A stretch of 32,000 nucleotides of DNA from NCBI GenBank assembly GCA_964510585.1, contig CAZECW010000173.1:30001-62000 (forward strand). Reading direction: 5' to 3'. The first letter of the stretch is position 1; each line of letters opens with the position of its first letter. This DNA is from an uncultured archaeon. GTDB taxonomy: Archaea > Asgardarchaeota > Jordiarchaeia > Jordiarchaeales > Jordiarchaeaceae. The position numbers and the translations under genes are program-made. Shown here piece after piece: positions 1 through 32,000 of the stretch. Below the pieces are notes generated by a model that was not told the DNA's origin, did no database searches, and saw only the letters and a program-made list of their open reading frames with translations.

Positions 1-548
1 AGCTTGATTTTTGTGAGAGGGAGTGATTTTGATTCTTTAATTTTGGAATGAATGTGAGTTTTTCTTTAGTTTAATATTGTTCTTTTCTTATTTATACTTT
101 TCTAATAGTTAATTTTTGCTAGATAGCCGTTTATTTTTTATTTCTTAGTGAATTATTTCTTATTTAAAAATTAGTATTTTTGGTAATAAATTTTTTCTTT
201 TTTCAATGATTTTGGTTGCAAAATGATTATTTTTTAGGAAATGAATTCGAGGTGATAGTAATTATTGATAACTTCCACTGTTATGTGGATCGAATAAATC
301 GCACCAATTTTAATTAGTGCGGGACTACAAATATGAGTTCTTGTGGTATTTAAGCTACTCCTGCTTAAAAGCCGGCCTGAGATGCTCGGAGGATTGGATA
401 AAGGAGCCTTTTAGAGATGAGGGTATCGAACTTAAGAATTATCTACTGAACTCTAAGAATTTGAATGATTTATTTGGTTCGTGTGGGGGATTTCCTAGAA
501 GTTTGAGGGGGGCCTAAGGTTATGTGGGGTGGTGTGGGGTTAGGATGG

Positions 549-1778
549 TTAGCTTATTTTGAAGCTGTTTTTGATTAGTTTTAATGCTTTTTCTCCGTCT
601 TTGGAGTGTACTAGAACTTTTATGCTGCTGGCTGTGGGGAGGAGGCTGTAAATATTGATTCCTTCCTTTGTTAAGGGTAATGTTATTTTGGATATTATTC
701 CAGGGATTTTCACGAAATCTTGTCCTTTTAGGAATATTAGGTTTAGGTTATCGTAGCATGTTGCTGATTTTCCTATGCCTCTCTTGCTTATTAACTCGTG
801 TACCACGTTGAATGGTTTAAGCTGGGGATTGTCGACGACTAGGAGCATTATGCACCATGATTCTAGTGTTGCGCCCAATACTTCGATTTTTTGTTTGTGA
901 AGGTCTTCAAAAAATTGAGATAGTAGTTTTGGTTCAGTTACGTTATCTCCTATTATTGTGATTAGTTGAACCGGTTTTTCCATTATTGATATTTCTAGTT
1001 CTGGTTGACTCTTGCCCGTTATCGTTGTGCCTTCGTCGGTGATTTTTCCATTGTTTATACCTACGATACGAATCACTGAGTCGTCAGATTTGTACGCGAG
1101 GGCTTTCGACTGGATTACTTTGGCTCCCGAGGAGGATAAAATTTGGGTTTCCAGTGTGTCTAGAGCCTTAACGGTGTTTGCTTTCTCAACCTTTTTGGGG
1201 TCACCTGATTTTATGCCCGGAACATCTTTGACCAGTATTACTGAATTGGTGTTGAGGCATTTTCCTAGCAGCACTGCAGTTAAATCGCTGCCCCCTCGGC
1301 CCAGGGTTGTAATCTGACCTTTTCGATTCTTTCCTAAGAATCCACAGATTATGGGTATCCTGTTTTCTTCCAGTAGGGGGATCAACTTATTTTTTACAGC
1401 TTCCTTTGTGAGTTCCAAGTCGGGATTTGCGTTTCCGTAGTTATCATCAGTAAATATTGGCCACAACTCACTTTCTGGGTCTACTAGAACGGCGTCAACT
1501 CCTAGGGCTTTAAGCGCTATACACATGAGGCGGGCGCTTGTTCTTTCACCCATTGATAGTAAGTTGTCTAGATCGCTGGAAGCACTGGAGTTACAACCCA
1601 GCAGTTGAGCCATTTTAATTAGTTCGTCAGTTTGGCCTTTTAGAGCAGACACCACAACTACTATTCTCTTTTTAGTCTGACTTTCGTTTTTTATTAGCTC
1701 TGCAACTTTTTTAATACTAGAGACACTGTCTAGGACAGAGCCGCCGAATTTGTATACTACTGTTTCAACTTTCTCCAT
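549..1778 (-). CDS. lysC: Aspartate kinase with C-terminal ACT domains
   Basis: N-terminal YKFGGSV, VVVVSAL, MGERTSA, GFLG...ITTLGRGGSDLTA and KDVPGI..GDPK are aspartokinase motifs; two ACT-like regions follow. Confidence 0.93.
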   Translation of the reverse strand: MEKVETVVYKFGGSVLDSVSSIKKVAELIKNESQTKKRIVVVVSALKGQTDELIKMAQLLGCNSSASSDLDNLLSMGERTSARLMCIALKALGVDAVLVDPESELWPIFTDDNYGNANPDLELTKEAVKNKLIPLLEENRIPIICGFLGKNRKGQITTLGRGGSDLTAVLLGKCLNTNSVILVKDVPGIKSGDPKKVEKANTVKALDTLETQILSSSGAKVIQSKALAYKSDDSVIRIVGINNGKITDEGTTITGKSQPELEISIMEKPVQLITIIGDNVTEPKLLSQFFEDLHKQKIEVLGATLESWCIMLLVVDNPQLKPFNVVHELISKRGIGKSATCYDNLNLIFLKGQDFVKIPGIISKITLPLTKEGINIYSLLPTASSIKVLVHSKDGEKALKLIKNSFKIS

Positions 1779-1861
1779 TGTAAATTACTCCAGAAAAATT
1801 TTTGTTTAGAAAAAGTTGGTCAAGTTGGGATGTGGATTTTTTAAAAAAGAAGGTTGCTATT

Positions 1862-1897
1862 TTAGTTATGCAGGAAAAAATAATCCATCCACATCAC
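1862..1897 (-). CDS. Putative 11-aa leader peptide (MMWMDYFFLHN) upstream of aspartokinase
   Basis: GTG start 6 nt after GCGGTGA (SD-like, 1902-1908) and TAA at 1864-1862; lies 83 nt upstream of the lysC start. Confidence 0.35.
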   Translation of the reverse strand: MMWMDYFFLHN

Positions 1898-2201
1898 GTT
1901 TTCACCGCTTCTTTCCGTTACGCAGATATAATTTAAAAATTTTTCGTATTTAATCGCTTAACTTATATACCAAAAAAATTTTAATTATAAATATCCCGTT
2001 TGATATAGATTTTTCAACTTCGGTACCAAGTTTTTAACCTGTTTAACTTCTCCGTAGTTTTTGGGGAATTTTGGGGGTTCAATTGTAATATTGAGGTATT
2101 TTTTGTGTGTTACATACCTTTTTTATATTTTAAGTACACCTTTTCCAGTAGAAATTGACCAGTACTACTAAAATAAATATTTGATTAAAGGAGAAAGGAA
2201 A

Positions 2202-2951
2202 ATGTCAAAAAGTGACAACGAAGGAGTAAAGAAAAACGGCGAATTCGTAAAAATGAGAGGCATAGGAATCCCAGTGAGACTATACAAACTACAAAACCCC
2301 AAGCTCGATGGAGACGAGGTCCTAAAACTCATGAAAAAACACCTCTGGGGCGACGGAGCAGAAGAAGGCTTCCTTAAACCCCGCAAACTCAACGGCGAAG
2401 TCCAAGCCGAGTACGTGGTGTCATATCCCACCCACTATTACAAATTGGACAAAGAGGGAAGAATAGTACCCTTCTCAGTTATGGCTCAAGACAAAGGAGA
2501 AATACACGTACGCTACAATACCGGGGTAATTGAGCTACGAGGAAGCTATCTTGCAGCTAAGAGAAGCGTGGCAAAAACAATTGAAATCACCGGAGTCAAA
2601 GCAGACCCAATGACTCTAAGCGATGAGGCGATGGATAAACTGATGAGAAAGGCAAAGGAGGTTTCAACTGTAACCATCTCGAATCTGGAAAACCCCTACC
2701 TGAACTCTCTAGAAATCAGAGGCGAAGCCATTAAGCGCGCCCCTGAGATCCTAATATTTAGAAAAAGACAACGTGGGAGAATTCAGACCCTCCGGGGAAC
2801 CTACTCCCTGCCTTCAGGACAGATGCTAACTTGCTTCTTTAATTCCAAGGGCTCATTTATAATCTATAGGAAAGGGGAAGGAATATACGCAGATGATCTT
2901 GAACATCTGGTCAGCTATCTAGAAAGCCTTACTATGAGCGAAGCACAATAA
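2202..2951 (+). CDS. Hypothetical soluble alpha/beta protein (~249 aa)
   Basis: Long ORF with protein-like composition; ATG 2202 follows purine-rich AAGGAGAAAGGAA (ORF track starts at TTG 2181). No family recognised. Confidence 0.75.
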   Translation: MSKSDNEGVKKNGEFVKMRGIGIPVRLYKLQNPKLDGDEVLKLMKKHLWGDGAEEGFLKPRKLNGEVQAEYVVSYPTHYYKLDKEGRIVPFSVMAQDKGEIHVRYNTGVIELRGSYLAAKRSVAKTIEITGVKADPMTLSDEAMDKLMRKAKEVSTVTISNLENPYLNSLEIRGEAIKRAPEILIFRKRQRGRIQTLRGTYSLPSGQMLTCFFNSKGSFIIYRKGEGIYADDLEHLVSYLESLTMSEAQ

Positions 2952-2993
2952 AGCCCCCTCCACCGCGGCCACCCCCGTCCGACCTCTCTCCTA

Positions 2994-2999
2994 TTTTTT
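2994..2999 (+). terminator. Oligo(T) archaeal-type terminator candidate
   Basis: T6 about 40 nt after the 2951 stop, preceded by a C-rich tract; further T-runs at ~3015 and ~3056. Confidence 0.35.
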
Positions 3000-3176
3000 A
3001 CCATCAAAAACAGTTTTTATTCTAACTCAACAATGTAAAATTTGTCTCCTAGCCTTTTTTTTCTTGACCTTCCTCATTTTAAAAGTGTGTAGTTTTTCCA
3101 TAGATCTAAGCCGTTTTGAAGAGCGGAAAATAGCCTAGTTCAGCGTTGTTAGAGTAATTTCAGGCACTTTTGGGAG

Positions 3177-3758
3177 TCAAGTTGAGGTAATTCCTTTAAT
3201 TTTGTTAATTATTTCTTGGGCTGTTCTGTTTACCTCTCCCTCGTTTTGGATACGAATCACATTTAGATTGAATTTTTTGAATACTTTTTCGTAGCCCTCT
3301 AATACCTTTCCAATATAGGTTCTATCAGTTTCGTTCCACTCTTTGGGATGTTGTTCTTTTCTGTTCATAATTCTCTGTACTATTTTCTCGGGGCTCCCCT
3401 CCAGATAGAAGATTGTGTTTTCTTCCCATTTAATTGCCCTATATAGGTTTTCTATTGTTTGGTAATCTTCTTCGGTGCATAGGGCGTAGGAGTAGCTGAG
3501 TAGACATAATGGGCTTCTGTCGCAGAAAATGATGCCTTCGCTGAGGTCTCGAATTTTTTCGTTTCTCTTTATCATCTGCTCCAGGAACCATAATTCTGCC
3601 CGGAAGGCGATTTGCTTATCTTGGGATCCAAATGGGTATCTGGGGGAATTTATGTGATCTGGAAAAAAAATCCAATTTCTGCATCTATTTTTTATTATCT
3701 CAAAAATTGTAGTTTTTCCAGATCCATGCACACCTGCCAGTGTGAAAACGTACTTCAT
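3177..3758 (-). CDS. P-loop deoxynucleoside / nucleotide monophosphate kinase family protein
   Basis: Walker A GVHGSGKTT at the N-terminus, CDRSP (DRS motif) and a lid-like RIMNR segment. Confidence 0.75.
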   Translation of the reverse strand: MKYVFTLAGVHGSGKTTIFEIIKNRCRNWIFFPDHINSPRYPFGSQDKQIAFRAELWFLEQMIKRNEKIRDLSEGIIFCDRSPLCLLSYSYALCTEEDYQTIENLYRAIKWEENTIFYLEGSPEKIVQRIMNRKEQHPKEWNETDRTYIGKVLEGYEKVFKKFNLNVIRIQNEGEVNRTAQEIINKIKGITST

Positions 3759-4039
3759 TAAGGGACGCCTCGTTTTTTTCCTCCGCTTTTTACAATAAAA
3801 ACCTCTCTCTTATATGGTTGAGTAACTCGAGGGTATCTCCAATTAATTTAGAAATTCAAACCTTTAACAAAGTAATGATTCTTAAGAGTGTTTATTTTTT
3901 GTTAGCATTTTTTAGAGTTGTTATTTTTTTAAACATCATATAATATTTAAGGCAAAAGTTATGAAGGTATAGTCAAATATTTTGATTATTGCGAATGTCT
4001 CTAGAGACTCAAATTTGGTTTCTGAGTAGTGGTGATGTT

Positions 4040-5035
4040 ATGGTTAAGGAGTTGGGTGTTGCATATTATGGTTTCCATTTTCCTGATAGGGCTGAGGAAG
4101 ATTTTTTGGAGATAATGGAGCATAATTGTAACGCAGTTTTGTTGGCTGTGAGTGAATATGATTATCAGGTTTGGTACTCTAATGTGGTTACAATTGCGCA
4201 GAAGGCTAAAGAATTGGGATTAAAGGTTTATGTCAACCTCTGGGCCTTTGGAAAAGTTTTTGGTGGGGAGGCGCCCTCAGTTTTCCTGCAAGACAATGTG
4301 AATTACCGCCAAGTGCTTAGCAAGGAGCTTCCATTTCCCCTTGTTGGCGCCTGTTTTAACACAGAGGGGTTTAGAAAGTACTTTTTCGATGCTGTTTCAA
4401 AGCTGGCTGGCGAGAAAGTTTTTGACGGATTCTTCTGGGACGAACCACATTACATTATCACGGGTTCTAGGGAAATCTATAGTTGTGTCTGCCCTAGGTG
4501 CCGGGAGCTTTTTAGAGAGAAATACGGTTACGACATGCCGCCGAAAGCTAATGAGGATGTTTTCGAATTCAAAGAGAACTCTATTCTGGACTTCCTGAGA
4601 CAAGCCTCTAAACTGGTGAAGAAAGTGGATTCCAAAAAATCTGTTACAGTTTGTCTTATGCCCTTCTACACTGCTGAAGAACAGGGTTTAAGCTGGGAAA
4701 AAGTTTGCTCCATTAAGGAAATAGATGTTTTCGGAACTGACCCATATTGGAGTATTGCGCGGAAAGACATGGATTTCGTGTCTCAAGCCTCCAAGGAAAC
4801 AGTTAAGATCGCAAAGAAGTACGGTAAAAGATCCCAGCTCTGGATTCAAGGATTCCTAATCCCCGCAGGAAAAGAAGAAGAAGTGAGAGAAGCAGGAAGA
4901 ATAATCGGAAACACCGATGTAGATTCAGTTTTCACATGGGCATATAGAGCCTGCGAGGGAAGCATGGTGCAATCTGAAAACCCCAAAAAAGTATGGTCCA
5001 TAATAAAAGAAGTTTACGCAGAACTAAAAGAATAA
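4040..5035 (+). CDS. Glycoside-hydrolase-like TIM-barrel protein (GH42-like N-terminal region)
   Basis: DGFFWDEP strand with putative acid/base Glu, CVCPRC Zn motif as in GH42 beta-galactosidases, and GTDPYW. ATG 4040 follows GGTGA (ORF track starts at 3989). No signal peptide seen. Confidence 0.6.
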   Translation: MVKELGVAYYGFHFPDRAEEDFLEIMEHNCNAVLLAVSEYDYQVWYSNVVTIAQKAKELGLKVYVNLWAFGKVFGGEAPSVFLQDNVNYRQVLSKELPFPLVGACFNTEGFRKYFFDAVSKLAGEKVFDGFFWDEPHYIITGSREIYSCVCPRCRELFREKYGYDMPPKANEDVFEFKENSILDFLRQASKLVKKVDSKKSVTVCLMPFYTAEEQGLSWEKVCSIKEIDVFGTDPYWSIARKDMDFVSQASKETVKIAKKYGKRSQLWIQGFLIPAGKEEEVREAGRIIGNTDVDSVFTWAYRACEGSMVQSENPKKVWSIIKEVYAELKE

Positions 5036-5149
5036 AACCCCATCTACTTCTTTAGAAGTATAACCCAAAACAAGAAATAATACATTAACTCCATCCCCGA
5101 CGGAAAAACATTCTTCAGAACCACTATAAAAGATAGTTATCTTACGCTT

Positions 5150-5650
5150 TCAACGAGTGTGGCTTTCCTTATTCCCAAATAATTTTTTGATGGGTTTTTC
5201 TACTAGTTTTGAGAGTTTAAAAATTTCAAAAAGCCCATCTAGCTTATCCGCAAACCACACAATGAAGGATTCTCTAGTCCTAGGAACACCACCTATTGGG
5301 AACATGTGAGTCCTTATTGCTTCAACAACCCTTGAGTCCTCCCCCATTTTTTGCACTATGACTACGCCTTTTCTAGCATGCCCAAAGATTTGCTGTAGGG
5401 GTTTATGCACTTTCTGACAATCATAACCCACATCATGCAAAATGCCCGCCCTAGCACAAACCTTCAAATCCCCACCCAAAAGCTTACAGAGAAGAAAGCT
5501 TAAGTAACCCACCCTAAGGCAATGGTCACGCCTACCACTTTTCTTGCCAAGAGAAAATTCATGAGAAGGATAACCTTCCAACTTCTTCAAATATTCAGAA
5601 TTCAGAAGATCTCCTACCACTCTTTCAAAAATCAAAGTAAAACTCTCCAA
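5150..5650 (-). CDS. HD-domain metal-dependent phosphohydrolase
   Basis: H (RDHCLRV), HD (GILHDVG), H (FGHA), H (IRTHMFP) and D (FADKLD) in HD-domain order. Confidence 0.85.
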   Translation of the reverse strand: MESFTLIFERVVGDLLNSEYLKKLEGYPSHEFSLGKKSGRRDHCLRVGYLSFLLCKLLGGDLKVCARAGILHDVGYDCQKVHKPLQQIFGHARKGVVIVQKMGEDSRVVEAIRTHMFPIGGVPRTRESFIVWFADKLDGLFEIFKLSKLVEKPIKKLFGNKESHTR

Positions 5651-5758
5651 AAATTTTTGAGAACCGAATAAAAAACATTACCGTAGCTCATATATAATAT
5701 TAGTCGGGTGTTAGAATATACTTTTCTTGAAGTTTTAACAATAAACTAAAAAGGGGGT

Positions 5759-7678
5759 TTAGAAACCCTCGGGAGGATGCGGTGGAAGGCCCAGATCCCA
5801 ATCAATCCCAAAATATTCTGGTGGAGGCGGAGCCTCAGGTTCTCTACGCTTAGCCCAAGCAAGGGCAACCAGTCCAATAATGGTAATCGCTGCAACTCCA
5901 AAAATGCTACCCACAGCTAAAAGATTCTCTGTTTGACTCCTACCATAAAATGTGGGCAACAAATAAACCCAAAGAGGCGTAGTCTCCGGTATAAACAAGG
6001 GGATAATGAACAGCACAGCTCCACTACTATTCACAAATGTGAGATTCCCCACAAACTCGCTGAGAGGGACACCAGAAGGGGCGAGAAAACTAATTTCCAC
6101 AAAAAATTGGGTATCGTTCAAACTGTAATTGGTGGAGGGTACTGTTGTAAATATGCTTGCATTGCCGCTAACACTGAATGTTGCATTAATTATGGGGTTT
6201 TGAGTGATGTTTCCCACAACAATGGTTAAATTGAGAATTGTGGGGTATACTTCGTTAATCGTCATTGGCTCACTAATAGCCCTAATTGGAGTAATAATAA
6301 GAGGTATTGTATCATTAGATTCATCTATGTAGTAATCATGTAAATATTCGTATGCCCTAGAAATATTTATCAGCCCAGCTCCCTGTGAAAATGGGTTCAA
6401 TCCCAGATCCTTGGCAGTCATCATAAGCGCCGCCTTAATGGTGTTTGGAGAAACCCAAGACACACTGGAGTTAGAATCAAGCAACAAAGCTATCGCGCCA
6501 GAAACCACAGGAGTAGAAGCACTAGTCCCACTAAAATATGGGGTAGTAATACCATCTTTTGAAAGAGTGATTAGAGATTCCCCCGGCGCTACTATGTCGG
6601 GTTTCGCTCTTTTGTCATCTGTTGGCCCCCTACTTGAAAAGGAAGAAATAGAAGTATATGAATAACCGCCTGCTGAGCCAACAGTTATAATTTGGGCTGC
6701 CAGCCCCGGAGAATTTATGGTTTCATAATAGGTGTTCCAAAAATCTCCACCCTCATTGCCAGCAGCCGCAACTACAATCACATTACTTTCCCAGGCTTTA
6801 TTAACAGCATCACACATAGCATCGTTGGAACTGCCTGTCGTGCTACCCAAAGATAACGATATAATGTTCGCCTTAGGGTGCTCCGTATTATTTAACGCTT
6901 CATCTATTGCTTGTATTAACCAATTGTCTTCTCCCTCTCCATTTTTGTCCAATACTTTTAAATTTAGGAAAGTTACATTTGGCGCAACGCCCATAGCAGT
7001 CCCTCCTGATGCTCCGATTATTCCTGCTACGGCTGTTCCATGCCCATTTAAGTCTGTATAGTTTTCTCTGGGCACAAAGCTCTTATTATATACTATTCGG
7101 CTTCCGTCTAGGTAGATGTGGGGGTTGATTCCAGTATCTAGGACTGCAACGACGACTCCTGTTCCACTCAAGTTATATAGTTTTTGGAGTGTGGTGGCTC
7201 CTATTGCATCATTTACGTTGGTGTCTTTTGTGTGGATTTCGTTTGCTGTTATTTGGTGGTCGGCTAGTTTTATTTTTCCGTTGTGGGATATGGATTTTAT
7301 GTAGTTTTGTTGGGCGATGGTTTCAGCCATTTTTATTGGTGCCTTTATGCAGGCGCCGTTGAGTATGGTGTAGTTTGATATGATTTCGAAGTCTCCCAAG
7401 CTTTTGAGTAGGTTTATTCCTTGGGTGTGGTTGATTGCTTCTTCGAAAAAGATTATCATTTCACACTGTGATGTGGGGTCTGAGGTTTGTAGTAGTTGTT
7501 GGAGGGATTTTCCTATTTTTGAGTTTTGGGTGGTTGTGTTGTTTTGTTGTATAGGCGTTGTTAGTGTGTTTTGAGTTAGGGGCTGTTGGTTTAATGTGAG
7601 GAACACGGTGGTCGTGAAGATTAGCGTTATTAATACTAGCAGAGTGAGTTTTTTTGTTGCTTTCCTGGACTTTTTCAT
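5759..7678 (-). CDS. Membrane-anchored S8 subtilisin-like serine protease
   Basis: N-terminal signal/TM segment, I9-like propeptide, catalytic D (VLDTG), H (NGHGT) and S (SGTSAS), oxyanion N (AAGNE), C-terminal TM helix, Pro-rich tail and ~20 NxS/T sequons. Confidence 0.93.
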   Translation of the reverse strand: MKKSRKATKKLTLLVLITLIFTTTVFLTLNQQPLTQNTLTTPIQQNNTTTQNSKIGKSLQQLLQTSDPTSQCEMIIFFEEAINHTQGINLLKSLGDFEIISNYTILNGACIKAPIKMAETIAQQNYIKSISHNGKIKLADHQITANEIHTKDTNVNDAIGATTLQKLYNLSGTGVVVAVLDTGINPHIYLDGSRIVYNKSFVPRENYTDLNGHGTAVAGIIGASGGTAMGVAPNVTFLNLKVLDKNGEGEDNWLIQAIDEALNNTEHPKANIISLSLGSTTGSSNDAMCDAVNKAWESNVIVVAAAGNEGGDFWNTYYETINSPGLAAQIITVGSAGGYSYTSISSFSSRGPTDDKRAKPDIVAPGESLITLSKDGITTPYFSGTSASTPVVSGAIALLLDSNSSVSWVSPNTIKAALMMTAKDLGLNPFSQGAGLINISRAYEYLHDYYIDESNDTIPLIITPIRAISEPMTINEVYPTILNLTIVVGNITQNPIINATFSVSGNASIFTTVPSTNYSLNDTQFFVEISFLAPSGVPLSEFVGNLTFVNSSGAVLFIIPLFIPETTPLWVYLLPTFYGRSQTENLLAVGSIFGVAAITIIGLVALAWAKRREPEAPPPPEYFGIDWDLGLPPHPPEGF

Positions 7679-8155
7679 TATGTTGCTTCCCTTCAGTGTA
7701 GTGTGGTTGCCTTAAAAACTAGTTGGGATAATTGTGCTTTCCTGTTTGTGTATTATTCTTTAAGGCAGTATTATAATATATTTGTGTCGATGTCTGCAAA
7801 CTTGTTCGATTTTCTAGGATTAAAAATTCTTTTTATGTTTTGTTCAGGTTATGATTTCTGGTTTTGGATAGAGGAAATGAGGGTGTAAATGTTACCCATT
7901 ACAGAAACACGAGGTCATCGCTAGCCTTATACTCGCTGTGCACTATTATAATGGGTACCCTCAAAAAATATCTGGCAAAATGTATTGAAATATGTTTTGG
8001 TGGGATTAAATTTTTGGGTTGTTACACCTTTCTGGGAGGGTTTTAGGTTCATGAGTTTTCTTTTTTTGGAAAGCTCCCATAAACGTAAGGTTGGTGTAGT
8101 TGGACTTAAAATTAATGAGGCGTGTTATTTAGGGTTTTGTTAATTTATGTCTTTT

Positions 8156-9166
8156 TTAATTGGTTTCTGACTTTTCTATGAGGGCGAGGATTTCTTTCAC
8201 TTCTTTCTCCAGTTCTTTAGTGTCTGTGGCGTTCTTTGTGCGTGCTTTTTTGGTGAGTTGCTCTGCTTCCTTTAACCATTTTGGGGTTTTGTTTTCTGCT
8301 TTTTCTTTGCAGATGTGGTAGTTTAGTTTTGCGTAGAGGGCGCTGACTGGGCTTCCGATGCGGTTTAGTATTTCTGAGGTTTTAAGATGGTTTTTTGCTG
8401 CGATTTCCCATTTTTCCTGTTGTTCGGCGCTCCTTGCGGATGCTGTGTATGCGTAGTATTCTGCAATGAGGGCTTTCTCTTCTTGGCCTGTGAGTCTTAG
8501 GAGTTGGGCTATTTCCATCTGGTGTTTGGAGACTTTTTCCCAGTTTTCTCTATTTCCTTCGTGGAGCACTAATAATTCGTGGGCTCTTATTAATGTGGCT
8601 TCTTTGTTTTGAAATCCAGTTTTTGCAAGGATTTCGGCTATTTGGAAGTAGAGTTCGGATGCTTTTTGGAATTCTTGTTTTGAGTAAAAAATTTCTGCTT
8701 GGATTTGGAGTCTTTTCTTTTTAGCGGTGAGCGACGCCTTTTTTCCTAGTTTTTCCAGTGTTTCTTCAGCTTCACGGTATGCTGTGATTGCTCTATCAAA
8801 ATCTCCTACTAGTAGATTGTCCTCAGCCTCTCTGAGTTTGCCGAGTGCTTGGGTTATTTCAGAGAGTTTATCTTTTTTTAAATCACTGAAGATTTGAGCA
8901 GCCTTTTTCCAGTAGATGATTTCTTGGGGCGGAAAAGTGGCGGTTTCCCCTAAAGCTCTCCGCATTCTTAGATGATGCATCCAAGAGTTTACAGCTTGTC
9001 GTATTAAGGAAAAGGCGTCCTTTTCCTCTTGATTAGTGGTTTTCTCAATTATTTTTTTTATGAACCAGATGGAGTCTTCGATGATGCTTAACCCCAATTC
9101 TCCTATCTCGAATACTTGAAGTAGTAAGTCGAAAAGTCTGTCAATGTAGGGTTCATAATCACCCAA
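8156..9166 (-). CDS. Alpha-helical repeat (TPR/SNAP-like) protein
   Basis: Four ~43-44 aa repeats: DFDRAITAYREAEETLEKLG, EFQKASELYFQIAEILAKTG, NWEKVSKHQMEIAQLLRLTG, KWEIAAKNHLKTSEILNRIG. AGGTGA SD upstream of the TTG start. Confidence 0.7.
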   Translation of the reverse strand: MGDYEPYIDRLFDLLLQVFEIGELGLSIIEDSIWFIKKIIEKTTNQEEKDAFSLIRQAVNSWMHHLRMRRALGETATFPPQEIIYWKKAAQIFSDLKKDKLSEITQALGKLREAEDNLLVGDFDRAITAYREAEETLEKLGKKASLTAKKKRLQIQAEIFYSKQEFQKASELYFQIAEILAKTGFQNKEATLIRAHELLVLHEGNRENWEKVSKHQMEIAQLLRLTGQEEKALIAEYYAYTASARSAEQQEKWEIAAKNHLKTSEILNRIGSPVSALYAKLNYHICKEKAENKTPKWLKEAEQLTKKARTKNATDTKELEKEVKEILALIEKSETN

Positions 9167-9481
9167 AAAATTTCACCTTTAAAAATCTTAACATTATAAG
9201 AATATTTGGTGGAAACTAATTTAAGAAATTTGGTGAGCTTTATTGGTGCTTGTTTTTCCCCAATTTTTATTGGGCATGGGGAAAAATTTTACATTTTTTG
9301 GGCGGAGAAAGCCGAAGATAGAAATCTATATGGCTTGGTATTATATGTGTACGCGTGTTTCAAAAAAGTTCATGCTTCTGGATGTTATTCTAGCTCGGAA
9401 AATGGAATTAAGGTAAATTTTTAATTGCCAATTGTTGGGGAAATAAATGTGCTAAACTAAGTTTTACTTTTCTGTGCTGAT

Positions 9482-9718
9482 TCATTTGTATATTATTGAG
9501 CCGGGCTCCCTATCTGCTAATTCTTTGAGATAGTCTTCTAGTTGTTTTGCGCTCTTGAATATGTGTATGGTGTCCCTATCGACAATTCTTAGTATTGCTG
9601 ATTTTTTTTGTACTGTGACGTATATTCCGCCTAGGGTTGAATCGTGTTTCAGGAATGTGTCTCCTCCGCTTGATCTTTTACACCAAAACCCGTTTCTCCT
9701 GAGTACATTTTTAAACAT
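9482..9718 (-). CDS. Small hypothetical protein (78 aa)
   Basis: ATG 9718 follows GAGGGTG; the upstream 56 codons in the ORF track look non-coding. Confidence 0.6.
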   Translation of the reverse strand: MFKNVLRRNGFWCKRSSGGDTFLKHDSTLGGIYVTVQKKSAILRIVDRDTIHIFKSAKQLEDYLKELADREPGSIIYK

Positions 9719-9944
9719 TTGAGCACCCTCTCTTAGAGCTAAACTGTTCGCGGTAATTTTTGAACTGTAGAATATTAGAAAGTTAATAAGATGAGGATAA
9801 TATGAACGAAATATGGAACTAGACTCTAAATTATTTTGATTTTTGAGCCGTTTACCTAAAATGCTTTGAATAGCAGAAATAACCATTGTTTTGTTATTTT
9901 TTGGTTTTGTACTGTTTTTTAATTGTTTGTAGGGCTTCTTTATA

Positions 9945-10685
9945 TTATTTTTTCATTCTTTGGATGGCGTCTATTATTATCGAGAAGAGTATTGGTATTC
10001 TTTTGTCAATTTTATTCTTTATCTCTATCTTGTATGTTTCGGGCGAGGTTTTCAATATAGTTGCGTAGCTTTGTTCATTTTTCACCATTGAGTATTCCTT
10101 TTTTGTCGGGTCTCCTTTTATTGAAAGTTTCATGTTGTGTTTGAGGTCTTCTATGGTGAAACTCGGTTTTAGGATTCCTTGCTGCTGCATGGTGCCAATT
10201 GTTTTGTTGCATCGGTCTTTTAGAACATAGTGTGTGTATTGAGGGGTTCCTTCGATTGTTGCAGTAATTATTCCTTTGGCGTCTTTAAATATCATTATTA
10301 GGCCTGATTTGGTGTTTTCACATTCTGCAAACCCTTGAAACTTGTTTCCAACATTTTCTATTTCGTAGTGTATCATTTTTTCTGAGGTTACAGCGTTTAT
10401 TGAAAAGCCAGATCCAAGAAAATCTGAGAACTCGGGAGTCTTTTCCAGAATTGGTTGATTTATTAGCTTGCTGGGGATGAATTCTAGTTCTTCTTTGGAT
10501 TCTTTAGAGGTTCTGGCTAAAGGTATGATTAGTGTAGTATTATTCTGGGAGAGGTTTGAACTTTGGTTTTTGAGTTTCGTTTTTGGTTGGTGTGTGTAAA
10601 GTTTTCCACAGTTTGGACAGTTTTCGCGTACCGATAGGAATGTGGTTCCACAACTCTCACAACGCCTTACCTCAACTTTACTCAT
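9945..10685 (-). CDS. Zn-ribbon plus LURP-one/scramblase (Tubby-C-like) domain protein
   Basis: N-terminal CESC...CPNC, a low-complexity linker, then repeated short beta-strands ending in one hydrophobic helix (RIPILFSIIIDAI), the Tubby-C/scramblase architecture. Confidence 0.6.
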   Translation of the reverse strand: MSKVEVRRCESCGTTFLSVRENCPNCGKLYTHQPKTKLKNQSSNLSQNNTTLIIPLARTSKESKEELEFIPSKLINQPILEKTPEFSDFLGSGFSINAVTSEKMIHYEIENVGNKFQGFAECENTKSGLIMIFKDAKGIITATIEGTPQYTHYVLKDRCNKTIGTMQQQGILKPSFTIEDLKHNMKLSIKGDPTKKEYSMVKNEQSYATILKTSPETYKIEIKNKIDKRIPILFSIIIDAIQRMKK

Positions 10686-10906
10686 TTCTTGTTCCCCATG
10701 TGTTTCTCCTTGGTTATAATAGTATAGATTCTATCTTATGAATATAATCCTTATCAAATTATCAAAACTTATGGTTTAAATTTAAAAATATTAAAAGTAA
10801 TATCAATGAAACTTTTCATAACTCTATAATTGAAAATGAAAAGTAATAGAATACTATGTGGGTTGTTTTTATGCTACAAAGATAATATACAGTTTGGTGA
10901 AGGTTT

Positions 10907-11254
10907 TTGGCAAGAATTATGGGCAGAATTCTCAGCTTTATTGTCCTTCTGGTATTAGTGACCCTGATTCAGATGCCTCTAGTAATCGAATCGATAAACA
11001 CCATAAATTGGTCAAGTGGATTTAAGGAGGGAGGACTGCAAATAATACTAGTAATATGGTTGATTGACTCCCTTCTAATCGCATTGTCTTTTGAGTGGGT
11101 TTCCCTCACCATTTCGGTGATTCCTTTTATCATAACTTTACCAATTTCTCTCGTTTACACCACTATTAATTCTGTATTTGGATGGATTGTACTAACAAAT
11201 TTGGTTGTCGTTATCGTATTGATTTTAGCTAGAATGGTAGCTAATGTGCTTTAA
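10907..11254 (+). CDS. Small integral membrane protein (about 4 TM helices)
   Basis: Hydrophobic throughout; GGTGA SD 7 nt before the TTG start. Confidence 0.7.
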   Translation: MARIMGRILSFIVLLVLVTLIQMPLVIESINTINWSSGFKEGGLQIILVIWLIDSLLIALSFEWVSLTISVIPFIITLPISLVYTTINSVFGWIVLTNLVVVIVLILARMVANVL

Positions 11255-11327
11255 GGCTTGGCCTAAATTTGGTAGTCTAGCTAGATTTTTATAAAAAAAC
11301 TACCTTCTCAACTTTAGGTGTAAAAAA

Positions 11328-12401
11328 TTGAAGAGAAGAGCCTTAACTTATAGAGATGCAGGAGTAGATTTATCTAAGGCTAGTGAGAGCCACAGAATTA
11401 TTGGTAAATTAATTGAAAAAACCTTCTCATTGAGAAGTGGGAAATTCGGTGAAGTAGTGGGTGAGTACGGCCATTACGCGAATCTTATAGATATTGGTTC
11501 AGGAAGGGCTCTGGCGGTTCACACCGACGGGGTCGGTACCAAGGTATTGGTTGCCCAACTCATGGATAAATACGATACTGTTGGAATCGATTGTGTGGCC
11601 ATGAATGTTAACGATTTAATTTGTATGGGCGCCGAACCTCTAGCCATTGTGGATTACTTGGCAGTTGAGAGATCAGATCCTGAAATGATTGAGCAGATTA
11701 TTCGAGGGCTTGTTAAGGGAGCGGAAATGGCGGGCGTAGCAATATTGGGTGGAGAGACTGCTACAATGCCCGATGTGATAAAAGGTGCGGTTGAAGGGAA
11801 AGGATTTGATTTAGCCGCCATGTGCATTGGAATGGTTTACCAAGATAAAATTGTCACAGGAAGGAAAATAGTAGCTAATGATGTGGTGGTAGGCTTACAA
11901 AGTAGCGGTATTCACTCAAACGGACTTTCACTAGCCAGAAAAGCCCTTCTGGAAGAAGCAGGATTTAGTGTGTTTGACCCCCTGCCTAACTCGAAACAGA
12001 GTGTGGGTGAGGCTTTACTTGAACCCACCAAAATTTACGTAAAAGAAGTATTGGAAATTCTGGAAAAAGCGCAAGTGCATGGTCTTGCAAACATAACTGG
12101 TGGGGCGTTCTCAAAGCTCAACAGAATATGTTATGGTGAAATGGGAATGTTCCTTGACCAGTTACCAGAACCACAACCTATTTTTGAGACCATTAAGCAA
12201 GTGGGGAATATTAGTGACTATGAGATGTACCGGACATTTAACATGGGAGTGGGGTTTGTTGTAGTTACCCCCAGAGAGAGCTCTGAAACGGTCATAAAAA
12301 TTTGTAAGAAAGCGGGCACCCAAGCTCAAATTATAGGCAAAATAGTCGCCAAAAAAGGTATAGTACTGGAAGTGTCTAAAGGGAATCTTTTGAAAATGTG
12401 A
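11328..12401 (+). CDS. purM: Phosphoribosylformylglycinamidine cyclo-ligase (AIR synthetase)
   Basis: TYRDAGVD, HTDGVGTK, GIDCVAMNVND, GGETATMP, SSGIHSNG, ITGG and TFNMGVG motifs. Confidence 0.97.
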   Translation: MKRRALTYRDAGVDLSKASESHRIIGKLIEKTFSLRSGKFGEVVGEYGHYANLIDIGSGRALAVHTDGVGTKVLVAQLMDKYDTVGIDCVAMNVNDLICMGAEPLAIVDYLAVERSDPEMIEQIIRGLVKGAEMAGVAILGGETATMPDVIKGAVEGKGFDLAAMCIGMVYQDKIVTGRKIVANDVVVGLQSSGIHSNGLSLARKALLEEAGFSVFDPLPNSKQSVGEALLEPTKIYVKEVLEILEKAQVHGLANITGGAFSKLNRICYGEMGMFLDQLPEPQPIFETIKQVGNISDYEMYRTFNMGVGFVVVTPRESSETVIKICKKAGTQAQIIGKIVAKKGIVLEVSKGNLLKM

Positions 12402-12481
12402 GATGCAGAGCTTATTGACAAGGCTAAAATTTATTTTCGACCTCTCACACTTTTAAGGTCGTGTTTTAAAAATAGAAGGCA

Positions 12482-14656
12482 GTGGTGGAAAATTTGTGCG
12501 TTAATAAGAATAGGAGAAAGCCTTCAATCCCTGAAATGGTTTCTTTGGGTGAACCTTCCATCTATGATTTTTTCCTCAGCTTATTTAACAGGGGCACCAT
12601 TAAAATCTGGAAAAGAGAGGATATTAACGGAGCCGTTGCTCTGTTTGCAGATAATTTTACCCTATTTATCTTATTAATTGGTTTACTCCCCATCCTTTGG
12701 AGCGTACAGTTTATTCCTGCATGGTACTTCTCCGCCTTAACAGGAATATACGTTGCACCAATGGATATTGTAGGTATAATTAACGTCTTAGGAAATCAGA
12801 TACCCGTGATTATTCCTCAGGGATACTACTTGCCCACAGATTTACAGATATTTTATCCCCATAAGCCTTGGGGCTTAATCTCAACTCTTCTGGGTGCGGG
12901 CGCGCTACAAGTTCTTATAGGAAATTCTGCTTACAGTTACTATGCCTATAAAAAAACAATGGAAACAGGAAAAATTTACACTGCATTACCCTTCGGCATA
13001 AGCTTACCCGGATTGTTTCTTTTTCTTGGTGCAATAATTGGACTCTCTCAGTCAGTCCTTGGCTTTGATTTATATACCGCGATTTCCATAGCCATTTTAG
13101 CTAATATTATCAGCTCAATTGTTGAAATCATAATAGCGCTCGGCTTAATAGAACACTTAAGAAAACACATACCCACAGCAGGGGTACTAGGCACAATTGC
13201 AGGATTAGGTTTTGCTTGGCTTATTATTAATTACCTGGGCTACATAGCTGGAGGCCCAGTAAACGGTGTGTATGGTGCTCTTAATGGATGGCCTTACCTA
13301 TCGCCTACAATTGGATTTGTGGTCCTATTTATATTGCTAGCGGGGATAATTTCTCGCTTAAGGATCTTTAAAAAAATTCCCACAACTTTACTGGCAATAA
13401 TTGTTGGATCCGCTCTTGTAGCAATTAACATTTTGTGGCTGGGAAACACCAATTTTGGAGATTTCTCCTTCTATTTTAAAGAGATGTGGGCCCAGATTTG
13501 GGGTGGGCCTGGCCCCCAATTTTTGTTCGCCCTAACCCTTGGGCAAGACATTACCAACTACATTTATCCACAGACCTTCAGCTTTATGTTTCCAAGTTTT
13601 AGACCGGAGCTTCTGGGCCGCGGACTACAAGCCCTACCAATGATTATAGCGGTAGTTGTTCCTTTCCAAATCTATGACTCTCTCGAGAGCTACGCCAACA
13701 ATGAATCAGGAAACTTGGAAATGGCACGCAAATTCGGAATAGAGGATCCAAAGAGCTTAAAGCTTTGGTGCGACCAGTACGGGTATTCTGCAAAAACCAC
13801 TATGCTCATAGATGGATGCAGCAGCCTGCTTGGAACTCCTTTTGGCGGATGGACGCCAACCGTGAATTCTGTGGGCTCAGCAAGCTTTGTCAGAATGGGG
13901 GCAGGAATCGGATACTCTCTACTCCACGGAATAATCATTGCGGCAACAGTTTGGTGTGGAATTCTATTCTTGTTGCCCATGATCATCCCCGCTTGTGTCA
14001 CAGTACCAGTACTTCTGGTAATTGGAGGATTAATTGTAGTTCAATCTTTTAAGGAAGTTTATGATGAAAACAGAAAAAAGGATAGCCCAGACTACATTAT
14101 TTGGGGAGACTTATTCGCGGTAATGCTGGCAATGGTTCCACATGTATTCGCGGTGTTAACCCTAATAATAATCAATAATTTTAAAAACGCCTTTACTGGA
14201 GCACTAATGAGTGCATCAATAACACCTTATCAGCTATTAGACAACACATTTTTTGTAACTGTGAGTATTGCAGGCATACCATTAAAAATACCATTTGCCC
14301 AGTATCTGGGTCTCCAAGGATACGGTTTAAATGAAACATTTAGTTATTCAAGTGCCACATTCGGCTGGTATGGAATAGTATTTTTGGGATTGGGAGCAAC
14401 AACTGTGGGACTAATCTGGGGAAGTATAGTCTCAGACCTAAATCATAGACGTTTGAGAAGAGCCTTCATATTTTCTGCGGCCTCCTGCCTACTCTCACTA
14501 GTGGGGATAATTCATGCATACTCAATGCCCACAAGTATCGAAGAAGTTATTCTTCAATTCCCTTGGGCATCAATGTACTTAGCAATTGCAACATACATAC
14601 TGATACTGTGGTGGCGGGACTCAAGCTTAACGGAAAAACAAAAATTTGAAAGTTAA
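12482..14656 (+). CDS. NCS2/AzgA-like nucleobase permease (long form)
   Basis: More than 12 TM segments; WKREDINGAVALFADN, ALPFGIS and GTPF...T...G..SFVRMGAGIGYS resemble AzgA-like purine permeases. Directly downstream of purM. The true start may be ATG 12536. Confidence 0.65.
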   Translation: MVENLCVNKNRRKPSIPEMVSLGEPSIYDFFLSLFNRGTIKIWKREDINGAVALFADNFTLFILLIGLLPILWSVQFIPAWYFSALTGIYVAPMDIVGIINVLGNQIPVIIPQGYYLPTDLQIFYPHKPWGLISTLLGAGALQVLIGNSAYSYYAYKKTMETGKIYTALPFGISLPGLFLFLGAIIGLSQSVLGFDLYTAISIAILANIISSIVEIIIALGLIEHLRKHIPTAGVLGTIAGLGFAWLIINYLGYIAGGPVNGVYGALNGWPYLSPTIGFVVLFILLAGIISRLRIFKKIPTTLLAIIVGSALVAINILWLGNTNFGDFSFYFKEMWAQIWGGPGPQFLFALTLGQDITNYIYPQTFSFMFPSFRPELLGRGLQALPMIIAVVVPFQIYDSLESYANNESGNLEMARKFGIEDPKSLKLWCDQYGYSAKTTMLIDGCSSLLGTPFGGWTPTVNSVGSASFVRMGAGIGYSLLHGIIIAATVWCGILFLLPMIIPACVTVPVLLVIGGLIVVQSFKEVYDENRKKDSPDYIIWGDLFAVMLAMVPHVFAVLTLIIINNFKNAFTGALMSASITPYQLLDNTFFVTVSIAGIPLKIPFAQYLGLQGYGLNETFSYSSATFGWYGIVFLGLGATTVGLIWGSIVSDLNHRRLRRAFIFSAASCLLSLVGIIHAYSMPTSIEEVILQFPWASMYLAIATYILILWWRDSSLTEKQKFES

Positions 14657-14842
14657 TCGTTATATTCTCCACTTTTTTGTACTATAAAAGTATAATCTAG
14701 TTTCCAGAGCACAACATTAATAAAGGGAAATCCTTCTAAAAGTCTCCCTGAAAAATTGGGGGATACCACTCAAACCACACTAAAAATTCAAAAACAAGTA
14801 GTATTATACTATTATTGCGGATTTGTCAGGGAGATTTGAAGC

Positions 14843-15499
14843 GTGAGAAGCAAGATTAAAGTAATCGTTCTAGATTTGGACGGGACGCTGGTAGATGTGC
14901 CAGATGGGGATTTCTTTGACCAGTTACTTGTAGAATCACTTGAGGAGATTGGATGCCGTTTGCCTAGTCGTAAGCAGAGGGATCGTTTTTGGGATAGTGG
15001 GAAGGATTATCAAAAGATTTTAAGATCTTGGGGGGTAAAAGACATAGACAATTTTTGGAAGGTCTTTGACAGAAGAGATTTTGAAGCGCGCCTAAGTCTT
15101 ATAAAATCTAATAAAATCAGGCCCTACGACGATGTGGTGGTTCTAGAGGATCTACGCAAAGACTATGCACTGGGCGTGGTAACAAATACTCCACTAAACC
15201 TGGCACTCTTGGAACTAGACACATTTAATTTAACCCATTATTTTGGCTCCATTGTAGCCCTAGGAACTGTGGAACAAAAAAACGCCAAGCCGGAGCCTTA
15301 CGGGATTCTTAAATGCATCAGGGATCTGCACGGCTCACCTAAAGAGTCATTAGTGGTAGGAGACAAGGATAGTGATATTATTGCAGGAATCAGAGCAGGT
15401 GCTTTTACCGCTGTAATAGTACGTTCAAAAATCAAAACCAAAGTTAAAGCGGATTTCGTGATAAACAGTCTTTATGAGCTTGAGAAAATCCTTAACTAA
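14843..15499 (+). CDS. HAD-superfamily hydrolase (phosphoglycolate phosphatase-like)
   Basis: Motif I DLDGTLVD, motif II VTN, KPEP, and motif IV VGDKDSDI. Confidence 0.9.
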   Translation: MRSKIKVIVLDLDGTLVDVPDGDFFDQLLVESLEEIGCRLPSRKQRDRFWDSGKDYQKILRSWGVKDIDNFWKVFDRRDFEARLSLIKSNKIRPYDDVVVLEDLRKDYALGVVTNTPLNLALLELDTFNLTHYFGSIVALGTVEQKNAKPEPYGILKCIRDLHGSPKESLVVGDKDSDIIAGIRAGAFTAVIVRSKIKTKVKADFVINSLYELEKILN

Positions 15500-15510
15500 G
15501 TTATAAATGT

Positions 15511-15823
15511 CTATTCGAATTGAACATCGAGCAATTCACAGTCTTTTCTATCTTTAGTATCTATTTTTATAAGAGTGTAATCTGTTTCAAAAAAAATCGG
15601 AATCCTTTTCGATATACACCGTGAGACCCTCATCATCTCTAGCTATAGGAACCACTTCAGCAACACTGTTTAAATCTATGATGCATGCATTTGAAACTTT
15701 TATCACTGCTCCATAACAGGATTTGTATTCTACAAAATTTATGAGCAAACCGCCTGCTCCCTGAATTTGGGATAATTTGTTTTTTATGCATTTCTTTGCT
15801 AATCGAGATATTTTCAACCCCAT
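15511..15823 (-). pseudogene. HesB/IscA-like small protein interrupted by a frameshift at a T8 tract (or a sequencing error)
   Basis: GAGGT SD and ATG 15823; KISRLAKKCIK...SCYG...LTVYIEK resembles the HesB-like fold. The frame stops at 15587 just after T8; removing one T gives 103 aa ending in TAG at 15513-15511. Confidence 0.5.
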
Positions 15824-16092
15824 TTTTAAACCTCAATGAAAATATGTAATTAGTCAAATAATTTTTATTATTAAGGTAATTATTTAGTGATCTTTACCTA
15901 ATGCAGATAGGCGTCCTACAAGTTTTCCTAAAAAAGTGAATTATTTGATTACCATTAAATCTACTAAAATTGCGATATTCACAAAATAAATCCATTTTAA
16001 TGTATACTTCACAACAAAAACACAATATTTATTAGCATATTTAAGATTAACTATAATATGTATGGTTATGCGGTTCACATTGGTGAAAAACC

Positions 16093-16587
16093 ATGATTCA
16101 CAACTTTTACCTATTGAAAAGAAGCGGAGAATGCATAATCCACCGAAAATACGGAAGCCTAGAAACAGATGAGGATCTCGTATCAGGTTTTCTTAGCGCA
16201 ATGTTCTCTTTTGGTAGAAACATAAGCGGCCAAAGCATAGAAAGTGTACTATTGGATGATAAAAAATTTGTATACGTCTGCAATGATGACATTATATTTG
16301 CTGCCTACACGGATAGACATGACGAGATAAAAAGTAAACTTGAAAGTATCAGCCAAGAATTCATCAAAAATTATGGTAAGTTAGAGAATTGGGATGGGAA
16401 CCGCGACAGGTTTGCAGACTTTTTGCCAGTTCTGGATAAGGTATTTGGGGTATCTGGGGAGGAAGCTTCTGACGACTTTTTAAATGGGATAATAGAAACT
16501 ATAAAAATGGGGAAAAAGCCTTTAGATGTCTCTTGGGATGACTGGTTAAATAGAATTAAAGAAAAGGTAAGAAAAATTAATCAATGA
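16093..16587 (+). CDS. Longin-like domain protein (AP sigma/mu-N / sedlin-like, Asgard type)
   Basis: MIHNFYLLKRSGECIIHRKYG, DLVSGFLSAMFSF, KFVY and EF..NYG..W.G...F.DF pattern typical of longin domains; GGTGA SD. Confidence 0.7.
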   Translation: MIHNFYLLKRSGECIIHRKYGSLETDEDLVSGFLSAMFSFGRNISGQSIESVLLDDKKFVYVCNDDIIFAAYTDRHDEIKSKLESISQEFIKNYGKLENWDGNRDRFADFLPVLDKVFGVSGEEASDDFLNGIIETIKMGKKPLDVSWDDWLNRIKEKVRKINQ

Positions 16588-16631
16588 ACATCGAACAGAT
16601 AGAGACACCTTTTCACGTAGCTAAGCACTAA

Positions 16632-17831
16632 TTAGTTATTCAGTCTTGTTTTTTTAAACTGACTGTAAATTTTATCCGCTGCTCTTTTTGCTTTTAATAA
16701 TGCACCGTTTCGTGTTGATTCATAGATTTGTATTGTACAAACTGGTTTCCCTTTTCTTATTACAGATCCAGGTTTTGTGATATCGAATACCCCGGACATA
16801 GTAATCTCAGGCATTATAAAATCGTATTTGGCGAACAAAATATTTTTCACGGCGTAACCTTTGCTTTGAGGAATACTTTTAGGCAATATCCCTTGACAAG
16901 CCTCTATGTGGGCTTGAACTATATTTAGCCCAGTTACCATTTCAACACACTCCAGCGTGCCTTGAAAACGAGGATTTATCTCTAATAAGTATGGTTCGCC
17001 CCTATGAATAACATAGTCTATTCCGTTTGAGCCCTTAAGATTTAATAATTCGATTAAGTTTTCGGAAGCATCTTTTATTTTTTTGTATACCTGTTCTGTG
17101 GCCTTTAGTGGCACAATGTTTCCACAATAAATAAAATCTTTTGCTCCCAGCTCAGATAAACCAATTAACTGCTCATTAATAGAAACTACCCGCACCGATG
17201 TGCCATTTGAGAGAAGGGAGCAGCTCGCATCAGTCCCCCTAATGTATTCCTGAATCATTACATTTCTTTGGTTCGATAACAGTTGAAATATTTCCTCAAC
17301 TTCTTTAATATTCTTAGCTAAATGAATTCCTTGTCCTCCTCCTCCTTTCGTTGGTCTAACTACTACTGGTAAACCTATTAATTCCGCCGCTTCTACAGCA
17401 TCTTCCACACTTTTTACAATAATTGAGTTTGGAGATCGGATACCCAACTTTTCTGCTTCACGGTAAATCCTTATTTTATCTCTAGATTTTTTAATATTTT
17501 CTGAAGTGTTACCCATTATAGGAGCTATTTTTTTGAGTTCTTCCCAAACCTGAAATTGGTCATCAAGGCCGCTCCCTACCAAAATAAAATCAATCTGATG
17601 CTTTTCCGCCAATTTCTGAGCTAGTTCCAAGAAAAGACTAGCATGGTTTTTGGCTGTATTTGGTTCTTTGTCCAATTCGCTAACTACTAGAACTTCATCT
17701 GCATATTTATAGATGTCAACATCCCCCCAGTAATCCACTACCAGAACTTTTAGTCCTAATCTTTTTGCTGAAGAAACTATTGGTCTAGCATTGAATCCTA
17801 AGACAAGAACAGTTGACCGATTCTCAACCAA
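16632..17831 (-). CDS. ATP-grasp ligase (COG2232-like predicted carboligase)
   Basis: VLVLGFNARPI..SAKRLG N-terminus, RPTKGGGGQG loop, IQEYIRG, NGIDY and EINPRFQG. Confidence 0.8.
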   Translation of the reverse strand: MVENRSTVLVLGFNARPIVSSAKRLGLKVLVVDYWGDVDIYKYADEVLVVSELDKEPNTAKNHASLFLELAQKLAEKHQIDFILVGSGLDDQFQVWEELKKIAPIMGNTSENIKKSRDKIRIYREAEKLGIRSPNSIIVKSVEDAVEAAELIGLPVVVRPTKGGGGQGIHLAKNIKEVEEIFQLLSNQRNVMIQEYIRGTDASCSLLSNGTSVRVVSINEQLIGLSELGAKDFIYCGNIVPLKATEQVYKKIKDASENLIELLNLKGSNGIDYVIHRGEPYLLEINPRFQGTLECVEMVTGLNIVQAHIEACQGILPKSIPQSKGYAVKNILFAKYDFIMPEITMSGVFDITKPGSVIRKGKPVCTIQIYESTRNGALLKAKRAADKIYSQFKKTRLNN

Positions 17832-17833
17832 AG

Positions 17834-18580
17834 TTAAGTGGAGCCCTCCAAATCACTAGTCTGTTTTTCACTTTCCTTTATAGCCTCTTTAAGCTTTTTT
17901 ATAATTTCTTTTATTTTCATCTTTTTTGGGAGTGCCACCGAAAGTAATCTATCATTATCGATTTGTAGTGTAATGATCATTCCTTCCCTACCGAAAATGA
18001 CTGAGAAGTCACTATTTTCATCAGAAACCATACTGCTACTTATCATATGAATGGCGCTAATCATTCCCGAAAGAGTTATTGCTTCCTCTGCAGGGTGGAC
18101 TATTAAGGGTACTCCCTCTTTAGTAAGGATAGCAATTGCCTTGGCCTCTGGTACCGCGCTTTTAACATTCATAAATAATCCTTTTTTAGGATATCCGGAG
18201 AGCTCTATCACTTCAGCTACTTTATGGGAAAAATTCTTAATTTTAATAATATAGTTTTCAACACCCCTGCTTTCAGCCTTCTCTCTATCAATAAGTGCCG
18301 AAAGAACCATACCACTATTGACGGGTAAAGTTATAACTAAGTTATTGGGCGTAAAGGAGAGTACGTAGTCTGGAGTTTGTTCTAATAGCTTTCCAATAAT
18401 TTGGGAGGAAATCGAAAGTAGGGTGGCACTAGCGGCTGCTAACTTACTTTTATTAACTTTCTCTTCTAGAATCACCATTGATTCCGATTTCCCCTCTTTG
18501 CTAATCAGAATTATCCCTTTTATCACCTCATCTCTTACTATTTCTTCCAACAATCGAGAAAGTTCATCACCACGATCCAT
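17834..18580 (-). CDS. Tandem Roadblock/LC7 (MglB-like) domain protein
   Basis: Two repeats, IKGIILISKEG...LAAASATLLS and AKAIAILTKEG...LSGMISAIH, each followed by a three-strand sheet and helix. ATG 18580 follows GGGTGA. Confidence 0.75.
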   Translation of the reverse strand: MDRGDELSRLLEEIVRDEVIKGIILISKEGKSESMVILEEKVNKSKLAAASATLLSISSQIIGKLLEQTPDYVLSFTPNNLVITLPVNSGMVLSALIDREKAESRGVENYIIKIKNFSHKVAEVIELSGYPKKGLFMNVKSAVPEAKAIAILTKEGVPLIVHPAEEAITLSGMISAIHMISSSMVSDENSDFSVIFGREGMIITLQIDNDRLLSVALPKKMKIKEIIKKLKEAIKESEKQTSDLEGST

Positions 18581-18806
18581 TACAATCACCCTTTTCTACT
18601 CGTTTAGTTTGAAACATTTACACAATTTAGCGAAGAAAATTTAAGCATGGGATTCGCTTTCCCGCAAAAAAATTTTTACAGTTCGCTTATGTTTGATATT
18701 AAGGGATTTCGGTTTTAAAAAGGTTAGGTATTTTAGGATAGTCATTATTTTTAATTAAGAGAATCAAAAAGGATTTTACTGCGAGCCAAAAAATGACATA
18801 TGATTA

Positions 18807-19568
18807 ATGAATGCTTTGGGTGATCTTTTGAAGATAACTTTTTTGGGTACTGCTGGAAGTATGATTACAAAATCTCGAACTAACCTCGCTGTGCTGGTTG
18901 ACGAGGATTTGCTTATTGATTGTGGGGAAGGAACTAGCCAAAAGCTTCTCGCAATTTTAGGGGATTTATCCAAAATCGAGACTATTTTAATCTCTCATGG
19001 ACACGCGGATCACATCATGGGTATACCCTCTCTCTTATGGGCAATGTGGCTGGTTAATAAGAGAACTAAAGACCTTAAAATAATAGGGCCAGATTATATT
19101 GAAACCTTGGTGACTTCCTTATTAAAGTTGGGGTATACTCCGCTAGATAGGTTAACTTTTAGAATAAATTATGAATTTAATACCTACTCTTATGAAAATA
19201 TTTTTTTCAAAGCTACTCTTCACTACCCTACAAATTTCGCTTACCGTATAGAAAGGAGGGGAAAAAGTCTTTGTTATACAGGAGATACTGCACCTTGCGA
19301 AGGGTTAATAGGTTTAGCTAAAAAATGTGATGTTCTTATACATGAAACAGCTTTTCCTGATGAACTATCAAATTTGGCCCACAAACTAAATCACAGCACA
19401 CCCAGCGATGCAGGGCAACTAGCTTCTAAAGCTAATGTCAGAATTTTAGCTCTATTTCACTGGCCAGACATTTTTGAAGGAAACGAGTCTATTCTTATCG
19501 ATCAAGCCAGAAAAAGTTTCAACGGAGAAATTATCTTAGCTAAAGATTTAGACGTTTTAGAGTTGTAA
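18807..19568 (+). CDS. RNase Z/ElaC-family metallo-beta-lactamase fold protein lacking the flexible arm
   Basis: FLGT, IDCGEG, SHGHADH, TLH, YTGDT, IHET, HST and LFH motifs. Confidence 0.85.
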   Translation: MNALGDLLKITFLGTAGSMITKSRTNLAVLVDEDLLIDCGEGTSQKLLAILGDLSKIETILISHGHADHIMGIPSLLWAMWLVNKRTKDLKIIGPDYIETLVTSLLKLGYTPLDRLTFRINYEFNTYSYENIFFKATLHYPTNFAYRIERRGKSLCYTGDTAPCEGLIGLAKKCDVLIHETAFPDELSNLAHKLNHSTPSDAGQLASKANVRILALFHWPDIFEGNESILIDQARKSFNGEIILAKDLDVLEL

Positions 19569-19637
19569 CCAAACTTTTCAAATTTTTTCATTGACATTTA
19601 ATAAATTTGAAGAAAAGGGGGTTAAATTTTTTTATTT

Positions 19638-19665
19638 TCGCAAAATATTTAAGGTATTTTTGCGA
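19638..19665 (+). promoter_or_regulatory. BRE/TATA promoter of the Lrp gene inside an imperfect inverted repeat
   Basis: TCGCAAAATA-tttaagg-TATTTTTGCGA; the TATA-like TTTAAG lies in the spacer. Confidence 0.45.
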
Positions 19666-19772
19666 TAAATTAAATAGCAAAGCAACAAAATTGAAATTTA
19701 TGCATGGTTTCGAAAGAAAAAGGAACCGTGAAGCTAAACCTGTTTAAAGTGCAAGTGAGCAGGGTGGCGATT

Positions 19773-20222
19773 TTGAAGGTCAAGGATGTAGATAGGAAAA
19801 TACTGAAACTTCTTCAAGAAGACTCTCGGAGACCTTTTAGAAAGATTGCTACGGATCTAAACATTTCTGAACCAACATTGTATAACCGAGTCAAAAAACT
19901 TCAGGAAGAAAGGGTTATCGAAGGGTTTACAACAATCATTAATCCTGAAGCAGTGGGTCTTACGAGTCTAGCGTTTATAATGCTTACGGTAGAGCCTTCA
20001 AAAGAGGAAGAAATTATCAACAGATTATCAATTTTTCCAGAAATTATGGAATTGCACCTTTTATTTGGCGACAAGAATATTCTCGTTAAAGTTCGAGACA
20101 GAGACATAGAATCAATAAGGGATTTCATTACAAAAAAGCTAAAATCAATTGAGGGTTTGTTAAAAGTAGAGTGTTACCTTTCCTTAAAAACCAAAAAAGA
20201 AAGCCACACAATACCCGTTTAG
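19773..20222 (+). CDS. Lrp/AsnC family transcriptional regulator
   Basis: DVDRKILKLLQEDSRRPFRKIA..LNISEPTLYNRVKKL HTH plus an AsnC RAM domain (LFGDKNILVKV). TTG 19773 follows GGGTGG (ORF track starts at 19704). Confidence 0.93.
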   Translation: MKVKDVDRKILKLLQEDSRRPFRKIATDLNISEPTLYNRVKKLQEERVIEGFTTIINPEAVGLTSLAFIMLTVEPSKEEEIINRLSIFPEIMELHLLFGDKNILVKVRDRDIESIRDFITKKLKSIEGLLKVECYLSLKTKKESHTIPV

Positions 20223-20411
20223 AACTTGACTCTCGCAAACTAATTATCATTTTTTATATAAAAGAGTAATATTGACACACCCTACAATTATAATCAGGGG
20301 CTGTCTCGCCAACTGTTTTGTAAACTAAACGTTTGAGATATTTCTCATTGAATTATTTAAAACTCTCGCAATGTTTTTTTGTATAGAACGTTTTTTGTAG
20401 TTCAGAGATTT

Positions 20412-20425
20412 CCGAAAGTTTATTT
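20412..20425 (+). promoter_or_regulatory. BRE-TATA promoter for the R15P isomerase gene
   Basis: CCGAAAG-TTTATTT about 60 nt upstream of the start. Confidence 0.5.
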
Positions 20426-20484
20426 CCTACCTATTGGTGAACCTCATTAGAATCAGTTTAAATTCGATAACATTTCAATTTTAA

Positions 20485-21465
20485 ATGCTGTTTGGAGTTG
20501 ATTTGTTGATTCCAGACGAAGTTAAGAAAATTGCGAACGACATAAAGGAAATGAGAATCAGAGGCGCGGGTGAAATTGCTAGAGCAGCGGTAAAAACACT
20601 TAGGATAACTGTTCAAAATTCAAAAGCGAAAACTGTGGAGGAGCTTTTGGAGGAGCTGAGAACTACTGCTGAAATTGTTATTAATACGCGTCCGACTGCG
20701 GTTTCCCTTCCTAACGGAATTAGGTTTGTTTCTAAGAAGGTAAGAAAAGAATTAGAGAGAAACCCGAGCTTGGAAGAATTAAAAGACACTGTGGATAAAG
20801 CAGTAAAAGAGTTCATAGTAAACTCGCAGAGAGCAGTGCAGCGTATTGGAGAGATAGGATCGAAGAGGATTAGAAATGGGGATGTACTATTAACGCATTG
20901 CAATAGCGCGGCAGCCTTATCAGTCATTTTAAATGCTGCTCACCAGAATAAGGATATCAGGGTCTTTGCAACGGAAACAAGACCCAAATTTCAGGGTCAT
21001 ATTACCTGCAAAATTTTGAGAGATGCGGGAATAGATGTGACTCTTATAATTGATAGTGCAGTTAGACTTTATATGAATAAGATAGATACTGCAATTGTGG
21101 GCGCAGATGCTATTTCATCCAATGGAGCCCTAGTTAATAAGATTGGCACGTCCACGGTGGCTCTGGTGGCTAAAGAGGCCAGGACACTCTTTTTTGTAGC
21201 TGCAGAAACTTACAAATTTAGTCCAGAAACGTTGATAGGCGAACTCATAGAGATAGAGGAGAGAGATATTGAGGAGGTAATTGATAGGGAAGAGTTGGAA
21301 AGAATCGGAAACCCCAAAGTTTTAAATCCGGCTTTCGATATTACCCCACCACATTACATAGACCTCATTATAACAGAGAAGGGAATAATTCCTCCCCAAG
21401 CAGCGTTCACTATTCTTCAAGAAGAATTTGGCTGGTTGTCTGGAGATAAAAAAAGCTTCTTTTAG
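20485..21465 (+). CDS. Ribose-1,5-bisphosphate isomerase (eIF2B-alpha/MtnA family)
   Basis: IRGAGEIARAA, TRPTAVSL, THCNS, ETRPKFQG, GADAI, NKIGT, ETYKF and NPAFDITP; the IRGA..IAR and ETYKF segments favour R15Pi over MtnA. Confidence 0.88.
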   Translation: MLFGVDLLIPDEVKKIANDIKEMRIRGAGEIARAAVKTLRITVQNSKAKTVEELLEELRTTAEIVINTRPTAVSLPNGIRFVSKKVRKELERNPSLEELKDTVDKAVKEFIVNSQRAVQRIGEIGSKRIRNGDVLLTHCNSAAALSVILNAAHQNKDIRVFATETRPKFQGHITCKILRDAGIDVTLIIDSAVRLYMNKIDTAIVGADAISSNGALVNKIGTSTVALVAKEARTLFFVAAETYKFSPETLIGELIEIEERDIEEVIDREELERIGNPKVLNPAFDITPPHYIDLIITEKGIIPPQAAFTILQEEFGWLSGDKKSFF

Positions 21466-21898
21466 AGACTTAAAGTAAATTTAAAAAATCTTAATTTCAC
21501 AATTCAAGAGAAATTATAATCATTTCTTTCTCTCTCACAGCTATAGTTCAAAATTATAGATTATCTTAAAAAACGTACATAAGCTGCGCTTCTTAGACAA
21601 AGAACGAAAACATGTTTTTATAGCAATAAAACGAGTGAAACAATTCTGAACATCAATAATGCGTTTTTTAAAAATTATTATCGGCAATTTTTACTCTAAC
21701 ATTTATTATTGTGCTTAGAGTTTGGAAATTCGGAGAGAAATTATTTTAATTGCTAATAGAAATACTTATCATTTTGTTTAAATAAGTATAATTTATGTCT
21801 GTTGCCCTTTTTGGAACTTAATTATCGAGAATATAGTGAATATTGCTTTGTGCTATTGGATCTATAAATCTTGGGTAAGGTAATGGAGGTGTATTGTT

Positions 21899-22975
21899 TT
21901 GTCTGGGGAGGCTGATAGAATTATTATGGACGCCAAAGCGAAGGCGGATTCGATTTTAGAGATTGCCAAGAAGGAAGCGGAAAACATCATTATGAGGGCT
22001 AAGGAAGTTTCAGAGGAAGCTAGGAAGGAGAGAGAGAAGAATTTTCGAAGAATTATTAAAAATCTCCTTATTGACAATCAAGATGAAGTTTTAAAGGGCT
22101 TAAAGACTATTACTGATTTGGATATTCAATCAGTATATGAGGAAACGAAGAAATTAGTGAGTGCATATAAAAATCATGATTTGATAGATAGTTTTCCTGT
22201 CATAGTAAGCTGTCCCAAATGCGGTACAGGTTTCTTTTTAGATTCTGAATTGGAGGAGGAACTTGTTGAGTTGGAAGGGAGGGTGTTTGGCGCGTTTGGC
22301 TGCCCTAATTGCAACGCTCTTTCTAAATATGAATTTTATGAGGGTAAATTTGTGAGTACTCTCGATAGAGGTTTATCTGAAAAAACTTTTTTGGGCTTTA
22401 AAGTGAATGAACTTCGAAAAAGAGTGGAGGAACTTTTGGCGCCTCTTTACAACGAGGTTATCAAGTTTGGAGAGTCAAAACATTCGGTATTAGCTATACC
22501 CATGGCTGATAAGTGTAGAATGATATTGAGGCATATGGCTAAGAAGAGAAGTGACGAGGAAAAATGGGAAACAAGGTGGAATTGTAGATTTAAAGCCGAT
22601 ATAAATACCACCTATATGTGCTCTCTGGCTGGAGAAATTAATTTTGAAAGCAAAAGGGAAAGCAAAACGGGGCTTATGACTTTTAGTATGCCCTTAAAAC
22701 TGGAAAAATCTTACACTTTGCCAAAGGGGGACATTGAAACCTTAGCTCATACTCTAGCTAACATATTTTCTGAGGCCGGCAAAGAGGCCACATTGCAAGT
22801 ACTCAGTCTATTGGAGCATGCTCCACTGGTTTTGGAATGGATGAGACCATTGAGAAGGGTTATGGCCTTTGAAACCTCGGAAGAAATGGTTCCTTTAGTG
22901 TCTGAGCTTGAACAAAAAATCAAGGAAAGAAAGGAGAAACAGGAGAAGACGGAAAAGCAGCCTTTACGTATCTAG
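21899..22975 (+). CDS. Hypothetical protein: hendecad coiled coil plus Zn ribbon plus unknown C-terminal domain
   Basis: GGAGGTG SD before TTG; three 11-residue repeats at the N-terminus; CPKC-x26-CPNC. Confidence 0.75.
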   Translation: MSGEADRIIMDAKAKADSILEIAKKEAENIIMRAKEVSEEARKEREKNFRRIIKNLLIDNQDEVLKGLKTITDLDIQSVYEETKKLVSAYKNHDLIDSFPVIVSCPKCGTGFFLDSELEEELVELEGRVFGAFGCPNCNALSKYEFYEGKFVSTLDRGLSEKTFLGFKVNELRKRVEELLAPLYNEVIKFGESKHSVLAIPMADKCRMILRHMAKKRSDEEKWETRWNCRFKADINTTYMCSLAGEINFESKRESKTGLMTFSMPLKLEKSYTLPKGDIETLAHTLANIFSEAGKEATLQVLSLLEHAPLVLEWMRPLRRVMAFETSEEMVPLVSELEQKIKERKEKQEKTEKQPLRI

Positions 22976-22978
22976 GTT

Positions 22979-24037
22979 TTAGAGTAACAATTTTTCAATT
23001 GTCTTGGTAAGGATTTCGACTGTTTCCAAAAACTGCTTTAAAGATATTTTTTCGTATTCCGTATGATCTAAGCGAGGATCACCAGGACCGTAGGTAACAG
23101 CCGCAGTTTTGATGCTGTTCCCATAAATATTCATATCACCTGTTCCAGTTTTTTTAATTAGACGGGCTTCCTCTCCAGTAACTTCCCTTATTGAACTACT
23201 TAAGGCACTGACTAATGGCGACCTTTTATCAGATTCATAAGGCTCAGTTTTATCTATTACTCTAATTCTGCATTTTACTCCATTGTTTCCCTCTTTATGC
23301 TCTTGAAGTATGCGATTTATTACTTCATAGATTTCATCACAACTCATCTTGAATGGTATCCTAACCCTTACTTCTGCCATGCTTTGATTTTCAACACCAT
23401 TCAATCGTCCTAATGACACGCTTACCGAATCCATTTTTGATTTGGATTGATACTTTCCTAATTCATTCTTGATTTTCAGCCAAACCGAAATTAGTTCTTC
23501 ATTAGCGTTTTTAACGGTAGGATTTGCGGGATGGCCGGGCTCAGTTCCAACCTCAATTTCAACGTTTAAACTTCCTTTATATCCCACCACAATAAAAACG
23601 GTGTTACAAGGTTCCCCAAAAATTGAGTAGTCTGCCTTTAAACCTTTATTTATTATATGTATTATTCCTTCAGATGTCCCCTCTTCTTGCACTGTACCCA
23701 CAACAACTATACTTCCTTTGATTTTCCTACCCACAAAATTTGCCGCAGCAAGTATAAGGGCGGCTAAAGAGGATTTCGCGTCAACCGCTCCCCGACCAGT
23801 TAATTCACCGTTAATTATCTGTACTGGTAAGTACCCTTCCACTGTATCCATATGACCGCAGAGTAGTAGAGTTGGATTCCCTTTTCCAATCCTACCTATG
23901 ACGTTTCCAACTTCATCTATCTCTGCATCAAAACCCAATTCCTTCATCTGTTGGAAGAGAAATTTTGCAAGTTCCGCTTCTTTTCCCGAGGGACTATAGA
24001 TTTCAAGCATTTTTTTAAGAAAATCTTGAGGCTCCAT
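22979..24037 (-). CDS. lysK: [LysW]-lysine/ornithine hydrolase (M20 peptidase)
   Basis: GHMDTV, GRGAVDAK, QEEG, FGEP, TGDMN and DHT motifs; last gene of the lysW operon. Confidence 0.9.
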   Translation of the reverse strand: MEPQDFLKKMLEIYSPSGKEAELAKFLFQQMKELGFDAEIDEVGNVIGRIGKGNPTLLLCGHMDTVEGYLPVQIINGELTGRGAVDAKSSLAALILAAANFVGRKIKGSIVVVGTVQEEGTSEGIIHIINKGLKADYSIFGEPCNTVFIVVGYKGSLNVEIEVGTEPGHPANPTVKNANEELISVWLKIKNELGKYQSKSKMDSVSVSLGRLNGVENQSMAEVRVRIPFKMSCDEIYEVINRILQEHKEGNNGVKCRIRVIDKTEPYESDKRSPLVSALSSSIREVTGEEARLIKKTGTGDMNIYGNSIKTAAVTYGPGDPRLDHTEYEKISLKQFLETVEILTKTIEKLLL

Positions 24038-24040
24038 TCT

Positions 24041-25228
24041 TCAGGTCTCCAATACCTCCGCCAAAATCTCCGCAGTTTTATCAACTTGTTCCTTTTCAAT
24101 AACTAACGGGGGTAGCAGTCTAAGGGTGGTTAGTCCCGAAGTTAAAACCAAAAGTCCCTTTTCCAAAGATTTTACCACATAATCCTTTACTCTGAAACGT
24201 AAATCGATGCCAATCATTAAACCTAGTCCTCTAACCTCTTTTACAATCTTAGAGTTCTCCCCAATAATCTCCAACTTATTTTTTAAGCGTAATCCCAATT
24301 CCTTAGATCTTTGGGGAAGTTTCTCTTCTATTATAACGTCTATTGCAGCGTTTGCAGCAGCACAAGCAAGTGGGTTTCCACCAAAAGTTGAGGCATGTTC
24401 ACTTTCTTTAAGGGAACCCATAACCTCCTCTCTAGCGATAGTAGCACCCATAGGCACTCCACCAGCAATTCCTTTAGCCACAGCCATAATGTCAGGAGTC
24501 ACCTTCCAATGCATACAGGCAAACATTTCCCCGGTTCTACCAAACCCAGTCTGAACCTCATCAAATATTAAAAGAACATTCTTTTCATCGCAAATATCTC
24601 TTAACTCCTCCAGATAACCGTTGGGCGCAGGATTAACTCCCGCTTCTCCCTGCACAGGCTCCACCAAGACCGCAGCAGTGTTCTCATTTATAGCCTCTCG
24701 AACTTCTTCAGCGTCACCAAATTTTACATGAGTAAATCCCGGAACCAAAGGTTCGAAAGGCTCCCTGTACTTTTTCTCCCAAGTAGCTGAGAGCGCCCCC
24801 AAAGTACGTCCATGGAATCCTTTAGTCATAGCTATAATTTCCTTCTTGCCTGTGTATTTGCGAGCCAGCTTTATGGCGCACTCTACTGCTTCTGCTCCAC
24901 TATTTGAAAGAAAAGTTCTTGTTAGGCCTTTGGGAACTATTTTTGTTATTTTTTCTACAAGTTCCGCTCTGACGTCGTTATATAGTATACCGGAGCAGGT
25001 GATAAGCTTCTCAGCCTGATTTTTTATGGCTTCTACGACTTTGGGGTGACAGTGCCCGGTGATGCCTACTCCATGTCCTGCTACACAATCTATATACTCT
25101 CTGCCTTCGGTGTCCCAGACCAGGGCGCCTTTTCCCCTCACAATTACTACTGGTCTTTTAGCGTAGGTTTGGGCTTCGTAGGTATCTTCTAGAAACATAT
25201 ATCTTTTGGCATTATTCGACTGACTCAT
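24041..25228 (-). CDS. lysJ: [LysW]-semialdehyde aminotransferase (class III PLP)
   Basis: NSGAEAVE, FHGRT, EPVQGEAG, FDEVQTG, AKGIAGG (PLP Lys) and HASTFGGNP; operon context. Confidence 0.92.
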   Translation of the reverse strand: MSQSNNAKRYMFLEDTYEAQTYAKRPVVIVRGKGALVWDTEGREYIDCVAGHGVGITGHCHPKVVEAIKNQAEKLITCSGILYNDVRAELVEKITKIVPKGLTRTFLSNSGAEAVECAIKLARKYTGKKEIIAMTKGFHGRTLGALSATWEKKYREPFEPLVPGFTHVKFGDAEEVREAINENTAAVLVEPVQGEAGVNPAPNGYLEELRDICDEKNVLLIFDEVQTGFGRTGEMFACMHWKVTPDIMAVAKGIAGGVPMGATIAREEVMGSLKESEHASTFGGNPLACAAANAAIDVIIEEKLPQRSKELGLRLKNKLEIIGENSKIVKEVRGLGLMIGIDLRFRVKDYVVKSLEKGLLVLTSGLTTLRLLPPLVIEKEQVDKTAEILAEVLET

Positions 25229-26024
25229 TAGTTATCACCGTACAGTTTTTCTCTTCCAAAGCATTAATGAGGGGGTGTTCTCCAATTCCAGAAGCTATTA
25301 CCACTTCAGGTACACCTTCGCGTAGCGCTTCCAGCGCCGCAAATATTTTTCTCCGCATACCGGGGCCAACTTTTTCCATGGCTTGTTTTGCTTCCGCTAT
25401 GCTTAATTTTGTTATTACCTTCTCGTTTTCGAGAACTCCGGGTACGTCTGTCATATCTAACAGTTTATCCGCTTTTATGGCTCCTGCAATGCTTGCAGCT
25501 GCCCTGTCTCCGTCTACGTTCAGGTTTTCTCCTTCTTTACCGATTGCTACTGCGCCTATAACTGGGACATAACCTGCATTTAATAGTAGTTCTAGAAGTT
25601 TAGTGTTAACTTGCACCACTTTTCCCGTGTAGTCACCATCCATTAGGAGTACCTTGTTTCCCTCTTTAACCTTGATTCTTGGCTTCCTTTCTGCTACTAA
25701 AAGTCCCCCATCAATCCCAGACAGCCCTATGGCATTCAAACCCTCCTTTAATAGAACTGTTACCAGCTTTTTGTTTACCGTACCTGCTATGACCATGGTG
25801 TAAATTTCTGCGGTTTCAGCATCCGTGTATCTACTTCTAAAACCCGTAGGGGAGGTGACGAATTTTTGCTCTTTACCCAGTTTTTGCGCAATTTCGGTGA
25901 CAATTTTTGCTCCACCATGTATTATAACTATCTGGTGTTCCTTGGAGAGTTCTTTTACGTCGCGCGCCAAGGGGGATAAATCCTCGTCAATTAAGCTACC
26001 GCCAATTTTTACTACTATTTTCAT
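25212..26024 (-). CDS. lysZ: [LysW]-aminoadipate/glutamate kinase
   Basis: VVKIGGS, IIHGG, SPTGFRSRYTD (LysZ-type), NVDGDRAA, TDVPG and GMRRK. Confidence 0.92.
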   Translation of the reverse strand: MKIVVKIGGSLIDEDLSPLARDVKELSKEHQIVIIHGGAKIVTEIAQKLGKEQKFVTSPTGFRSRYTDAETAEIYTMVIAGTVNKKLVTVLLKEGLNAIGLSGIDGGLLVAERKPRIKVKEGNKVLLMDGDYTGKVVQVNTKLLELLLNAGYVPVIGAVAIGKEGENLNVDGDRAAASIAGAIKADKLLDMTDVPGVLENEKVITKLSIAEAKQAMEKVGPGMRRKIFAALEALREGVPEVVIASGIGEHPLINALEEKNCTVITNESVE

Positions 26025-26040
26025 TTAATCGCATCCTCGA

Positions 26041-27090
26041 TTAATATGGGTGAAGTCCCGGGAAAGTTAGACCAGTAGTTTCGTCTATACCTTCCATAAT
26101 GTTCATACACTGCACTGCTTGTCCCGAAGCACCCTTAATTAGATTGTCTAAAGCGGAGAGAACTACTATGCGTGGCATGTGCTCATCTAACTCGAATCCA
26201 ATATCGCAGTAGTTGGTTCCAACAACAACTTTGGGATCCGGCAATCGGTAGATTCCAGTTTTCTGCTTAACCAGTCTTATGAACGGCTCATCGCCATAGA
26301 ATTCCCTAAAAATACTCCAAACATCTTTTTCGGTAAGTTCATTTTCCAGAAACATATGTATAGTAGATAGAATACCTCGCACCATATCCACCGCATGAGC
26401 GGAGAACGCGACTTTCACTGACTTCCCAGCTACCGCACTTAGTTCCTGCTCGATTTCGGCAGTGTGCCTGTGATTAGTAACCTTATATGGTCTCACGACA
26501 TTTGCCCTTTCCGGGTGGTGGGTAGACAAGGAAAATTCTCTTCCCGAGGCTGAAGAACCCACTTTTGAATCGATTACTATTCTGTTCAAGTCTACAGCCC
26601 CAGTGCTAACAAGGGGGGCTGCCCCCAGTATGGCGCTTGAAGCTAGACATCCGGGACAAGAAACCAAGTTAGCTTTTTTAATTTCCTCTTTGTGAAGTTC
26701 GGATATTCCATATACCGATTTGCCTAGCAGTTCGGGGTGTTCATGTTTACCATAATAGTACTCATAGACCTCTTGGCTTTTAATTCTGAAATCCGCACTC
26801 AAATCTATTACCCTTACTCCTGTTTGAAGTAGTTCAGGCACTATGTTCATAGAAGCTCGGTGGGGCACGTTGAGAAAGACATAGTCACATTTATCGGAAA
26901 CCCTGTTCACGTCATACTCCTCAAACTTTATCTGGGTTATTCCTCTCAGATTCGGGTGCACACTACTCAAATACTTTCCGGAAAACTGCCTAGAAGTTAC
27001 ACAGGTTAACTCGGCTTTAGGGTGGAAAAGTAACAGTCTTACTAGATCTCCACCCGTATATCCTGAAGCTCCAACAACTCCAGCTCTCAT
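26041..27090 (-). CDS. lysY: [LysW]-phosphate reductase (ArgC family)
   Basis: VVGASGYTGG, DLSADFR, CPGC, HHPER, HRHTAEI and DNLIKGASGQAVQ; ATG 27090 overlaps the lysX TGA (ATGA). Confidence 0.92.
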   Translation of the reverse strand: MRAGVVGASGYTGGDLVRLLLFHPKAELTCVTSRQFSGKYLSSVHPNLRGITQIKFEEYDVNRVSDKCDYVFLNVPHRASMNIVPELLQTGVRVIDLSADFRIKSQEVYEYYYGKHEHPELLGKSVYGISELHKEEIKKANLVSCPGCLASSAILGAAPLVSTGAVDLNRIVIDSKVGSSASGREFSLSTHHPERANVVRPYKVTNHRHTAEIEQELSAVAGKSVKVAFSAHAVDMVRGILSTIHMFLENELTEKDVWSIFREFYGDEPFIRLVKQKTGIYRLPDPKVVVGTNYCDIGFELDEHMPRIVVLSALDNLIKGASGQAVQCMNIMEGIDETTGLTFPGLHPY

Positions 27091-27950
27091 TTTAACATCT
27101 CCAAACAATAATCAATTAACATTCCAGGAATATCTACACCTGTTAAGGGTACAGTTGTGTGATACTCCATCGTGTGATTAACTTCATTAACAAGCATACC
27201 TCTTGGGCTTTCTAATATATCTACCCCATAAACTCCTTCCCCAATAGCTCTTGCAGCCCTTAGACTCAAATCCTCAATCTCGGGAGTTACGGGGCAAATT
27301 TCCGCTCGCCCTCCGAGGGCGGTGTTCGTCCGCCACTCACCCTGGCCGGCAACTCGATAAATGGCAGTAACGACCTCATCACCAATGATAAAGCTTCTAA
27401 TATCCCTATTGTTCACCTTTTCTACAAATTCCTGAATATAATAAATCTGGTAAAGTGCTCCCATAGACTCTCTACTTTCAATTATCGCCTTTGCAGATTG
27501 GGGATCCTTTAACGGAGCAATGAGTCTTCCCCAACTGCCAAATACGGGTTTAATCACCGCAGGATATTTCAGTTCCTCTAAAATCTGAAGAGCTGAATCT
27601 ATATCAACAGCCAAAAATGTTCTTGGGCTAGGCACACCTGCTTTGGTTAGAGCCAGCGTTGTTAAAAGCTTGTCTGCGCAAATACTGGAAACCGCATAAG
27701 AATTAACCACTGGATACCCTTTACTCTCCAAAATTTTGGTGATATAGAGACCCTTAAATGTACTCACCATACGCTGAAGATAAATGTCCGCCTCTGGAAT
27801 ATGATCACAGTTTCCAGTAGCTTCTAAGAAAATACTTTTCGCGTCAATGACTAGCAATTTGACATTTTTATTACGCGCAGCTTGAATTAGTGCCTTCTCA
27901 TCCCATCTCACTCGATCACTTATCATGCCGATAGTTACCAATTCACCCAC
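27087..27950 (-). CDS. lysX: LysW ligase LysX/ArgX (RimK-family ATP-grasp)
   Basis: RWDEKAL, KPVFGSWGRL, IQEFV, RDIR, WRTNTALGG and NEVN motifs; directly downstream of lysW. Confidence 0.92.
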   Translation of the reverse strand: MGELVTIGMISDRVRWDEKALIQAARNKNVKLLVIDAKSIFLEATGNCDHIPEADIYLQRMVSTFKGLYITKILESKGYPVVNSYAVSSICADKLLTTLALTKAGVPSPRTFLAVDIDSALQILEELKYPAVIKPVFGSWGRLIAPLKDPQSAKAIIESRESMGALYQIYYIQEFVEKVNNRDIRSFIIGDEVVTAIYRVAGQGEWRTNTALGGRAEICPVTPEIEDLSLRAARAIGEGVYGVDILESPRGMLVNEVNHTMEYHTTVPLTGVDIPGMLIDYCLEMLK

Positions 27951-28000
27951 CTAGATCTTTTTCAACAATAACAACCTTTTTTCAAGAATGTTAGCGTTAC

Positions 28001-28174
28001 TTATTGGCCCCAATCCTCGCCTTCGATCTCTGCGACCTTAAGCTGCACCTTATTCTTTTCTATTGCCACCACTTCAAGCTCGGATCCGCAATCTGGGCAC
28101 TCAACAATCTCTCTTAAAACTGGGTCTTCGAGATCCAAATCGGCACCACACTCTGGACATTTACCCTTAACCAT
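28001..28174 (-). CDS. lysW: Amino-group carrier protein LysW with an atypical C-terminal EDWGQ
   Basis: Translated by hand (absent from the ORF track): MVKGKCPECGADLDLEDPVLREIVECPDCGSELEVVAIEKNKVQLKVAEIEGEDWGQ*. Two CPxC motifs; GAGGTGA SD. Confidence 0.93.
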   Translation of the reverse strand: MVKGKCPECGADLDLEDPVLREIVECPDCGSELEVVAIEKNKVQLKVAEIEGEDWGQ

Positions 28175-28518
28175 TATCCAATCACCTCTGTGATATTAAC
28201 AAGAATCTTTGAACCACTTAACCGTAAAGTGGATTTAGGTATTTTTCCAATGTTGCTAAAAATTGAGCAAAAGATTGTAAAACTAAATGAACTTTTCAAC
28301 ACTTTTTCCATTCCAACATTATATTTAATGGTATATAATTATTAATTGTGGGATAAAAAAGATTAACTTAAATAATTTTTCCCTCCCAAAAACTATTTCT
28401 ACGAAGTTCCAGATAATTGAAAACTAGCAATAAAATAATTTATTAGTAAAAAGCGATAATGATTTAAGCCATTTTTAAAAGAATATACACCTAAATGGTT
28501 TCAAGGAAGTAAAGTGCA

Positions 28519-28713
28519 ATGAAAATCAATAAGGAACTCTGTGGAATTTGCATGGCATGTGCAACCGTATGTCCCAGAAGCGCCATAAATATCACGGAAC
28601 ATGAGGCAGTAGTGGATAACCAAATTTGCAATGACTGCGGTATATGTTTAAAGGTCTGCCCTGTGGGGGCGGTGAGCATTGAAAACGGCAGTACAGCTCA
28701 GCATAGCATCTAA
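28519..28713 (+). CDS. 2x[4Fe-4S] ferredoxin
   Basis: CGICMACATVCP and CNDCGICLKVCP motifs. Confidence 0.92.
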   Translation: MKINKELCGICMACATVCPRSAINITEHEAVVDNQICNDCGICLKVCPVGAVSIENGSTAQHSI

Positions 28714-28917
28714 AAGGCATCTTCCAGCTGCCAAATCAGTTATCTAATTAATTCAAAAGCCCTAAAAGACCTGCTAAGACAACATAAATCATTTAAGCAT
28801 ATTTTACAAACTTTACAGGAACAAAAAAATAAATAATAGTAGGTATCTATTTCCAGCATCCAAAAAGGGTATCCTTTTAATACCTAATTGTTTCGGGACT
28901 ATCCATAGGTGTTATTC

Positions 28918-30138
28918 ATGAAAATCAAGACGGATTTACTGATTGTGGGAGCAGGCCCCGGCGGCACCGCTACCGCTATATCTGCCCTTAAAAAGGGAGG
29001 AAAGGTCTTAATTTTAGATCGTAAAATGCATGTAGGCATCCCGGTGCATTGCGGAGAGGCTATAGGGAAAACGGGGCCAGGAATTGCGGAAATCGAAATA
29101 CCTCGAAATGCTATCGTTAATCCCATTCGCGGATTTCGTATCTATAGCCCTAATCTGACTCGGGTGGACTACGCTAAACCTGAACCCGATGGATATATAC
29201 TTGATCGCCGTGTGTTTGACAAAGAACTCCTTGCTAAAGCTTGTGAAAATGGCGCCGAAGCCCTGTTAGGGTCAAATGTCACTCAATTAATCTACAAAGA
29301 TCAGCAAATCAGAGGAGTAGTAGCTCGAAGACTCGGAGAAAAAATCGAAATCGAAGCCCAAGTAGTCGTGGGTGCAGATGGAGTAAACAGTACAATAGCC
29401 AAACTTTCCGGTCTCAGGAAAAACATTAAACTCAAAGATATAGAAACCTGCGCCCAATACGAAATGGTTAACGTAAAAATCGATGATACAGATCTTCTTG
29501 AATTCTACTTGGGAAAACAGATATCACCTAGAGGCTATGTTTGGGTATTTCCTAAGAACGAAAAACGCGCCAACATAGGACTAGGAATCGGAGGAGGAAT
29601 GGGAGAAAAAACCGCATTAGAATATCTCCAAGACTTCATAAAACATAATCCTCGAGGAAAAGAAATCTGCAAAAACGCTAAAATTATAGAATTTCGAGTG
29701 GGAGCATTACCTATGGGAGGCCCCAATCCCAAGAACGTTTTAGACAATCTCATTCTGGTAGGAGATGCTGCAGGTCAGGTCCACCCAATTACGGGAGGCG
29801 GTATGGGTTATGCTATAGTTTGCGGAAGCATAGCTGGAGAGGTAGCAGTGGAAGCCATCACCGAGGGGGATACAAGCGAAGAAGCTCTCACACTATACGA
29901 AAAAAGATGGCGAGAAAAATATGGAAGAGAATTCGAACAAATGCTTAAACTCCAAAAACTACTTGCAGAAGCCGAAGATACTTTACTAGACAAGCTTGCC
30001 CAACTGCTCACTGGACAGAACATAGTAGAACTAACCGCCGGAAAAAAAATTGGTGTCTTTCTAAAAGCCGCGGCGAAAGGTGACCGACAGCTCCTGAATC
30101 TCCTCGATCAACTCAGACATCTACAACTAGTCCAATAA
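28918..30138 (+). CDS. Geranylgeranyl reductase family (digeranylgeranylglycerophospholipid reductase-like)
   Basis: VGAGPGG FAD motif, PVHCGE, YVWVFPK (YxWxFP) and LVGDAAGQVHPITGGGM. ATG 28918 follows AGGTG. Confidence 0.92.
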   Translation: MKIKTDLLIVGAGPGGTATAISALKKGGKVLILDRKMHVGIPVHCGEAIGKTGPGIAEIEIPRNAIVNPIRGFRIYSPNLTRVDYAKPEPDGYILDRRVFDKELLAKACENGAEALLGSNVTQLIYKDQQIRGVVARRLGEKIEIEAQVVVGADGVNSTIAKLSGLRKNIKLKDIETCAQYEMVNVKIDDTDLLEFYLGKQISPRGYVWVFPKNEKRANIGLGIGGGMGEKTALEYLQDFIKHNPRGKEICKNAKIIEFRVGALPMGGPNPKNVLDNLILVGDAAGQVHPITGGGMGYAIVCGSIAGEVAVEAITEGDTSEEALTLYEKRWREKYGREFEQMLKLQKLLAEAEDTLLDKLAQLLTGQNIVELTAGKKIGVFLKAAAKGDRQLLNLLDQLRHLQLVQ

Positions 30139-30178
30139 CCAATAAATTTTGTGAAAAATAAAAAGGGAAGTTTGAAAA

Positions 30179-30508
30179 ATGACCGTAATCACCTTTAAAG
30201 AGTTCCAAAAAATGGATTTAAGGATTGGGAAAGTATTAACTGCCGAAAAGGTACCTAATACTAAAAAACTCATCAAAATGAACGTAGACATTGGACAAGG
30301 TGAAACCAGACAAATCATAGCCGGAATGGCAGAATACTTGAAACCAGAGAACCTTACAGGCAAAAGCGTGGTCGTACTAGTCAACCTAGAACCCAAAGAA
30401 TTCATGGGGTTACAATCTAGGGGAATGATTCTAGCCGCAGATCTAAACGGCCGACCTATACTGATAACACCAGAAGAGGAAACCCCACCCGGAACGAAAA
30501 TCAGATAA
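30179..30508 (+). CDS. Stand-alone tRNA-binding OB-fold protein (Trbp111/CsaA/MetRS C-terminal-like)
   Basis: FKEFQKMDLRIGKV, RQIIAG, NLEPKEFMGLQSRGMILAA and PPGTKIR. Confidence 0.92.
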   Translation: MTVITFKEFQKMDLRIGKVLTAEKVPNTKKLIKMNVDIGQGETRQIIAGMAEYLKPENLTGKSVVVLVNLEPKEFMGLQSRGMILAADLNGRPILITPEEETPPGTKIR

Positions 30509-30722
30509 AAGTCAAAAAATACCGGAATTCTAGACATGGCTAAGAAATCGATAATTCCAAAAATAGGTTCAAGAGGTATAAAATTTTAAAAAGTAAAGGG
30601 AATTAAAGCCCGAGAAAAATTATTTTTTTATGTAAAAACGCGCCAATTTTGCGAATCTCTCAAATATAATATACAAAATAAAACGAAAAACTAAAATATT
30701 TTTGCGAAAAATACAAAAATAG

Positions 30723-30738
30723 CCGAAAAATATATAAA
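30723..30738 (+). promoter_or_regulatory. BRE-TATA promoter with no convincing downstream CDS
   Basis: CCGAAAAA-TATATAAA; the next real gene starts about 380 nt away and has its own TATA box. Confidence 0.5.
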
Positions 30739-30764
30739 GCCAAAAAAGAGATTGAATGGTAAAA

Positions 30765-31014
30765 AAAGGCAGAGCCAACGGAAATGTGCATGACTTCCCC
30801 TCCTCCCAATTTCACGCCCTCCGGGCCCGAACTTATGTTCGAGCCAGGGACTCCCCTATGTTTTATCTCCCCTCTCCCAGCATTTTTGTTATGTTGGCGA
30901 TGAAGCCTCCCCTAGTTTTCAGAGTTATTACCAGTTCCTGTTTTCCCCCTCCTGTTGCTTGTGGTGGGGGAAAGCGATTTTTAATCTGGCTAGAGCATTT
31001 CCTTGAGTCTTTTT
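30765..31014 (+). ncRNA. Candidate structured small RNA with repeated C/U-rich motifs
   Basis: GC-rich island in AT-rich intergenic DNA; three hairpins (30817-30849, 30877-30897, 30942-30973); six CUCC/CCCCU motifs; upstream promoter and T5 at 31010-31014. Boundaries approximate. Confidence 0.35.
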
Positions 31015-31066
31015 GAACTTCTGAATATTTTTGGCAACCATTTGGTTCTGTTGTTTTTCAAAAGAA

Positions 31067-31074
31067 TTATATAA
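31067..31074 (+). promoter_or_regulatory. TATA box for the TrmB-like gene
   Basis: TTATATAA preceded by A-rich AAAAGAA, 45 nt before ATG 31119. Confidence 0.45.
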
Positions 31075-31118
31075 TTTGACTGTTTTTTTTGATTTGAATA
31101 CTTCGCTGGGGTCTCTTT

Positions 31119-32000
31119 ATGGATGTCAATGAGGCTATTTTGCATTTTATGAAAAAATTTGACTTGACAGATGACGAGATTAAAGCTTACTTGGCTGTCT
31201 TGGGTGCGGGGGGTTTAGCTTTGGGTGATGTTTCTACTCTGACCGGATTACCTGTAGATGTATGTAAAACTATCTTGGATCGCCTAGTGGAATCACGTTT
31301 TGTGCGTCGAGTGCCGGGAGAGGTGGATGGTTTTGTACCTTTGAATCCTTTTTTGGCCGGGTTTTTGATTGTTTATGAGGATTTGAGTCACTTGTTAGAG
31401 GAGTTACAGAAGGTTGCAAGAACTAGGTTTGAAGAGCTTAGCAAAAAGTTAGAAGACGGTAAACTTTTATCGGTGGAGGAGCTTTCCCGTTTGACAAGTA
31501 GCCGTGTGGAAACTTTTCGGTCTTTTGTGGAGGAATTTACTAAACTCATGAGTTCTAACTTTGAGAGAAGTGCAGATGCCTTTAGGGATTTGAGTGTTTC
31601 TGTGGAGGAGGCAATCCGCTCTTTGCTTTCCACGAGTTTTGTTGATTTTAGTGATGTAGAGCGTTTTGAGGAGAGGAAGAGCTTCAGTCTTTCGGATCTT
31701 ACCTCGGAGTTTGTTTCGGGCATAGAGCAGGATATGGTGTCTTTAGAGAATCTGGCCAGCAAAACCTTTTCTGCATATACCAAGGAGATCCGTGAGCGCC
31801 TAGATATAATTAAGCTACATTTCATTACCACTTTGAACGAACACCGGTCGAAACATGAGAAGAATAGCTTGGAGTTGGATAGTAAGATTAGGACAACTGT
31901 GGATGAGAATTTGAACGTTTTGAAGAGTTTCATTGAACATTTGGAATCCGATGTGTTTGAGATACTTAAAATTATTTTGGAGATAGTAGGGGAAAAAGTG
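31119..32000 (+). CDS. TrmB-type winged-HTH protein with a long coiled-coil region (3' truncated by the window edge)
   Basis: Translated by hand, 294 codons with no stop: MDVNEAILHFMKKFDLTDDEIKAYLAVLGAGGLALGDVSTLTGLP...ILDRLVESRFVRRVPGEVDGFVPLNP, then more than 200 aa of amphipathic helix. Confidence 0.8.
   Translation, partial: MDVNEAILHFMKKFDLTDDEIKAYLAVLGAGGLALGDVSTLTGLPVDVCKTILDRLVESRFVRRVPGEVDGFVPLNPFLAGFLIVYEDLSHLLEELQKVARTRFEELSKKLEDGKLLSVEELSRLTSSRVETFRSFVEEFTKLMSSNFERSADAFRDLSVSVEEAIRSLLSTSFVDFSDVERFEERKSFSLSDLTSEFVSGIEQDMVSLENLASKTFSAYTKEIRERLDIIKLHFITTLNEHRSKHEKNSLELDSKIRTTVDENLNVLKSFIEHLESDVFEILKIILEIVGEKV

What the first reader, a model, noticed from the sequence alone, without database searches (positions are those of the whole stretch)
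28001..28174. LysW carrier ends in Gln (EDWGQ), lacking the gamma-carboxylate used as the attachment site
Seen: the last codons read GAG GAT TGG GGC CAA TAA, and this is the only lysW in an intact lysWXYZJK cluster. Established: characterised LysW proteins (Thermus, Sulfolobus, Thermococcus) end in EDWGE, and LysX/ArgX joins the substrate amine to the gamma-carboxyl of that terminal Glu. A Gln cannot be activated that way. Inference: either an unknown deamidase matures the carrier, or LysX transamidates the Gln, or the terminal alpha-carboxyl is used (as the homologue RimK does on S6), or this is a GAA>CAA variant or error. I recall GQ-ending LysW paralogues in some Nitrososphaerota database entries but cannot verify that, and I know of no biochemical explanation for them.
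Basis: partly seen in the sequence, partly recalled or inferred. Interest (0 to 1): 0.72.

Follow-up and report, generated by a model that had tools for sequence, protein, structure and literature searches.

The report
Glutamine-capped LysW carrier in Jordarchaeia
The small carrier protein of this hot-spring Asgard archaeon's lysine pathway really is encoded with a terminal glutamine where the known chemistry needs a glutamate; the change is recent, conserved and under selection, so the carrier is most likely uncapped by a one-time deamidation that has not been described.

Summary
lysW at 28001-28174 (minus strand) ends GAG GAT TGG GGC CAA TAA (EDWGQ) and heads an intact lysW-X-Y-Z-J-K operon.

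- **Not an error or a pseudogene.** Four species-level genomes of the genus carry Gln and two sister species carry Glu. Within the Gln clade, lysW shows 8 synonymous and 1 non-synonymous change (P = 2e-5 under neutrality). All six genes have omega of 0.02-0.19.
A second carrier ending EEDWGE sits in an arginine cluster on another contig. The single-copy LysY must serve both pathways.
- **Gln-ended LysW is widespread.** It is often the only carrier in the genome. The terminal residue is only ever Glu or Gln.
- **This case differs from most others.** Most Gln-type operons carry an EgtC-like cysteine hydrolase and have no LysK. This one keeps LysK, gained no gene next to the operon, and has an unchanged LysX.

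Best reading (about 0.5): a pro-carrier is deamidated once to Glu, probably by the release hydrolase LysK, as Dop does for PupQ. This is undescribed in the searchable literature, but this scan has already noted it on other genomes.

The parts
28001..28174 (-). lysW1, a 57-aa zinc-ribbon amino-group carrier ending EDWGQ (stop included)
   Evidence: sequence. TIGR01206 62.3 bits, above the 53.2 cut-off; aligns end to end with the solved LysW chains 3wwl_A, 5k2m_E and 3vpb_E, which end in E.
28004..28006 (-). CAA codon for the terminal Gln57, in place of the attachment Glu
   Evidence: The same codon is present in G001, G003 and G004; G002 has GAG and G005 has GAA. Contigs of runs X2 and X3 are identical here.
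27087..27950 (-). lysX1, the ATP-grasp ligase that loads the carrier (GTG start; GSWGR motif at residues 138-142)
   Evidence: TIGR02144 LysX_arch 314.5 bits, above the 275.6 cut-off; 242.5 bits to LysX 3vpd against 146.8 to ArgX 3vpb. GSWGR present; omega 0.02-0.05 within the Gln clade.
26041..27108 (-). lysY (argC-type reductase), the only copy in the genome
   Evidence: TIGR01850 429 bits; tblastn finds no second copy in G000 (96% complete).
25212..26024 (-). lysZ1, the [LysW]-aminoadipate/glutamate kinase
   Evidence: NF010662 262.6 bits, above the 194 cut-off.
24041..25228 (-). lysJ, the carrier-bound semialdehyde aminotransferase
   Evidence: TIGR00707 485 bits.
22979..24037 (-). lysK1, the M20 [LysW]-lysine hydrolase; proposed here to act also as the uncapping amidase (inferred)
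   Evidence: TIGR01902 287 bits, above the 163 cut-off; NF003367 310 bits, below its 363 cut-off; the most amino-acid variation within the Gln clade (50 codons with amino-acid variation, 77 with synonymous-only variation).
28175..28908 (.). Upstream intergenic region with a conserved 62-aa ORF (28491-28679, minus strand). The 45-aa ORF abutting the lysW start is not conserved as a frame.
   Evidence: the region is 94% identical in G001 and about 68% in the Glu-clade genomes. The 62-aa ORF is 68% identical in G002 and G005. The 45-aa ORF is split between frames in G003; no Pfam match.

Best explanation
LysW1 is a working carrier made as a capped pro-form. The encoded C-terminal Gln is hydrolysed once to Glu. 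From then on the carrier cycles as usual: LysX1 activates the gamma-carboxyl and attaches alpha-aminoadipate, LysZ/Y/J modify it, and LysK releases lysine and regenerates LysW-Glu.

Because the carrier is recycled, one slow turnover per molecule is enough. This would make a Glu-to-Gln change nearly neutral wherever a suitable amidase exists.

The most likely amidase here is the operon's own release hydrolase LysK1 (or its paralogue in the arginine cluster). Its normal substrate is already an amide of that same gamma-carboxyl, and Gln is the smallest such amide. This mirrors Dop, which both depupylates and deamidates PupQ before PafA ligates PupE.

What is shown: the Gln is real, recent, conserved and under selection; the operon and LysX are unchanged; Gln-ended carriers work as sole carriers elsewhere; and only Glu or Gln occurs at the terminus. 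What is inferred: that deamidation happens, and which enzyme does it.
For: 1. The Gln form is selected, not decaying. Within the four-species Gln clade, lysW1 has 8 synonymous and 1 non-synonymous change (P(<=1 of 9) = 2.3e-5 under neutrality). lysX1 has omega 0.02-0.05 and every gene of the operon is at or below 0.19.

2. Nothing else in the operon changed. Gene order and flanks are the same in Gln and Glu species. LysX1 keeps the GSWGR motif that reads the EDWGE tail (motif role from PMC10433800). No LysX residue tracks the terminal residue.

3. Gln-ended LysW is the only LysW-family match in 5 bacterial genomes, two of them single-contig chromosomes, and in 5 archaeal MAGs. Such carriers must therefore be usable. 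One of them (G046/L127) has a canonical W-X-Y-Z-J-K operon with a true LysK (339.7 bits) and no Ntn hydrolase.

4. Of the best 150 hits among 50%-identity cluster representatives, 132 end in W-[GA]-x: 119 in Glu, 13 in Gln, none in any other residue. The gamma-carbonyl side chain is therefore required, which fits conversion of Gln to Glu.

5. Most Gln-type operons carry an EgtC-like class-II (N-terminal Cys) amidohydrolase between lysY and lysZ, and lack a LysK above cut-off. So the carrier's amide-cleaving enzyme and the Gln cap travel together.

6. There is precedent. PupQ is deamidated by Dop, which is also the depupylase (PMC8599861).
Against: - No direct evidence that LysW1 is deamidated. 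No proteomic or biochemical data are available.
- M20 hydrolases normally bind the leaving amino acid, so activity on a plain carboxamide is untested.
- A stand-alone GATase_4 protein (G000:C187:85126-85905) is an alternative amidase, but it occurs in Glu and Gln species alike.
- The genome has a second, Glu-ended carrier that could make LysW1 charging unnecessary.
- If the cap were simply neutral, its near-universal retention in the large bacterial group would be unexplained.
Confidence: 0.5

Rival explanations
1. LysW1-Gln is never charged. The second, Glu-ended carrier LysW2 serves LysX1 as well as ArgX. LysW1-Gln persists for a non-carrier role, such as a binding partner or competitive regulator of the operon's enzymes.
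For: - A second carrier ending EEDWGE exists in every genome of the genus, including the single-contig genome G005, next to argG, argH, a second ligase, kinase and hydrolase.
- LysY is single-copy, so at least LysY already accepts LysW2 conjugates.
- A back-up carrier would have buffered the Glu-to-Gln change.
Against: - A useless carrier should decay, yet lysW1 is under strong purifying selection, including its acidic tail.
- No non-carrier role of LysW is known.
- An unchargeable LysW that still binds LysX1 would be an inhibitor.
- In other lineages the Gln-ended LysW is the only carrier, so Gln does not preclude carrier function.
- LysW2 shows no tail change or other obvious shift in the Gln clade.
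Confidence: 0.17
2. LysX1 ligates the substrate to the free alpha-carboxyl of the terminal Gln, as RimK-type relatives do on protein S6. This gives an ordinary peptide bond that LysK then removes like a carboxypeptidase.
For: LysX belongs to the RimK family of alpha-L-glutamate ligases (TIGR00768, 294 bits). A neutral side chain would prevent competing gamma-activation. M20 enzymes include carboxypeptidases (own knowledge).
Against: - The switch is recent, and LysX1 and the other four enzymes show no retooling. GSWGR is intact, and the clade-specific substitutions lie at positions that also vary in characterised Glu-type LysX.
- If only the alpha-carboxyl mattered, other terminal residues should occur, but only Glu and Gln are seen.
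- All five enzymes would have to accept a different linkage geometry after a single mutation.
Confidence: 0.12
3. The cap comes off without an enzyme. Heat-driven hydrolysis of the terminal carboxamide in a hot-spring organism slowly yields enough LysW-Glu.
For: All strong holders of this DNA are hot-spring metagenomes. The carrier is recycled, so little conversion is needed (inference).
Against: - A C-terminal Gln has no following backbone nitrogen for the usual glutarimide route (own knowledge).
- Many Gln-type carriers were found in MAGs from non-thermal sources such as soils and sediments (record titles).
- Those operons encode a dedicated amidohydrolase.
Confidence: 0.06
4. Artefact: a sequencing or assembly error, or a dying gene.
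For: None beyond the single-base difference from GAA.
Against: The same CAA is in four species-level genomes from different springs and in contigs of independent runs. The gene is under purifying selection.
Confidence: 0.01

Closest known systems
LysW/ArgW amino-group carrier proteins of Thermus thermophilus, Sulfurisphaera tokodaii and Thermococcus kodakarensis (PDB 3wwl, 3vpb chain E, 5k2m chain E)
   Same: Same size, same four-Cys zinc ribbon, same acidic tail with EDWG. Same operon partners LysX, LysY, LysZ, LysJ and LysK.
   Different: The terminal residue is Gln, not the Glu whose gamma-carboxyl carries the substrate.
PupQ / Dop / PafA of Mycobacterium (pupylation)
   Same: A small protein is encoded with a C-terminal Gln in some lineages and Glu in others. 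The ligase needs the gamma-carboxyl of Glu. The enzyme that cleaves the gamma-glutamyl amide (Dop) also deamidates the Gln form (PMC8599861).
   Different: The proteins and enzymes are unrelated (glutamine-synthetase fold versus ATP-grasp and M20). This is an analogy of logic only; deamidation of LysW has not been shown.
Gln-ended LysW operons with an EgtC-like class-II (Ntn, Cys1) amidohydrolase, seen here in Ignavibacteria, Calditrichia, Acidobacteriota, Gemmatimonadota, KSB1, Phycisphaerae and Heimdall-type archaea
   Same: The carrier ends EDWGQ and lies next to lysX-lysY-lysZ-lysJ. The Gln-ended LysW can be the only carrier.
   Different: Those operons have the Ntn hydrolase between lysY and lysZ (fused to LysZ in L070) and no LysK above cut-off. 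The present operon keeps LysK and has no member of that hydrolase family; the best hit is 21.8 bits to a generic GATase_4 elsewhere in the genome. It also arose separately, inside a Glu-type lineage.
RimK, the ribosomal protein S6 alpha-L-glutamate ligase
   Same: LysX1 is a member of the RimK family. RimK uses a terminal alpha-carboxyl, which is the model for the alpha-linkage rival.
   Different: LysX enzymes use the gamma-carboxyl of the carrier's Glu. Nothing in LysX1 suggests a change of regiochemistry.

Membership tests
LysW/ArgW amino-group carrier protein (TIGR01206, NF041070, PF21344) | Profile score above the curated cut-off | tested here: met
   TIGR01206 scores 62.3 bits against a 53.2 cut-off. 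The archaeal domain model NF041070 scores 64.7, below its 75 cut-off.
LysW/ArgW amino-group carrier protein (TIGR01206, NF041070, PF21344) | Zinc ribbon with two CxxC pairs, followed by an acidic tail with EDWG | tested here: met
   CPEC and CPDC are present and the tail reads EIEGEDWG. The protein aligns over its full length with the solved LysW chains.
LysW/ArgW amino-group carrier protein (TIGR01206, NF041070, PF21344) | C-terminal Glu whose gamma-carboxyl receives the substrate amine | tested here: not met
   The encoded terminal residue is Gln57. All solved LysW end in Glu. Whether the mature protein carries Glu is not testable with these tools.
LysW/ArgW amino-group carrier protein (TIGR01206, NF041070, PF21344) | Encoded next to a LysX/ArgX ligase and the LysZ/Y/J/K enzymes | tested here: met
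   lysW-X-Y-Z-J-K is contiguous on the minus strand, 22979-28174. The same order is found in all six genomes of the genus.
Gln-capped LysW operon with an EgtC-like Ntn hydrolase | Class-II amidohydrolase (N-terminal Cys) gene between lysY and lysZ | tested here: not met
   No such gene is in the operon. A profile of 20 members finds only a 21.8-bit partial match, to a generic GATase_4 on C187.
Gln-capped LysW operon with an EgtC-like Ntn hydrolase | No LysK (M20) release hydrolase | tested here: not met
   LysK1 is present in the operon (TIGR01902, 287 bits) and there is a second copy on C84. The bacterial Gln-type genomes G041 and G042 have no LysK above cut-off.
Pro-form tag activated by deamidation (PupQ-like logic) | Terminal residue varies only between Gln and Glu among relatives | tested here: met
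   119 Glu, 13 Gln and no other residue among 132 carrier-like representatives. Glu and Gln both occur within one genus.
Pro-form tag activated by deamidation (PupQ-like logic) | Demonstrated enzymatic conversion of Gln to Glu before ligation | not testable with these tools
   Needs mass spectrometry or an enzyme assay.

The most novel reading that the evidence does not exclude
The LysW carrier system has a hidden activation step. The product-release hydrolase (LysK here, an EgtC-like cysteine hydrolase in most other lineages) also uncaps a Gln-ended pro-carrier. This would be a metabolic counterpart of Dop acting on PupQ. The Jordarchaeia genus, with Glu and Gln species that differ by one base in an otherwise identical operon, would be the natural test bed.
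Probability: 0.35. Interest if true: 0.75.

Novelty: new variant of a known kind. Interest (0 to 1): 0.6.

Why it matters
LysW-mediated lysine and arginine synthesis is a textbook case of a protein-borne metabolic pathway, and its chemistry rests on the carrier's terminal Glu. About one in ten carrier sequence clusters in my sample encode Gln instead, often as the only carrier, and no paper in the searchable library mentions this.

Either an activation step is missing from the pathway as written, or the ligase chemistry is more flexible than thought. Both affect pathway annotation, metabolic models of many uncultured bacteria and archaea, and use of these carriers in engineered pathways.

This locus is especially useful. 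The switch happened recently within one genus, in a canonical LysK-type operon and with no accessory gene gained next to it. That rules out the idea that a dedicated extra hydrolase is always required. It also gives matched Glu and Gln operons for experiments.

Tried and rejected
- **Sequencing error or pseudogene:** rejected.
- **A LysX signature for Gln carriers.** The Gln clade has F115V at a site invariant in my Asgard sample, and K/R27N. But other Gln-type LysX keep Phe, and characterised Glu-type LysX have Thr or Leu there, so this means nothing. Eleven columns separate the other Gln-type LysX from Asgard Glu-type LysX. Thermus and Thermococcus Glu-type LysX share the 'Gln-type' residue at the two of these columns I read clearly (160 and 207), but not at 193. 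I therefore take the split to be mainly phylogenetic rather than linked to the terminal residue.
- **LysX tree**. It needs only two label changes, but all Glu-type rows are Asgard. It therefore shows only that the Jordarchaeia switch is separate and nested in a Glu-type lineage, not that the other Gln-type systems share one origin.
- **A dedicated deamidase in this genome.** The Ntn-hydrolase profile finds only a remote GATase_4. That protein is present in Glu and Gln species alike, so it is no discriminator.
- **Gene gain next to the operon in the Gln clade:** none found.
- **Expression:** no RNA holder listed. One run labelled metatranscriptomic holds a 90-95% similar relative as contigs only, so no conclusion can be drawn.
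- **Run X4.** It covers the site, but a few of its differences were not printed, so I do not count it.
- **Reaching ammonia-oxidising archaea.** The scan of the 'phylum of G048' covered only 27 genomes and found no further case.
- **Literature.** 'EDWGQ' gave 0 papers. 'LysW' with 'deamidation' gave one irrelevant paper.
- **Complex prediction was not used.** Enzyme-carrier pairs pass by likeness to solved complexes, so the result would not separate the hypotheses.
- **Word-based homologue search with the window protein**. It found no Gln-ended relative among 111 hits. That was a sampling effect of near relatives, corrected.

Full report
**What is there.** The minus-strand ORF 28174..28001 encodes a 57-residue protein with two CxxC pairs and an acidic tail. 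Its last codons are GAG GAT TGG GGC CAA TAA. It scores above the curated cut-off of TIGR01206 lysW (62.3 against 53.2 bits). The five genes that follow are LysX (TIGR02144, 314.5 bits), LysY/ArgC, LysZ, LysJ and LysK. It aligns end to end with the three solved LysW proteins, all of which end EDWGE. A recent paper states that this C-terminal Glu links the substrate amine, and that a GSWGR motif of LysX/ArgX reads the EDWGE motif (PMC10433800).

**The organism.** Near relatives of the protein carry the names Candidatus Freyarchaeota and Jordarchaeia. The DNA is held almost only by hot-spring metagenomes. The genome (G000) has 3.78 Mb in 217 contigs and is 96% complete.

**Not an error and not a dying gene.**
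- Of the six species-level genomes of the genus, four (G000, G001, G003, G004) end in CAA TAA. Two (G002 with GAG, G005 with GAA) end in Glu.
- Two of the Gln genomes come from differently named hot-spring MAG projects.
- Contigs of two further studies are identical across the codon.
- Within the Gln clade, lysW1 has eight synonymous changes and one conservative replacement (K40N). Given 35 synonymous and 136 non-synonymous sites, one or fewer replacements among nine changes has P = 2.3e-5 under neutrality.
- All six genes are intact in all six genomes. Pairwise omega within the Gln clade is 0.02-0.06 for lysX1, lysY and lysZ1, 0.06-0.09 for lysJ and 0.09-0.19 for lysK1.
- On a LysX tree the four Gln species form a supported clade (99/90) inside the genus (100/99), which itself lies inside Glu-type Asgard lineages. 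So this is one recent Glu-to-Gln change that has since been kept.

**The genome has a second carrier.**
- On contig C84 lie argG, argH, a 57-residue LysW homologue ending EEDWGE, a second LysX-family ligase, a second LysZ-type kinase and a second LysK-type hydrolase. A carbamoyltransferase lies nearby.
- LysX1 is much closer to solved LysX than to ArgX (242.5 against 146.8 bits). The C84 ligase is nearly equidistant (214 against 187.6). I therefore read the window operon as the lysine branch and C84 as the arginine branch.
- LysY is single-copy, and no close LysJ paralogue exists (best 37% identity), so these enzymes must serve both carriers.
- lysA and dapA family matches fall below their cut-offs, and four homocitrate-synthase-like genes exist. 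This is consistent with lysine being made by this route (inference).
- The complete single-contig genome G005 holds both clusters, so they belong to one organism.

**Gln-ended LysW is widespread.**
Of the 80 shown, 62 are full zinc-ribbon LysW proteins ending EDWGQ and three more are cut by contig ends.
- They come from Ignavibacteria/Melioribacteraceae, Calditrichia, Acidobacteriota, Gemmatimonadota, KSB1, Phycisphaerae, Chloroflexota, Heimdall-type Asgard archaea, Undinarchaeales, Woesearchaeota and others.
- In an exhaustive profile search of 1.84 billion cluster representatives, 132 of the best 150 hits end in W-[GA]-x. Of these, 119 end in Glu, 13 in Gln and none in any other residue.
- In five bacterial genomes (two of them single-contig chromosomes) and in five archaeal MAGs, the Gln-ended protein is the only LysW-family match.
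- A Gln terminus is therefore compatible with being the sole carrier.
- No paper in the searchable library contains 'EDWGQ'.

**Two operon types.**
- In the bacterial and Heimdall-type loci the order is lysW(Gln), often a homocitrate synthase, lysX, lysY, a protein of about 212 residues beginning Met-Cys-Arg, lysZ, lysJ.
- That protein is a class-II, N-terminal-Cys amidohydrolase. It matches Pfam GATase_4, its nearest curated family is EgtC, and it is fused to LysZ in one Acidobacteriota locus.
- Two such genomes lack a LysK above cut-off. The amide-cleaving enzyme of the operon and the Gln cap thus go together.
- The present operon is different. It keeps LysK and has no member of that hydrolase family. 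A profile of 20 members finds only a 21.8-bit partial match, to a generic GATase_4 gene on C187 next to pheA. That gene is present in Glu and Gln species alike.
- One other lineage (G046, locus L127) has the same arrangement: a Gln-ended sole LysW, W-X-Y-Z-J-K with a true LysK (339.7 bits) and no Ntn hydrolase.
- A dedicated extra hydrolase is therefore not a general requirement.

**Nothing else changed with the switch.**
- Gene order, flanking genes and the upstream region are the same in Gln and Glu species.
- LysX1 keeps GSWGR.
- The substitutions specific to the Gln clade lie at sites that vary among characterised Glu-type LysX.
- LysW2 is nearly identical across the Gln clade, and its tail is unchanged.
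- LysK1 carries the most amino-acid variation within the Gln clade: 50 codons with amino-acid variation and 77 with synonymous-only variation, against 8 and 71 for LysX1. I record this but do not lean on it, because LysK1 is also the fastest-evolving gene between the two Glu species.

**Mechanism.** The simplest account of all this is a pro-carrier. The encoded Gln is hydrolysed once to Glu, and the carrier then cycles normally. Five points support it.
1. The ligase and its recognition motif are unchanged after a one-base switch.
2. Only Glu and Gln occur at the terminus, so the gamma-carbonyl side chain matters.
3. Gln-ended carriers function as sole carriers elsewhere.
4. The enzymes that travel with them are amidohydrolases for gamma-glutamyl amides.
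5. Pupylation gives an exact precedent: Dop is both depupylase and PupQ deamidase (PMC8599861).

In this operon the obvious candidate is LysK1, since Gln is the smallest amide of the carboxyl group that LysK normally frees. This step is inferred, not shown. I put the pro-carrier reading at about 0.5.

**Rivals.**
- LysW2 may do all the carrying, with LysW1-Gln kept for another role. This would fit the back-up carrier and the shared LysY. But it needs an unknown function to explain the purifying selection, and it is not available to lineages with a single carrier (0.17).
- Ligation may be to the alpha-carboxyl, in the manner of RimK. This is chemically conceivable, but it is hard to reconcile with an unaltered enzyme set after a single mutation and with the strict Glu/Gln alternation (0.12).
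- Heat-driven uncapping (0.06) and artefact (0.01) are minor.

**Relation to earlier notes of this scan.** Gln-ended LysW has been reported on other genomes: with the EgtC-like hydrolase in bacteria and an Asgard archaeon, and in ammonia-oxidising archaea. My own tests reproduce the hydrolase association. They contradict the statement in some notes that the Gln ending occurs only where that hydrolase replaces LysK. I did not verify the notes on ammonia oxidisers.

**Verdict.** The feature is real, conserved and unexplained by published chemistry. It is a new variant of a known system rather than a new kind. Its particular value is the matched pair of Glu and Gln operons within one genus.

Noticed in passing
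G000:C84:9538-10557 (locus L042, minus strand): The carbamoyltransferase beside the LysW2-ArgX-ArgB-ArgE cluster is of the N-acetylornithine type: NF003384 at 399.8 bits (cut-off 288), and 330 bits to Xanthomonas AOTCase structures against 246 bits to archaeal OTCase. This suggests carbamoylation of carrier-bound ornithine, with citrulline released by the cluster's own hydrolase. A second OTCase-like gene lies on C140 (37% identity).
   Followed up: partly
window 22979-24037 (lysK1): LysK1 has far more amino-acid variation within the Gln clade (50 codons with amino-acid variation, 77 with synonymous-only variation; omega up to 0.19) than the other operon genes. It could reflect relaxed or shifting constraint on the proposed uncapping enzyme, or simply a fast-evolving gene.
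   Followed up: partly
window 28491-28679 (minus strand): A 62-aa ORF upstream of lysW on the same strand is conserved in both clades of the genus (about 68% identity to G002 and G005). It has no Pfam match. It may be a small regulator or leader peptide.
   Followed up: partly
window 21899-22975 (plus strand): A 358-aa ORF convergent on lysK is conserved across the genus (67% identity between clades). It has no Pfam family, only a weak coiled-coil-like match to V-ATPase subunit E.
   Followed up: no
L070:6092-7534: In one Acidobacteriota genome the EgtC-like Ntn hydrolase is fused to the LysZ kinase in a 481-aa protein (GATase_4 plus AA_kinase).
   Followed up: no
L114:1-3274: A Thermoproteota MAG has lysW(Gln) followed directly by lysY-lysZ-lysJ, with no lysX between them. 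No LysK above cut-off and no Ntn hydrolase were found in that genome (G048).
   Followed up: partly
G044:C1:2541964-2542116 (locus L173): A second LysW-like zinc ribbon lies inside a 403-aa open frame in an Acidobacteriota genome. It may be a fused carrier domain.
   Followed up: no
protein ids P0165, P0193, P0205, P0216, P0217: Several long proteins hold two to fourteen LysW-like zinc-ribbon repeats and do not end in WGE or WGQ. One has 1052 aa and 14 matched stretches.
   Followed up: no
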